NCBI GenBank assembly: GCA_964202905.1
Contig: CAXNJO010000016.1
Coordinates: 1-64,000 of the forward strand
Source of the DNA: Polyangiales bacterium
GTDB taxonomy: Bacteria; Myxococcota_A; Polyangia; Polyangiales; JADJQN01
Reading direction: 5' to 3'
DNA: 64,000 bases
Under the pieces are notes generated by a model. It worked only from the letters and a program-made list of their open reading frames with translations. It was not told the DNA's origin and searched no databases. Of the stretch, positions 1-64,000 are shown in pieces. Positions within the stretch are counted from its first letter, which is position 1, and every line of letters begins with the position of its first letter. The position numbers were made by a program, and so were the translations under genes.

Positions 1-22
1 CACATTTCTGTAGAGGTCCCCC

Positions 23-316
23 ATGGCCATTCCCTACGTCCAGATTTCCGCCTTTGTCTCGGAAGAGACGCGCGCGCTCCTCGATGCGGCGACCGAGGCG
101 CGCGGCCTCAAGAAGGCGCACGTCATCGAGGAAGCGGTGCTGCACTATCTCCGCGCGCTCGACGAGCTCCCGAGCGACGTCATCGTCCCGAGTCGGCTCG
201 TGCTCGACGCCGCGTCGGGGCGACGCGTGGCCGAGCGCCTGATCCGCCCGCGGCCGCCCACCGCCGCGATGAAGGCGTTGATGCGGGGAGACGATGGCGA
301 AGACGTCCCTACCTGA
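23..316 (+). CDS. Antitoxin, RHH / DUF1778 (TacA/AtaR-like)
   Basis: 97 aa with an RHH-like N-terminus (VQISAFVSEETRALLDAAT) and a typical DUF1778 C-terminus (RLVLD...PRPPTAAMKALMRG); overlaps the downstream GNAT gene. Confidence 0.75.
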   Translation: MAIPYVQISAFVSEETRALLDAATEARGLKKAHVIEEAVLHYLRALDELPSDVIVPSRLVLDAASGRRVAERLIRPRPPTAAMKALMRGDDGEDVPT

Positions 317-845
317 CGCGTTCGTCGTCCGTCCGCTCACGCCGGACCACGACCGTTCCGATTTCCGCTCCGGCCAGATCGACCTCGACCGATTCTTCCA
401 ACGCTACGCAGGTCAGAACCAGTTTCGGCATCATCTCGGCACGACGTGGATCGCGGTCGAGGGCGCACGGATTCTCGGTTTCGCGACCGTGTGTGCGGCG
501 CACCTCGAGTTCGAAACGCTGCCCGCGACGCTGCGGAAGAAGCTGCCGGCGTATCCCGTACCGGTGCTGCGTCTCGCGCGTCTGGCCGTCGCAGAACACA
601 CGCGCGGCCTCGGCGTCGGACGCGCGCTGCTGCGCACGGTCTTCATTCTCGCGCACCGCATGGCGGACGACTTCGGCTGCATCGGGGTCGTCGTCGACGC
701 GAAGCCGGAGGCCAGCTCCTTCTACGAGCGACTCGGCTTCCAGTCGTTGGTGACGACGAAAGGTGCCCTCGGCGATCGCCCCGCACCGACGCCCATGTTC
801 CTCGAGTTGGCAGCGATTCCGCAGGCGCGGAAGAAGCGAGGCTGA
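294..845 (+). CDS. GNAT acetyltransferase toxin (TacT/AtaT-like)
   Basis: HDRSDFRSG..LDRFF N-terminus, YPVPVLRLARLAV, acetyl-CoA loop RGLGVGRALL, VVVDAK...FYERLGF. Confidence 0.85.
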   Translation: MAKTSLPDAFVVRPLTPDHDRSDFRSGQIDLDRFFQRYAGQNQFRHHLGTTWIAVEGARILGFATVCAAHLEFETLPATLRKKLPAYPVPVLRLARLAVAEHTRGLGVGRALLRTVFILAHRMADDFGCIGVVVDAKPEASSFYERLGFQSLVTTKGALGDRPAPTPMFLELAAIPQARKKRG

Positions 846-931
846 CACGGAGATTCGGGAACTCAGCGCGCGACGCTCGCGCGCGCATGACGGCGAATAC
901 ACCGCTCGATTCCCACTCTCGCGCAGCGCCC

Positions 932-1165
932 TCACACCAACAGCCCCGCGACGCAGGCGGTCATGTTGCTCGCGAGCATGCCGCCGAGCATCGCGCGGAG
1001 GCCGAGGCGGGCGAGGTCGCCGCGGCGCTCGGGGGCCATGGCGCCGATGCCGCCGATCTGGATGGCGATGGAGCCGAAGTTCGCGAAGCCGCAGAGCGCG
1101 TAGCTGACGATCACGGCGGCGCGGGGCGACATGGCGTGCGCGCCGTCGAGGTTCTCGGCGAGGTG
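932..1165 (-). pseudogene. Duplicated 3' fragment of the nupC gene (last 77 codons plus stop)
   Basis: 234 bp matching 2010..2243 except two synonymous third-position changes; homology stops abruptly at 1165. Confidence 0.9.
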
Positions 1166-1188
1166 ACGGTAGTCACACGCTTGCCGAT

Positions 1189-1216
1189 GCCTGACCCCGC
1201 AGGGTCGGGCTTCTTT
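1189..1216 (+). terminator. GC hairpin followed by T-rich tail (terminator-like) near the duplication junction
   Basis: GCCTGACCC-CGCA-GGGTCGGGC followed by TTCTTT. Confidence 0.45.
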
Positions 1217-1415
1217 GAAATGGAGTGAATAGGGGCGGAACCTGTCTCGTCGATGGGCGGGCTTCCTTCGCGCGCATGGCGGCCCCGCTTGATCTTCCGG
1301 GCCCGCAGTGGTCAACCTCGCGCGGCTTGTGCCGCGTCCGCCGTTCTGTTGGCCCGCCCGCTCGCGTCTCGACCATGTCCCTTCTCTGCGACACGCCCCT
1401 TTTTGGAGTCCGCCG

Positions 1416-1984
1416 ATGCACACCCTGACCACCTCGCACGTCTTCGCCGCGATCGCGCTCCTGACCGCCACGGGTTGTGGCACCACCTTCGTGAATCGCG
1501 GTCTGCACGAGCAGTCGCGCTGGATCGAAACGCAGGTCACGTCCGACGCGACCTCCGCCACCGAGCTCGAGGACGACGAGGTCTACAACTTCGACGCGTC
1601 GCTTCGAGGCGCAGGTCTCGCCGTCGACCTCCCGCGGCGCCGAGCACAATCCCGGCGGAGCGCAGCGCGCTCCCGGATCTCCACCTCTACGTGCGGATCA
1701 ACGGACAGCGCACCGAAATCGGTCAGGCCCCGAACGCGCAGACCCTCGCGACGAACTACCCGTTGCGTCTCAAGCAGGGTGACACCGTCGAAGTTCGCCT
1801 CGTGGACCGTCGCAACACCTACGTCTCGGTGCAGTACGACAGCCGACAGGTCGACGACTGGAGCGTCAACAACGTCCAGGAGACGCCGCTCTCCCAGTTC
1901 CAGTTCACGTTCGAAGGGCCGGGCCGCTACTTCTTCCATCGCGGCTACGCGCTGATGTTCATCGATTTCCGCCAGATTGAGTGA
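1416..1984 (+). pseudogene. Putative lipoprotein split by a -1 frameshift near 1631
   Basis: GGAG RBS then ATG 1416; signal peptide/lipobox (FAAIALLTATGC). The frame is protein-like to VDL at 1631, and a protein-like beta-rich frame continues one base back (PAAPSTIPAERSALPDLHLYVRING...IDFRQIE*). One C appears to be missing in CTCCCG. Confidence 0.65.
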
Positions 1985-2009
1985 TCCGGCAGGCCGCAGC
2001 GTCGCCCCC

Positions 2010-3416
2010 TCACACCAACAGCCCGGCGACGCACGCGGTCATGTTGCTCGCGAGCATGCCGCCGAGCATCGCGCGGAGGCCGAGGCGGGCGAGGTCGCCG
2101 CGGCGCTCGGGGGCCATGGCGCCGATGCCGCCGATCTGGATGGCGATGGAGCCGAAGTTCGCGAAGCCGCAGAGCGCGTAGCTGACGATCACGGCGGCGC
2201 GGGGCGACATGGCGTGCGCGCCGTCGAGGTTCTCGGCGAGGTGGAGGAAGGCGACGAACTCGTTGAGGACGGTCTTCTCGCCGAGGAGCGTGGCGACCGA
2301 GGTGCAGTCGGCGAGGGGCACGCCCATCGCGAGCGCGAAGGGCCAGAACACCCAGCCGAGCACGCGCTGGATCGAGAAGGGCGTCCACGGCGCGAGGCCG
2401 CTCACGCCCGCGTCACGCGCCTGCGCGAGGCAGCCGAGCAGGGCGTCGGCCTTGGGCTGCGCGCAGCCTTCGGGGATCGCCGTGCCCGCCTCACGCAGCG
2501 CCCGCACCGCGCGCGCCCACTCGTCGCCGTTGTGCCACTCGGCGGGCAGGCCGAGCAGCGCGTTCGCCATCGCGACGAGCGCGATGAAGGCGACGAGCAT
2601 CGCCGCGACGTTCACCGCGAGCTGCACGCCTTCCGTCGCGCCCGCGGCGGCCGCGTCGACGAGGTTCGCGTGGAGTTTGTCGTTCGGGAGCGAGAGCGAG
2701 CCCGAGGTCTTCGGCGTCTCGCGCTCGGGGACCATCACCTTGGCGATGAGCAGCGAGGCGGGCGCGCTCATCACCGAACACGCGAGCAGATGCCCCGCGA
2801 TGTCGGGGAAGTGCGCGTGCAACAAACCCACGTACGCCGCGAGCACCCCGCCCGCGACCGACGCAAAGCCACCGACCATCACCGCCATCAGCTCCGAGCG
2901 CGTCATCGTGCCGACGAAGGGCTTCACGACGAGCGGCGCCTCCGTCTGACCGACGAAGATGTTGGCGGCGGCCGCGAGCGTCTCGGCCCCCGAGGTGCGC
3001 ATCGTGCGCTGCATCGTCCACGCGAAGGCGCGCACGATCCCCTGCATCAGCCCGAGGTGATAGGCGATCGTCATCAACGTCGAGAAGAAGATGATCGTCG
3101 GCAACACGTTGAGCGCGACGGAGAAGTGGTCATCCAAGAAGTCGCCAAAGAGAAAGCGACTCCCCTCCGCCGTGAAATCGAGCAGCCGCACGAACACATC
3201 GTTGAGCCAGGAGAAGACCTTCAATCCCACGGACGTCTTCAACACCACGACGCCAAACCCCAATTGCAGCGCCGTCCCCCAAAGCACCACGCGCGTGGGA
3301 AACGCCCGCCTGTCACTCGAGACGAGCCACGCCACGAACACCATGAACCCGAGCCCGAGGAACGAAATCCCCCGGAGCCAGAGCGGAACCGAAGCATTCG
3401 CGAGCGCGTGATCCAC
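2010..3416 (-). CDS. nupC: NupC/CNT family Na+/H+ nucleoside symporter
   Basis: Motifs VLPTIIFFS, SGAETL, NIFVGQTEAPL, GGFASVAGGVL, GEKTVLNEFVAF, YALCGFANFGSIAIQIGG; GTG start at 3416 inferred. Confidence 0.93.
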   Translation of the reverse strand: MDHALANASVPLWLRGISFLGLGFMVFVAWLVSSDRRAFPTRVVLWGTALQLGFGVVVLKTSVGLKVFSWLNDVFVRLLDFTAEGSRFLFGDFLDDHFSVALNVLPTIIFFSTLMTIAYHLGLMQGIVRAFAWTMQRTMRTSGAETLAAAANIFVGQTEAPLVVKPFVGTMTRSELMAVMVGGFASVAGGVLAAYVGLLHAHFPDIAGHLLACSVMSAPASLLIAKVMVPERETPKTSGSLSLPNDKLHANLVDAAAAGATEGVQLAVNVAAMLVAFIALVAMANALLGLPAEWHNGDEWARAVRALREAGTAIPEGCAQPKADALLGCLAQARDAGVSGLAPWTPFSIQRVLGWVFWPFALAMGVPLADCTSVATLLGEKTVLNEFVAFLHLAENLDGAHAMSPRAAVIVSYALCGFANFGSIAIQIGGIGAMAPERRGDLARLGLRAMLGGMLASNMTACVAGLLV

Positions 3417-3499
3417 GTCGCCAGCAGACCACACCCGCCCCACCGCCGTCACGCCTGCCCGACACCGTGCTCTCCATCCAAAAACAAAACCGTGAAGGC

Positions 3500-3714
3500 G
3501 CCTCCCCGACCGCAGCCCGTCCCACCGGCGGCCACCAGTCGCCCCGCCCCGAAAACTCCCCTCCCCGATCGACACGCCCGCTCTCTGGCCCCCCGCACAT
3601 CAAAGCCGCGAAGCTGCCTCCCCGACCGCAGCCCGTCCCACCGGCGGCCACCTGCCGCGCCGCCCCGAAAACTCCCCTCCCTCCCGCGGGAGGGAGGGGC
3701 TGGGGGTGGGCGGG
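3500..3714. repeat. Two direct copies (3500-3565 partial, 3616-3714) of a REP-like element
   Basis: Shared GCCTCCCCGACCGCAGCCCGTCCCACCGGCGGCCACC...CGCCCCGAAAACTCCCCTCCC; the second copy has a perfect 26-bp palindrome at 3674-3699. Confidence 0.85.
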
Positions 3715-3899
3715 CGCGCCGCAGGCCCCACCCACCCCGCGAACCTCATTCGACCATTCTCCAAAACCGAATCCTCCAGCTTGCCACGAATCGTAGAATT
3801 TTGCCACTCACAGCTACGCCCGAGCACCGCACGCCGCAACGCGCCAAATCGCCCAATTTTTCAAACAAATCCGACGTTCGACGCCGTCCAGAGAGGGTC

Positions 3900-3915
3900 T
3901 GGCCCAGCGCGTGCT
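3900..3915 (+). promoter_or_regulatory. Candidate sigma54 -24/-12 promoter
   Basis: TGGCCCAGCGCGTGCT has exact GG-N10-GC spacing, shortly upstream of the GGAGG RBS and ATG 3942. Confidence 0.5.
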
Positions 3916-3941
3916 TGAAGAGGGCCGCAGGAGGCCCTCGC

Positions 3942-4733
3942 ATGACGCCACGCACGACCGACCACAGCGTCCTCACCGCCCTCACCGAGCTCCGCGCGCT
4001 CGAAGCACAGCGCATCGCCGACGAGCACGCCGAAGCCGCTCGACGCGTCGCCGCGCAACAAAGCACCGAAGCCCACGCCCGTGCCGAGGCCGAGGAGGCA
4101 CGCCGCCGCGCAGAGGCCGCCGCGCAGCGCCGCGACGACGACGAGGCCCGGGCGCGCGATGCGGAGGCCGTGCGCCGCGTGGCCGCCCTGCGCGCCGAGC
4201 TCGACGCGGTGCAGGCCGATCGCGCGCGGCTGCACGGCGCGATGCTGGCTGCCGTGCAGGACGCACCGACGCCGAGTGCGGGCGGGATGCGCGGGGCGAC
4301 GGCGCTCTTCGCGGGGTGCGCGCTGCTCGCGGCGGGGCTGGCGGTGGGGCTGGCGATGCGGCCTGCGGCCGGGGGCTCCGTCATGCCGACGGCGGCCGTG
4401 GAGTCGGTGTCTGCGACGCGGGCGTCTGCGACGCGGGGGTCTGCGACGACTTTGCCTGCGGCGGCGGCGGACGCGACGAGCGCTGATTCTCGAGGTGCGG
4501 TGTCCGTCGCTGACGAACGCGCTGCGCGCGGCGATGAACGGGATTCAGCGGCTGTGCGGGTGGCGCCGCGGGCGAGCGTGGAGGAGCGGCGGAATGGGCG
4601 TCAGCGGGATCTGCGAGATGCGCGGGAGCGGCGTGATCGGGAGCGCGGTGGTGAAGAGCGCGGGCGTGGCGGCGGGCGTGGAGATGGGTTGGAGTTGGAG
4701 TGTGATGAGGATGATCCGACTTGTGGAATGTGA
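3942..4733 (+). CDS. Hypothetical coiled-coil single-pass membrane protein with C-terminal CxxxDPxCG motif
   Basis: GGAGG RBS; SVLTALTELRALEAQRI start, charged coiled coil, one TM helix, low-complexity linker, ends CDEDDPTCGM. Confidence 0.7.
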   Translation: MTPRTTDHSVLTALTELRALEAQRIADEHAEAARRVAAQQSTEAHARAEAEEARRRAEAAAQRRDDDEARARDAEAVRRVAALRAELDAVQADRARLHGAMLAAVQDAPTPSAGGMRGATALFAGCALLAAGLAVGLAMRPAAGGSVMPTAAVESVSATRASATRGSATTLPAAAADATSADSRGAVSVADERAARGDERDSAAVRVAPRASVEERRNGRQRDLRDARERRDRERGGEERGRGGGRGDGLELECDEDDPTCGM

Positions 4734-4738
4734 GATTT

Positions 4739-4837
4739 CCCGCCCTCCCCCAGCCCCTCCCTCCCGCGGGAGGGAGGGGAGTTTTCGGGGCGGCACGACA
4801 GGGGGCCGCCCGTGGACGAGGGCGGTGGCGGGTGGGG
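4739..4837. repeat. Inverted copy of the REP-like element
   Basis: 4739-4794 is the reverse complement of 3659-3714 with one mismatch; palindrome at 4754-4779; degenerate similarity continues to ~4837. Confidence 0.85.
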
Positions 4838-4930
4838 ATTCCTTGGAAGCGGTGGTTGGGAGCGAGATGAGGGAGGTTGAGGAATACGGTGTTGGGGGCG
4901 GAGTTGGGAAATGGATTCTTGGGGGAGGAA

Positions 4931-5521
4931 CTAGGGATTGCGGGCGATGCGGAAGAGGGATTCGAGCATGTGGTAGGTGAGGCCCCACACGATGCGGTCG
5001 CCGACGCGGTGAGCGGGGAGGTCGTAGCGGACGGTGCCGTGGGTGTACGGGTAGGTCGTGCGGGATTCGCCGCGGTAGAGGGGGAGGACGGGTGTCCAGA
5101 GGGCTTCGGCGACTTCGTCTGCGCCGGGGGCGAGCGGCGCGTCGGCGTGCAGGGCGAAGACGTAGGGGGCGATCACCATGCCGACGCGCTGGCCACGGGC
5201 GACGGCGTCGACGTCGTCGAGGCGGCCGAGGAGGCGCGCGTGCGAGGCGAGGTCGAGGCCCACTTCTTCGCGCGTTTCGCGGAGCGCGGTGGCGAGGAGA
5301 TCGGCGTCGTTCGGCTCGCGGCGACCGCCGGGGAAGGCCATGTGCCCCGACCACGGATCGCCCGCGCGCTCGGCCCGGCGAATCAGGAGCACCTCGGGCC
5401 CGAGCGCCGGATCGCGCTCACGCAGCACCGCGGCGACGGCCGCCTGACGCCCGCTCTCCGTGCCGACGACGGGCGCCCGCGACGCGAGCCGCGCACCGAG
5501 CTCTGCGAGGGACTGCACCAT
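4931..5521 (-). CDS. Nudix hydrolase, CoA pyrophosphatase type
   Basis: LLIRRA...WSGHMAFPGGRRE (NuCoA motif), Nudix box TALRETREEVG, IVWGLT. Confidence 0.9.
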   Translation of the reverse strand: MVQSLAELGARLASRAPVVGTESGRQAAVAAVLRERDPALGPEVLLIRRAERAGDPWSGHMAFPGGRREPNDADLLATALRETREEVGLDLASHARLLGRLDDVDAVARGQRVGMVIAPYVFALHADAPLAPGADEVAEALWTPVLPLYRGESRTTYPYTHGTVRYDLPAHRVGDRIVWGLTYHMLESLFRIARNP

Positions 5522-5578
5522 GCCCGCGAAAGCTTGTCCCCGCAGCGCGGGGCGTCAACGGCGCAGCGGGGGCCCGGG

Positions 5579-5908
5579 CTACCCCTGCGCGTCGTGGCGC
5601 AGCGCGTGGGCGAAGGCGCGCACATCGGTATCGAAGTCACGGGCGGCGACGAGGGCGTCGCGGGCGACTTCGTCGACGCGATCGAAGTTGGGCTCGGTAC
5701 CGTAGTCGTGACGCGCGAAGTGGCGGAAGCGGCGCAGGGCGTCGAGGCCGTCGCGGGTCTGCGGGCGGAGGATCGCAGGGCGCACGCCGTCGATCGCGAC
5801 CGCGGCCGCCGTGAGCGTCTCGCGGTGGTGGTGCGCGCACGCCGGCTCGCTCTCGAGCACGCTCGCGAGGCGCTTCAACGCCGTCGCGGCGACGTCAGCC
5901 GGAGACAT
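5579..5908 (-). pseudogene. HEPN (HepT-like) RNase toxin, apparently short at the N-terminus
   Basis: GVRPAIL...LDALRRFRHFARHDY carries the R-X4-H motif; only 109 aa; lies directly downstream of an MNT gene. Confidence 0.6.
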
Positions 5909-6243
5909 GCGGCAGCTCCACACCGAAGGCGATCTCGGCGCGGAGGCTCGGGCGGGGCGTCCTCCCAGCGCACGAGATCGACCTGCGCTTCGGTCACCGC
6001 GTCGAGGCATGCGTGCGCGCACGCTCGAAATACCGAAGGTTCGAGGCCCTCGACGCTGAGATCGATGTCACTTTCGGTGCGCGGGCGGCCGCCCAGCGCG
6101 AGCGAGCCGAAGAGCACGACGCGTCGCGCACCGCGCTCGTGGAGCATCCGCGCAAGACGCGGCAGCTCCGCACGGAGCCGCTCGGCACGCGCGAACGCAT
6201 CCTGCTCGGCGGCAGCAAAGCGGCGGGCGAGGTGGGCGCGCAT
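5875..6243 (-). CDS. Minimal nucleotidyltransferase (MNT) antitoxin, with a probable late frameshift
   Basis: VVLFGSLA...ESDIDLSVEG and VDLVRWEDAP; a family-like ending (SLRAEIAFGVEL) lies in another frame after ~5950. Confidence 0.75.
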   Translation of the reverse strand: MRAHLARRFAAAEQDAFARAERLRAELPRLARMLHERGARRVVLFGSLALGGRPRTESDIDLSVEGLEPSVFRACAHACLDAVTEAQVDLVRWEDAPPEPPRRDRLRCGAAACLRLTSPRRR

Positions 6244-6294
6244 GCGAGGAACCTTGATGCGCGGCGCCGCGGCCCGCTACGCGCGGGACCGCGT

Positions 6295-7638
6295 TTATTC
6301 GTCGAGCAGCGTGGCCGTGGAACCGAGCGCGCGAGCGATGGCGGCGGTGCGCTCGGCATAGAGCGGGTGGTGCGCGGCGCGCTCGGGATCGGCGCGGAGG
6401 GCGGCGAGCGGGGCCACGAAGATGTCGTTGCGGAAGTCGGTGACGCCGAAGCGCTCGAGCCAGTTGTTGTGCGTGAAGAGCGGGACCGCGGCGTGCGTGG
6501 TGATGTGCATGCGGCCGTCGTCGCCGCGCGTGAGCACGACGCGCACGAGGGCGCCGTCACGCGTCTCGCCGCGCGCCTCGGCGCTGCCGGGCTCGACGGG
6601 CTCGAGGCCGCCGCGCTTGTACTTAAGGCCCTGGTTCGAGAGGAGGTTGCCGAGCGAGTGCGCGACCACGCAGTCGCCCTGCCGCACGATCGGCTGGAGC
6701 ACGTGCGGGTGCGAGCCCGCGACGAGGTGCGCGCCCGCGGCGCAGAGCGCGCGCGCCGTGCGGTTCTGGAAGGGCGTGGGCTCGGTGGCGAGCTCCCAGC
6801 CCCAGTGCATCGCGACGACGACGACGTCGTGCGTCGCCGCGGCGTCGCGCACGAGCGCGAGGTCCGGCTCGCCACGCCAGAGCGCGACCTGCGGGGCGTC
6901 TGCGCGCAGGCGCTTCGCGAAGTCGTCGGCGTTGACCGTCTCGGTGAAGGCGAGCAGCGCGACGCGTACGCCCTCGCGCGTGACGATCGTGCGCGCTGCG
7001 CGCGCCGCCTCCGCCGAAGGACCGCCGCCGACGGCGACGAGTTGTGCGGCCTCGACCGCCGCGCGCGTCTCCTCGATGCCGCGCACCGTCTGGTCGAAGG
7101 CGTGGTTGTTCGCGAGGACGGCCGCGTGGAATCCGGCGGATTTCAGGGCCGCGGCGGCCTCGGGCGGGCCGTTCAGGATCGCAGGTGCCGATGCGATCGG
7201 GTTGCGGAGCGTGGCGAGCGGCGTCTCGAGATTGACGAGGTTGACGTCGCCCTTCGCGAGCACCGGCGCGAGGCGCTCGGTCAGGTACGCGTAGCCGCCG
7301 TGGAAGCTGGCGCTCTCCTGCACCCGCGCGTGAAGCAGATAGTCGCCGGCGGCCTGCAGCGTCACCGTCGCGCCGGGGCGTGGCGTGGTCGCGGCGGGCG
7401 CAGCCGCAGGGGCCATGGGCGGCGGATTCGTGGCGCGCGCGGGGGGCGCCTGCGCGTCCGGGGCCGCGCGGCGCGCGGCGGCGCGTGGCGGTGCGGTGAC
7501 GTGCGCGAGCGTCGCGCCTGCGAGGGGCGCGACGAGCAGCGACGCGGCGAAGAGCAGCGTGCGCGCGCGGGGGGCGCGCGGCGTGCGGAGAGGCGTGACG
7601 GGCGCGGCGAGCGCACCGGCCGAGGACGCGAGACCCAT
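6295..7638 (-). CDS. CapA family (PGA_cap) metallophosphoesterase-fold protein
   Basis: [43 protein letters not shown]-terminal TM/signal segment; start approximate. Confidence 0.88.
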
Positions 7639-7736
7639 GCGCGCACGGTGCGACGGGCACGCGCGAGGGGTCAAAAAAGCGGGGTATTTCATGGGGCGTG
7701 AGGGCGCTGCGTTCTCTGCTACCGTCGCGCCCCGTC

Positions 7737-9061
<1,325 letters not shown>

Positions 9062-9065
<4 letters not shown>

Positions 9066-10027
9066 CCGTCTCCGCCGACACGCTGCGCGCGGGGCTCGCG
9101 CTCACGCTCGATCACACGGATCTCGACGCGCTCGGCACCAAGTACGAGGGCAAGGTCCGCGACAACTACACGACGCGCGACGGGCGCCGGTTCCTCGTCA
9201 CGACCGACCGCATCAGCGCGTTCGACCGCGTGCTCGGGACGCTGCCCTTCAAGGGTCAGGTGCTCAACGGCATCGCCGCGTGGTGGTTCGACCAGACGAA
9301 GGACGTCGCGCCGAACCACGTGATCGACGTGCCCGACCCGAACGTGCTCGTCGGCGTCGAGTGCGAGCCGCTCCCCGTCGAGATGGTCGTGCGCGCCTAC
9401 CTCACCGGCGTCACCTCGACGAGCATCTGGACGCACTATGCGCGCGGCGAGCGCGACTTCTGCGGGCACCGCCTGCCGGACGGGCTCGCGAAGCACGCGA
9501 AGCTCCCCGCGCCGATCCTCACCCCGAGCACCAAGGCGGAGAAGCACGGCCACGACGTGAGCGCCTCGCGCGCGGAGATCCTCGCGATGGGCCGCGTGAG
9601 CGCGCGGGACTTCGACGCGGCCGCGGAGATCGCGATGGCGCTCTTCGCGCGGGGCCAGCAGCTCTGCGCCGAGCGCGGGCTCATCCTCGTCGACACCAAG
9701 TACGAGCTCGGCAAGACGAAGGACGGCACCATCGTCGTCATCGACGAGATCCACACGCCGGACTCGTCGCGCTTCTGGTACGCGTCGACCTACGCGCAGC
9801 GCCTCGCGCAGGGCAGCGACCCGGAGTCCTTCGACAAGGAGTACGTGCGCCGCTGGCTCGCCGCGCAGGGCTACACGGGCGACGGCCCGCAGCCACCGCT
9901 CACGGACGAGGTGCGCATCGAGGCGTCGCGCCGCTACATCGAGGCCTGCGACACGATCCGCGGCACCGCCTTCGTGCCCGATCTCTCCGACCCGCTGCCG
10001 CGGATCCGCAAGAATCTCGGCCTCTGA
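9062..10027 (+). CDS. purC: SAICAR synthetase
   Basis: [58 protein letters not shown] overlap with purB. Confidence 0.96.
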
Positions 10028-10167
10028 CGCGACGCGTCATAGCCATTCGCGTCATCCCCGCACAGCCCGCAACAGGTCAGTTGTCGTGGTGGCAGTGTGG
10101 GAATCGCGATTCCCCTCCATCGGGCCCGTGACGGAGGCCTGAGGGAGTGGTGTCGCGGCGACTCGGG

Positions 10168-11421
10168 TCAGTCGAGGCCGAGCACACGCTTCGCCGTCGC
10201 GACGAGCTCCTTCACGGCGAAGGGCTTGACGAGGAAGGCGTCCGCGCCGAGGGCGGAGAGCACGCGCCAGTCGGCTGCGCCGCCGACCGCCGTCGCGACG
10301 ATGATGGGCACGCGGCTCGTCGTCTCGGTCGCACGGATCGCCATGGTCAGCTCGAGCCCCGTGAGCCCCGGCATCTGCAGGTCGACGACCGCGAGCGAGA
10401 GCACCTCCGACTCCGCGACGCGCAGCGCGTCCGAACCATCGGCGCAGGCGATGATCTCGACCCGCGGGAACGCCGTGCCGAGCGCGTGGATGATGAGCTT
10501 GCGGATGGCCTCGTCGTCGTCGGCGACGAGGATCCGCGTCACCGCGCGCTGCCCGCGCGCCGCGGTGCGCGCGTCGATGAGGGCGCGGCCGAGCTCTTCG
10601 GCCGAGGCGGGGCGGTCATCCGGGTCGCGCGAGAGCGCGGCGAGCACGGCCGCGTCGAGCCTGCGCGGCAGGTCGCGGCGCACCTCGCTCGGTGCCGGGA
10701 GACGCCCCGCGCGGAGGGCCGTCTCACGCACGCGGCTGATCGACGCGTCGAAGGGCGTCACCCCCGTGAGCAGCTCGTACGCGATCATGCCGAGCGCATA
10801 GACGTCGGCCCGCTGCGCCTGCGCGGCCGTGAGCCAATCGCTCGTGCCGACCTCGGGCGCCATGTAGCGCGGCGTGCCGAGCGGCCCCGCGGGCAGGAGT
10901 TTGTCGCCGTCGAAGATCCGCGCGATACCGAGATCCGCGACCGCGACGCGCAGCCCCGGCCCGACGAGCACGTTCGCGGGCTTGAGATCGCGGTGCACCG
11001 CGCCCGCCGCGTGGATCGCGGCGACGCCCCGGCAGAGCTGCTCGCAGATGCCGACGGCCTCTTCGGCCGAGAGCGGACCGCCGCGCCCCTTCACCCAGAG
11101 ATCGAGCGAGGGCCCCGAGATGAACTCCATCGCGAAATACGGCACGCCCGCGAGCGCGCCGAGCGTGTGGATCGCGACGACGTTCTCGTGGCGCACGCGC
11201 GCCATCGCGCGGGCCTCGTCGAGGAAGAGCTCGCGCAGCATGTCGCTCATGGAGACATCGGGCCGGATGCACTTGATGGCGACGTCGCGCGAGAGTTGCC
11301 GGTCGCGCGCGAGGTAGACGATCCCCATCCCGCCCCGGCCGAGCTCGCGCACGATCTCGTACGCGCCGTCGATGACCACGCCCGGCTGAATCCCTGCGTG
11401 TTCCCTAGTCTCCGAGGACAT
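10168..11421 (-). CDS. Hanks-type Ser/Thr kinase fused to a C-terminal receiver (REC) domain
   Basis: GRGGMG, VAIK, HRDLKPAN, DLG, GTPRYMAPE; then RILVADDD...VVDLQMPG...FLVKP. Confidence 0.9.
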   Translation of the reverse strand: MSSETREHAGIQPGVVIDGAYEIVRELGRGGMGIVYLARDRQLSRDVAIKCIRPDVSMSDMLRELFLDEARAMARVRHENVVAIHTLGALAGVPYFAMEFISGPSLDLWVKGRGGPLSAEEAVGICEQLCRGVAAIHAAGAVHRDLKPANVLVGPGLRVAVADLGIARIFDGDKLLPAGPLGTPRYMAPEVGTSDWLTAAQAQRADVYALGMIAYELLTGVTPFDASISRVRETALRAGRLPAPSEVRRDLPRRLDAAVLAALSRDPDDRPASAEELGRALIDARTAARGQRAVTRILVADDDEAIRKLIIHALGTAFPRVEIIACADGSDALRVAESEVLSLAVVDLQMPGLTGLELTMAIRATETTSRVPIIVATAVGGAADWRVLSALGADAFLVKPFAVKELVATAKRVLGLD

Positions 11422-11532
11422 CGCCGCGCAGCATGCCGGAACCCCGCGCCCGGGTCACGAACGCGCCAAGTCCGCGCCCTGCCCTGCGGCGCGCTTGTCG
11501 CCGCGGGGCCGCCAGTGTAGGAACGGCCCGCC

Positions 11533-13278
11533 ATGCGTTACTCCCGCGCCTTCATCCCCACGCTCAAGGAAGCCCCGAAGGACGCGACGACCGCGTCGCA
11601 CGCGCTCTTGCTGCGCGCCGGCTACGTCCGGCAGGTCGGCGCCGGGCTCTACGAGTTCCTGCCGCTCGGCCAGCGCGTGCTGCGGAACATCGAGCGCGTC
11701 GTGCGCACGGAGATGGACGCCGCGGGCGCGCAGGAGGTGCTCATGCCGGCGCTCCTGCCCTCCGACTATTTCAAGGAGACGGGCCGCTGGGAGGTCTACG
11801 GCGACGTGCTCCTGCGCCTGAAGGATCGCAAGGGCGGCGAGTACCACCTCGGGCCGACGCACGAGGAGATCATCACCGACATGGTGCGGCGGGACGTGAA
11901 GAGCTACCGCCAGTTGCCGCTCAACCTCTACCAGATCCAGATGAAGTTCCGCGACGAGCCGCGGCCGCGCGCGGGCTTGCTGCGCTGCCGCGAGTTCGTG
12001 ATGAAGGACGCGTACAGCTTCGACCTCGACGAGGCCGGCGCGATGAAGAGCTACGGCGAGATGCGCGAGACGTATCACCGCATCTTCAAGCGCCTCGGGC
12101 TCGATTACCGCGTCGTCGAGGCCGACTCGGGCGCGATCGGCGGCAAGACGAGCGCGGAGTTCCAGGTGCTCGCGCAGTCGGGCGAGGATCACATCGTCGC
12201 GTGCACGCAGTGCGATTACGCGGCGAACGTCGAGGTCGCCGAAGCGAAGCTCGTGCAGGACGCGCGCCTCGGCGAGTCCGCGGGCACGCCGGAGAAGCTC
12301 CACACGCCGGGCGTCGGCAGCATCGAGGACGTGGTCGCTTTCCTCGTGAAGGCCGGGCACGCGGGCGCGGGCGCCGCGCGGATGCTCAAGTCGCTCGTGT
12401 ACGTCGCGGGCACGCGCACGGTGATGGTGGTGGTGCGCGGCGACCACCAGGTGAACGAGATCAAGCTCGCCAAGGCGCTCGGCGTCGGCGAATTGCACCT
12501 CGCGTCGGAGGCCGAGGTGCGGCGCGCGACGGGCGCGGCGGTCGGCTTCGCGGGGCCGGTCGGCTTCGCCGGCGAGGTCGTCGCCGATCACGCGGTCGCG
12601 AGCGTCGTCGACGCCTTCACCGGCGCGAACGAGGCCGATCACCACCTCGCGCGCGTGAACCTCGGGCGCGACTTCAACGCGACCCTCGCCGACCTGCGCA
12701 TGGTCGGCGCGGGCGATCTCTGCCCCCGCTGCGGCGGCACGCTCGCCGCGTACCAGGGCATCGAGGGTGGGCACGTCTTCGTGCTCGGCACGCACTACAG
12801 CGCGAAGATGAACGCCGTCTACCTCGACGACAAAGGCCAGGAAGTGCCGATGGTCATGGGCTGCTACGGCATCGGCGTCTCGCGCCTCGTCGCCGCCGCG
12901 GTCGAGCAGAACCACGACGCGGACGGCATCGCGTGGCCCATGGCGATCGCGCCGTACCAGGTGATCGTGACCGCGCTCGGCAAGGAGGACGCGGTGCGCG
13001 AGGCGGCCGAGGCCGCGTACACGGCGCTCCGCGCGCGCGGGGTCGAGGTGCTGCTCGACGACCGCGATGAGCGCCCCGGCGTGAAGTTCAAGGACGCGGA
13101 TCTGCTCGGGATTCCGCTGCGCCTGACGGTCGGCGGCAAGGGCCTCGCGGCGGGCTCGCTCGAGCTGAAGCGACGCGGGCAGAAGGAGCCGACGCTCGTC
13201 CCCGTGGCCGACGCGGCGGAGCACGTCGTGCGCGCGGTCGTCGAGGCAGGCGGCAGCCTGCACGGGGCGTCGCGTTGA
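11533..13278 (+). CDS. proS: Proline--tRNA ligase (bacterial type with editing domain)
   Basis: GPTHEE, YQIQMKFRDEPRPR, REFVMKDAYSF, INS domain, MGCYGIGVSR, anticodon domain LDDRDERPGVKF. Confidence 0.97.
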   Translation: MRYSRAFIPTLKEAPKDATTASHALLLRAGYVRQVGAGLYEFLPLGQRVLRNIERVVRTEMDAAGAQEVLMPALLPSDYFKETGRWEVYGDVLLRLKDRKGGEYHLGPTHEEIITDMVRRDVKSYRQLPLNLYQIQMKFRDEPRPRAGLLRCREFVMKDAYSFDLDEAGAMKSYGEMRETYHRIFKRLGLDYRVVEADSGAIGGKTSAEFQVLAQSGEDHIVACTQCDYAANVEVAEAKLVQDARLGESAGTPEKLHTPGVGSIEDVVAFLVKAGHAGAGAARMLKSLVYVAGTRTVMVVVRGDHQVNEIKLAKALGVGELHLASEAEVRRATGAAVGFAGPVGFAGEVVADHAVASVVDAFTGANEADHHLARVNLGRDFNATLADLRMVGAGDLCPRCGGTLAAYQGIEGGHVFVLGTHYSAKMNAVYLDDKGQEVPMVMGCYGIGVSRLVAAAVEQNHDADGIAWPMAIAPYQVIVTALGKEDAVREAAEAAYTALRARGVEVLLDDRDERPGVKFKDADLLGIPLRLTVGGKGLAAGSLELKRRGQKEPTLVPVADAAEHVVRAVVEAGGSLHGASR

Positions 13279-13541
13279 GGCGCACGGCGCCCGCGGCCCC
13301 GGCGCCCGAGCGCACGCACCCCGCGCGCCGCGAGCTGCTGATCGCCGTGGGGTTCGCGATCGTCGTGGGCGTCGGCGTCGCGACGGTGGTCGTGCCCGCG
13401 CTCCGCGACGACGCGCGGGACGAGGAGGCGGGCGCGGCACGCCCCGCGGCCACGCCCACCGCCCTCCCCGCGGCACCGTCCCCCGCGCTGCCTGCGGACG
13501 CCCCGCGCCCCGCGCCGCCGACCGCGCCCGTCGGTCCCTGA
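13275..13541 (+). CDS. Small hypothetical single-TM protein
   Basis: TTGA overlap with the proS stop; one hydrophobic helix followed by an Ala/Pro tail. Confidence 0.45.
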   Translation: MRRTAPAAPAPERTHPARRELLIAVGFAIVVGVGVATVVVPALRDDARDEEAGAARPAATPTALPAAPSPALPADAPRPAPPTAPVGP

Positions 13542-13601
13542 AGGCGGGACGCGACGTCGCAGGCCGCCGGGTGACGCGCGGCTCCGCGTCGGAGATCGCC
13601 G

Positions 13602-14513
13602 TCAGCCCGCGATTCGCGGCCCGATCGGCACGCTCGGCGCGCGGGCGACGAGCAGCCCCCCCGTGAGCACGAGCGCCGCGCCCACGAGCGCGAGCGCATC
13701 GAGCGGCTCGCCCCACACCGCCCAGCCGACGCCGACCGCGACGAGCGGCTCGAGGTAGGCGAGCACGCTGGCGCGCGCGGCGCCGACCTCGCGCAGGCCC
13801 GAGACGAAGAGCAGCCCGGCGACCGTGCCCGGGAGGAGCGCACCGAGCGCGACGAGGCCGATGCCCTGTGCGGCGGGCACCTCCGCGACGTCGGCCACGA
13901 GCAGCAGCGGTGTGAGCAGCAGCGCCGCGAGCAGCGCGTGGAAGGCCTGCGCGCGCACGCCGCCGACGCGCTCGGCGAGCCGTCGCAGCACGAAGACGTT
14001 GCCCGCGTACGCCACGGCGCTGAGCGCGCCGAGGCCGCCGCCGAGCAGCGCGTCGAGCGCGAGCGACGCGCTCCGCCAGGGCGCGAGCAGCAACAGCAGG
14101 CCGACGATCGAGAGCAGCGCGGCCGGCAGCGCCGCGGCCACGCGCTGTCGCTCGACGAGGGGCGCGAAGAGCGCGACGAGCACGGGCGCGAGGTAGTGCG
14201 TGAGCACGGCGATCGCGATGGTCGTGCGCGACATCGCGAGGAAGAAGGTCGCGACGTTCACCGCGTCGAGCGCGGTGTTCGCGGCGAGCAGCAGGAGCGC
14301 GCGACGATCCCAGGGGTGGGGCTGCGCCTCACGGCCGAGGAGCGGCAGCGTGAAGAGCCCGACGAGCAGGAGCACGAGCGGCGCGGTGGCCTCGGCGGGC
14401 AGGCCGCTCGGCCGCAGGAAGAGACTCCACGTGCCCCAGCACGACGCGGCGAGCGCGACCTTCGCGAGGCCCGCGAGCGGCAGCCGCGACGCCGGCGCCG
14501 TGGCCTCGCTCAC
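13602..14513 (-). CDS. DMT/EamA family transporter
   Basis: About 10 TM helices; CWGT, AVLTHYLAP, ASVLAYLEPL, WGEPL. Confidence 0.88.
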   Translation of the reverse strand: MSEATAPASRLPLAGLAKVALAASCWGTWSLFLRPSGLPAEATAPLVLLLVGLFTLPLLGREAQPHPWDRRALLLLAANTALDAVNVATFFLAMSRTTIAIAVLTHYLAPVLVALFAPLVERQRVAAALPAALLSIVGLLLLLAPWRSASLALDALLGGGLGALSAVAYAGNVFVLRRLAERVGGVRAQAFHALLAALLLTPLLLVADVAEVPAAQGIGLVALGALLPGTVAGLLFVSGLREVGAARASVLAYLEPLVAVGVGWAVWGEPLDALALVGAALVLTGGLLVARAPSVPIGPRIAG

Positions 14514-15655
14514 GGGGTGCGAGCGGGCGGCGCGGCCCCGTCGGCGCGGGCACCGCGGCGCGCGGCGACCTGCCGACCGGCGTGCTGCGGCGTCTGCGCG
14601 GCGGTGATGTGCGAGAGCCCGTCCGCACCGACCGTGGGCGGTCCCGCCGCGAGGATGTCGGCGACGAGCTGGAAGCTGTGGCGGTACGCGCCCGTGCGCA
14701 GCCGCGCGAGAAAGTCGGGCATCTCCTGCACGACGTAGTGCCAGTCGCGCGGGCCCGGCTTCACGAGGCGGCGGTGGTTCACCGTGCGCACGACGAGCGC
14801 GCGCTCATCCGTCGGCAGGTTCTCCATGTTGCGGATGAACGAGTCCGAATACGGGAAGAACTGCTCGGCGTTCGAGAAATACACGACGCGCACCGTCGTG
14901 CCCGCGCGCCGGGCCACGTCGCCGACCGCGCGCAAGGTGCGCTCCGCGGTGACGTCGCCGTTGAAGGTCTGGATCCGCCGCGCCCGGTGGAGCGCGCGGA
15001 TGCGCGCGTACATCGCCGCGTCGCCGATCCACGCGACGGGCGTGCCCTCGTGCGTCGCGCGCGCCATGCGCCGCAGGTAGCGATCGAACCAGACGCGCTG
15101 CCGGCGGAAGTAGCGCACCACGTCGTCCTTGCGCGGGTCGTCGGCGAGCTCGGCCGCGATGACCCGCTCGCTCTCGGCGGTCGCCTCCGGTGCGAAGCGC
15201 GCGATCAGCGCGTCGGGCGTCTCCGACACCGAGACGAGCGCGCGGTACATGCGGTGCACGAGCGGGATCTGCGGGTCGTAGTCGACGAGCAGGAGCAGCT
15301 CCGAGCCCGCGGCCGCCGCCATCGTGTAGTTCTGATCGGAGCCGACGCCGACGTACGCGCCGCCGAGCTCGCGCAGATGCGGGTAGAGCAGATCGTGGCG
15401 GTACTCGTTGCTCACCGGGAAGTGCCGCGTCGGCTGGCGCGTACCCTCATCGGGGATGGTAGCGATGTCGCGCTGCACGTCGGCGGGCAGCGACACGGAG
15501 GGGTCGGTCGGCACGCGCGATTGCGCGTGGAGCGCGGGCGCGGCGAGGAGCGCGGCGAGCCCCGCGGCGAGCGCGAAGAAGGAGCGTGCAAACGCGGCGG
15601 CGCGCGGGGATCGCGCGGGCGCGCGGCGGACGGTGGAGGCGTGCATCGGGGTCAT
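14510..15655 (-). CDS. Hypothetical secreted protein
   Basis: Signal-like N-terminus (..ALHAQ); conserved-looking motifs PVSNE, YVGVGSDQNYT, YFSNAEQ; GTGA coupling to the EamA gene. Confidence 0.7.
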   Translation of the reverse strand: MTPMHASTVRRAPARSPRAAAFARSFFALAAGLAALLAAPALHAQSRVPTDPSVSLPADVQRDIATIPDEGTRQPTRHFPVSNEYRHDLLYPHLRELGGAYVGVGSDQNYTMAAAAGSELLLLVDYDPQIPLVHRMYRALVSVSETPDALIARFAPEATAESERVIAAELADDPRKDDVVRYFRRQRVWFDRYLRRMARATHEGTPVAWIGDAAMYARIRALHRARRIQTFNGDVTAERTLRAVGDVARRAGTTVRVVYFSNAEQFFPYSDSFIRNMENLPTDERALVVRTVNHRRLVKPGPRDWHYVVQEMPDFLARLRTGAYRHSFQLVADILAAGPPTVGADGLSHITAAQTPQHAGRQVAARRGARADGAAPPARTP

Positions 15656-15729
15656 CGCGGGCCGCAGGGTACAGGCTCACGGCGCGGCACGCGACGCCGG
15701 ATCGTCGAGGCTCCGCGCGCGCGGGCCGC

Positions 15730-16653
15730 TCAGCGGCGCGGACGGCCGAGCGCGTGGAAGGGCGGACCGAGGCGGGAGCCGGGCGAGGGCACCGGGACGG
15801 GCGGCGTCGCAGGCGCCTCGAGGTCACGCGCGCAGCGGAAGCCGAAGCGGTGCGGGCCGCGGTTCGGCGCACCGGCGCCGCGCCGCGCGTGCGACGTGGC
15901 GCGCGCGATCGGGTACCACCACGAGCCGCCGCGCACGACCTTCTGCGCGCGGGCAGCGGGGCACTCGGCGGCCCCATCGCACAGGCCGCGCGGGTTGCGC
16001 CCCTCGCACGACGCGCCGCACGCGTCGTACGACGCGCTGTACCAATCGTGCACCCACTCCCAGACGTTGCCCGAGACGTCGTAGAGGCCCCAGTGGCCCG
16101 CGGGCGTCGACATCACGTCCCAGGTCGTGCCGCGACCGCAGCCCTTGCCGTCCCCCGTCTCGACGACGCCGTGCGTGCACGGGCGCGGGTCGTCACCCCA
16201 CGGAAAACGCGTGCCCTCCGGCCCGCCCGACGCACGCTCGAACTCCATCTCCGTCGGCAGGCGCGCGCCGCGCAGCGCGCAGAACGCGGCGGCGTCGTAC
16301 CAGGAGACACCGACCTTCGGCTGCCGCGGCCGCATGTAGCCGCGGAAGGGGATCGGCCGGTGGCAGTAGCCCGCCTCGACGCAGGCTTCGTAGTCGGCGT
16401 TCGTCACCTCGTGCACGTCCATGAAGAACGTCTCGACGAACACGCGCGCCGTCGGCCGCTCGTCGGGCAGCCCCTCGAGCGAACCGCGCACGAACGCGCC
16501 GCCCCCGACGCAGGCCATGCCCTCCGGAGCCCCCGCGGGGCACGGCTGCGCACCCGGCAGATCCTGACCGGGCGCCCTGCCGCCGAACGCGAGCGCGCCG
16601 CAGAGGAAGGACGCAGACGCGACGACGAGGGGAGCGATGCGGCGGGACGCCAT
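15730..16653 (-). CDS. Formylglycine-generating enzyme (FGE-sulfatase) domain protein
   Basis: HEVTN, VSWYDAAAFC, RLPTEME, GLYDVSGNVWEW, RGGSW, GFRCA. Confidence 0.9.
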   Translation of the reverse strand: MASRRIAPLVVASASFLCGALAFGGRAPGQDLPGAQPCPAGAPEGMACVGGGAFVRGSLEGLPDERPTARVFVETFFMDVHEVTNADYEACVEAGYCHRPIPFRGYMRPRQPKVGVSWYDAAAFCALRGARLPTEMEFERASGGPEGTRFPWGDDPRPCTHGVVETGDGKGCGRGTTWDVMSTPAGHWGLYDVSGNVWEWVHDWYSASYDACGASCEGRNPRGLCDGAAECPAARAQKVVRGGSWWYPIARATSHARRGAGAPNRGPHRFGFRCARDLEAPATPPVPVPSPGSRLGPPFHALGRPRR

Positions 16654-16685
16654 GCGGGCGCGAGTCTACGCCGCGCGCGCGCCGA

Positions 16686-17888
16686 TCAGCGACGCGCGAC
16701 GCGGGCTGCGATCTGCTCGGGGAACGGCGTCAGGTAGCGCGCCGGTCCGCGCATGGCGCGCCCGACGGTGCCGAAGTTCGACGCCGGATTCCAGAAGAGG
16801 AAGCCGTTCGCGCCCGCGTTGCGTGCGGCGCGGATCTGCCCCGCGACGAAGTCCGCGTCGTAGCGCGCCGTACCGGCCGCGAACGCCTGCAAAAACGGGC
16901 GGATCACGTGCCCGGCGCCGACACGCTCCCGCAGGCGCTGCGTCGCGGCGAACACGAAGGACGCGCCGCGCTCGGTGCCCTCGCCCGCCGTCCAGCTCTT
17001 GAAGTTGTTCGCGTAGAGCATCGGCGTGAAGACCTCGACGTAGCGCGACCAGTCCTCGGCCGACTGCCCGAGCCCCGCCGGATCGCCGACGCGCAGCGCG
17101 CTGATGCCGAAGATGTCGACGCCGAGCGGCACGCGGATGGCCTCGTCGATCTGGCGCAGCATCGACGCGATGTACTCCCAGTGCCGCGCCCCCTCGCGCT
17201 CGTGCTGGTACGCGGCGTACGCGGTGCCCTGATCGACCGGGAAGCGCACGTAGTCGAGCTGCACCTCGTCGAAGCCGAGCGCCGCGGCCTCCACGGCGAG
17301 GTCGCGGATGAGCGCGTGGTTCGCGGGGTTGCTCGGGTCGAGCCACGTGTTGCCCGTCCCCCACGAGACCCACGGGGTTCCGGTGCGGTTCGGGCGTCCG
17401 TCGAGGATCGCGCGCTCGAGGTGCGCACGCGGCACGATCGGGTCGTTGAAGCAGACGATGCGGCCGATGGTGTAGACGCCCTCGGACTTCAGCCGCGCGA
17501 CGAGCACCGGCACGTCGCCGAGCATCGGCGCGCGGGAGTCCGCGAGCAGCGGCACGCGCGTGTCGAAGAGCACGCGGCCCTGATCGTCCTTGAGGTCGAT
17601 GACCGCCGCGTCCAGGCGTCCCGGACGGAGGGCGGCGAGGATGCCCTCGACGCCGTGGCGGCGGATGAACGGCCCCGTGAAATAGAGCCCGCGGGCCGCG
17701 CGGCCCTGGCGAGAGACGGCGTCCTCGAGGCTCGCGCCGCCGCGCGCAGCGGGGGGGTCGGCGAGCGTGCGTCGCAGGGGCGCGCTCCGCGTCGGGGGCT
17801 CGTCGGCGGCAGCGGGCGCGCGCCCCGCGGCGAGGCCGAGGGCGAGCAGGAGCAAGGCGGGTAAGAGCGGCAGGGAGCGGCGGGCCAT
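16686..17888 (-). CDS. Putative glycoside hydrolase (DUF4015-like)
   Basis: AVIDLKDDQG, YTIGRIVCFND, WLDP, GFDEVQLDYVRFP, PMLY, RPFLQAF, FLFWNP; signal peptide. Confidence 0.8.
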   Translation of the reverse strand: MARRSLPLLPALLLLALGLAAGRAPAAADEPPTRSAPLRRTLADPPAARGGASLEDAVSRQGRAARGLYFTGPFIRRHGVEGILAALRPGRLDAAVIDLKDDQGRVLFDTRVPLLADSRAPMLGDVPVLVARLKSEGVYTIGRIVCFNDPIVPRAHLERAILDGRPNRTGTPWVSWGTGNTWLDPSNPANHALIRDLAVEAAALGFDEVQLDYVRFPVDQGTAYAAYQHEREGARHWEYIASMLRQIDEAIRVPLGVDIFGISALRVGDPAGLGQSAEDWSRYVEVFTPMLYANNFKSWTAGEGTERGASFVFAATQRLRERVGAGHVIRPFLQAFAAGTARYDADFVAGQIRAARNAGANGFLFWNPASNFGTVGRAMRGPARYLTPFPEQIAARVARR

Positions 17889-17961
17889 GCCAGGCCAAGA
17901 TCGCCCGAAGGGGCTAAAAACGCGCAATTCCTGCGCGCCCGGGCCGCCCCCGGGGCGCGGG

Positions 17962-18774
17962 CTACATCATCATCGCGCTCGCCGCCGAGCCGAGCCACGC
18001 GCCGCCGTCGGCGACGACCGTCGCCCCGTGCACGAGCGACGCGCCCGGGGAGACGAGGAAGACGGCGAGGCTCGCGATCTCGTCGATGCGCCCGAAGCGG
18101 CCGATGGGGATCGTGCGCTCCATCTTCGTGCGCACGTCGCCGGGCGCGAGCCGCGCCATGCCTTCCGTCTCGTCGATCGGCCCGGGCGCGATGCCGTTCA
18201 CGCGGATGCCGAGCGAGCCCCACTCGAGCGCGAGCGAGCGCGTGACGGAGTCGACGGCGGCCTTCGCGGCGGAGGCGTGCACCTGCAGCGGCGTGGCCGC
18301 GTAGTGCAGCGTCGCGGAGATGTTCAGGATGTGGCCGCCGTGGTCGCGCAGGCGCCGCTCGAAGGCCGCACGCGAGACGTTCCACGTGCCGATCGCGTCG
18401 ATCTCCATGACGGTGCGGAAGCCGTTGTAGGAGAGCTGCGACGCGGGCGCGAGGAAGTTGCCCGCCGCGCCGTTGACGACGATGTCGAGCGCACCGAAGT
18501 GCGCGATCGTCGCGTCGAGCGCGGCCTCGACGGCCTTCGGATCGCGCACGTCGGCCTGCACCGCGAGGCACTCGCTGCCATGCGCCGCGGCGAGCTCCCG
18601 CGCGCTCTCCTCGAGGCGCTCGAGCTTGCGCGAGACGATCGCGACGCGCGCGCCGTGCGCGAGGAACGCCGCGGCGATGCCCTTGCAGATGCCGGAGCCG
18701 CCCCCGGTGACGAAGGCGACCTTGCCCGCGAGGAGATCCGGCCGGAACACGCTGCGCTCGGTGGGAGACGTCAT
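17962..18774 (-). CDS. SDR, 2,4-dienoyl-CoA reductase (DECR2/FadH-like)
   Basis: TGGGSGI, NGAAGNFLAP, NISATLHY, HASAAKA, NGIAPGPI. Confidence 0.88.
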   Translation of the reverse strand: MTSPTERSVFRPDLLAGKVAFVTGGGSGICKGIAAAFLAHGARVAIVSRKLERLEESARELAAAHGSECLAVQADVRDPKAVEAALDATIAHFGALDIVVNGAAGNFLAPASQLSYNGFRTVMEIDAIGTWNVSRAAFERRLRDHGGHILNISATLHYAATPLQVHASAAKAAVDSVTRSLALEWGSLGIRVNGIAPGPIDETEGMARLAPGDVRTKMERTIPIGRFGRIDEIASLAVFLVSPGASLVHGATVVADGGAWLGSAASAMMM

Positions 18775-18848
18775 GGCGCGCGATTTTAGCCCACCCGACA
18801 AACGAATGCTGCGACGCGCCCGGAAGCGGGCTACCCTCAGGCCTCCCC

Positions 18849-20378
18849 GTGGCTTCCGTGATCGGCGTCGGCACCAAGCTCCGCGACTACGAAATTATCG
18901 CGCCACTCCGGGTCGGGGGCATGGCGACGCTTTTCCTCGGGCGCCGTCAGGGCGCGGCGGGCTTCGCGAAGCTCGTCGCGATCAAGGTCGTGCACCCGCA
19001 CCTCGCGCGCGAGGCGCAGTTCGGCCAGATGTTCGTGGACGAGGCGCTCATCTCGTCGCGCATCGAGCACCCGAACGTCGTGCACGTGACGGAGCTCGGC
19101 GAGCAGGCAGGCGCGTATTTCCTCGTGATGGAGTACGTGCACGGCGCGTCGCTGTCGCAGCTCCTCGCGGGTTTGTCGAAGCGCGGTCGGCGGCTCTCGC
19201 CGGAGCTCGCGGTGCACATCGCGGTGCGCGTCGCCGAGGGCCTGCACGCCGCGCACGAGACGCTCGGTGACGACGGCCAGCCGCTGCACGTCGTGCACCG
19301 CGACATCAGCCCGCAGAACGTCCTGCTCTCGGCGCGCGGGCACGTGAAGCTCATCGACTTCGGCATCGCGAAGGCGCGCGGCCGCGTGCAGCAGACGACG
19401 ACGACGTCGCTCAAGGGCAAAATCCGCTACATGGCGCCGGAGCAGGCGTTCGGCCGCCCCGTCGATCGGCGCACGGACGTGTACGCGCTCGCGGTCGTGC
19501 TCTGGGAGATGCTGACGATGCGGCGGATGTTCACCGCCGAGAACGACTTCGCGCTCCTCGACATGGTGCGGAGCCCGAGCCCGCCCCCGCCGAGCACGTA
19601 CCTCGAAGGCTGCCCGCCCGCCCTCGACGCCGCCGTCATGCACGCGCTGCGCCCCGACCTCGACCAGCGTACGGCGACTGCGTTCGAGCTGCGCCGCGAG
19701 CTCGCGGAGGCGATGCCGAGCGCGCTCGCGCTCGACGCGTCGAACCTCGGCGAGATCATCGCGACGGTGCTCGGCAAGGAGCTCGACGAGGAGCGCAAGA
19801 CGATCACCGCCGCGCTGCAAGGCACGGGCAGCGTCGAGCTCCCCGCGGCGCGAATTCCGTCGCCCGAGTCGATCGAGAACTACACCGTCAGCGACGGCAG
19901 CATCCGCCTCCTGCCGCCCGATCAGGTCGTCGCGCACGAGGACTCACCGCCCGTGGTGTCGATGCCCGCGGCGCCCACGAGCCACACGCCCGCGGCGACA
20001 GCCACGACCCGCGCCAACATCCCGCGCGCGCTCGTCGCGGCCGCGCTGCTCCTCGCGATCGGCGGAGGCGGCGGGTACGCGGCCCTGAAGCTCTCCGCGC
20101 CAGAGCCCTCTCTGGTGCCCATCGAGGCGACCGCCGCGGCGTCCGCACCGGCACCGGCCGCGCCCGCGCTGGCCGCGCCCGGCACCATCGCCGCCACGCC
20201 GCTCGCCGAGCCCCCGCCCGCGGCCGACGCCGGCTCGCCGCCCGGCGCGACCGGCCTGGCCGAGCCCGCCACGCCCGCTCGCCGCACGAAGACCCGCCGT
20301 AACTCGCAGGGTGAAGGCGCCACCGCCCCCGGCGGTCCGTCCTTCGGCGTGCCCATGGCCGGTTCGTTCGACGACTGA
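18849..20378 (+). CDS. Membrane-anchored Ser/Thr protein kinase
   Basis: GGMA, VAIK, HRDISPQN, DFGIAK, KGKIRYMAPEQ; TM helix and Ala/Pro tail. Confidence 0.92.
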   Translation: MASVIGVGTKLRDYEIIAPLRVGGMATLFLGRRQGAAGFAKLVAIKVVHPHLAREAQFGQMFVDEALISSRIEHPNVVHVTELGEQAGAYFLVMEYVHGASLSQLLAGLSKRGRRLSPELAVHIAVRVAEGLHAAHETLGDDGQPLHVVHRDISPQNVLLSARGHVKLIDFGIAKARGRVQQTTTTSLKGKIRYMAPEQAFGRPVDRRTDVYALAVVLWEMLTMRRMFTAENDFALLDMVRSPSPPPPSTYLEGCPPALDAAVMHALRPDLDQRTATAFELRRELAEAMPSALALDASNLGEIIATVLGKELDEERKTITAALQGTGSVELPAARIPSPESIENYTVSDGSIRLLPPDQVVAHEDSPPVVSMPAAPTSHTPAATATTRANIPRALVAAALLLAIGGGGGYAALKLSAPEPSLVPIEATAAASAPAPAAPALAAPGTIAATPLAEPPPAADAGSPPGATGLAEPATPARRTKTRRNSQGEGATAPGGPSFGVPMAGSFDD

Positions 20379-20482
20379 TGGTGTGCCTTGCGCACCCGGC
20401 GGCGCTGCGCCTGTGGCCGTCACCGCGGCGACCCGCGAACGATGCTGCCGGGCCGACCCGCCCTCGTGTTATCCTCGCGCCG

Positions 20483-21355
20483 ATGTCGTCGTACCTCGCG
20501 TGCCGGTCGCTCCTCGCCGCGCTTGCCCTCGCACTCTGCCTCGCGGCGTCGCCCACCGGCCGCGCGCACGCGCAGCGCGCGCCGACCGCGAACGAAACCG
20601 CGCTCGCACGGCAGGAGTTCGACGCCGGGATGCGGTCCGCGCGCGACGCCCGCTGGGAGGAGGCGCGCCAGCACTTCGCGCGCTCGCACGAGCTCGCGCC
20701 GCGCCCCGTCACGCTGCTCAACCTGGCGGGCGCGCAGGCGCAGACGGGCCAGCTCGTGGCCGCGACCGAGAGCTACCGGCGCTTCCTCGCGACCGCGACG
20801 GAACGCGACAAGGCGCGCTACCGCGAGGAGGTCGAGCGCGCGCTCACCGCAGCCGACGCGCGCATCGGCCGCGCGGAGTTGCAGGTCACCGGCCTCGGCG
20901 AGTCCGACGCCGTGCAACTCGACGGCGCGCCGATCTCGCGGGCCAGCCTCGCGCTCGCGCTCCCGCTCGATCCGGGCGATCACGTGATCACCGTGCTGCG
21001 TGACGGAGCCGAGGTCGGCCGCACAGCGTTCACGGTCCGCGAGGGTGGCTCGAGCCCTGTGCGCCTCGACGTCCCGCCCCCACCCGTCGCCGCCGTGCCG
21101 AGCCCGGAGGACGCCGCGCGCGGCGTGGCACTCGACTCGCCGCGCGATGGCGCGCCGCCGTCCACGCGCCCCGACACGAATCGCCGCGACGAGGCCGACG
21201 AGGGCGGCGGCCTCCTCAGTTCCCCCTGGTTCTGGCTCGTGACGGGCGTCGTCGTCGCCGGCGCCGCGACGGCCACCGTGCTGCTCGTCACGCAGGACAG
21301 CCCGGCAGATCCCTTCCAGGGGACGCTCATGCCCGGCTCGATCGTCGTCGACTGA
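20483..21355 (+). CDS. TPR + PEGA-like domain membrane protein
   Basis: Signal peptide, TPR-like helices (WEEARQHF...LLNLA...YRRFL), LDPGDHVITV, C-terminal PWFW TM; follows a kinase gene. Confidence 0.75.
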   Translation: MSSYLACRSLLAALALALCLAASPTGRAHAQRAPTANETALARQEFDAGMRSARDARWEEARQHFARSHELAPRPVTLLNLAGAQAQTGQLVAATESYRRFLATATERDKARYREEVERALTAADARIGRAELQVTGLGESDAVQLDGAPISRASLALALPLDPGDHVITVLRDGAEVGRTAFTVREGGSSPVRLDVPPPPVAAVPSPEDAARGVALDSPRDGAPPSTRPDTNRRDEADEGGGLLSSPWFWLVTGVVVAGAATATVLLVTQDSPADPFQGTLMPGSIVVD

Positions 21356-21395
21356 TCGCCGCGCCCGACGAACGCCACGCCTCCGGGCAGGCCCC

Positions 21396-22340
21396 TCAGT
21401 CGCCGCGCTTCTTCGCCGCCGACGCCGCGCGCGCCGCGGTGCGCTGCCGGGCCTCGTGCTTGGCCGCAACGGCCTGCCGGCGCCGCGCGACGACCGAGTC
21501 CGTCGGCTTGCGACCGGGCAGCGGCGCCTGCTCGGCGTGGTGCTCGTCGAACGCGCCCGGCACGACGCCGAGCTCGAAGATCGCGATCTCGCGGCGCCCG
21601 CGTTCGCCCAGCCGCAGCGGCAGCACGGCCGCGCCGATCCCCGCGCCCACGTAGACGGCCCCGTGCGGGGCCTCGCCGGTGCGCCGCGTCCCATAGAGCC
21701 CGTGCACGTAGCGGTGCCCCGCGAGCTTGCCGATCGCGAGTTCGTGCAGCCGCGCGAACGTCACCTGCCCCGCGTGGGTGTGGCCCGAGAGCACGAGCGG
21801 CACGCCGGCCGCCCAGAGCGCGTCGGCCTCCTCCGCGATGTGCGAGAGGCCAAGCATCGGCAGGTCGCGGCGCAGCCCGGCGAGCGCGGCCCGGCGATCG
21901 GCGTGCCCCGTGTACGCGTCGTCGAGGCCGAGGATCTGCAGCCGTTCGCCGCGTACGGTGAGCGTCGTGTGCGCGTTGTCGAGCACCTCCACCCGGGCCC
22001 GCGCGAGCGCGCGCCGCACCTCGGCCGCGCCCGACCAGTAGTCGTGGTTGCCGAGCACGCCGATGACCGGCGCCGCGAAACGACCGACCACGTCCGCGAG
22101 CTCATCCAGGTAGCGCTGGCTGTGGCAGACGAAATCCCCCGTGATGACCACGAGGTCGGGTGACTCCGCGTTCGTCGCCTCGACGGCCGCGTACTGCACC
22201 TTCATCGGTGTCACGCGACCGACGTGGAGATCGGTGAGGTGCGCGACACGGAGCGGACGCGCGCCGAAGCGCTCGACGTACGCGGAGGGCCCCGCGAACC
22301 TCCGCACCTCGAGGCCGAGCGTCGACGGGATGGGAGCCAC
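21396..22340 (-). CDS. Metallophosphoesterase (YkuE-like)
   Basis: DLH, GDF, GNHD, SH, GHTHAGQ motifs. Confidence 0.88.
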   Translation of the reverse strand: MAPIPSTLGLEVRRFAGPSAYVERFGARPLRVAHLTDLHVGRVTPMKVQYAAVEATNAESPDLVVITGDFVCHSQRYLDELADVVGRFAAPVIGVLGNHDYWSGAAEVRRALARARVEVLDNAHTTLTVRGERLQILGLDDAYTGHADRRAALAGLRRDLPMLGLSHIAEEADALWAAGVPLVLSGHTHAGQVTFARLHELAIGKLAGHRYVHGLYGTRRTGEAPHGAVYVGAGIGAAVLPLRLGERGRREIAIFELGVVPGAFDEHHAEQAPLPGRKPTDSVVARRRQAVAAKHEARQRTAARAASAAKKRGD

Positions 22341-22427
22341 CGGCGCAGACTGTAGCGTCGGCGCCGTCGCGCCGCACCCCGCGCCCGGGGCACGCGCCCC
22401 GCCGCGCGCGGGGCCGAGTCGTCGCGG

Positions 22428-25400
22428 CTACGCGCCTTCGCGCAGCAGCGCGACCAGTTCGTCGACGTCGAGGGCTGCGCCCGCGTGCGTCCCCTCGAGC
22501 ACGCCAGCGGCGAGCGCGCGCTTGCGGGCGTGCATCGCGAGGACGCGCTGCTCGATCGTGCCCTGCGACACGAGGCGCACCGCGGTCACCGGGCGCTCCT
22601 GTCCGATGCGATGCGCTCGGTCCGTCGCCTGGTCCTCGACCGCGGGATTCCACCAGGGATCGAGGTGCACGACCCAGTCGGCCGCGGTGAGGTTGAGCCC
22701 GGTGCCGCCCGCCTTGCGCGAGATGAGGAACACGCGCTGCGCGCCCGCCTGCCACGCGGCGACGAGGCGCGCGCGCTCCTTCGCGGGGGTCGAGCCGTCG
22801 AGCCGCAGCGCCTCGATGCCGTGCTCGTCGAGCGCGAGTCCGACCCGATCGAGATACGAGGTGAACTCGCTGAACACGAGCGCGCGCCCGCCGCTGCCGC
22901 GCACATCCTCGAGCACGTCGAGCAGCGCGGCGGTCTTCGAGGAGATGCCCGTCTCGCGGCGCAGCACGAGCGCCGGATCGCACGCGAGCAGCCGCAGGCG
23001 CGTGATCGCGGCGAGCACCGCGAAGCGCGCGCGCCCCTCGAGCGCGCCCGACCGACCGAGCGCCGCGAGCGCGTTGAGGCGCTCAGCCTCGTACACCTTG
23101 CGCTCGCCCTCTGCGAGCTCGACGGGGCGCACCAGCTCGGTGCGCGGGGGCAGCTCCGGCGCGACCTGATCCTTGCGGCGCCGCAGGAGAAAGGGCGCGA
23201 CGAGCCGCGCGAGGGCGGCGCGACGCCCCTCGTCGGCGTGGCGCTCGATCGGGGACGCGTAGCGCGTGCGGAACTGCTCCGCCGAGCCGAGCAGGCCGGG
23301 CGCGAGGACGTCGAAGAGGCTCCACAGCTCGCCGAGGCGGTTCTCGATCGGCGTACCCGTGAGCGCGACGCGGAAGCGCGCGCCGATCGCGCGCACGGCC
23401 ATCGCGCGCTGCGTGCCGGCGTTCTTGATGGCCTGCGCCTCGTCGACGATCAGCGTCGCGAACGCGTCCTGCTCGAGGGCCTCGCGATCGAGGGTCGCGA
23501 CGTCGTAGCTCGCGACGAGCACGTCGCCCGGGCCGAGCCCGACACGCTGCGCGCCGCGCTCGGCGCCACGGTAGGCGAGGACGCGCAGCGAGGGCGCGAA
23601 CCGGGCCGCCTCGTCCACCCAGTTGTCGCAGACGGAGGTCGGCGCGATCACGAGCGCAGGTCCCTCGGCGGCGCGGTGCAGCAACAGCGCGAGCGCCTGC
23701 GGCGTCTTGCCGAGGCCCATGTCGTCCGCGAGGCAGGCGCCGGGCGCCCAGCCCGCGAGCCGCACGAGCCACTCGAAACCCTCGCGCTGGTAGGCGCGCA
23801 GCGCGCCGCCGAAGCCCGCCGGCACAGGCGTCGGCGGCGCCTCGTGGGCGGCCAGATACCGGTCGCGCAGCGCGCCGAACGCGAGATCGCCGACGACGAA
23901 ACGCGCGCCGCCCGCGGCTTCGACGAGCGGCTCGGCCGCGAGCGCGGGGGCCGTCGTGCGGCCGCCGCTCGACGCGGTCAGCTCGGCGAGCCGCTCGAGA
24001 CGCGTGCGCAGCTCGTCCTCGAGCAACACGAATTGATCGCCCTCGACGCGCACGTAGCGCCGCCGCTCACGGACCGCAGCGAGCAGCTCCGCGAGCGCGA
24101 CCACGCGCCCGTCCACGCTCACGCCGCCCGAGAGATCGAGCCAGTCCGCGGCCGTCGCGATGGTGATCGAGAGGGTCGCGGCGCCCACGCGCCCAGCGAA
24201 CGCGCGACGCTCGCCGCGCAGCCACTCGACGTCGAGCGCGTCTGCCAGCTCCGGGGCGCCGCGCACGAGCTCGAGCTGCGTGTCGAGCTCGGCGATGCGC
24301 CACACGCCCGCGGCGACGCGATCGCCCTCGCGCAGCCCGAGCTGCACCGCGAGGCGCTCCGCGAGCGCGCGCTCCGCCTCGAGGTCGCGCTCCACGTACA
24401 CGCGCCCCTCGGCGAGAACACCGCGCACGGTCGACTCGCCCTCGCCGGGCACGAGCGCCGCGCCGTCGCCGAGCGGGTCCGCGAGCAGCCGCGCCTCGAG
24501 CAGCTCGCCCTCGAGCCTGAGCCGCAGCGTCAGGCGCGCACGCGGCGCCTGCGCCTGCCCGCGCAGCGAGGGCGGCAGCGCGACCGACACGACGCGAGAG
24601 AGCGTCCGGAGCGCCGCATCGAGCCGCGGCACCGAGGCGAGCGGCACCGTGGTCGCGCCGAGCTGCGCGAGCGTCCGCAACAGGTCTGCGGCGGGCGCCG
24701 CGAGCGGCGCGACGAGGAGTTCCCGGCGCGCGGCCGCGTGCACGACGAGGCACGCACCGCCCACGAAGCAGCCTTCGAGCGCGCGCGCATCGAGCGCCGC
24801 ACCGCCGAGGCGCAGCCCGATCTCCGCGCCCTCCGGCACGTCCGCGACGCGCAGTTCGAGCGTGGCGCGGCGCACGAACAGCGGCGCGTCGGTGGCGTCG
24901 TCGACCACGCGCGGGTGCCCGACGAGCGCGGCCGCGCGGCGCGGGCTCGTCGCGTAGGTGAGCGACTCGGCGTCGAGCAGCGCGTCCTGACCGCCGAGCG
25001 CGTCGACGAAGGCGACGTCCGCGGCGTCGCGCAGGGCGAGCCGCTCGAGATCGCGCACGCGCTCGACGCGCGAGCCCCGCGTCCACTTGTCCGGGACCTT
25101 GCGCCGCTGCACGAAGGTCTGGAACCCCTCGACCTGCGCGCCCCGCGTCCGCACGCGGAAGGCCAGCCGGACACGCGCCGACTCGCCCTCGTCGGCGATC
25201 TCCGCGGCGACTCCGTCGAGCGCGACGAGCAGCCGCTCCCACGCGGGGGCACGAAGCGCGGCGACCGCACGCGCGTGCAGCGGATGCGCGCGATCGTGGA
25301 GAATCTCGAGCGCCACGGCGGTGAGCGCGCCCTCCGCGCGCAGGGCCGAGGCGATGCTCGGCGGCGAGAGGTCGACCCCGAGCACGTCGAGGGCGGAGAA

Positions 25401-25976
25401 CGTCGGCGCGTCCCGCTCGCCGTCGAGAGCGAGCGCGAGCGTCGCGAGCACGCGCTGGCCGCTGCCCGCCGGGTCGATCAGCGCGAGCGCGGGCGTCGCG
25501 TCGTCGAGCTGGATCTCGAGGGTCCCGCGCTCGGGGAGCGCGCGCAGCGCCTCCCGCGGGAGCTGCATCGCCCGCTCGCGGAGAGCCCGCGCGATCCGCG
25601 CGACGGGCACCGGCGCGGGGGCATCCCAGCAGCGCTCGCGGACCTCGAACGCACGCTCCCGGCCGAGGGCCCGGGCCAGCGCGTCGCCGACGGACGCGAG
25701 TGCGGCGCGGCGCCCGTGCGAGACGAGCCCCGTCCCGCCGTCGAACTGGAGCGCCTCGCGCACCGTGACGGCCCGCCCGCGCACATCGGGCCAGTGCCCT
25801 GCGAAGAACCCGCCCACGGGCCGCTCGAGCAGGTCGTCGAGGCCCGCCTGCGAGAGCGCGGGCAGCAGCGCGGCGCCGCGCTCCGGGGCGGGCGCGGGTG
25901 GACGCAGGACGATGCGGTCCGAGGGCGCGGGGGCGCTCGGCAGGCGCCGCACGCGCTCGGGATCGTCGTTTTTCAC
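22428..25976 (-). CDS. SNF2/SWI2 family helicase
   Basis: LRAYQREG, LADDMGLGKT, DEAQAIKN, LTGTPIENRL, GGTGLNLT, WWNPAVEDQATDRAHRIGQ; GTG start inferred. Confidence 0.92.
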   Translation of the reverse strand: MKNDDPERVRRLPSAPAPSDRIVLRPPAPAPERGAALLPALSQAGLDDLLERPVGGFFAGHWPDVRGRAVTVREALQFDGGTGLVSHGRRAALASVGDALARALGRERAFEVRERCWDAPAPVPVARIARALRERAMQLPREALRALPERGTLEIQLDDATPALALIDPAGSGQRVLATLALALDGERDAPTFSALDVLGVDLSPPSIASALRAEGALTAVALEILHDRAHPLHARAVAALRAPAWERLLVALDGVAAEIADEGESARVRLAFRVRTRGAQVEGFQTFVQRRKVPDKWTRGSRVERVRDLERLALRDAADVAFVDALGGQDALLDAESLTYATSPRRAAALVGHPRVVDDATDAPLFVRRATLELRVADVPEGAEIGLRLGGAALDARALEGCFVGGACLVVHAAARRELLVAPLAAPAADLLRTLAQLGATTVPLASVPRLDAALRTLSRVVSVALPPSLRGQAQAPRARLTLRLRLEGELLEARLLADPLGDGAALVPGEGESTVRGVLAEGRVYVERDLEAERALAERLAVQLGLREGDRVAAGVWRIAELDTQLELVRGAPELADALDVEWLRGERRAFAGRVGAATLSITIATAADWLDLSGGVSVDGRVVALAELLAAVRERRRYVRVEGDQFVLLEDELRTRLERLAELTASSGGRTTAPALAAEPLVEAAGGARFVVGDLAFGALRDRYLAAHEAPPTPVPAGFGGALRAYQREGFEWLVRLAGWAPGACLADDMGLGKTPQALALLLHRAAEGPALVIAPTSVCDNWVDEAARFAPSLRVLAYRGAERGAQRVGLGPGDVLVASYDVATLDREALEQDAFATLIVDEAQAIKNAGTQRAMAVRAIGARFRVALTGTPIENRLGELWSLFDVLAPGLLGSAEQFRTRYASPIERHADEGRRAALARLVAPFLLRRRKDQVAPELPPRTELVRPVELAEGERKVYEAERLNALAALGRSGALEGRARFAVLAAITRLRLLACDPALVLRRETGISSKTAALLDVLEDVRGSGGRALVFSEFTSYLDRVGLALDEHGIEALRLDGSTPAKERARLVAAWQAGAQRVFLISRKAGGTGLNLTAADWVVHLDPWWNPAVEDQATDRAHRIGQERPVTAVRLVSQGTIEQRVLAMHARKRALAAGVLEGTHAGAALDVDELVALLREGA

Positions 25977-26114
25977 GGGGCGAAAGCATAGCCCCTGCGC
26001 GCGAAAAGGCAGCCCGCGGCGCGTCGATCGTCCACGACGGCGCGCGCGACGCCCCCGCGTCGTCACCGCACCGCGCTGGATCGCGCCGCGTGTCCGCGTC
26101 ATATCCCGCCTCTC

Positions 26115-27167
26115 ATGACGAGCAACACGCCGCGCCACGTGCAGCCCGCCGAGTGGGCGCCCCACGATTCCGTCTGGCTCGCCTGGCCGAGCCACGCGGA
26201 CCTCTGGCAGGAGGCGCTCCCCGACGCGCGCGCGTCGTTCGTGGCGCTCGCGCGCGGCATCGCGGACCTCGACGGCGCAGGCCGCGCCCGGGGCGAGCGC
26301 CTCGAGGTGCTCGTCCCCGACGCCGCGAACGAATCCGAGGCGCAGGCCGCGCTCTCGGGGCTCCCGGTGCGCCTGCACCGCATCCCCTTCGGCGACATCT
26401 GGATGCGCGACATCGCGCCGATCTTCGTCCACGCGCCGGACGGCTCGGTCGCCCCCGCGCGCTTCCGCTTCAACGGCTGGGGCGGCAAATACGTGTTGCC
26501 GCACGACGCCGACGTCGCCGCGCACGTCGCGCGCGCGTCGGGCCTGCCCACGCTCGTGCACGACTTCGTCCTCGAGGGCGGCTCGGTCGAGGTCGACGGC
26601 GAAGGCACGATCCTCACGAGCGAGCAGTGCCTGCTCAACCCCAACCGCAACCCCACGCTCGACCGCGCCGCCATCGAGCGCGCGCTCTGTGCCTCGCTCG
26701 GCGGCACGAAGGTCCTCTGGGTCACCGAGGGCCTTCGCAACGACCACACCGACGGTCACATCGACACGATCGCGCGCTACGTCGCGCCCGGCGTCGTCGC
26801 CGTCATGGACCCCGCGGGCGACGACGACCCCAACGCCGACGTGCTCCGCCGGATCGCCGCCGAGCTCGAGGGGCAGACGGACGCCGCGGGCCGACGCCTC
26901 CGCGTCGCGCGCATCCCCTCACCGGGCGCCGTGCCCGACGAGGACGGCGAACCGATGCCCGCGAGCCACGTGAATTTCTACATCGCCAACACGACCGTGA
27001 TCGTGCCGACGTACGGCACCGCCACGGCCGCAGCCGCCGTCGCCGCCGTGGGCGCGCTCTTCCCGGGGCGTCGCGCGATCGGCATCGACGCCAAGGCGAT
27101 CCTCGAGGGAGGCGGCGCCTTCCACTGCATCAGCCAGCAGCAGCCCGCAGGAAAGGAGCGCGCGTGA
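26115..27167 (+). CDS. aguA: Agmatine deiminase
   Basis: PAEW, DIWMRD, FNGWGGK, LEGGS, NPNRNP, DHTDGHID, GGGAFHCISQQQP. Confidence 0.95.
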   Translation: MTSNTPRHVQPAEWAPHDSVWLAWPSHADLWQEALPDARASFVALARGIADLDGAGRARGERLEVLVPDAANESEAQAALSGLPVRLHRIPFGDIWMRDIAPIFVHAPDGSVAPARFRFNGWGGKYVLPHDADVAAHVARASGLPTLVHDFVLEGGSVEVDGEGTILTSEQCLLNPNRNPTLDRAAIERALCASLGGTKVLWVTEGLRNDHTDGHIDTIARYVAPGVVAVMDPAGDDDPNADVLRRIAAELEGQTDAAGRRLRVARIPSPGAVPDEDGEPMPASHVNFYIANTTVIVPTYGTATAAAAVAAVGALFPGRRAIGIDAKAILEGGGAFHCISQQQPAGKERA

Positions 27168-28060
27168 TGCCCACGAAGCGCGAGGTCACGGTCGCCGTCA
27201 TCCAGTGTCCGCTCGGCGATTCCGTCGCGGAGAACGTCGCCCGCGTCGAGCGCCACGTGCGCGACGCCGCTGCCCGCGGCGCGCAGATCGTCTTGCCGAG
27301 CGAGCTCTTCGAGGGCCCGTATTTCTGCACGCATCAAGAGGAGTCGGAGCTGCTGCGCGCGCGCGCCTTCGAGGGCCACCCGACGATCGCGCGGTTCGCG
27401 GACCTCGCGCGGGAGCTCGGCGTGGTGATCCCGGTCTCGTACTTCGAGCGCGCGGGGCAGGCGACCTACAACAGCCTCGCGGTGATCGACGCGGACGGCG
27501 CGGTCCTCGGCAACTACCGCAAGAGCCACATCCCCGACGGACCGGGGTACATGGAGAAGTTCTACTTCCGGCCGGGTGACACGGGCTTCCGCGTCTGGGA
27601 CACGCGCTTCGGTCGGATCGGCGTCGGCATCTGCTGGGACCAGTGGTACCCCGAGTGCGCGCGGGCGATGATGCTGCGCGGCGCCGAGCTGTTGCTCTAC
27701 CCGACGGCGATCGGCAGCGAGCCGCACGACGGCGCGCTCGACACACGCGACCCGTGGCAGCGCGCCATGATCGGGCACGCGGTGTCCAACGTCGTCCCCG
27801 TCTGCGCGGCGAACCGCATCGGCACCGAGCAGTTCGGCGACGCCCCCCCGCAGTCGTTCTACGGCTCGTCCTTCTGCGCCGATCACCGCGGCGACAAGCG
27901 CGCGGAGCTCGGGCGCACCGAGGAGGGCGCCGCGCTCGCGACCTTCGATCTCGGCTTCACGAACAGCCACCGCGGCGCGTGGGGCTTCTTCCGTGACCGC
28001 CGCACCGACCTCTACGACGTCCTGCTCACCGGCGACGGTCGCACCCCACGGCCCCGCTGA
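27167..28060 (+). CDS. aguB: N-carbamoylputrescine amidase
   Basis: Nitrilase fold: ELF, YRKSHIPDGPGYMEKFYF, GICWDQWYPE, YPTAIGSEP, WGFFRDRR; coupled to aguA. Confidence 0.95.
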   Translation: MPTKREVTVAVIQCPLGDSVAENVARVERHVRDAAARGAQIVLPSELFEGPYFCTHQEESELLRARAFEGHPTIARFADLARELGVVIPVSYFERAGQATYNSLAVIDADGAVLGNYRKSHIPDGPGYMEKFYFRPGDTGFRVWDTRFGRIGVGICWDQWYPECARAMMLRGAELLLYPTAIGSEPHDGALDTRDPWQRAMIGHAVSNVVPVCAANRIGTEQFGDAPPQSFYGSSFCADHRGDKRAELGRTEEGAALATFDLGFTNSHRGAWGFFRDRRTDLYDVLLTGDGRTPRPR

Positions 28061-28134
28061 CGATCTTCGGCCCCCTGATTGTCAAAGGCGGAATCCTCCG
28101 CTAGCTTCGATTGGTTCACGCAAGGAGTGCCTCC

Positions 28135-28488
28135 ATGCAGCTTCGCGGTGCCACCTCCACGGTCTCGGCGATCACGGCGGAATCGATCCGCCTCGACGTC
28201 ACGGCCGACAACGTCGCCAACGTCTCAACCGACGGCTATCGCGCCAAGCGCGTGACCAACGAAGCGACGATCAACGGCGGCATCCGCCCGCGCATCGATC
28301 AGCCGCCGCCGCCCCCGCCCTCCCCGACGACGCTCGAGGCCGATGGCCGCGAGCGCGTGTTGTCGAACGTGAACATTGGCGCGGAGGTCACCTCGCGCGT
28401 GATCGCGCAGCGCTCGTTCGAGGCCAACCTCCAGGTGTTGAAGACGAGCGACGAGATGACGCAGTCGCTCATTCGCACGAAGGCCTGA
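28135..28488 (+). CDS. Small flagellar basal-body rod/hook-domain protein (FlgC/FlgG-like termini)
   Basis: AAGGAG RBS; N-terminal ADNVANVSTDGY and C-terminal SNVNIGAEV...AQRSFEANLQVLKTSDEM. Confidence 0.85.
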   Translation: MQLRGATSTVSAITAESIRLDVTADNVANVSTDGYRAKRVTNEATINGGIRPRIDQPPPPPPSPTTLEADGRERVLSNVNIGAEVTSRVIAQRSFEANLQVLKTSDEMTQSLIRTKA

Positions 28489-28523
28489 CGACCACTCGTC
28501 CCGGCACTTCGGCGACGACCACG

Positions 28524-28609
28524 AGGGCACGCGAGTCGTCTCGCGTGCCCTTCTTCGTGGGGCGCCTCGCGAGTCGTCTCGCGTGCCCTTCTTCGTGGGG
28601 CGCCTCGCG
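28524..28609. terminator. Terminator hairpin partly duplicated as a 38-bp tandem repeat
   Basis: AGGGCACGCGAG-TCGT-CTCGCGTGCCCT-TCTT at 28524-28555; exact 38-bp units start at 28530 and 28568. Confidence 0.7.
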
Positions 28610-28658
28610 CGGGACGCGAAACGTCCGGCTGCGCGACGTGGTCCGGGGCGTGCGGCGA

Positions 28659-30932
28659 TCAGCGCCGCTGCCGGTCGCGCTGCATCGCGGCCCAGGCCGA
28701 CTTGCCCATGTGGTAGGGCTTCGGCCACGCGAGATCGACGCCGAGCTCCGCGGCCGCGTGCAGCGTCCAGTACGGGTCGGCGAGGTGCGGCCGCGCGAGC
28801 ACGCAGAGATCGGCGCGCCCCGCCGCGAGGATGCTGTTCACCTCGTCGGGCGTCGTGATGCCGCCGACGGTCATGGTGCGCACGCGCGCCTCGTTGCGGA
28901 CGAGGTCCGAGAGGTGCGTCATCCAGCAGCGTCCGTAGGGCGGGCGGCCCTCGGGCGTCGTCTGCCCGCTCGAGACGTCGATGACGTCGCAGCCGTGCTC
29001 CGCGAGCGCGCGCGCGAGCACGAGCACCTCGTCCGGCGTGATGCCGCCCTCGATCCAGTCGCTCGCGCTGATGCGCACGGCGAGCGGGCGGTCGCTCGGC
29101 CACGCGTCGCGGACGGCAGCGAAGACCTCGAGCGGGAAGCGCATGCGCGCCTCGATGTCGCCGCCGTATTCGTCGGTGCGGCGGTTGGAGACGGGCGTGA
29201 GGAAGCTCGAGAGCAGATAGCCGTGCGCGAGGTGCACCTCGCAGAGATCGAAGCCCGCGCGCGCGGCGTGCCCCGCGGCCCGCGCGAAATCGGCGACGAC
29301 GCGGTCCATGTCGGCGCGCGTCATCTCGCGCGGCACGGGCGAGTACGGGGCGTACGGCAGCGGCGAGGGCGCGATCACCGGCCACGCGCCTGCGTCGAGC
29401 GGCTCGTCCGGGCGCGCGCACTCCCACGGCACCTTCGTCGAGCCCTTGCGGCCCGCGTGCGCGAGTTGCACGCCGATCTTCGCGCGCGTGTTCCCATGCA
29501 CGAAGTCGACGATGCGCCGCCAGGCCTGCTCGTGCGCGTCGCTCCAGAGGCCCGTGCAGCCCGGCGTGATGCGGCCGTCGGCGGAGACGTCGGTCATCTC
29601 CGTCATCACGAGCCCCGCGCCGCCCATCGCGCGGCTGCCGTAGTGCACCATGTGGAAATCACTCGGGATTCCGTCGACGGCCGAGTACATGCACATCGGC
29701 GACACGACGACGCGGTTCTCGAGGGTCAGGCCACGCAGCGCGAGCGGCGTGAAGAGCGGCGGCACCACGGCGCCCTCGGCGTACACCTCGACCCCCGCCG
29801 TACGCGCGAAGTCGCGATCGACCTCGGCGAGCAGCGCGCCGTCGCGCTGGCGCAGGTTCGCGTGCGTGACGCGGCGGCTGCGCGTGAGCAGCGAGAACGC
29901 GAACTGCGTCGGCTCGAAGGCCTGGTGGTAGCGGCGCACGTTCTCGAACCACTCGAGGCTCTCCTGCGCGGCGCGCTGGATGCGCTCGACCACGGGGCGC
30001 CGCTCGCGCTCGTAGAGCGCCAGCGCGCGCGGCACGTCCGGCTCGGCCGCGAGCGCACCGGCGAGCGCGATGGAGTCCTCGATCGCGAGCTTCGTGCCCG
30101 AGCCGATCGAGAAGTGCGCGGTGTGCGCGGCGTCGCCGAGGAGCACGACGTTCTCGTGGGACCAGCGCTCGTTGCGCACCGTCGTGAACTGCAGCCAGCG
30201 TGAGCGGTTGCCGCGCAGGGTCGCGCCCGCGAGCTCGCGCGAGAAGAGCGCCTCGCAGTACGCGATGCTCTGCGCCTCGTCGGCGGTGTCGAGGCCGGCG
30301 CGGCGCCAGGTCTGCTCGTCCGTCTCGACGATGAAGGTGCTCGTCTCGGTGTCGAACGGATACGCGTGCACCTGGAAGAGCCCGTGCCCGTTCTCGCGGA
30401 AGTAGAACGTGAATTCGGGGAGGCGGCACGACGCGCCGAGCCAGATGTAGCGCGCGGACCGGACGTCGAGGTTCGGGCGGAACACGTCGGGGAACGCCGC
30501 GCGGACGCCGCTGTTCACGCCATCGGCGCCGAGCACGAGGTCCGCGTCGGCGCTCACCGCACGCAGATCCGGGACCTCGGTGGCGAAGCGGAGATCGACA
30601 CCGAGCGCGGCCGCGCGCGCCTGCAGGATCTGCAAGAGCCGCTTGCGCGAGAGGCCGCAGAAGTCGTGGCCCGTCGAGCGCGTGACGACGCCGCGGTCGT
30701 GGGTCGTGATGTCGCTCCACCGGACGAAGGCGCGCTCGATCTCCGCGTAACTCTCGGGATCGGCGTCGCGCAGGTTGCCGAGCGTCTGCTCGCTGAAGAC
30801 GACGCCCCAGCCGAAGGTGTCGTCGGCGCGGTTGCGCTCGTACACGACGACCTCGTGCGAGGGGTCGCGCTTCTTCGCGAGGATGCCGAGGTAGAGGCCC
30901 GCAGGCCCGCCGCCGATCGAGACGATTTTCAC
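28659..30932 (-). CDS. Bifunctional anthraniloyl/salicylyl-CoA monooxygenase - OYE-type reductase (AbmA-like)
   Basis: [34 protein letters not shown], then an OYE domain ([42 protein letters not shown]). Confidence 0.92.
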
Positions 30933-31084
30933 GCCGCGGAGGGGACCACGGCGGCCGCGTCGCGTCCACGCCGCAGCGTGAGCAACGTGGCAGGCGCGCC
31001 GACCGTGCGCGCCACTTCCCTTCACGGCGGTGATCGGTCACTGTCCGCCGCCGCCGCTGCGCGCGCGGTCGAAGGGGAGGGTCC

Positions 31085-33301
31085 GTGGCAGGTCATCGCT
31101 GGAAATTCGTACGGGTCGGCGGCTTCGATCAGGTCTCGCTGACGACGGGGGCCGACGTCGTCGCGCTCCGCGAGCTCGATCAGAAACTCTGGGTCGCGCT
31201 CGCGTGCCCGACGAAGGGCCTCGAGTTCGACGCGCGGACGCTCGCGCTCCTCGACACGAACGGCGACGGCCGCGTCCTCGCGGCCGAGTTGCTCGCGGCG
31301 GTCGAGTGGACGGGGTCGATGCTCACCGACGTCGAGCAGCTCGCGCAGGGCAGCGGTGCGCTGCCGCTCGACCGGATCGCCGCGACGCCGGAGGGCAAGT
31401 TGCTCCGCGACACCGCGCGCGCGTTGCTGCAGAGCGTGGGCAAGGGCGACGCAAAGGCCATCACCGTCGACGAGACCCGCGCCGCGCTCGCGGCGTTCGC
31501 GCAGGAGCGCTTCAACGGTGACGGCATCCTGACGGCCGACGCGACGGACGACGCCGACCCGAAGCAGGCGATCGCCGACATGCTCGCGTGCGCGCCGGGA
31601 ACGACCGACAAGAGCGGCAAACCGGGCGTCGACGGCGCGCGGATCGAGGCCTTCTTCGCGGACGTGGCCGCGCACGCCGCGTGGCTCGCCGCCGGGAGCG
31701 CGGACCCTTCGACACGGCCGCTCGGCGACGCGACCGACGCCGCGTTCGCCGCGTACGAGTCCGTCCGCGCGAAGGTCGACGACTACTTCGCGCGCTGCCG
31801 CGTCGCGGGCTTCGACGCGCGCGCGCTCGGCGCGCTCAACCGCGACGAGAAAGAGTACGCCGCGATCGCCGCCGCGGACCTCGCGCCGGGTACCGCGGAG
31901 CTCGCCGTCTTCCCGCTCGCGCAGATCGCGGCCGGCCGCGCGCTCCCGCTCGACGAGGGCGTGAACCCCGCGTGGGCCGCGCGCGTCGAGGCGCTGCGCA
32001 CGCTCGTGATCGCGCCGCTGCTCGGCCCGTCCGCCGACACCCGCGCGCTGCGCGAGGCCGACTGGAGCGCGATCCGCGCACGCTTCGCGCCGCGTGAAGC
32101 GTGGCTCACCGGCAAGCAGGGCGCGTCGGTCGAGGCGCTCGGGCCGGCGCGGATCGCGGCCCTCGGCGCGCCCGCCGTGCGCGCGGCCCTCGACGCGCTG
32201 CTGGCGCGCGAGAAGGAAGCCGAGCCGCTCGCGCAGGCGATCGGCTCCGTCGAGAAGCTCGTGCACTTCGTGCGCGATCTGCTGCCCTTCACGCGCAACT
32301 TCGTGTCCTTCGAGGACTTCTACGGCCGCGCCGCGCAGGCCACGTTCCAGGTCGGCACGCTCTACCTCGACACGCGCGCGTGCGATCTCTGCGTGCGCGT
32401 CAACGACGACGGGCGGCACTCGCTCATGGCCCCGCTCTCGAGCACCTGCCTCGTGTACTGCCGGTGCACGAACGCGAAGGGCGACTCGATGTCGATCGCG
32501 GCCGCGATGACCGCGGGCGACGTCGACAACCTCATGGTCGGGCGCAACGGCGTCTTCTATGACCGCCAGGGCGGCGACTGGGACGCGACCGTGACGCGCA
32601 TCGTCGACGCCCCGATCAGCGTGCGGCAGGCCTTCTGGTCCCCTTACAAAAAGGGGATCCGCATGCTCGAGGAGTTCATCTCCAAGCGCGCGACCGACGC
32701 CGCCGCCGCGTCGGACGCGCGCGTCTCGGGGGCCGTGAACGAGACGACCGCGACCGTCAACGCGGGCGGGGCGCCGGCCGCTGCTGCCGCGCCCGCCGCG
32801 CCGAGCAAGCCGCTCGACATCGGGATCGTCGCGGCCCTCGGCGTCGCGGTGGGCGGCATCACGGCAGCCTTCGGCGCGCTGCTGGGCGCGTTCTTCGGGC
32901 TCGGCATCTGGATGCCGCTCGGCGTGCTCGGGCTGCTGCTCCTCATCTCGGGCCCGTCGATGGCGATCGCGTGGATGAAGCTGCGCCGCCGCAACCTCGG
33001 GCCGCTCCTCGACGCGAACGGCTGGGCGATCAACGCGCAGGCGCGGGTCAACGTCGCCTTCGGCGAGTCGCTGACGCGGCTCGCGACGCTGCCGCCGGGC
33101 GCGACGCGCGCGGTGCGCGATCCCTTCGCGGACAAACGCCGCCCGGTCCGTCTCTACGTCGCCCTCGCGCTCGTCGCCGGACTCGCCCTCGCGTGGTACC
33201 TCGGCAAGCTCGACGGCTATCTGCCGAACGGCGCACGCAGCACCACGCTCCTCGGGCTCGACGCGCCCGGCGCCGCGTCCGTGCCGGCACCGCACCGCTG
33301 A
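31085..33301 (+). CDS. Conserved-looking hypothetical membrane protein with an EF-hand-like motif
   Basis: HRWKFVRVGGFDQV, LDQKLWVALACP, DTNGDGRVLAAE, GRNGVFYDRQG, 2-3 C-terminal TM helices, LDANGWAIN. Confidence 0.75.
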   Translation: MAGHRWKFVRVGGFDQVSLTTGADVVALRELDQKLWVALACPTKGLEFDARTLALLDTNGDGRVLAAELLAAVEWTGSMLTDVEQLAQGSGALPLDRIAATPEGKLLRDTARALLQSVGKGDAKAITVDETRAALAAFAQERFNGDGILTADATDDADPKQAIADMLACAPGTTDKSGKPGVDGARIEAFFADVAAHAAWLAAGSADPSTRPLGDATDAAFAAYESVRAKVDDYFARCRVAGFDARALGALNRDEKEYAAIAAADLAPGTAELAVFPLAQIAAGRALPLDEGVNPAWAARVEALRTLVIAPLLGPSADTRALREADWSAIRARFAPREAWLTGKQGASVEALGPARIAALGAPAVRAALDALLAREKEAEPLAQAIGSVEKLVHFVRDLLPFTRNFVSFEDFYGRAAQATFQVGTLYLDTRACDLCVRVNDDGRHSLMAPLSSTCLVYCRCTNAKGDSMSIAAAMTAGDVDNLMVGRNGVFYDRQGGDWDATVTRIVDAPISVRQAFWSPYKKGIRMLEEFISKRATDAAAASDARVSGAVNETTATVNAGGAPAAAAAPAAPSKPLDIGIVAALGVAVGGITAAFGALLGAFFGLGIWMPLGVLGLLLLISGPSMAIAWMKLRRRNLGPLLDANGWAINAQARVNVAFGESLTRLATLPPGATRAVRDPFADKRRPVRLYVALALVAGLALAWYLGKLDGYLPNGARSTTLLGLDAPGAASVPAPHR

Positions 33302-33401
33302 CGCCCGCGCAGCGCGCTCCACGGGGCGCGCTGCGCTGGGGCCGACGACGACCCGACACCGACGCGCCCTTGCGACGCGCAGCGCGCTCGCCGGGGCGCG
33401 C

Positions 33402-33896
33402 TCAGGTCTGCGGCAACGATCCGACGCGCAGACGCCCGCCCTCGGCGAGGTCGTCCATCACCGCGCGCCACCCTCGCTCGGCGTCCACGCCGACCCGCGC
33501 GAAGGCCTCGGCGAAGCGCTTCCGCTGCAGGTCCGAGACGCGCCGCTCGAAACGCGCCCCCGCCGGCGTGAGCACGAGCGCCTTGCGCCTGCGGCTCTCG
33601 GAGGAGGTCGCCGCCGACACGAGTTCGTCGTCGACGAGCCGACGCAGCGGGCCGGAGATGGCCTGCCGCGTGACGTCGAGCAGCGCGAGCACGTCGCCCA
33701 CCGAGAGCCCGGGATTGCGGCCGACGACGAAGAGGATGCGGTGGTGCACGCGGCCGTAGCCGCGCGTCGCGAGCAGGCGGTCGGGGCCCGCGACGACACG
33801 ACGGAAACCGAGGTGGATCAGCTCCATCGCCTCGTCGAGCGGATCGAGGTCGAGCGCCGCCGGCGGGGGGCTCGAGCGGCGCGGGCGCGCGGTCAC
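33402..33896 (-). CDS. MarR family regulator (PetP-like)
   Basis: YGRVHHRILFVVGRNPGLSVGDVL..LDVTRQA..LRRL, RRRKALVLTPAG; GTGA overlap with the ilvE stop. Confidence 0.85.
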   Translation of the reverse strand: MTARPRRSSPPPAALDLDPLDEAMELIHLGFRRVVAGPDRLLATRGYGRVHHRILFVVGRNPGLSVGDVLALLDVTRQAISGPLRRLVDDELVSAATSSESRRRKALVLTPAGARFERRVSDLQRKRFAEAFARVGVDAERGWRAVMDDLAEGGRLRVGSLPQT

Positions 33897-35050
33897 GGGA
33901 CGTCGTGCATCCAGCCGAAGCGGTCCGGCGCGTCCCCGCGCTGGATGGCGACGACCTCGTCGTGGAGCGTGCGCGCGAACTCGCCGGGCTGACCATCCGC
34001 GACGATCAGATCGCCGTCCGCGAAGCCGAGCACGCCGACCGGCGACACGACCGCGGCCGTGCCCGTGCCGAAGACCTCGCGCAGCGTCCCGGCGCGCTGG
34101 GCTTCGCGGAGCTCGTCGATCGCGATGCGGCGCTCGGTCACCGTGACGCCGCGCGCGCGGAGCAGGGTGATGACGCTCTCGCGCGTGACCCCAGGGAGGA
34201 TCGTCCCCTCGAGCGGCGGCGTGATGACCTCGTCGCCGATCCGCACGAAGAAGTTCATCGTGCCGACCTCCTCGATGAAGCGGCGCTCGACCGCGTCGAG
34301 CCAGAGCACCTGCGCGTAGCCCTTCTTCTTCGCGAGCTCGGCGGCCTGCAGGCTCGCGGCGTAGTTCGCGCCCGTCTTCGCCTCGCCGAGACCGCCCGGC
34401 GCCGCGCGCACCTGCGTCTGCTCGACCCAGATCCGCACGGGCGCGAAGCCCTCCGCGTAGTAGGCGTCGACCGGCCCGACGATCACGAAGAACGTGTACG
34501 TCTGCGCGGGCCGCACGCCGAGGAAGCCCTCTGTCGCGATCATCGTGGGCCGGATGTAGAGCGAGGCGCCGGGGGCCGAGGGGACCCACGCCTGATCGAC
34601 GCGCACGAGCTTGTCGACGGCCGCGATGAACTGCTCGGGCGGGAGCGTCGGCATGCAGATGCGATCGGCGCTTCGACCGAACCGCGCGGCGTGGCGCTCC
34701 GGCCGGAAGGTGCGGAGTTTGCCGTCCGTGCCGCGGAAGGCCTTCAAGCCCTCAAAGATCGACTGCGCGTAATGCAGCACCGCGGCCGAGGGCTGGAGCG
34801 AGAGCTGCGTCCACGGGACGATCCGCGCGCCGTGCCACGTCGACCCGGCCTCGCCATCCCAGTCCATCTGGAAGACGTGATCCGAGAACACGCGCCCGAA
34901 GCCGAGCTTGCCCGCCGGGCACGCGCGCGGCGCCGGGACGAGCGTGACGTCCACGGGGAAGGCTGCGGCCTGCGATTCGACGCGCGCGCCGGCGCGGCGG
35001 GCCGGCTCGCCCGGCTCGGAGTGACGAGAGGTCGGGACTTCGGTCTGCAT
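33893..35050 (-). CDS. ilvE: Branched-chain amino acid aminotransferase
   Basis: FGRVFSDH, LHYAQSIFEGLKAF, LYIRP, AKTGANY, EEVGTMN, ILPGVTR, GTGTAAVVSP; GAGGAGG RBS. Confidence 0.95.
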   Translation of the reverse strand: MQTEVPTSRHSEPGEPARRAGARVESQAAAFPVDVTLVPAPRACPAGKLGFGRVFSDHVFQMDWDGEAGSTWHGARIVPWTQLSLQPSAAVLHYAQSIFEGLKAFRGTDGKLRTFRPERHAARFGRSADRICMPTLPPEQFIAAVDKLVRVDQAWVPSAPGASLYIRPTMIATEGFLGVRPAQTYTFFVIVGPVDAYYAEGFAPVRIWVEQTQVRAAPGGLGEAKTGANYAASLQAAELAKKKGYAQVLWLDAVERRFIEEVGTMNFFVRIGDEVITPPLEGTILPGVTRESVITLLRARGVTVTERRIAIDELREAQRAGTLREVFGTGTAAVVSPVGVLGFADGDLIVADGQPGEFARTLHDEVVAIQRGDAPDRFGWMHDVP

Positions 35051-35095
35051 GGTCGTCCTCCTCGGTGCGCTGCACGCCGGGAGCGACGCGAAGCG

Positions 35096-35259
35096 ACAAG
35101 GTCGTTGACGTGTCTTGCCGCGGGCCGCGCAACACGTCAAGAGCCTTGATACGTTGACGCGGCGCGTCGCTCAGACACGACACGTCAAGCGACCTTCATA
35201 CGTCGACGCGGCGAGGCGCTCCGACACGACACGGCAAGCACCTTGATACGTCGATGCGG
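35096..35259. promoter_or_regulatory. Tandem array of operator-like elements upstream of ilvE-marR
   Basis: Three imperfect 48-49-bp units at 35132, 35180 and 35229 (ACACGTCAAG..CCTTGATACGT.GACGCGG), plus an inverted half-site TTGACGTGT at 35105. Confidence 0.65.
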
Positions 35260-35338
35260 CCGGGCGACGCGTCGCCCCCGTGCGTCGTCCACGCGAGGCC
35301 CGCTTGCGGGGTCGTTGCCCGCGGCACAACACTGCGGG

Positions 35339-35728
35339 GTGCTCCGCCTGCTCGCCGTCGCCCGCCTCGCGCTGACCTTCGCGGTCGCGCTCATCGTTGG
35401 GCTCGGCGTGCTCGGCTCGTCACGCGTCGCGTCCGCGTGCATGCGCAAGTCGCTCGCGGAGGCGCCCTGCTGCGCCGCGATGCGCGCGCCCGTGCGCCTC
35501 GAGACGCCGGAGAACTGCTGCCGCGCGGGGCGGCTCGGCCAGGCGCCCGCGACGGACCTCGAGGCCCCGCACGGCGCGATCGCCGACGCGCACTGCGTCG
35601 CGCAGCCCGCGTGGTCGCGCGACGGCGAGGTCCCGCCGGCCGTCCCCGCGCGCGCACGCCTCGCACGCGACCGCGCACGACCTCCACCTCACGCGCCACA
35701 CCTCGCGTTCACCGTCCTGCGCTGCTGA
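35339..35728 (+). CDS. Small Cys-rich exported protein with a C-terminal RARPPP motif (CutF/CruR/DUF2946-like leader)
   Basis: Signal-like N-terminus; C...CC...CC...HC; RARPPP near the C-terminus; first gene before cusCBA; GTG start inferred. Confidence 0.6.
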   Translation: MLRLLAVARLALTFAVALIVGLGVLGSSRVASACMRKSLAEAPCCAAMRAPVRLETPENCCRAGRLGQAPATDLEAPHGAIADAHCVAQPAWSRDGEVPPAVPARARLARDRARPPPHAPHLAFTVLRC

Positions 35729-35977
35729 GTCACGCGCAGGCCCGGCACGCAGCCGCCGCTGCGTGAGGCGACGCGCGCCACGCCCGGAGCGCCTGACCGC
35801 GCGCGAGACGGGGCGACGACGTCGCCCTCGACGTGAGACGAGCCGCGGGCCCGCACGAGCGGCGCCCGCGAGGACCCGCGTGCAGTGCGGTCGGACGACC
35901 GCGACGCCGCCGAGAGACACGAGCATCCGAGAGACACGAACCGCCGCGCGCCCGCGTGTGCGCGGCGCGGAGGATCC

Positions 35978-37336
35978 ATGGTTCATCGAGGGAACGACCA
36001 CACCGCGCGTCCACGGTTGACGGCGCGACGCGGACTGCACGCACTGCACGCCGCGCTCGCAGGCACCGCCATCGCGGCGTGTCTCGCCGGGTCCCGCGCG
36101 GCCCACGCGCACGACACGGCGCGCGAGGACGCCGTGTCCGCTCGCCCGCCCGACCCACTCACGCACGCGTGGGTCCAGGCACGCACCCGCAGCGCGAGCC
36201 CGCGGATCCGCGCGCTCACGGCCGGAGTCGAGGCCGCGCGGGCACGGGTCGGTGCGGCCGCGCCCCTCGAGGATCCGATGGTGATGCTCCGCGTGTGGGA
36301 CCTGCCCGCGGGCCTCGTGACGCGGGCGCCCGGCCAGACGATGCTCATGGCGCAGCAGTCGCTGCCGCTCTCGGCGATCCGCGCGAGGCGCGAAGACGTC
36401 GCGCGCGCCGAGGCCCGCGAGACGGAGCTCGCGCGTGACGCCGCCGTGCATGCGACGCTGCTCGAGGTCGACCTCGCGTACATCGCACTCTGGGAGGCCG
36501 TGGCGCGCGCGACGCTCGCCGACGCGCAGTCCCGCACCGCCGCACAACAAGCCGCGCTCGTCGCGACGCAGGTCGCGCGCGGCGCCGCGACTCCGGGCGA
36601 ACTCGCACGCGTGCAAGTCCTCGTCGCACGCGCGGAGCTCGCGGTGCGCGGGGCTGCTGCGAGCGGCGAGCAACGCCGCGCGTCGCTCGGGGCGTTGCTC
36701 GATCTGCCTGCGGGCACGGCCCTCACCGATCCCCCGGCGGCGCTCGTCGAGCGGCCGCCTCCGACACTCGACGCGCTCACGCACGAGGCGCTCGCGACCC
36801 GCGCAGAGTCCCGCTACGGCGAGGCAGCGCGTGCGCGCGCCACCGCCCTCGAAGGCGTCGCGCGCGCCGCCGACGCGCCCGTGTTGACGGTCGGCGCCGG
36901 CGCGATGGTGATGCCGCACGAAGGCGTCGGGTGGATGCTCGAGACGGGCCTGACCCTGCCCATCTGGCGCGATGCACGGCGCGCACGCCGCGACGAGGCC
37001 GCGGCCCTCACGCGCGAGGCCGACGCGGCCGAGGACGCCTGGCGCGTCGCGATCGCGGCCGAGGTGGCCCGCGCATGGGGCGCGTGGCACGCCGCGCACA
37101 CCCGCCTCGAAGGGCTGCGCGAGCGCGTGCTGCCCGCGTACGAAGCGCGCTGCGTGACCGAACGCGCCGCGCTCGCGACGGGGGCGGGCGCGCTCACGGT
37201 GCTCGACGCCGAGCGCGAGCTGCTCGACGTGCACGGCGAGCTGATCGCCGCGCGCGCGGACCTGCTGCGCGCCGACCGCGAAGCGACACACGCGGCGGGC
37301 CGCAGCGACGCGCTTCGCGCGGAGTCCGCACCATGA
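35978..37336 (+). CDS. TolC/CusC family outer membrane efflux protein
   Basis: GGAGGA RBS; helical OEP repeats, LEDPM, QSLPL, LTLPIW, VLDAERELL; precedes the MFP and RND genes. Confidence 0.8.
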   Translation: MVHRGNDHTARPRLTARRGLHALHAALAGTAIAACLAGSRAAHAHDTAREDAVSARPPDPLTHAWVQARTRSASPRIRALTAGVEAARARVGAAAPLEDPMVMLRVWDLPAGLVTRAPGQTMLMAQQSLPLSAIRARREDVARAEARETELARDAAVHATLLEVDLAYIALWEAVARATLADAQSRTAAQQAALVATQVARGAATPGELARVQVLVARAELAVRGAAASGEQRRASLGALLDLPAGTALTDPPAALVERPPPTLDALTHEALATRAESRYGEAARARATALEGVARAADAPVLTVGAGAMVMPHEGVGWMLETGLTLPIWRDARRARRDEAAALTREADAAEDAWRVAIAAEVARAWGAWHAAHTRLEGLRERVLPAYEARCVTERAALATGAGALTVLDAERELLDVHGELIAARADLLRADREATHAAGRSDALRAESAP

Positions 37337-38604
37337 GCGAGGAGACCCCCATCTCGTCGCGCGCACGCGCGGTCGCGGGTGCGCTCCGCTGGGCGCTCGT
37401 CGTCGCGGTCGCGCTGATCGCCGCCCTCGGCGTCGCGATCGGCGCCGGCGTGATCGGCGAGCGCGCGCACGTCACGTACGTGTGCCCGATGCACGCGCAG
37501 GTCGTGAACGACGGCCCCGGCTCGTGCCCGATCTGCGGCATGGATCTCGTCCCCGCATCCACGCTCGACGCGGGCACGCCGGCACCGCACGCAGCGCGCG
37601 ATGGCGGCGCATCCGACACGACCCGACCGACGGTGCACGTCGGCGCGGCGCAGGCGCGAAACCTCGGCTTCGCGACGGTGGCGGCGCGGCGGAGCGCGCT
37701 CTCCCGACACCTCCGCGCGCCCGCGCGCGTGGACGCGGACGCGACCGCGAGCGCCGTCGTCGAGGTCCGCCTGCCCGGCTGGCTCGGCGATCTCGCCGTG
37801 CGCAGCGTGGGCGAGCGCGTGCGCCGTGGACAAGCGCTCGCGACGCTGAACAGTCCTTCACTCTTCGAGGCCGAGACCACACTCGCCGCCGCGCGCGACG
37901 CCGCGCAGACGCTCGGGCCCGGCGGCCCGGCGTTGCTCGACGGCGCCCGCGCGCGCCTCGCCGCGCTGGGCGTCCCCGCGCCGGAGGTCGAGCGCGTCGC
38001 GCGTGGCGGCGCACCGACGACCCGCCTCGCCGTGCCCGCCCCGCGCGGCGGCGTCGTCGTCGCGCTCGCCGCCAGCGAGGGCGCCTGGGTCACGCCGGGC
38101 ACCGCGCTGCTGACGATCGCGGACCCCGCGCGTGTCGCGATCGTCGCCGAGCTCGCCGAGGCGGAGGCGGAGTCGCTCGCAACCGGTGCGCCCGTCACCA
38201 TCACCTTGCTCGCCGCACCGACGCGCGCGCTCCCGGGCCGCGTCACGCTGCGGGCGCCGACGATAGACCCCGCACGACGCACGCGCGCCGTGCGGATCCA
38301 CCTCGACGACGCGGTCTCCGCAGGCGATGCCCTCGTACCGGGAGCCGCTGCGTGGCTCGACGCAGACCTCGGCGCGCGCGACGCGCTCGTCGTCCCGCGC
38401 GACGCCGTGGTGCCGGGGTCCGAGCGCGCACGCGTCTTCGTCGACGTCGGCGACGGGCACTTCGAGCCGCGGCCCGTGACGACGGGCGCAGAGCGCGACG
38501 GACTCGTCGAGATCACGGAAGGTCTCCGCGAAGGAGAGCGCGTCGCGACGGTCGGCGCGTTCCTGCTCGAGGCCGAGAGCCGCCTGCTCGGAGGCGCGCC
38601 GTGA
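37333..38604 (+). CDS. cusB: CusB-type RND membrane fusion protein with a heavy-metal binding domain
   Basis: YVCPMH...GSCPICGMDL, lipoyl/hairpin region, PTIDP..RT, GHFEPRPV, GLREGERV; ATGA overlap. Confidence 0.88.
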   Translation: MSEETPISSRARAVAGALRWALVVAVALIAALGVAIGAGVIGERAHVTYVCPMHAQVVNDGPGSCPICGMDLVPASTLDAGTPAPHAARDGGASDTTRPTVHVGAAQARNLGFATVAARRSALSRHLRAPARVDADATASAVVEVRLPGWLGDLAVRSVGERVRRGQALATLNSPSLFEAETTLAAARDAAQTLGPGGPALLDGARARLAALGVPAPEVERVARGGAPTTRLAVPAPRGGVVVALAASEGAWVTPGTALLTIADPARVAIVAELAEAEAESLATGAPVTITLLAAPTRALPGRVTLRAPTIDPARRTRAVRIHLDDAVSAGDALVPGAAAWLDADLGARDALVVPRDAVVPGSERARVFVDVGDGHFEPRPVTTGAERDGLVEITEGLREGERVATVGAFLLEAESRLLGGAP

Positions 38605-41600
38605 GCGACGCGCGACACGGCCTGATCGCCCGCACGATCACGTGGTGCGGCCTGCACCCGGGCCTCACGATCGCGGCCTCGCTCGCCCTCGCGGTGGCCT
38701 CGTTCGCGGCCATTCGCGCGACGCCGGTCGATGCCCTCCCCGACATCTCCGATCGTCAGGTCATCGTCGTCGGCGAGTGGATGGGACGCAGCCCCGCGCT
38801 CGTCGAAGACCAGCTGACCTGGCCCCTCGCGAGCGCGCTCCTCGGTATGCCGGGCGTGCGCGCGGTGCGCGGCCAGTCGATGCCGGGCATGTCGTTCCTC
38901 TACGTCGTGCTCGAGGACGACGCCGACCTCGACCTCGCTCGCGCGCGGACGGGCGAGGTGCTCGCGCAGGCGCGCACGACGCTGCCCGAGGAGGCCCGCG
39001 TGCGCGTCGGTCCGGACGCGTCCGGTGTCGGTTGGGTCTACCAGTACGCGCTCGTCGACGACTCGGGAACGCACTCGCTCGACACGCTGCGCGCGCTGCA
39101 GGACTTCACCCTGCGGCAGGCGCTGCAGTCGGTGCGGGGCGTCGCGGAGGTCGCGTCGATCGGCGGCTTCGAGCGCGAATACCAGGTCACGCTGCGCCCC
39201 GACGCCCTGCGCGCGCACGACATCGACGCACGCACGGTGGGCGGCGCGATCCGCGCCGCGAACCGCGACGTCGGCGCGGGCTCCATCACGCTCGCCGGGC
39301 GAGAACTCTTCGTGCGCGGGCGCGGCGCGCTCCGCGACGTCGACGCCATCGGCGACGTCGTGCTCGCCGCGCGCGGCGCGGGCGTCGTCGTGCGCGTCCG
39401 CGACGTGGCGCACGTCGCGATCGGCGGCCGCGAGCGCCGCGGCATCGGTGAACTCGACGGCCGCGGCGAGGCTGTCTCCGGCATCGTCATCGCGCGTGAG
39501 GGCGCCAACGCGCGCGCCGTCATCCGTGACGTCAAGGCCCGCCTCGCGAGCCTGTCGGGCGCGCTCCCCGAGGGCGTCCGCGTCGTGCCGGTGTACGACC
39601 GCGCCACCCTCATCGACGCCGCGGTCGCGACGCTCCGCGGCGCGCTCGTCGAGGAGATGATCGTCGTCGCCGCCGTCATCCTGCTGTTTCTGCTCCACGT
39701 GCGCAGCGCGCTCGTGCCGGTGATCGTGCTCCCGCTCGCCGTCGCCGCGTCGTTCCTGCCGATGCGCGCGCTCGGGGTGAGCAGCAACGTGATGTCGCTC
39801 GGCGGCATCGCGATCGCGATCGGCGCGATGGTCGACGCCGCGATCGTGATCGTCGAGAACGCCCACAAACGCCTCGAGCATGCGCCCGCAGGCACGCCGC
39901 GCCGCGAGGTCCTGCTGGAGAGCGCACGCGAGGTCGGGCCCGCGATCTTCTTCTCGCTCCTCATCGTGACCGTCGCCTTCCTCCCGGTGTTCGGGCTGAC
40001 GGGACAGGCGGGTCGCCTCTTCCGCCCGCTCGCGCTCACCAAGACCTTCGCGATGCTCGGCTCCGCGCTGCTCGCGATCACGCTCGCGCCCGCGCTGCTC
40101 GTCACCCTCGTGCGCGGCCGCATCCGCGCCGAGCACGAGCACCCCGTCTCGCGCCGCCTGATCGCGCTCTACCGCCCCTTCGTCGACGTGGCCCTGCGGA
40201 ACCCGCGCACGACGGTGCTGCTCGGCGTGCTCGCCGTCCTCAGCGCCGCGCCGCTCGTGCCGCGCATCGGCGGCGAGTTCATGCCCCCGCTCGACGAGGG
40301 CGACCTGCTCTACATGCCCACCACACTCCCCGGCGTCGCGCCCGCCGAGGCCGCCCGCGCGCTCCGCGTGCAGGACCGCGCGATCCGCGCCTTCCCCGAG
40401 GTGCTCAGCGTCTACGGCAAGGCGGGGCGCGCCGACACCGCGACAGATCCCGCCCCGCTCGAGATGGTCGAGACCGTCGTGCGCCTGCGGCCGCGCGCGG
40501 AGTGGCGCACGATCGAGGCCCCGCGCTGGTGGTCCCGCCTCGCGCCCGCGCCGCTCGCCCCGCTCCTGCGGCGCGTCTGGCCCGATCGCCGACCCCGCAC
40601 GACGTCCGAACTCGCCGCCGAGCTCGCCGAGGCCGCGCGCCTCCCGGGCTACGGCGCGTCGCTCACCATGCCGATCCGCACGCGCATCGACATGCTCTCG
40701 ACCGGCGTGCGCACCGAGGTCGGCGTGAAGGTCCTCGGCGACGATCTCCGCGCGATCGACGCGACGACGGCCGCCATCGCGCGCGCGCTCACGCAGGTGC
40801 GCGGCACGAGCTCCGCGATCGCCGAGCGCAGCGCGGGCGGCGTCTTCGTGGACATCGTGCCGCGGCGCGAGGCCCTCGCGCGCTACGGGATCGATCAGGG
40901 CACGCTTCTCGACGTCGTCGCGACGGCCGTCGGCGGCGAACGCGCGACGACGGTGCTCGACGGGCGCGCGCGCTTCGACGTGACCGTGCGCTACGTACGC
41001 GATCGCCGCCTCGACCTCGACGCGCTCCGCGCCGTGCTCGTGCCGATTGGCCCCGGCGCCAGCGCGATGCCCGCCGACGACGGCATGGGAGACGGCCGCA
41101 CCGGCGCGCTCTCGCCCCTCGACGCGCGCGCCCTGCTCGCCCGCCCCACGCTCACGCAGTCGATGCCGATGGGCGCAGGCGACGTCGGCGCCCGCGGCGC
41201 GCCGCTCCCACCGGCGGGCGCGATGGGCGGCACGGCCAGCGACATCATGGCGGCATCACCATCCGGCGAGATGGTCAGTGGCATGCGCACACCGATGCCG
41301 AGCGCGATGCCCGGCGCGAACGGCGGCGCGATGCCCGGCGCGCCCGGCGACGCGATGGGACGCGGGCCGACGACGCCGCTCTCCGACTCGTCGCGCGCGC
41401 GCGCAGCGGGCGGGCTGCTCCACGTCCCGCTCGGCGAGCTGGCCGATGTGACGCTCGTGGACGGTCCCGCGATGATCCGCTCCGAAGACGGGCGCCTCGC
41501 AGGTCTCGTGTTCGTGGACGTCGACACCGAGGCGCGCGATCTCTCGGGCTACGTGCGCGACGCACGCGCGCACGTCGCGCGCACCGTCCCGCGCCCCGCG

Positions 41601-42218
41601 GGCGTGGAGATCCGCTGGACCGGCCAGTACGAGCAGGTCGAAGAGACGAACGCACGCCTCGCGGTGCTGCTGCCGCTGACGATCGCGCTCGTGCTTCTCT
41701 TGCTCTACCTGCACCTGCGCAGCGTCGTCGAGGTGCTCATCGTCTCGCTCACGGTACCCTTCGCGCTCGTCGGCAGCGTGTGGGCGCTCTGGCTGCTCGA
41801 CTACCGCTGGTCCGCGGCCGTCGGCGTCGGCGTCGTCGCGCTCATCGGGCTCGCCGCCGAGACGGGCATCGTGATGGTCCTCTACCTCGACCGCGCCTAC
41901 GAGGCGCGCCTGCGCGAGGGGCGCATCCGCACGCTCGCGGACATCGTCGCCGCGCACGAGGAGGGCACCGTCGCGCGCGTGCGGCCGAAGGTGATGACCG
42001 TGGCGACCGCGCTCTTCGGGCTGTTGCCGCTCCTCTGGTCGGAGGGCGCGGGCGCCGACGTGATGAAGCGCATCGCCGCGCCGATGGTGGGCGGGCTCGT
42101 CACGAGCCTCTTCCTCACCCTCGAGATCCTGCCCGTCGTCTACACGTGGTGGCGCTACCGGCAGCTCCGCCAGGCGCAGCGCGACGCGCCCGCGACGGAG
42201 CCGCGCGGGGGCGACTAG
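38601..42218 (+). CDS. cusA: CusA/SilA-type heavy-metal RND transporter
   Basis: DALPDISD, GPDASGVGWVYQY, MSLGGIAIAIGAMVD, GGEFMPPLDEGDLLYMP, TDPAPLEMVET, RVRPKVMT, VMKRIAAPMVGG. Confidence 0.95.
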   Translation: MSDARHGLIARTITWCGLHPGLTIAASLALAVASFAAIRATPVDALPDISDRQVIVVGEWMGRSPALVEDQLTWPLASALLGMPGVRAVRGQSMPGMSFLYVVLEDDADLDLARARTGEVLAQARTTLPEEARVRVGPDASGVGWVYQYALVDDSGTHSLDTLRALQDFTLRQALQSVRGVAEVASIGGFEREYQVTLRPDALRAHDIDARTVGGAIRAANRDVGAGSITLAGRELFVRGRGALRDVDAIGDVVLAARGAGVVVRVRDVAHVAIGGRERRGIGELDGRGEAVSGIVIAREGANARAVIRDVKARLASLSGALPEGVRVVPVYDRATLIDAAVATLRGALVEEMIVVAAVILLFLLHVRSALVPVIVLPLAVAASFLPMRALGVSSNVMSLGGIAIAIGAMVDAAIVIVENAHKRLEHAPAGTPRREVLLESAREVGPAIFFSLLIVTVAFLPVFGLTGQAGRLFRPLALTKTFAMLGSALLAITLAPALLVTLVRGRIRAEHEHPVSRRLIALYRPFVDVALRNPRTTVLLGVLAVLSAAPLVPRIGGEFMPPLDEGDLLYMPTTLPGVAPAEAARALRVQDRAIRAFPEVLSVYGKAGRADTATDPAPLEMVETVVRLRPRAEWRTIEAPRWWSRLAPAPLAPLLRRVWPDRRPRTTSELAAELAEAARLPGYGASLTMPIRTRIDMLSTGVRTEVGVKVLGDDLRAIDATTAAIARALTQVRGTSSAIAERSAGGVFVDIVPRREALARYGIDQGTLLDVVATAVGGERATTVLDGRARFDVTVRYVRDRRLDLDALRAVLVPIGPGASAMPADDGMGDGRTGALSPLDARALLARPTLTQSMPMGAGDVGARGAPLPPAGAMGGTASDIMAASPSGEMVSGMRTPMPSAMPGANGGAMPGAPGDAMGRGPTTPLSDSSRARAAGGLLHVPLGELADVTLVDGPAMIRSEDGRLAGLVFVDVDTEARDLSGYVRDARAHVARTVPRPAGVEIRWTGQYEQVEETNARLAVLLPLTIALVLLLLYLHLRSVVEVLIVSLTVPFALVGSVWALWLLDYRWSAAVGVGVVALIGLAAETGIVMVLYLDRAYEARLREGRIRTLADIVAAHEEGTVARVRPKVMTVATALFGLLPLLWSEGAGADVMKRIAAPMVGGLVTSLFLTLEILPVVYTWWRYRQLRQAQRDAPATEPRGGD

Positions 42219-43711
42219 AAGCGGTACGTCGCGCCGAGCGAGACGACGTCGAAGCGCGCCGAGAACGTGCCTTGGTTGATGATCGCGCCCTCGCCCTCGA
42301 GGCCTACCTGCGCGAGCCCCTCGGTGGCCGTCGCGGTCGACGTGATGTCCGCCTGGAAGATGTGCAGGTACGCGAGGGAGAGATCGAGCTGCCCGAGCCG
42401 CAGCGTCGCGCCGCCGTGCACGCTGATGCGCTCGCCCGGGAGGAAGTCGAGCTGCACGAAGCGCGGATCGACGCCGCTCGTCTCGTACGCCGCGCCGACC
42501 CGCAGCGCGAGCTTGCCCGGCAGCACGTTGTAGTCACCGCCGAGCCGGAGCGACAACTGGTTCAACCAGTTGTGCGCGAGGCGGATCGTGTTCGGGAGCG
42601 GCGCCGTCGTGAGGCCCGAGGCGGGGACGTCGGCGACGGCCGCGGGGGGCAGCGAGACGACGTAATCCGTGACGCGGTTGTTGAACTCGTAGACGGCGTT
42701 CAGCTCGACGTCGAAGAGCTCCGTGGTCATGCGATCGGCGACGGCGCCCCCCGCTGCCTGCGCGGGCGCCGTGCCGCGCGGATGGCCGTAGCGCGCACCG
42801 AAGGTGAGCGCGGCCGTCTGCTGCGCGACGAGGCGCACGCCGTCGACCACCGTGCTCGCGTTGCGGTTGGCCGCCTCGTCGAAGTCGTGCGCGCCGATCG
42901 TGAGCGTGCCGCGGGCGCGGACGTCGTCGACGTAGCGGAAGCCGAGCATCAGATCGAGCCCGTCCATCGGCCGCACCGCGACGGAGGCGATGGCCGCCGG
43001 CGTGAAGGAATCGGTCACCGCGAGGTCGGTGCGGATGTCGAGCGCGGGGTCTTCGCCCGCGCTGCTCGAGGTCCCGTAGTTCGTGTACGAGATGCTCGTG
43101 AGCCCCCACTGCAGCGTCGCGCCGAACGCGAGCCACGGCGTCACACGGTAGCCGACGCCGACCGACGGGAAGATCTGCAGGAGGTTCTGCTGGACGAGGT
43201 TGTAGCGGGCCGGCGACGGGAGCGTGCCGCCCGCGACGGTGCCGTCCGCCGTGCCGAAGCGCGTCGCGCCCGCAGCGTACGGCGTGAGCACGCCGACGCC
43301 GATCGTGAGGCCCTCGGCCACCGGGAACGTCGCGACGAGCGAAGCGCCCGGCGAGAAGGGCGTCTCGTTGCAGACCTCGGGGAAGGCGTTGCCCTCCCAG
43401 CCCGGCGCGAACCGCGTCGGCTCGCCCTGCGTGCGCCCCGGATCGCCGTACGAACCGGGGCGGCTCTGACACGCGTTGAACAGACCGACGTTCGCGTTGA
43501 GCATGAGCTGCACGCCCGTCAGATCCGACAGCAGCGCAGGGTTGAGTTGCAGCGCCATCGGGTCGTCCGCGCGTGCGGAGAAGGCGCCGCCGCGACCCGC
43601 CGCGCGCGTCCCGGCGCCGTTGTACTCGAGCCCGCCGGCGCGCGCGCCCGAGGCCACGGACACGAGCGAGAGAGCCGCGAACATTCCCACGAACCACCGG
43701 ACTCGGCGCAT
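42215..43711 (-). CDS. FadL/OmpP1 family outer-membrane transporter
   Basis: Signal peptide, then GGLE..GAG..GRGGAFSARADDP...NPA hatch; beta-barrel pattern; C-terminal YRF. Confidence 0.85.
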   Translation of the reverse strand: MRRVRWFVGMFAALSLVSVASGARAGGLEYNGAGTRAAGRGGAFSARADDPMALQLNPALLSDLTGVQLMLNANVGLFNACQSRPGSYGDPGRTQGEPTRFAPGWEGNAFPEVCNETPFSPGASLVATFPVAEGLTIGVGVLTPYAAGATRFGTADGTVAGGTLPSPARYNLVQQNLLQIFPSVGVGYRVTPWLAFGATLQWGLTSISYTNYGTSSSAGEDPALDIRTDLAVTDSFTPAAIASVAVRPMDGLDLMLGFRYVDDVRARGTLTIGAHDFDEAANRNASTVVDGVRLVAQQTAALTFGARYGHPRGTAPAQAAGGAVADRMTTELFDVELNAVYEFNNRVTDYVVSLPPAAVADVPASGLTTAPLPNTIRLAHNWLNQLSLRLGGDYNVLPGKLALRVGAAYETSGVDPRFVQLDFLPGERISVHGGATLRLGQLDLSLAYLHIFQADITSTATATEGLAQVGLEGEGAIINQGTFSARFDVVSLGATYRF

Positions 43712-43800
43712 GCACCCTCCTCGAAGAAGGGCGCACGATACCGTCGCGCGCCCCACGCACGGAAGGGAAAGCGCATGACGCGCCGCGTTGCGCTGCGGCG

Positions 43801-45189
43801 TCAGCCTTCCTGCTCTTCGCCGCCGTACTGGTCGTCCGCGAGGTTGTCGAAGCGCGTGTACGCGTTGAAGAACGCGCAGCGCACGGTGCCCGTCGGTCCC
43901 GACCGCTGCTTGCCGATGATCAGCTCCGCGACGCCGCGATCGAGGGTCTCCTTGTTGTAGACCTCGTCGCGGTAAACGAAAATGATGGTGTCCGCGTCCT
44001 GCTCGATCGCGCCCGACTCACGCAGGTCCGAGAGCTGCGGCCGCTTGTCCTTGGTGCCGCGCGACTCGACGCCGCGGTTCAGCTGCGAGAGCGCGATGAC
44101 CGGCAGCGACAGCTCCTTCGCGAGCCCCTTCAGCGAGCGGCTGATCTCGCTGATCTCCTGCTCGCGCGAGTCCGTCCGCACGCCCGCGCGCATGAGCTGG
44201 AGGTAGTCGATGATGATGAGCCCGAGCCCCGACTCGCTGCGCAGACGGCGCGCCTTCGCGCGGAGCTCCATGAGCGTGAGGCCCGGGGTGTCGTCGATGT
44301 AGATCGGCAGATCGCTGAGCACGCCCGCGGCGTTCGCGAGCGGCGGCCAGTCTTCGCGCAGCAGGCGCCCGGTGCGGAGCCGACCCGCGTCGACGCGCGC
44401 CTCGCTGCAGAGCATGCGCTTGGCGAGCTGCTCTTTCGGCATCTCGAGCGAGAAGACCGCGACCGTCTTCTTCGAGACGAGGCAGGCGTTCACGCCGACG
44501 TTCAGGGCGAACGACGTCTTGCCCATGCCGGGGCGGCCCGCGACGATGATGAGGTCGCCCGGATGCATGCCCGCCGTCATGTCGTCGAGGCGATCGAAGC
44601 CCGTCGCGAGGCCGGTGATGCGCTCCTTGCGGCGCGCGGCCTCGTGAATCTCCTGGAAGGTGCGGACGACGACGTCCTTGATGTGCTCGTAAGGGTGCCG
44701 GACGCGCTCCTTCGCGACGTCGAACACGGCCTTCTCCGCGCCGTCGAGGAAGCGCTCGATCTCGCCGTAGTCGCCGTAGCCCGTCGCCGCGACCTCGTGG
44801 CAAGCGAGGATGAGCCGCCGGACGACGCTCTTCTCGCGCACGATGCGCGAGTGCGCCTCGATGTTGGCGACGGTGGGGATCGTGTTGGTGAGCCCGAGCA
44901 GGTACTCGTCGCCGCCCGCGAGCTGCAGCTTGCTCTTGTTCACGAGCCCCGCGCGCACGGTGACCGTGTCGAGCGGCTCGCCCCGCGCGAACAGCTCGCA
45001 CATCACGCGGAACATCTCCTGATGCCCGACCGCGTAGAAGTCGTCGGCCGTGAGCATCTCGAGCACCGAGTTCAGCGACGCGTTGTCGAGCAGGATGCCG
45101 CCGAGCACGGCGCGCTCCGCCTCGAGCGAATGCGGGGGAATCCGACCCTCACCGGCGCCGCGCGGACGCTCGAACATCTGCTCTTCCAT
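43801..45189 (-). CDS. dnaB: Replicative DNA helicase
   Basis: PPHSLEAE, GRPGMGKT, FSLEM, IIDYLQL, SQLNR, DLRESGAIEQDAD, KQRSGPTG. Confidence 0.98.
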   Translation of the reverse strand: MEEQMFERPRGAGEGRIPPHSLEAERAVLGGILLDNASLNSVLEMLTADDFYAVGHQEMFRVMCELFARGEPLDTVTVRAGLVNKSKLQLAGGDEYLLGLTNTIPTVANIEAHSRIVREKSVVRRLILACHEVAATGYGDYGEIERFLDGAEKAVFDVAKERVRHPYEHIKDVVVRTFQEIHEAARRKERITGLATGFDRLDDMTAGMHPGDLIIVAGRPGMGKTSFALNVGVNACLVSKKTVAVFSLEMPKEQLAKRMLCSEARVDAGRLRTGRLLREDWPPLANAAGVLSDLPIYIDDTPGLTLMELRAKARRLRSESGLGLIIIDYLQLMRAGVRTDSREQEISEISRSLKGLAKELSLPVIALSQLNRGVESRGTKDKRPQLSDLRESGAIEQDADTIIFVYRDEVYNKETLDRGVAELIIGKQRSGPTGTVRCAFFNAYTRFDNLADDQYGGEEQEG

Positions 45190-45339
45190 GGGCGGCGCAA
45201 CCTACGTCCAACGCGCAGCGAAGTCATCCACGCACGTGTGATACCCGCGGCCGCAGGCCAGCGTCTCCACCCCCGGTGCGCGCGAGCGACCGCACTCGCA
45301 ACCACCCTGCCCACCATGCGTTCATGCGCATGAACGCAA

Positions 45340-45370
45340 CGAGCCTCCACGGCTCTCGCCGGGAGGCTCG
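45340..45370 (-). terminator. Hairpin downstream of rplI
   Basis: CGAGCCTCC...GGAGGCTCG stem with a short T-containing tail on the minus strand. Confidence 0.5.
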
Positions 45371-45408
45371 CTGCGACCCCGTCGCGCGCACGCGGCGCGC
45401 GCGGGGCG

Positions 45409-45861
45409 CTACTTCTTGACGACGTCGAGCTTGAAGGTCGCGACGACCTCCGGTGCGAGACGCGCCTTGACCTCGTACGAGCCGAGGTGACGGGTCTCCG
45501 GCAGCTCGATGCGCTTCTTGTCGACGTCGAAGCCCTTCGCCTTGAGGGCGTCGGACAGCTCGCGCGTCGTCACGGAGCCATAGAGCTTGTTCTCGTCGCC
45601 CGCCTGCTTGGCGAGGGTGACGGTCACGGTCGAGAGCTGCTGCGCGATCGCCTCGAAGCTCTTCTTGAGCTTGGCGGCGTTCGCGATCGCCATCTTCCGA
45701 GCGTGCTCGATCTGCTGGATGTTGCCCTCCGTCGCGACCACGGCGAAGCCGCGGGGCAGGAGGTAGTTGCGGGCGAAGCCCGGCTTGACCTTCACGAGCT
45801 CGCCGATCTTGCCGAGCGTCGTGACGTCTTCGCGGAGAACCACCTGGATGTTGTTGGCCAT
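45409..45861 (-). CDS. rplI: 50S ribosomal protein L9
   Basis: LGKIGELVKVKPGFARNYLLP, KLYGSVT. Confidence 0.97.
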   Translation of the reverse strand: MANNIQVVLREDVTTLGKIGELVKVKPGFARNYLLPRGFAVVATEGNIQQIEHARKMAIANAAKLKKSFEAIAQQLSTVTVTLAKQAGDENKLYGSVTTRELSDALKAKGFDVDKKRIELPETRHLGSYEVKARLAPEVVATFKLDVVKK

Positions 45862-45866
45862 GGCGC

Positions 45867-46199
45867 TCAGTCCGTGGAGGTGAAGGGCATGAGGGCGATC
45901 TGACGGCTCCGCTTCACGGCGATCGTCAGCGCGCGCTGCTGCTTGGCCGAGAGGCCGGTGATGCGGCGCGGCACGAGCTTGCCGCGCTCGGTGATGAAGA
46001 ACTTGAGCTGCTGCGGGTTCTTGTAATCGAACTCGAAGTCGGTCTCGAGGACGAAGCTCGGCGGGCGCTTGCGCTTGCCGCGCCGGCGAAGACCGAGCGG
46101 ATCCTCGCCCTGTCCCCCCATGCCCATCCCCCCGCCGCCACGGCGATCGTCGCCGAAGCCGCCACGGTCATCGTCGTACGGACGTGCGTCGTGCTTCAT
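45867..46199 (-). CDS. rpsR: 30S ribosomal protein S18
   Basis: [25 protein letters not shown]...[17 protein letters not shown]. Confidence 0.95.
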
Positions 46200-46203
46200 G
46201 GGA

Positions 46204-46761
46204 TCACTCCTTCTCCGCGTCGGGGGCCGTGGTCGCCTTCGCGGCCCGCGGCGCCGTCACCGTGTCATCGTCATCGCCCATCGCGTCGTCCGCGAACTCG
46301 TCGTCGCCGAACTCGTTCTCCTGCCGACGCGGGCGCTGCTCCTCGAGCATGCCGAGGCGCTGCTCGAGGTTCGGCTCCTCTTCGTCCGGCGTCACCTCGA
46401 GGCGACGGAACTTGATCTCCTCGGGGTCGATCGCGACGTCGAGCGTCACGTCTTCCACGCGGATGCACACCGTCTGGTGCCGCATGACCTGGTCGAGCAG
46501 GCGCAGGTTGCGCTCGACCTCGGCGACGATGTCGCCGACGCCGATGTAACGAACCAGCACGAACACGCCGCGCGTGTGCTTGCGGATCGGGTAGGCGAGG
46601 CGACGCTTGCCCCAGTTGTCGAGCTTGGTGAGCTTGCCTTCGAGACGCGCGACGACGTCCGTGATGCGGCCCGCGATGCGGTCCGCTTCGTCCGGATCCA
46701 CCTGCGGCTGCAGGATGTAGATCGTCTCGTATTCTCGAGGCTTTTGGATCATGATGGCCAT
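46204..46761 (-). CDS. rpsF: 30S ribosomal protein S6 with an acidic C-terminal extension
   Basis: [28 protein letters not shown]. Confidence 0.95.
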
Positions 46762-46766
46762 TCGAT

Positions 46767-46808
46767 CTCCTCTCGGTCCGAGGCCCGGGGACATCCCCGA
46801 GCGAGGAG
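46767..46808 (-). promoter_or_regulatory. Candidate S6:S18 ribosomal leader RNA
   Basis: Minus strand CUCCU...AGGAG stem sequesters the rpsF SD; inner GGGGA/UCCCC helix and CCG motifs. Confidence 0.55.
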
Positions 46809-46862
46809 CCAACTACGCCTTGGGCACCATGCCCGTCGGCGTTCCCTACCGGGATCGATGCG

Positions 46863-47549
46863 CTAGCCCTTGGAGGCTTTGCCCATGGCATCGCCCTTCG
46901 AGGCTTTGCCCACGGCATCGCCCTTCGAGGCTTTGCCCACGGCATCGCCCTTCGAGGCTTTGCCCATGGCATCGCCCTTCGAGGCGGTGCCCTCCCGGTG
47001 AAGTTCATTCATCGCCGCCTGCGGGCCGCGGGCCACGATCGCCTCGACCATGAGCGCCGCCTTCTGCAGCTCCCCGTCGAGCTCCGCCCGCTCCGCCACG
47101 TCGAAATCACTGAGCACGTAGCCGTCGACCGGCCCCGAGCGCGGACGCCCGATGCCGACGCGCACGCGGGTGAAATCGGGGCCGCCGCAGTGCTGGATGA
47201 TGCTGCGCAGCCCGTTGTGGCCGGCATGACCGCCACCGACCTTGATGCGCGAGGTGCGCCAGTCGAGGTCGAGCTCGTCGTGCACGACGACCACATCCTT
47301 CAAGGAGACCTTGAAGAACGTCATCGCCTTCTGCACCGACTCACCGCTCAGGTTCATGTAGGTCATCGGCTCGAGGAGGGCGACCTCGCGGTCGCCGATC
47401 ACGGCCTTCGTGAAGAGCCCTTGGAACTTCTCTTTGAATGCGCCAGCGCGGGCGCGCCCGGCGACTCGCTCGACCACCATGAACCCGACGTTGTGTCGGG
47501 TCCCGGCGTACCGGGACCCCGGATTCCCGAGGCCTACGACGAGCAGCAC
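46863..47549 (-). CDS. pth: Peptidyl-tRNA hydrolase with a repetitive C-terminal tail
   Basis: VVGLGNPG..Y..TRHNVGF, TYMNLSG, VHDELD, GHNGLRS, RVRVGIGRP. Confidence 0.96.
   Translation of the reverse strand: MLLVVGLGNPGSRYAGTRHNVGFMVVERVAGRARAGAFKEKFQGLFTKAVIGDREVALLEPMTYMNLSGESVQKAMTFFKVSLKDVVVVHDELDLDWRTSRIKVGGGHAGHNGLRSIIQHCGGPDFTRVRVGIGRPRSGPVDGYVLSDFDVAERAELDGELQKAALMVEAIVARGPQAAMNELHREGTASKGDAMGKASKGDAVGKASKGDAVGKASKGDAMGKASKG
46866..46985. repeat. 27-bp tandem repeat, 4 full units plus a partial, in the pth 3' end
   Basis: GCCCTTCGAGGCTTTGCCCA(C/T)GGCATC units at 46866, 46893, 46920, 46947, partial at 46974. Confidence 0.92.
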
Positions 47550-47573
47550 GAGCGCACTCCGGACGGTGATCGA

Positions 47574-48281
47574 CTACTTCTTCTTGGCAGCCGGAGCGGC
47601 CTTGGCCGCCGCGGCCGGAGCGGCCTTGCCTGCCGCAGCCGGTGCGGCCTTGCCGCCGCCCGCTGCCGCCTTGCCCGCGGCTGCCGGCGCCGCAGCGACC
47701 GCTGCTGCCTCTTCCTCGGCGCCGCGCTTGTCCTCGGACACGACGGCAACGAGCGAGCGGTCCGCCGGGAGCGTCACGACCACGCCCTCGGGGAGCGAGA
47801 GATCGCGCGTGTGGATGGCCTCGTGGAGACCGAGCGCCGACACGTCGACGACGATCTTCGCGGGGACCTTGTTCGGCGAGCAGCGCACGGGCAGCTCGCG
47901 GAAGATGACGCGGAGCAGGCCGCCGGCCGCGACGCCCGCTGCCTTGCCCTTCGTCTCGAACGGCACCTTCTGCTCGATCTCCCGGTCGAGTTCGACGCGG
48001 TAGAAGTCGGCGTGGATGATCTCACGCTCGAGCGGGTGGATCTGCACCTCGCGCACGACCGCGAGTTCCTTCTTTGCGCCGAACGCGAGCTCGACGACCT
48101 GGTTCCGGCCGTACTCGGTCGAGAGCGCCTTGCGGAGCTCCTTCGGGCTCACGGCGATCGAGGTGGGCTCGGTGCCGGGACCATAGAACACGGCCGGGAT
48201 CAGCCCCGTCATGCGGAGCTGCCGCGCCGGCCCCTTTCCGCCTCCGGGGCGGACCTCAGCCTGCAGCGTCTGGATATCCAT
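47574..48281 (-). CDS. rplY: 50S ribosomal protein L25/Ctc
   Basis: GKGPARQLR...PAVFYG, REVQIHP..IIHADF, Ctc C-domain, Ala/Lys tail. Confidence 0.95.
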   Translation of the reverse strand: MDIQTLQAEVRPGGGKGPARQLRMTGLIPAVFYGPGTEPTSIAVSPKELRKALSTEYGRNQVVELAFGAKKELAVVREVQIHPLEREIIHADFYRVELDREIEQKVPFETKGKAAGVAAGGLLRVIFRELPVRCSPNKVPAKIVVDVSALGLHEAIHTRDLSLPEGVVVTLPADRSLVAVVSEDKRGAEEEAAAVAAAPAAAGKAAAGGGKAAPAAAGKAAPAAAAKAAPAAKKK

Positions 48282-48343
48282 TGTCTCGTCTCTTTCGTCT
48301 CGAGCGTTGGCGTGTCGAACGGTGGGTTGGAAACGCGGGCGAA

Positions 48344-49291
48344 CTACACGAACAGCGAGCTCACCGAGTCGCCGTTGTGGATTCTCTTGATGGCCTCCCC
48401 GAGGAGACCCGCCACGGACAGCACGTGGAACTTGCCGGTCGCCACCGCGTCAGGCCGGAGCGGCACGGTGTCGGTCACGACGACCTGGACGAGGGGCGAG
48501 GCCTTGATGCGCTCGACGGCGGGACCGCTGAGCACGGCGTGCGTCGCCGCGGCCATCACGGAGCGCGCGCCCGCCTTCACGAGGGCTTGCGCGCCGTTCG
48601 TGAGGGTGCCCGCGGTGTCGATCATGTCGTCGAGCAGCACGCAAACGCGACCCTCGACGTCCCCGATGATGTGCATGACCTCGCTGACGTTCGCGCGCTC
48701 ACGGCGCTTGTCGATGATCGCGAGGTCCGCGCCGATGCGCTTCGCGTAGGCCCGCGTGCGCTCGACGCCGCCCGCGTCGGGCGACACGAAGACGGGCGCC
48801 TCGCCACCGGCGAACTTCGCGGTGAGGAACTCGAGGAACACCGGCATCGCGTAGAGGTGATCGAAGGGCTTGTTGAAGAAGCCCTGGATCTGCCCCGAGT
48901 GCAGGTCGACGGCGACGACGCGATCGACGCCGGCCGAGGTGATCAGATCCGCGACGAGCTTCGCGGTGATGGGTGTGCGCGGCGCGACCTTGCGGTCCTG
49001 TCGGGCGTAGCCGTAGTACGGCATCACGGCCGAAATGGAGCCGGCGCTCGCGCGCTTGAGCGCGTCCGCCATGACCAGCAACTCCATCAGGTTGTCGTTC
49101 ACCGGCGCGCACGTCGGCTGCACGATGTAGACGTCGACGCCGCGCACGTTCTCTTGGACCTCGGCGAAGACCTCGCCGTCGGAGAAACGCGAGAGTTTCG
49201 CGCGGCCGATCGGGAGCTCGAGGTACTGCGCGATCGCGTGCGCGAGCGGGGGATTTGCGTTGCCCGCGAAGATGCAGATGGACTTGGACAT
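48344..49291 (-). CDS. prs: Ribose-phosphate pyrophosphokinase
   Basis: [49 protein letters not shown]. Confidence 0.98.
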
Positions 49292-49543
49292 CGAGCCGAC
49301 CTGCCTTCCTGCACCGGGTCTTGCCGCACCGGGCCGCATCGCTCCGGGCGTCGTCGCGCCGGCCCCCGCTGCCTCAGGCCATCCGCAGTGGGATGTGCGC
49401 TGGAACACGGGGAGCGAAGGGGTAGCAAAGCGGCTCCGAGGTGTCAACCGCCGCCCCGCCCATCGACCGGCCGCACACGCGTCCACGGCAGCCGCCGCGC
49501 GCAGGCTTGCGCGGCCCCGGGTCGATCTGCCATCAGAGCGCCC

Positions 49544-50872
49544 GTGAGCGAGCGAGCCCGGCCGCGCCTCGACTTCCTCGACGCCCTCCGGGGCGTCGCG
49601 GTGGTCCTGATGATCCTCTGGCACACCGCGGATTCGTGGCTCACCGACGCCGCACGCGCGACGGACGGCCACGAGACGACCGCCTACGGCGTGCTGCGCC
49701 TGCTCGGCGGGACGGCTGCGCCCCTCTTCCTCCTGCTCGCAGGCATCGCGCACGGGCTGAAGGCGGCGGCCGACGATCGCAAGGGCACACCCGCGCGCGT
49801 CGCGATGCGCGGCAACGTCGCGCGCGGCCTCGAGCTGGTCGTGCTCGGCTACCTGCTGCGCCTGCAGTTCTGGGCGATCGACTCCGTCGGTGTGCGGCTG
49901 CCGCTCGTGCTCGCGCCGCTGCTCATCGGGTTGCTCCTCCTGCTCTTCGCGGCGCGGCGGCTGCCCGCTTCGGCGCGCACGGCGGGCCTCGCGGCGCTCG
50001 GTGGCGCGGCGCTCTACGCGGGCGGCCTCGTGGCGCTCGGGTACGTCCAGCCCGCGAAGGTGACGAGCGTGCTGCGGGTCGATGTGCTCCAGGCGATCGG
50101 CGCCTCGCTCGTGCTGCTCGCGCTCGCCGAGCCGCTCCTCAAGCGCGCGCCGGCGCTCGCCCTCGCCGCGGCGCTCGGCGTCACCCTCTCCACGGAGTTC
50201 GTCGCCGCACACCTGCCCGGGCCACTGCCGACGCCCCTCGCCGCGTACCTCGCGCGGTGGCCGGTGCCCACAGGTGTGCGCTCCATGGCGATGTTCCCGC
50301 TCCTGCCGTGGCTCGCCTTCCCGCTCGTCGGCACGCTGCTTGGACGGCACTGGAGCGCGAGCGCGCGGCGCGGCACGCTCACGCGCGATCTCGCCGTGCT
50401 CGGCGCGCTCGGGGCGCTCGGTGCGGTCGCGACGAACGAATCGCTCGCCTACGCGCTCGGCTGGATCTGGCGCGTGCCCTGGTTCATCCCGACGCTGCGC
50501 ATCCTCTCGCGCGTCGGCACCGCGATGCTACTCGCGGCGCTCTGCTACGCCGGGCTCTCGCTCGCGGCGCGGGGGGGCCTCGGCACGAGCGCGCGCGCGG
50601 AGCGGTTCGCGCCACTGCGGACGCTCGGACGCGCGTCGCTCTTCGTGTACTGGGTGCACCTCGAGTTCGCCTTCGGCGTCGTCGCCGCGCCCCTCAAGCG
50701 GCGGCTCGACCTCGGCGCGTGGGCGATCGGCTTCGCTGCGCTGACCCTCGCGATGTACGCGCTCGTGCTCGCGAAGAACGGACCATGGCAGCGCCTCGTG
50801 ACCTGGGCGGTCGAACGTGTAGACTCGCGCCCCCGCGCCGCGTCCCGGCCACACACGCCGTCCGACGCTTGA
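49544..50872 (+). CDS. DUF1624 / HGSNAT-like membrane acyltransferase
   Basis: [48 protein letters not shown]. Confidence 0.82.
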
Positions 50873-50924
50873 GCGCGAACCGGCTTCCCGTTTACAGTCC
50901 CTCTCCCCCCCCCAGGTGGTACGA

Positions 50925-51872
50925 ATGGTCTCCCTGAGCGTCCGGCTGTTCACCGAGAGTCGAGCGTTCGAGAGCGCGTGGCGGGCCGCGCTCCTCGACG
51001 TGGGTCTCGACGCCGAGATCGCAGCGCCCGCGACCATCGCGGACGCCGTGAGCGCCAGCGTCGCGCTCGTGATCGACGCCAGCTGGAGCGGCTTCGACGA
51101 GGACGAGCTGCTCGCCGCTGCAGGCTTCGCGCGCGCCGTCGGTGCATGGCCGATCGTCGCGCTCGAGGGGCCTGGCGCGTTCGCGCCCGTCGCAGCGCTG
51201 CTCGAAGAGCTGACGGGCGGGCTGCTCGCACGCAGTGACGCCGACGTCGCCCGCATCGCCGCCAGCCTCGCGCGCCGCCGCGACGAAGCCCGCGCGCGTC
51301 GCTTCGAGTACCTCACCGTCGCGCCGCGCGGCACCGATCTCCTCGCGGTCCTCGGCGACGGGCGCGCGAGCCTCGTGCGCCGCCCGCTCGCGGTCGGTGA
51401 CGACGGCAGCGACGTGCTCGAGATCACGCTCGCCGAAGACGCCGAGAGCGCCACCGTGCAGCTCGCGAGCGGCGCCGTCGTCGTCGTCCGCGCGCCCGCG
51501 GCCCCGCCCCTGCTCACGGCATCGACCGAGCCGCTCCTCGGCACCATCTCCCTCGATGGTGTCGCGCTGGGCGCGAGACTCCGCGCCTTGCGGATGGCCG
51601 CGGGCCTCACGCAGGCCGAACTCGCGCGGCGCACGGGCATCCATCGTCCGAACATCGCGCGCGTCGAGGCCGGACGTCACACCCCCTCGCTCGAGACGCT
51701 ATCGCGGCTCGCCGCGGCGATCGGCATCCCGACGACGCGCGTCCTCGAGCTCGCTCAGCCCGGCGAGGTCGACCCTTCGGCCATCGCCACCGCAATCGGT
51801 TTGACTGCACCCGACGCCGCGTCCGTGCCCGTGCCGAGCGGCGCCGCGCAGCCCCTCATCGGCACGAAGTAA
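50925..51872 (+). CDS. XRE/HTH_3 regulator with a long N-terminal region
   Basis: LGARLRALRMAAGLTQAELARRTGIHRPNIARVEAGRHTPSLETLSRLA near the C-terminus. Confidence 0.82.
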   Translation: MVSLSVRLFTESRAFESAWRAALLDVGLDAEIAAPATIADAVSASVALVIDASWSGFDEDELLAAAGFARAVGAWPIVALEGPGAFAPVAALLEELTGGLLARSDADVARIAASLARRRDEARARRFEYLTVAPRGTDLLAVLGDGRASLVRRPLAVGDDGSDVLEITLAEDAESATVQLASGAVVVVRAPAAPPLLTASTEPLLGTISLDGVALGARLRALRMAAGLTQAELARRTGIHRPNIARVEAGRHTPSLETLSRLAAAIGIPTTRVLELAQPGEVDPSAIATAIGLTAPDAASVPVPSGAAQPLIGTK

Positions 51873-52651
51873 CGCGCCCCGGTGAGTTCGTTGACACCCA
51901 CGTAGACGTCGACGCCGAAGGTGTCGCGGATACGCCGGTACGTCATCACCTCGGCGACGGTCCCGAGCGCCACGGGCAGCCCGCCGCGCAGCAACAGCAG
52001 CCGATCGCAGTACTGCGCCGCGAGGTTCAGATCGTGCACCACGAGGAGAGCCGCGACGCCCGTCTCGCGCACACGCGCGGCGACGAGGTCGAGCAGCGCG
52101 ACCTGATGGTGGATGTCGAGGAAGGCCGTCGGCTCGTCGAGGACGAGCACGGGCGTCTGCTGAGCGAGCGCCCGCGCGATCGCGACGCGCTTCTGCTCGC
52201 CGCCCGAGAGCGACGCGAAGGGACGCGCGCGGAGCGCCCACGCTTCGCACGCGCGCAGCGCCTCCTCGGCGACGCGAACGTCGTCGGCGCGCTCGAGCCC
52301 GAAGAAGCCGAGGTGCGGCGCGCGCCCCATCAGCACGACCTCCCACGCGCTGAACGCGAACGCCGCCTCGTCGCGCTGCGGCACGAGGGCGAGCGCCCGC
52401 GCGAGCGTCGCACGGGAGGCGACGCGCGTGTCGTAGCCCGCGACGTGCACCGCACCACGCTCGGGCGTGACGAGCCCGGCCGCAAGTCGCGCGAGCGTCG
52501 ATTTCCCGGAGCCATTCGGGCCGATCACCCCGACGAGCTCCCCGGGCGCGACCGTGAGCGACACGCCATCGACCGCGCGCGGCACGCCGGGGCCGTAGCC
52601 GAACGCGACGTCCTCGAAGACCAGCGCGCATCCGGGAGCCGGGCGGATCAT
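51755..52651 (-). CDS. ABC ATP-binding protein, iron-siderophore/heme/cobalamin type
   Basis: GPNGSGKST, VLMGRAPH, LSGGEQKR, LDEPTAFLDIHHQ, HDLNLAAQYCD. Confidence 0.92.
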   Translation of the reverse strand: MIRPAPGCALVFEDVAFGYGPGVPRAVDGVSLTVAPGELVGVIGPNGSGKSTLARLAAGLVTPERGAVHVAGYDTRVASRATLARALALVPQRDEAAFAFSAWEVVLMGRAPHLGFFGLERADDVRVAEEALRACEAWALRARPFASLSGGEQKRVAIARALAQQTPVLVLDEPTAFLDIHHQVALLDLVAARVRETGVAALLVVHDLNLAAQYCDRLLLLRGGLPVALGTVAEVMTYRRIRDTFGVDVYVGVNELTGARYFVPMRGCAAPLGTGTDAASGAVKPIAVAMAEGSTSPG

Positions 52652-52686
52652 TGACGCGCACGGTAGCAGGCGGCTATCCCGCGGAC

Positions 52687-53544
52687 GTGATCGACCTCGA
52701 CCCGAGCCGCTCCGCCACCCCGCCGCGCGACGCGGCGACGCTCATCCTGTTGCGCCCCGGCGCGCGCAACCCTTTCGAGATCTTCCTCGTGAAGCGGCAC
52801 GCGCGCAGCGGATTCATGGCGAGCGCGTACGTGTTCCCGGGCGGCAAGGTCGATGAGGCCGACGCCTCTCCCGCGCTGCTCGCGCGGACCGACGGCCGCA
52901 CCCCCGAGGAGGCCGCGCGCGCCCTCGCGGAGCCGGACGATCCACAGCGCGCGATCGCTCTGTACGTGGCGGCCATCCGCGAAACGTTTGAGGAGGCCGG
53001 CGTGCTCCTCGCGGACCTGCCCCCGGGTGCAGATCTCGGTGATGCGCGCGCGCGCCTCGCCGCCGGGACCCCCTTCGTCGACGTCTTGAACGCCCTTGGC
53101 GCGCAGCTTCGCCTCGATCGGCTGATCCCCTACGCGCGCTGGGTGACCCCGGTGGTCGAGCCGCGCCGCTTCGACGCGCGCTTCTTCCTCGCGCTCGCGC
53201 CAGCCGGGCAGGACGCGTCGCACGACGCGCACGAGACCACCGACGCGGCGTGGCTCTCACCGCACGACGCGCTCGCGGAGGTCGCCGCCGGCACGATCCA
53301 ACTGCCGCCGCCGACGCTGCGGACGCTCGAAAACCTCGGCCGCGCCGTGTCGCTCGAGGCCCTGCTCGACGAGGCAGCGCGCACGCCCCCGCCCTACGTG
53401 GACCCCCTGTTCCGGCAAGACGGCGAGCGCATCATGCTCGTGCTGCCCGGCGATCCCGCCCACGCGACCGCGTCCCCCGCGCTCCCCGGCCCGACGCGCT
53501 TCGTGCTCGAGGGTGGGCGCTGGTGGTCCCGCCCCAACGCCTGA
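52687..53544 (+). CDS. Nudix hydrolase (NUDT19-like)
   Basis: PRDAATLIL, FMASAYVFPGGKVD, AAIRETFEEAG, RWVTP...RRFDARFF, PPT. Confidence 0.85.
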   Translation: MIDLDPSRSATPPRDAATLILLRPGARNPFEIFLVKRHARSGFMASAYVFPGGKVDEADASPALLARTDGRTPEEAARALAEPDDPQRAIALYVAAIRETFEEAGVLLADLPPGADLGDARARLAAGTPFVDVLNALGAQLRLDRLIPYARWVTPVVEPRRFDARFFLALAPAGQDASHDAHETTDAAWLSPHDALAEVAAGTIQLPPPTLRTLENLGRAVSLEALLDEAARTPPPYVDPLFRQDGERIMLVLPGDPAHATASPALPGPTRFVLEGGRWWSRPNA

Positions 53545-53834
53545 ACCGATCGGCGCGCAGGCCGCCACGCGCCGGCAGCACGCGCCGCACACGGCATCGC
53601 ATACGCCGAGTTGCAACGCGTCACACAGTGCCGCGCAGGACGACGCGCACACCCTGCCACGCCACGCGGCACGACGCGTCGTGCGTGGTGCGATCCCACG
53701 GCGCGGACATACATCGCTGCCACTCGGCAATGCGACTCCGCGCCGCGACTGACCAAGGCGAGTCGGCACGCACGTCTCGCCAGCCGTGTCAGCCATGCCA
53801 GCCACGCCAGCCACGCCAGCCACTCTCTTTCTGT

Positions 53835-53960
53835 AATCCAGATCACAGAAAGCAGGTTCAGATCTGGATTTCTTGCTAGACATTGGAGTTCTGATCCTGC
53901 CTAGTGATCTCTACTCGTCTCTACTCATCCCTACTCGTGCCTATTTCTGCCAACTCTCGG
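53835..53960. promoter_or_regulatory. Lower-GC regulatory region: 10-bp inverted repeat plus phased 10-bp direct repeats
   Basis: AATCCAGATC-N16-GATCTGGATT at 53835-53870; units CTAGTGATCT, CTACTCGTCT, CTACTCATCC, CTACTCGTGC, CTATTTCTGC at exact 10-bp steps from 53901. Confidence 0.65.
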
Positions 53961-54302
53961 CCACGCTTGGCCAGTCCTGCGGCATGTGGCTTCCCGCGCG
54001 CGCGGCCCTGCGTTCGCGGGGGGTCTGCATGCGCGCAGGTCTGTGTTCATGCGGCTCGTGTGCGCGGGAGCGGGTGCACACAGTCGGTGAGCGCGCACAT
54101 GACGGATTCACGAACGGGTCGGACGGACATGGCTGCGGGCGGGCTCGGGTGGATGTGGATCGCGCGCACGCGGAGGCGGGCGCCACTCGCGGCGGTTCCC
54201 GGGCCCACGCAGCCCACCGATCGACAAGGCGCGCCACGCAGCTCCGCTGGCAGACTCTGAACGCTGACGCTGCCGGCACACCGAGCCGGCGTAAGGGAAT
54301 CC

Positions 54303-54881
54303 GTGAGCAACGAAGGCGAGCAGGTGCGTGAGCTCTTCACCGCGTCCGACGTGGCGCGGTTTTGTCAGGTGGATCTGAAGACGATTCACAACTGGGCCGA
54401 GCGCGGCGAGATCCGGCACTTCCGGACGCCGGGCCGTCACCTGCGCTTCCGGCGGGTCGACGTGCTCGATTTCCTCCGCAAGTACGGCTACCCCGTCCCC
54501 GAGATGCTGATCGTGGGCAAACCGCGGCTGCACGCGATCGACGACGACGGAGCGTGGCTCGGCCAGATCAAGCGCAACCTCTCGAAGCGCTTCGAGGTCA
54601 CGACCTTCCAGGACCCGTTCGATGCGCTCGTCTCGATCGGAAGCGAGTCACCCGACTGCATCGTGCTCGACATCAAGATGCCGACATTCGACGGCCTGCG
54701 CTGCCTCTCACGGCTCAAGCAACTCCCCTCGACGCGGCACATCCGCACGGTCGTGTTCTCCGGCTATGAGGAGACGCGCAAGAAGGCGCTCGAGGCGGGT
54801 GCCTCCGCCTTCGTCTCGAAGCCGGACATCGCGCGGCTCAAGGAGACGCTCGAAGCGCTGCTCGGGCTCGAGCGTCAGTAG
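54303..54881 (+). CDS. Excisionase/BldC-like (HTH_17) DNA-binding domain fused to a receiver domain
   Basis: FTASDVARFCQVDLKTIHNWAERG...FRTPGRHLRF, then REC (AIDDD, VLDIKMP, VFSG, SKP). Confidence 0.88.
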   Translation: MSNEGEQVRELFTASDVARFCQVDLKTIHNWAERGEIRHFRTPGRHLRFRRVDVLDFLRKYGYPVPEMLIVGKPRLHAIDDDGAWLGQIKRNLSKRFEVTTFQDPFDALVSIGSESPDCIVLDIKMPTFDGLRCLSRLKQLPSTRHIRTVVFSGYEETRKKALEAGASAFVSKPDIARLKETLEALLGLERQ

Positions 54882-55006
54882 CGAAGAACGACGGGCGCCT
54901 CGCGCAGCACCACGCGCGCGATCGCCCGCGCTGCCCGCGCATCGCCAGACCACGCATCGCCAAACCACGCGGTCACGACGCGCGCGCCGCCCGACGCGAA
55001 GCCGGA

Positions 55007-55666
55007 TCAGGCGCCGCGGGAGGCTTTCTCGTCGAGCCCGGAGACCCCGGCGCGGCGCGCGAGTTCGCGCTCGACGTCGCTGAGCGTGACGCCGCGCGAG
55101 AGCAGCCCCACGAGCGCGTGGTAGACGAGGTCCGCGCACTCCGCGACCACCCGATCATCGGGCTCGTCGGCGATGGCGCGCGCGAGCTCGTCGGCTTCCT
55201 CGCGCACCTTCGCGCCGATCCGCGCAGCGCCCGCATCGAGCAGCGAGCGCGTGTAGCTCCGCGCGCCCGTCGCCGCGCGACGCGCCTCGAGTTCCGCGAA
55301 GAGCCGCGCGAGCTCCGTCGCCGCCGGGCCTTGCGCGGCGCCAGCGTCGGCGTCGAGCCGTCGGAAGAAGCACGAGTCGGTGCCCGTGTGACAGGTCGGG
55401 CCGAGCGGCGTCGCGAGGTAGAGCACCGCGTCAGCGTCGCAATCGACCCAGACCTCGGCGACGCGAATCACGTTCCCGCTCGACTCGCCCTTCCGCCAGA
55501 GCGCGCCCCGTGAACGCGAATAGAAATGCGCCTCGCGCGTCGCGGCGGTGCGCTCGAGCGCCTCCGCGTTCGCGTGCGCGACCATCCGCACGGCGCCGCT
55601 CGCCCGGTCTTGAACGACCACCGTCACGAGCCCGGCCGCATCCCACTTGAGCGCCGAGAGATCCAT
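55007..55666 (-). CDS. hisIE: Bifunctional PR-AMP cyclohydrolase / PR-ATP pyrophosphatase
   Basis: YSRSR..LWRKGESSG, DCDAD, CHTG..SCF, SYT..L, KVREEA.E, ECADLVYH. Confidence 0.95.
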   Translation of the reverse strand: MDLSALKWDAAGLVTVVVQDRASGAVRMVAHANAEALERTAATREAHFYSRSRGALWRKGESSGNVIRVAEVWVDCDADAVLYLATPLGPTCHTGTDSCFFRRLDADAGAAQGPAATELARLFAELEARRAATGARSYTRSLLDAGAARIGAKVREEADELARAIADEPDDRVVAECADLVYHALVGLLSRGVTLSDVERELARRAGVSGLDEKASRGA

Positions 55667-55733
55667 CGGCCGCAGTTTGCACGCAACCGCGCGCAGGACG
55701 CCACGGATAACCGGCCCACTCACGGAGGAGACC

Positions 55734-55946
55734 ATGAAGAACCGCCGCCACGATCTCGACGCCGTCCTCGCAGAACTCGCCGAACAGGATGCCCTCTTGC
55801 ACGGCGCGACCGCGCGCTTCGATCCCGACCCCGACGCGGGCGACGACGCCGACGTCCTCGACCGCGTCTTCGAGCTGCGCTTCGGCGCGATTCACCGCAC
55901 GGCGCGGCTCACGCGCCCCGCGCACGGCTTCCTGCTGCGCGCCTGA
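55734..55946 (+). CDS. Small 70-aa hypothetical protein, first gene of the translocon-like cassette
   Basis: Strong GGAGGAG RBS; helical acidic protein ending GFLLRA; co-oriented with the next three genes. Confidence 0.65.
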   Translation: MKNRRHDLDAVLAELAEQDALLHGATARFDPDPDAGDDADVLDRVFELRFGAIHRTARLTRPAHGFLLRA

Positions 55947-55994
55947 TCGCCCGCCGAAGCGCTCGCCACCCCCAACGACGAAGAGGTTTTCACG

Positions 55995-56645
55995 ATGACC
56001 GGCAGCTCCTCGATCGGATTCCCCTCGCGCACCTTCCCCGGACTCGGCGGCATCAGCACGACGCACGGAACGGAGGGCGATCGCGGCGACGAACTTCTCG
56101 GCGCCATCGCGGCCTCGGCGGCGCAGGGCGATTTCCGCGCCTTCATGGCGAGCCTCCCGATCTCGCTCACGCCCTCGGCGATCGTCGGGATGCTGCAGCG
56201 CCGCATGAACGGGCTCGACAGCCAGATCAGCGCGCGGATCACGGAGATGGAAGGCCAGCAGGCGCACATCAGCGAGTTGCAGGGCAAGGCCGAGATCCTC
56301 CTCGCGGTGCAGGCCGCCGTGAATACCGACGGGAACATCTTCGCGAACAAGGAGATCACGATCAACGGCGAGACGAAGAAGGCGGAACAGTGGATTGCGC
56401 AGACCGGCGTCGACGTTGCGCAGGTCATCGATGCGGACGACGGCAACTGGTACACGGGCGGCGTCCTCAGCGCCGCGACGAAGGCCATCGAGTCGGACAT
56501 CAAGCAGGCGAATCAGGGCAACGAACTGCGCATGATGGACCTGCAGAGCCTGATGCAGCAGCGCTCGTCCGAGATCTCCCTCGCGACGAACATGCTGAAG
56601 GCGGTGCAGGAAGGCACGGACGCGATCGTCCGCAACATGGGCTGA
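55995..56645 (+). CDS. Putative T3SS tip/filament protein (Bsp22-like C-terminal helix)
   Basis: Coiled coils; C-terminus ELRMMDLQSLMQQRSSEISLATNMLKAVQEGTDAIVRNMG resembles the polymerisation helix of T3SS needle/filament subunits; Ser/Thr/Gly-rich N-terminus; no Sec signal. Confidence 0.6.
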   Translation: MTGSSSIGFPSRTFPGLGGISTTHGTEGDRGDELLGAIAASAAQGDFRAFMASLPISLTPSAIVGMLQRRMNGLDSQISARITEMEGQQAHISELQGKAEILLAVQAAVNTDGNIFANKEITINGETKKAEQWIAQTGVDVAQVIDADDGNWYTGGVLSAATKAIESDIKQANQGNELRMMDLQSLMQQRSSEISLATNMLKAVQEGTDAIVRNMG

Positions 56646-56671
56646 GAACGCAGCGCTCCGAGAGGCCGCCC

Positions 56672-57847
56672 ATGACACGCATCGCCAATGGCGCCTTCGT
56701 GCGCCTGCCCGACCACGGCACACTCGCCCTCGCAGCGCGCGGTGCCGCACCCCTCGACAGCCCGCTCACCCTCGCCCTCCTCGCGGCGCCCCCGGCCGTC
56801 CCCGGGGCGGGCGCGCGTCGCGCGAGCGCGGACGCCGCACCGCGCACGTCCGGCGCTGCAGGCCCCGACGCACGCGCGCAGGTCCAGTCTCCCGCGCAGC
56901 GCGACGCGGCAGCGGCGATCGGGCTCGCCTTCGTCGGCAGCCCGGAGACCTTCCTCGCCCGCGTCGCGCTCGAATTGCGGCGGACGCGCAGCGCCGTGCA
57001 GGAGATGGGGCTCCGGGTCGAGACCAGCGCCGCGGATGGCGCGGAGAAGGCACGCGAAGCCGCCGAGGCCGCCGCGACGCGCGCCGCGCGGGAAGCCACC
57101 AGCTTCCTCGGCCTCGGCAAGACCTTCGACACCATCGCGCAGATCGCGGGTGTCGTGGCTTCCGTCGCGACCACCGCGCTGACCCTCGGCGCCGCGGCGC
57201 CGATCGCCGCTGGGGTGTTGCTCATGACCTTCGGGCCCCAACTCGTGGACTGCGCGGTCGATGCGGGCCTGTGCCCGCCCGAGTTGCGCGAAGCCGCGAG
57301 CACCGCGCTCAAGCTCACGGGCGCGGTGATGCTCGCGACGGCCACGCTCGGTGCGGGCGCGGCCGCGATCGGCGCCGTCGCGCTCGAGGCCGCCGCGAAG
57401 CACGTGGTCGATGCGGTGGCCGCAGCCTTCGATCTCAGCCCCGAGGTGTCCATGGCGCTGCAACTCACGCTCTCGGTCGGCGCGGGCGTACTCGGAGCCG
57501 TCGCCGGCGGCGCAGCGGCGTCGACGGGAGCGGCGCTCGGTGACGGTACGATCCGCGCCGCGACGACGGTGGGCCGCGACGTCGCGCGCGTCACGAGGGC
57601 CGCCGCCGAGGTCGGCTCCGCAACCACGGACGGTCTGGCCGCCGTGTCGGAGCACGACGCCGCACATGCCCGCGCCGACGCAACGGCAGCCGCCGCGACA
57701 CGCGACACCGCTCACGAGGACGCCGACAACTGGCTCGACGGCTTGCGCGCGACGCTCAAGGCCTACGGCCGCGCCATGCGCGTCGCGCGACAAACCCACG
57801 AAGCGCGCGGTGAGGCGCTGCGTGCCGCCACCCGACAACTTGCCTGA
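56672..57847 (+). CDS. Putative major translocator (SctE/YopB/BopB-like)
   Basis: Disordered N-terminus, coiled coil, long Gly/Ala hydrophobic hairpin (FLGLGK..IAQIAGVVASVATTALTLGAAAPIAAGVLLM), further hydrophobic segments, amphipathic C-terminus; no Sec signal. Confidence 0.6.
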   Translation: MTRIANGAFVRLPDHGTLALAARGAAPLDSPLTLALLAAPPAVPGAGARRASADAAPRTSGAAGPDARAQVQSPAQRDAAAAIGLAFVGSPETFLARVALELRRTRSAVQEMGLRVETSAADGAEKAREAAEAAATRAAREATSFLGLGKTFDTIAQIAGVVASVATTALTLGAAAPIAAGVLLMTFGPQLVDCAVDAGLCPPELREAASTALKLTGAVMLATATLGAGAAAIGAVALEAAAKHVVDAVAAAFDLSPEVSMALQLTLSVGAGVLGAVAGGAAASTGAALGDGTIRAATTVGRDVARVTRAAAEVGSATTDGLAAVSEHDAAHARADATAAAATRDTAHEDADNWLDGLRATLKAYGRAMRVARQTHEARGEALRAATRQLA

Positions 57848-57931
57848 GCGCTGGGCGCGCCCCACCCGCACTTGCGTCCGGCCCACCCCACATTTCCCGA
57901 AATCCGAGAATTTTTCGATGAAAAAGGCCCC

Positions 57932-58663
57932 ATGACAGCACGCATCGACGGCTCGACCCGTACGCCCACGTTCTCCACCGAGTTGCCCGTGATCACGAGC
58001 GGCGGCCCCGCGAGCGACGTCGCGCGACTGCAACTCGCGCTCCTCGACCGCCAGGAAGAATCGGCGTCCACGCAGCGGCGCGCTGGACGCGAGACCGCGC
58101 GCGCGCTCGGCCGGGCGCAGGTCGCCGAACAGCGCCGCGCGGCAGACCTCCAACTCGCCGCGGGGCTCACCCGTGCGGCCGCCTCAGCAGTCAGTGCGGG
58201 AATAGACCTCGCGAGCAGCATGAAGAGCGACCGCGCCGCGGACGCGCAGTTCCGCGCCGACAACGCGGGCGCCGATGTCGCGCGCGCGAACGATGCCCGC
58301 ACCGAGCCCGCCGGCCCCGGCGAGTCGGGGGCGTCCACCGTGTCCCTCGACCCGTCGAGGCGCGCGGCGGCGAAGCACGTGCACGAGGCGAGCCGCCTCA
58401 GGAACGAAGCGACGCGCATCGACGCCGCTGGCAAGGCGATCAGCGCCGGCGCGCAAGCCATCGCGGCGACACTCGACCACGCCGCTTCCCGCGCGGAAAT
58501 CCGCGCCACCGAGGCTGGGCAACTGGCCGAGATCGCGCGCCAGACCGCAGACGACGCCGGCGACCACGCTGCGCAGGCAGCACGCCGCAGCGACCGGCTC
58601 ATCGAGTCGCTCTCCCAAATCGCGCAGGCCCGCGCCGAGGCGATGCGCAACGCGACCGCCTAA
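57932..58663 (+). CDS. Putative minor translocator (SctB/YopD/SseD-like)
   Basis: Coiled coil, one weakly hydrophobic segment (LAAGLTRAAASAVSAGI), Ala-rich helices, C-terminal amphipathic helix LIESLSQIAQARAEAMRNA; follows the SctE-like gene. Confidence 0.5.
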   Translation: MTARIDGSTRTPTFSTELPVITSGGPASDVARLQLALLDRQEESASTQRRAGRETARALGRAQVAEQRRAADLQLAAGLTRAAASAVSAGIDLASSMKSDRAADAQFRADNAGADVARANDARTEPAGPGESGASTVSLDPSRRAAAKHVHEASRLRNEATRIDAAGKAISAGAQAIAATLDHAASRAEIRATEAGQLAEIARQTADDAGDHAAQAARRSDRLIESLSQIAQARAEAMRNATA

Positions 58664-58859
58664 CGCGCGCCCCCGACACCACCCCTCGAGCGCGTTCCGC
58701 GCGCCGCCCCCTCAGGGCGACGCGCAACGCGCCCCCTCGACGCGCGCGCCCGGCATCATGGATACGTGACGCACACCGCTTCTCGAGGCGCACCCGGTCG
58801 TCCCGTGCACGCTCCCTGCTACGCCGCCACGCCCCAGGGAGCCCGGCGTGGGGGAACGC

Positions 58860-59378
58860 TCACGCGGGCGTCGCGGGGATCGGCATCGAGAGACCGAAGA
58901 TCCCGAGGATCTCCTTCTCGACGCGCTCCTCCTTGACCTTGCGTGCGAGGGCGAGCTCGGTGACGAGGAGGCTGCGGGCGGTGTCGAGCAAGCGACGCTC
59001 GCCGAAGCTCAGGTCCTTGTCACCCTTGAGGCGGTAGAGGTCGCGGAGGACCTTCGCGACCTCGAACGGGCTGCCGCTCTTGAGCATGTCCATGTACTCG
59101 CGGTAACGCCGGTTCCACGGTTGCGCTTCGACGGCCACTTCGTCGCTCTTGAGGATTTGGATGACCTTGTCGGCGTCCTTCTTCGAGATGACGCTCCGCA
59201 GCCCGGCGCGCGCGGCGCCGTCCGTCGGGATCATCAAACGCATCCCGCTGTCGATCAGTTTGAGGATGTAAAACGCCTTGGGCTTGCCGGCGATCTCGCG
59301 GTTCTCGATGCCCGTGACCTCGGCGACGCCGTGCGCGGGATAGACCGCTTTGTCGCCGACCTTGAAGTGCATCTCCAT
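58860..59378 (-). CDS. cdnL: CarD/CdnL family RNA-polymerase-binding protein
   Basis: FKVGDKAVYPAHGVA, GLRSVI, WNRRYR, LSFGERRLL; no HMGA tail. Confidence 0.9.
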   Translation of the reverse strand: MEMHFKVGDKAVYPAHGVAEVTGIENREIAGKPKAFYILKLIDSGMRLMIPTDGAARAGLRSVISKKDADKVIQILKSDEVAVEAQPWNRRYREYMDMLKSGSPFEVAKVLRDLYRLKGDKDLSFGERRLLDTARSLLVTELALARKVKEERVEKEILGIFGLSMPIPATPA

Positions 59379-59491
59379 GCGTGACCTCTCTTCTTCGCGG
59401 GTGTCCGGACATGCCGACCGTCCAAGCGGACGGTAACGGCCCCGGAAATTGGGGACAGGGGCGCCCGCGCGCGGCGGCGCACGTCCGACGC

Positions 59492-61129
59492 TCATTCGAA
59501 CCGGCACTCGCCGGGGCGGCCCCATGGTGTGCCGATGAGCGCGTGACCGAGGGCGCCATCCGCCAGCCGCGTGACGCCGCTTGTCGGCGCACGAGCAAAA
59601 CGCCCGGACGCGGACGATGCGGGGAGGGGCGGCGCCGCGAGAGAAGACGCGGGGCGAGACCATGCGGTGCGCCTCCACGAACGCGGGACGCGCTCCATAC
59701 GGGCGCGCGCTTCGCTGAGACACTCACCGGGGCCACACACCCGTCGCATCCGCGGATCGCCGGGGCGCGCCTTGGTCCACTGCACCGCAGTGACATTCGC
59801 GCACCCACGGAGGCCCGCGCAGCAACCTGCGCGAACTGACTCGCCCCCGGCCCCGGCGTGACGACCACACTGCTCGCCGCCACGGTACACGGCGTGTTCT
59901 CTAGCAGGGAAGCCCCCAGACGTCAACGCGATTCGATGCACGATTGTCTTTTGATTTTCAATACTTGCGCCTCGCGCAACGGGCCGCATCGGCGGGTCGG
60001 TGACAGCGGTGGACGAGGTCGCCGGACCTAGGTCGCCCGGGTCGAGCAACTCGCGGAGTTCCCCGGCGAAGAGCACGCGCAGACCGCGCGCGACCCGCGC
60101 GGCGTCGACCGCGGTCGTGAGACGGAGCGCCTCCCCGTTGGCATGCGCATCCCGCCCCGCGCTGACCTCGAGACGCCCGGCCGCGTTCTGAAGACCGAGC
60201 GTCGCGCCGAGCGCGCTCGCGCCGACGTGCTCGATCCAGACGCGGAAGTTCTCAGCCGCACCTGCGGGGAACCGGCCACGCAAGTCGATGGTGAGGTCGA
60301 GGAGGTCCGCGCCTCGCGGGGAGACGCCGAGCGCAAGCGCGCGCGTTCCGGCAAGCAAGTTGGCGATGCCGACCCCCTCGGGGAGTTCGAGCCCGCCGGG
60401 CGCGTGAGCCACGAGCGGCGCGGCCTCGTGGGCCGCGTGGAGCAGCCCCGCATCGCGTCCCGAGAAGGCGGAGGGGCAGCGGCGCGACGTCGACGCCACG
60501 CACGCAAGCAAGGTCGCGAGCGGCTGCACGAGGGGGCCATCCGTCACCACGAGCGTGTCCGGCGCGATCGCGACCAGTTCGCGTCGCGGCCCGGCGAAGA
60601 ACCCGGCGCGCCGGACGAACGGGGCGTCCGACCGCGACTCGACCACGGCCATGCGCTCGCCAGCCTCGCGCACGACGGACTCCACGTCGAGGGGGCCGCG
60701 CGCCATCCACAGGGCGCCACCTTCGCCATAGTCCGCGTAGACGGCCTCCGTGAGCACGCGCAGATCGACGCCCGTGCGCGCGGCGAAACGCTCGAACCCG
60801 TCCGGAAGCACAACCGACTCGAGGATGCGCGCAACGGCGGGCGAGGCCGCGAGCGCTGCGGGTCGGATCACGACGACGAAGCGCGCCCCGGCCGGAACGA
60901 GGGGCGCCAGCGCTCCGAGCGCGCGCGGCGCCGACGCGCCGTGCGGCGCCGCGGCTCGACTCGCAGGCGCCCCGCCACAGCCCAGCAGAGCGATGGCGCC
61001 GAGTAGCCCCACGGCCACGAGTAAACCGACGACGCCGCGCTGAACCACGGCGCCGCGCTGAACCACGGCGCCGCGCTGAACCACGACGCCGCGTCGAACG
61101 ACGACGCCGCGCGGAACGACGGCATCCAT
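59492..61129 (-). CDS. Hypothetical lipoprotein; both ends uncertain
   Basis: Hydrophobic stretch and lipobox LLGC, then a globular-looking region to ~60030; the frame stays open through the cdnL promoter to 59492. Confidence 0.6.
   Translation of the reverse strand: MDAVVPRGVVVRRGVVVQRGAVVQRGAVVQRGVVGLLVAVGLLGAIALLGCGGAPASRAAAPHGASAPRALGALAPLVPAGARFVVVIRPAALAASPAVARILESVVLPDGFERFAARTGVDLRVLTEAVYADYGEGGALWMARGPLDVESVVREAGERMAVVESRSDAPFVRRAGFFAGPRRELVAIAPDTLVVTDGPLVQPLATLLACVASTSRRCPSAFSGRDAGLLHAAHEAAPLVAHAPGGLELPEGVGIANLLAGTRALALGVSPRGADLLDLTIDLRGRFPAGAAENFRVWIEHVGASALGATLGLQNAAGRLEVSAGRDAHANGEALRLTTAVDAARVARGLRVLFAGELRELLDPGDLGPATSSTAVTDPPMRPVARGASIENQKTIVHRIALTSGGFPAREHAVYRGGEQCGRHAGAGGESVRAGCCAGLRGCANVTAVQWTKARPGDPRMRRVCGPGECLSEARARMERVPRSWRRTAWSRPASSLAAPPLPASSASGRFARAPTSGVTRLADGALGHALIGTPWGRPGECRFE
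59898..59926 (-). promoter_or_regulatory. Candidate sigma70 promoter for cdnL
   Basis: Minus strand TTGACG-N17-TAGAGA with an AT-rich tract upstream. Confidence 0.5.
61023..61126. repeat. 18-bp imperfect tandem repeat (about 5.5 units)
   Basis: TGAACCACGGCGCCGCGC at 61041 and 61059, variant at 61077, degenerate flanking units. Confidence 0.85.
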
Positions 61130-61157
61130 CGCGCCGTGTACGCCATGTCGACTCTTA

Positions 61158-61306
61158 GCGACACCGTAGGCAGCCGAATCGAGAGGGCCCAAGGCGACTC
61201 CGTGGGCCGCCGGAAGGCGATGTGCCACGGCCCCACCGTGGGCCGCCAGAACGCGGTGACCCACGGCGACACCGTGGGCCGCCAGAACGCGGTGGCCCAC
61301 GGCGAC
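61158..61306. repeat. 36-bp imperfect tandem repeat (4 units)
   Basis: GCGACACCGTGGGCCGCCAGAACGCGGTG.CCCACG-like units at 61158, 61194, 61230, 61266. Confidence 0.8.
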
Positions 61307-61373
61307 GCGTAGCGTAGCGCGCCTGCCTCTGCGGACGGCGCCGTGGGACGCGCGCACGATCATGCGCGCCGCG

Positions 61374-62459
<1,086 letters not shown>

Positions 62460-62524
62460 GGAATCTCCTGACGCGTTCGGGCGCGGCCGACTGACGGTCC
62501 GCGCGGAAAATCGAAGGTCGGGGC

Positions 62525-63799
62525 TCAGATCCCCTGCTGCCCGCGGGCGGCGCGCAGGACGAGGCGGAGCGCGACGTAGGCGGCGAGCATGCGGATGCGG
62601 TCCCGGTCACCCGGGAGACGGCGACGGTGCGTGAAGGTGACGGCGCCGTCCCGCGCGAGCGCGAAGCAGACGGTTCCGACGGGCTTCTCGGGGGAGCCGC
62701 CGCCCGGCCCCGCGATCCCCGTGACCGCGACGGCGAGCGAGGCGCCCACGACGCGCAGCGCGCCCTCGGCCATCTGCGCGGCGACCTCCTCGCTGACGGC
62801 GCCGTGCGCGCGCAGCGTGTCGGGCTGCACGCCGAGCACGGACTCCTTGGCGGCGTTCGCATAGGTGACCGCGTCGAGGAGGAGGTAGTCGCTCGCGCCC
62901 GGGACGGAGGTGAGCATCGACCCGATGAGCCCACCCGTGCAGGACTCCGCGACCGCAAGGGTGAGGCCCGCCTCGCGCAACGCGCGGCCGACGACGAGCG
63001 GATAGGTGTCGTCGCGGCCGCCGAAGACGACCTCGGCGAGGCGGGCCTCGACGCGCGCGGCGGCGCGGCGGGCCGTGTCCTCTGCGGCAGACGCCGTCGC
63101 GCCGCGGGCGTGCACCTTCACCTCGATCTCGGGGAAGTGCGCGCGGTAGCCGAGCGTCACGTCCGGTTCGTCCTGCTCGATGCCGGCGAGCGACTCACCC
63201 ACCTGCGACTCCGTCATGCCGAAGGTGCGGAGATGAATCTGGTGGGTGTCACGCGCGGCGAGCGCGGCGACGCGCGGCACGACGCGCTCGGCGAACATGC
63301 GCCGCATCTCGGTGGGGACGCCGGGCATGAAGAAGACACGCGCGGGCGCGGCCTCGGCCGGTGCGCCGGGCGCACGGAGCGAGAGCGCGAAGCCGGGCGC
63401 GGTGCCCTCCGCGTTGGGGAGGATCTCGGCGCCCTCGGGGAAGTCGGCCTGCTTCTCGTTCGATCGGGGCATGTCGCGCTGGAACTGCGCGAAGCGGCGG
63501 CGGATCGCGTCGAGGCTCGCCTCGTCGCGCACGAGACCGACGCCCGCGGCGCGCGCGGCAGCCTCGGTAGTGAGGTCGTCCGTTGTTGGCCCGAGACCGC
63601 CCGTGCAGACGATGACCTTCGCGACCGAAGCGAGACGGTGCAGCGCCTCGACGACGCGCCCGATGTGGTCGTCGACCGTCGCGTGCTCGAACACCGTGAA
63701 GCCGAGACCGGTCAGCTGCTCGGCGAGCCAGGCGGCGTTGGAATTGACGAGCTCACCGCGCGTGAGCTCGGTGCCGATCGAGAGGACGGCGGCAGTCAT
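62525..63799 (-). CDS. cinA: Competence/damage-inducible protein CinA (MocF + NMN deamidase)
   Basis: IGTEL..G...[43 protein letters not shown]. Confidence 0.95.
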
Positions 63800-63887
63800 C
63801 GGACCCCGGGGCTGGAGGCGGGCGTGCGGAGGAGGGTGAGCATATGTGCAGTGGTCGGGTCCGTCAACCGTGTGCTATCGGCTCGCC

Positions 63888-64000
63888 ATGCAAAAGAGGC
63901 TGATTCGGCAGGTCCTCACCGGCGCGCTCGCGCTCGGCACCCCGCTCACCGTGCCCGGCGCCACGGCCCACGCGCAGACGCCACCCGCGCCCGCCGCGGC
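63888..64000 (+). CDS. 5' fragment of a secreted protein (runs off the window)
   Basis: MQKRLIRQVLTGALALGTPLTVPGATAHAQ, signal peptide with AxA site. Confidence 0.55.
   Translation, partial: MQKRLIRQVLTGALALGTPLTVPGATAHAQTPPAPAA

Follow-up and report, generated by a model that had tools for sequence, protein, structure and literature searches.

Comparable type III secretion systems

According to the standard account (PMC3459982), the type III secretion systems (T3SS) of myxobacteria have no needle, tip, translocon or secretin and cannot inject. In PMC3459982, PMC10433427 and PMC12075869 these Myxo systems are clustered, are reported only in Cystobacterineae, and are devoid of SctF, tip and translocon, while FliO is counted as part of the export core of the Myxo non-flagellar system (NF-T3SS) in PMC12403147. 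The Chlamydial NF-T3SS has its genes at a number of different loci, an arrangement that agrees with vertical inheritance (PMC3459982). As to filament-forming tip proteins, Bsp22 of Bordetella has been modelled as a long N-terminal helix, an alpha/beta variable middle and a long C-terminal helix (PMC12607632), and multiplication of bsp22 has been described (bioRxiv 10.1101/2025.09.16.676505). Translocon operons of the Ysc type run lcrG-lcrV-sycD-yopB-yopD, and the Aeromonas genes acrG-acrV-acrH-aopB-aopD, like those of the Nitratidesulfovibrio T3SS, follow a five-slot order, small-tip-SycD-SctE-SctB.

The locus considered here lies in the window (the whole stretch of 64,000 nucleotides of Polyangiales DNA that was analysed) and is a cassette of four genes, the products of which are probably relatives of SctE and SctB, a tip-filament subunit and the partner of that subunit, exported by a scattered non-flagellar type III apparatus and building a filament that ends in a membrane pore. 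The genome appears to hold a new, scattered form of injectisome that apparently has no secretin; its filament, pore, target and route across the outer membrane are the parts that we infer. No description of the scattered Polyangiales system was found in the titles, abstracts and passages searched, with the proviso that some of its genes may appear in Table S4 of PMC11509652.

The cassette locus

55007-55666, minus strand: neighbour, which we take to be hisIE (label read from the sequence)
55734-55946, plus strand: gene 1, open reading frame of 70 aa
55995-56645, plus strand: gene 2, open reading frame of 216 aa
56672-57847, plus strand: gene 3, open reading frame of 391 aa
57932-58663, plus strand: gene 4, open reading frame of 243 aa
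58860-59378, minus strand: neighbour, which we take to be cdnL/carD (label read from the sequence)

The four co-oriented genes claimed in the earlier note are real, all lying on the plus strand, and the C-terminal sequence that it quoted for gene 2 is exact. Genes 2-4 have no strongly hydrophobic N-terminal segment, in agreement with its statement that a Sec signal is lacking, as judged by a crude test and not by a predictor of signal peptides. With GC3 values of 0.86-0.92 the four genes are inside the range of the genome (median 0.93; 5-95%: 0.84-0.97), and they therefore look native. There are no sct genes in the gene list of the cassette contig, and promoter, terminator and sigma-54 scans found none. 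A scan of the genome contigs with a single protein gave no match. A 117-aa rod-like gene in the same window (28135-28488) was considered as the rod of the system and rejected, its domain being absent from 36 of 36 selected genomes.

Between the stop of gene 2 (56645) and the start of gene 3 (56672) there are 26 bp, exactly as previously noted, and therefore no room for a chaperone gene. SycD/LcrH is indeed missing from the cassette, and its relatives have SycD in exactly this slot; among 28 related loci the gene is complete in 11, reduced to half in 9 and gone from 6. TIGR02552 matches 14 of the 20 aligned members of the slot family (best 4.1e-17). In the source genome no class II chaperone lies beside the translocators, and the best TIGR02552 score is 42.6 bits, against a cut-off of 104.8, in long TPR proteins. 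A dispersed SycD was rejected for this genome, the candidates being only long generic TPR proteins and one non-assignable TPR protein of 178 aa (C8:73454-73990), which sits among acyl-CoA genes.

Translocators, predicted tip-filament subunit and probable partner

On sequence comparison, gene 3 is a major translocator SctE of the YopB/AopB/SseC type and gene 4 a minor translocator SctB of the YopD/AopD type, so that the earlier translocon reading holds at the profile level. Gene 3 as a single sequence matches PF04888 at E 7.7e-4, and 9 of the 22 members of its family match it too (best 1.7e-12), and its family HMM gives 1.7e-23 for AopB and 3.1e-18 for the Nitratidesulfovibrio SctE, against 0.25 for the best genome protein from another locus (the background for the family HMM scores being 4366 proteins); hhalign with AopB gives a probability of 96% over 254 columns. 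The long hydrophobic region already attributed to gene 3 is seen as three Kyte-Doolittle segments, at about 154-196, 215-242 and 259-283 (19-residue windows of at least 1.5), and by the same measure gene 4 has no hydrophobic stretch. The family HMM of gene 4 gives 2.7e-11 for AopD and 4e-9 for the Nitratidesulfovibrio SctB, with 0.11 for the best genome protein from another locus, and hhalign with AopD gives a probability of 62% (E 7.8e-5); matches of the family to Pfam are weak (YopD 1/20, SctB2 1/20).

Gene 2 is predicted, from the architecture of its AF2 model (pLDDT 88; helices 60-107 and 155-215), to be a tip-filament subunit of the EspA/Bsp22 type. A long N-terminal helix and a conserved, needle-type C-terminal helix flank a variable, mixed alpha/beta middle, as in EspA of EPEC and Bsp22 of Bordetella, the likeness to Bsp22 being taken from its description. 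The last 40 residues are near-invariant among close homologues, while the middle is hypervariable (aligned members are 157-299 aa long) and the least conserved parts are the N-terminal region and positions 141-160. PF09392 is matched at E<=0.01 by 48 of 148 family members (best 4.8e-7). When the gene 2 profile is run against the T3SS cluster on the Nitratidesulfovibrio vulgaris plasmid, it weakly matches the 169-aa gene directly before SycD (E 9e-4), above every background protein. Tandem copies of gene 2 occur in two genomes (G323 and G226), and in such duplication some gene 2 genomes resemble bsp22.

The Foldseek check proposed for gene 2 has been run, and of its rows those at ranks 1 and 4 bear on the EspA/Bsp22 comparison: the EspA filament 7khw does head the list, at an E of 0.013 that falls below significance, while rank 4 has E 0.093 and nothing reaches E<=1e-3. 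A wide structural search with gene 2 returned generic coiled coils, with neither EspA nor needle chains among the top 50; the EspA family is not among the best 25 of 50 Pfam families; and PDB sequence searches with the gene 2 and needle alignments gave no significant match. Of the possible tip proteins, gene 2 fits the EspA/Bsp22 filament design better than an LcrV/IpaD cap, but the fold match alone is not significant. The cassette has SctE and SctB homology in common with the Ysc-type operon, as well as SycD in its relatives, but differs from it in that the gene 2 family profile does not match AcrV and in that SycD is shortened or lost. The suggested synteny check across Polyangiales, once run, recovered the order small-tip-SycD-SctE-SctB in the relatives.

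Gene 1 is likely to be a partner of gene 2, as chaperone or regulator, in an LcrG/CesA-like position; in the relatives a gene of 54-93 aa lies before gene 2. Its model has helices at 3-28 and 38-56 and then a disordered tail, which ends in a conserved hydrophobic-Arg-small motif (terminus R[AGVC] in 16 of 19 relatives, as against 3.9% of the proteome). Its earlier reading as an LcrG-like regulator is left unsupported: comparison with LcrG/AcrG gives no significant match (hhalign with AcrG, probability 0.3%) and PF07216 matches none of six homologues, both being comparisons of weak power for such short, divergent proteins, and Foldseek gives no match.

The scattered export apparatus

C3:747-788 kb: flagellar cluster, complete
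G000:C14:12838-13269: SctF-like needle gene, 143 aa, assigned by family HMM and co-occurrence

It had been supposed that the apparatus is encoded elsewhere, and a whole-genome search does find, in addition to the flagellum, another type III export set, which is non-flagellar. It occupies seven separate loci, at which sctV, U, R (adjoined by fliO), S-T, N, J, Q and L stand alone or in pairs. An apparatus of the cluster type is not what the genome shows; its genes are spread out singly, and the needle-like gene is separate again. The second copies of SctR/S/T/U/V lie at four loci, those of V, R, T and U matching Sct models best; SctV (767 against 692), SctR (212 against 209) and SctS (93 against 77) pass their cut-offs, SctS passing that of FliQ as well, while the best matches to Sct models for N (588/605), J (151/162), Q (96/101) and L (74/79) are just below theirs. 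The genome therefore contains an export apparatus distinct from the flagellar copies, the ATPase complex and rings, an SctF-like gene, and SctE with SctB. A quick SctV tree (without Chlamydia and without an identifiable Myxococcaceae sequence) places SctV on the non-flagellar side with support 100 and outside the canonical clade, branches being longer in lineages without the cassette, and in 20 of 20 loci of the order sctV has no other sct gene nearby (stretch up to 16 kb).

The 143-aa gene, which is unlinked to the cassette, likely encodes the needle subunit: its family HMM matches SctF of Nitratidesulfovibrio vulgaris at E 7.3e-5, above background, which is moderate support, and its C-terminal helix is common to the needle-like family and gene 2 (hhalign 96%). 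Pfam matches it only faintly, with E about 0.07 for two of seven family members.

A dedicated secretin SctC was not found in the source genome, which is 94% complete. The three secretins that it does have are PilQ, GspD and a third, encoded in a Tad-like cluster, whose best NCBIfam match is SctC (80 bits, against a cut-off of 238); by hand tally the median per genome is 3 both in 21 cassette-positive and in 15 negative genomes. The cassette-positive genomes G053 and G311 each have a single secretin, with frame lengths of 836-938 aa, which on length is unlike the 400-aa Tad type. No dedicated SctD was found in the source genome (N-terminal partial matches alone, at most 31 bits), a profile search for SctW gave no match with its control silent too, and SctI, SctO and SctP were not confirmed, single-sequence queries being also without match. 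Candidates for the missing outer-membrane channel, rod, gatekeeper and effectors are a gene of 132 aa that follows the needle gene, a lipoprotein of 175 aa encoded after sctT, and the genes that precede sctQ and sctL.

The resemblance to M. xanthus T3SS*/T3SS(2), of the same phylum, lies in a non-flagellar export core with FliO and without its own secretin; compared by description, however, the Polyangiales system is dispersed, includes genes that resemble those for needle, filament and translocon, and is not a single cluster devoid of needle and translocon. In Aeromonas and Nitratidesulfovibrio the genes form one cluster with sctC, sctD and sctW, whereas here they are scattered and no sctC, sctD or sctW was found. 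The dispersal recalls Chlamydia and fits vertical inheritance, but Chlamydia has at least four loci and a secretin, while in Polyangiales nearly every gene is alone among housekeeping genes.

Distribution and inheritance

Rather than a stand-alone oddity, as it had first seemed, the cassette is a locus of long standing in one order, passed on by vertical inheritance, with gene 2 present in 55 of 151 genomes. Of these 151, 50 have both gene 2 and the needle gene; gene 2 is found alone in 5, the needle gene alone in 2 and neither in 94, with the states mixed inside families f2, f3, f7 and f78. SctJ scores at least 90 bits in 48 of the 55 gene 2 genomes and is kept without gene 2 in 41 of the 151, and the export core therefore has a cassette-independent job. 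In genus g4, SctV, SctJ, gene 2 and the needle gene are all absent (18/18). The cassette is retained in at least 17 family codes; SctV is shortened in cassette-less lineages, and in G310 the SctE gene is split. A related reduced form is found in Bradymonadia, a group with cultured members.

Mechanism and alternative explanations

In the proposed mechanism, gene 2 would polymerise on the needle via its conserved terminal helices and leave its variable middle on the outside, in the manner of EspA and Bsp22, and the products of genes 3 and 4 would travel through the filament to insert into the target membrane. For want of a dedicated secretin, the needle would have to traverse the outer membrane through a borrowed one, most plausibly the type II GspD, and this is the weakest step. 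The target would most likely be a microbial eukaryote, for example a grazing protist or a fungus, to judge from known SctE/SctB systems; no effector was found. The known SctE/SctB pairs act on eukaryotic membranes, into which they insert.

That property counts against the same machine being an antibacterial contact weapon with a Tad/Kil secretin as its outer-membrane route, in parallel with the Kil-T3SS* pair of M. xanthus, a reading that we regard as unlikely. In M. xanthus, prey lysis depends on T3SS*, which co-localises with Kil (PMC12075869 and PMC10433427), and the secretin of the Tad-like cluster does weakly match the SctC model best; the lone secretins of G053 and G311, however, are by their length not of the Tad type. 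It is rather more doubtful still that the system stays inside the outer membrane, as a periplasmic or surface-shed structure, or loads outer-membrane vesicles: the failure to find a dedicated secretin, SctD or SctW would suit this, and a role in the periplasm has been suggested for the Myxo systems by Abby and Rocha (PMC3459982), but there is little reason for a translocon of two proteins in the periplasm, and the hypervariable middle of gene 2 and its tandem copies fit an exposed filament. The stepwise loss of SycD, the patchy distribution, the split SctE and the shortened SctV might be taken as signs that an injectisome, complete in the past, is decaying into a relic; given the intact reading frames of the source genome, the near-invariant C-terminus of gene 2, retention across so many family codes and tight co-retention of unlinked loci, we consider this very improbable. 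Finally, the complete flagellar cluster of the source genome could in principle export the cassette products as its substrates, yet 15 cassette-positive genomes have an sctV-like gene and no PF06429 rod/hook domain (the scan was positive in 0 of 36 selected genomes and in 4 of 14 controls), by which the flagellar route is largely refuted and scarcely credible.

Implications

With export by the scattered non-flagellar apparatus as the preferred reading, a wider proposal can be put forward tentatively, with somewhat less than even confidence: that this may be a functional, contact-dependent injectisome that lacks a secretin of its own, representing a deep Myxococcota NF-T3SS lineage apart from the canonical clade, passed on vertically as single genes dispersed among housekeeping loci, and having a needle, an EspA-like filament, a two-protein pore and a borrowed or unknown outer-membrane channel. 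If this is true, needle, tip and translocon would be older than the capture of the secretin, and those myxobacterial systems that have no needle would have arisen by reduction, such loss recurring within Polyangiales. The order of events in injectisome evolution thereby becomes testable (did the pore come before the secretin?), and the question is raised of how a needle passes the outer membrane without SctC. In a third of the Polyangiales genomes sampled, genes like those for needle, filament and translocon accompany an export core that is scattered and that cluster-based detectors would miss. Predicted needle, tip and pore parts are thus present in many uncultured myxobacteria, a group so far described without them, and they suggest that predators common in the environment may have a contact weapon not recognised before.

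Cassette composition and setting

The four + strand open reading frames of the cassette (55734..58663; genes 1 to 4 in order) were re-read from the sequence and have the lengths claimed in the earlier note (70, 216, 391 and 243 aa), as well as the C-terminal end quoted there for gene 2 and the gap of 26 bp between genes 2 and 3. Their codon make-up is native for this genome (G000; 5.68 Mb, 19 contigs, 94% complete). In many relatives the cassette is flanked by what we take to be cdnL-like and hisIE-like genes, relative to which, with the same presumed labels, it is inverted in place in G000. A C-terminal R[AGVC] ends 3.9% of the proteome, 16/19 gene 1, 8/22 gene 3 and 16/20 gene 4 proteins (cassette families A4, A6, A7), and 0/20 of the SycD (chaperone) family. 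Among compared genomes, G323 has gene 2 copies in tandem (L079:3046-4308), G300 a second, distant gene 2 copy (L153:6511-7176) and G310 an SctE gene split in two pieces (L078:8466-9346).

Translocators and the chaperone slot

Taken alone, gene 3 matches SseC in Pfam (E = 7.7e-4), genes 1 and 4 have no Pfam match, and no cassette gene finds anything relevant in NCBIfam. Family alignments from related loci were searched against the 4366 called G000 proteins plus 13 reference proteins. The gene 3 profile (22 rows) finds AopB of Aeromonas at 1.7e-23 and, at 3.1e-18, the protein in the SctE slot of Nitratidesulfovibrio (best unrelated G000 protein only 0.25), and the gene 4 profile (20 rows) AopD at 2.7e-11 and Nitratidesulfovibrio SctB at 4e-9 (best unrelated only 0.11); hhalign backs both, gene 4 less firmly (62%). 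The proposal that these genes encode translocators is thus upheld, the family profiles matching AopB/SctE and AopD/SctB far above unrelated proteins. Gene 1 keeps its position in relatives and a C-terminal hydrophobic-Arg-small motif in 16/19, with no significant match to AcrG/LcrG.

The gap between genes 2 and 3 leaves the cassette, as had been noted, without the usual SycD/LcrH gene, and none was identified elsewhere in G000. When this slot was tallied by hand in 28 distinct related loci (three duplicates dropped), it held a full TPR protein of 130-157 aa in 11, a shortened one of 65-99 aa in nine and nothing in six, two being unreadable. Twenty TPR proteins were aligned, 17 of them taken from the slot and three from Bradymonadia-type loci; 14 of the 20 match LcrH/SycD (best 4.1e-17). 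Since relatives carry a SycD-family TPR protein in the slot, the ancestral order is small gene - filament - SycD - SctE - SctB, which equals the gene order of Aeromonas and N. vulgaris.

Gene 2 as candidate filament subunit

Gene 2 alone matches the needle family PF09392 over residues 159-215 (E = 0.0085). Its family is large (598 clusters at E<=1e-3; lengths 157-299), is most conserved at residues 61-80 and 161-216, and matches the needle model in 48 of 148 aligned members. In the AF2 model (pLDDT 88) long helices form an antiparallel pair that carries a small insert rich in beta structure, a layout agreeing with that reported for Bsp22 and EspA in PMC12607632. Because Foldseek placed EspA filament chains first (E = 0.013) and fourth (E = 0.093) among prefoldin and Vipp1, and a wide structural search returned generic coiled coils, the predicted fold match to EspA is only suggestive. 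In the N. vulgaris cluster the gene 2 profile picks up an unannotated gene of 169 aa that precedes SycD (E = 9e-4; hhalign 30%).

A scattered export machine

That an export apparatus would be encoded elsewhere proved correct: a second sct set is spread over G000 outside the flagellar cluster, each gene amid housekeeping genes.

Flagellar and scattered type III genes of G000 (C1-C14, contigs)
C3:747023-788344, full flagellar gene cluster of this Polyangiales-type myxobacterium
C11:157348-158187, second flagellin, 87% identical, away from that cluster
C6:7356-9443, sctV, second, non-flagellar copy
C3:443347-444420, sctU, second, non-flagellar copy
C3:175184-176289, sctS-T, second, non-flagellar copies
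C5:176351-177106, sctR, second copy, divergent fliO alongside
C3:527848-528975, sctQ, second, non-flagellar copy
C1:469626-470927, sctN, second, non-flagellar copy
C9:60381-61172, sctJ, second, non-flagellar copy
C2:407425-408045, sctL, second, non-flagellar copy
C3:174660-175187, lipoprotein-like gene tightly linked to sctT
C3:526971-527666, possible SctP gene tightly linked to sctQ
C2:408042-408593, possible SctK gene tightly linked to sctL
C14:12838-13269, SctF-like gene, 143 aa (105-146 aa family with needle-type C helix)
C14:12372-13269 (L157:5372-6269, - strand), SctF-like gene with 132-aa partner, co-occurring with the cassette across the order

None of the three linked genes matches anything notable in Pfam or NCBIfam. 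Searches of G000 for SctD, SctW, SctI and SctO identified none, with partial N-terminal hits for SctD and a silent control in the case of SctW. In all of 20 loci of the order, taken to be Polyangiales, the stretch analysed around sctV (up to 16 kb) contains no other sct gene; in ten, as in G000, sctV adjoins dnaX/ybaB/recR. The SctF-like family was traced from weak second matches to the gene 2 profile. Apart from its own members, the top match of its profile is N. vulgaris SctF (7.3e-5), and hhalign (96%) shows that it has the C helix in common with gene 2; the 132-aa gene that follows seems to have counterparts at five further loci.

Many order genomes have a second, FlhA-like match. Flagellar rod/hook domains occur in 0/36 genomes, 15 cassette carriers included, that were selected for showing no more than a single sctV/flhA match. 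A lone 117-aa protein in the window (28135-28488, +), little beyond the N- and C-terminal helices of rod/hook proteins and far from the flagellar cluster, was rejected as a part of the scattered system, the domain being absent in 36/36.

Co-occurrence and phylogeny

In one set of 151 order genomes, where kin are not independent and the unpublished genome G383 counts solely as part of the denominators, the needle gene is present in 52 and gene 2 in 55, once as a weak match at a contig edge: both in 50, gene 2 alone in five, needle alone in two, neither in 94. Gene 2 and the needle gene are not linked in G000, and presence and absence both occur within families f2, f3, f7 and f78. SctJ scores at least 90 bits in 48/55 gene 2 genomes, with partial rows in two more; the remaining five are 54-91% complete. 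A scattered SctJ occurs without gene 2 in 41 of the 151 (e.g. G332, G326, G065); where examined, such genomes have a shorter, faster-evolving SctV (614-639 aa), read as a needle-less form. Over 34 chosen genomes the SctE profile matched 6/7 gene 2 carriers (in the seventh, too, the gene is present at its position), 2/17 order non-carriers (one true contig-edge, one marginal) and 0/10 outside the order.

A tree of one gene, computed from 51 SctV/FlhA sequences in the quick mode of IQ-TREE with SH-aLRT as the sole support measure (a partial row on a long branch was omitted) and including seven canonical references but neither Chlamydia nor M. xanthus, places the G000 SctV on the non-flagellar side (support 100), in an order clade (97) grouped largely by family and outside the references (99). 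FastTree gave a similar topology; no clear deeper order emerged among non-flagellar groups in this tree. Branches are longer in cassette-less lineages (0.74, 1.05, 1.49; sister pair 0.37 vs 0.21).

Beyond the order, 25/26 f16 genomes and a few other families have SctJ-like genes, one f16 SctV being identical to a Bradymonas sediminis protein named SctV. These SctJ-bearing genomes have a needle-like gene and a gene resembling gene 2, the latter frequently accompanied by a TPR gene; SctE was not detectable in them.

Gene-2-like loci of other classes
L066-L070, L072-L074, L156, protein resembling gene 2, frequently with a SycD-like TPR gene after it (includes Bradymonadia)

Such loci have uvrD-/dapA-like neighbours and no adjoining translocators, with tandem copies in G226.

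Interpretation

According to Abby and Rocha, Myxo systems are confined to Cystobacterineae and have neither secretin nor SctF, and no tip or translocon either, though these last two are conceded to be possibly missed (PMC3459982). T3SS* denotes a cluster without needle or translocon (PMC10433427, PMC12075869); sctV and sctR are noted in Polyangia and the bradymonad system is termed needle-less (PMC11509652); the text consulted in PMC10196010, PMC11821767 and PMC12403147 adds no needle or translocon; and that of the CluSeek preprint (bioRxiv 10.1101/2025.09.16.676505) does not mention myxobacteria. The passages of open literature consulted yielded no description of a scattered T3SS with needle and translocon.

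A search of G000 for a dedicated secretin found none, which sets the scattered system apart from canonical, secretin-bearing injectisomes. The median secretin count is 3 both in 21 cassette-positive and in 15 cassette-negative genomes, and two carriers have one only, whose length suggests GspD. A borrowed secretin as the outer-membrane route is a guess and, with microbial eukaryotes as target (suggested by analogy with known translocons), belongs to the most uncertain points.

These data demonstrate which parts exist, what they are homologous to and that they are retained together; the working of the whole is put forward as one joint and fairly probable reading, in which the scattered Sct core would export the cassette products, a needle would be assembled, gene 2 would polymerise to give a filament whose surface is variable, and genes 3 and 4 would form a pore. 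The cassette itself is real and ancient, a translocon and predicted filament set that probably belongs to a scattered non-flagellar T3SS.
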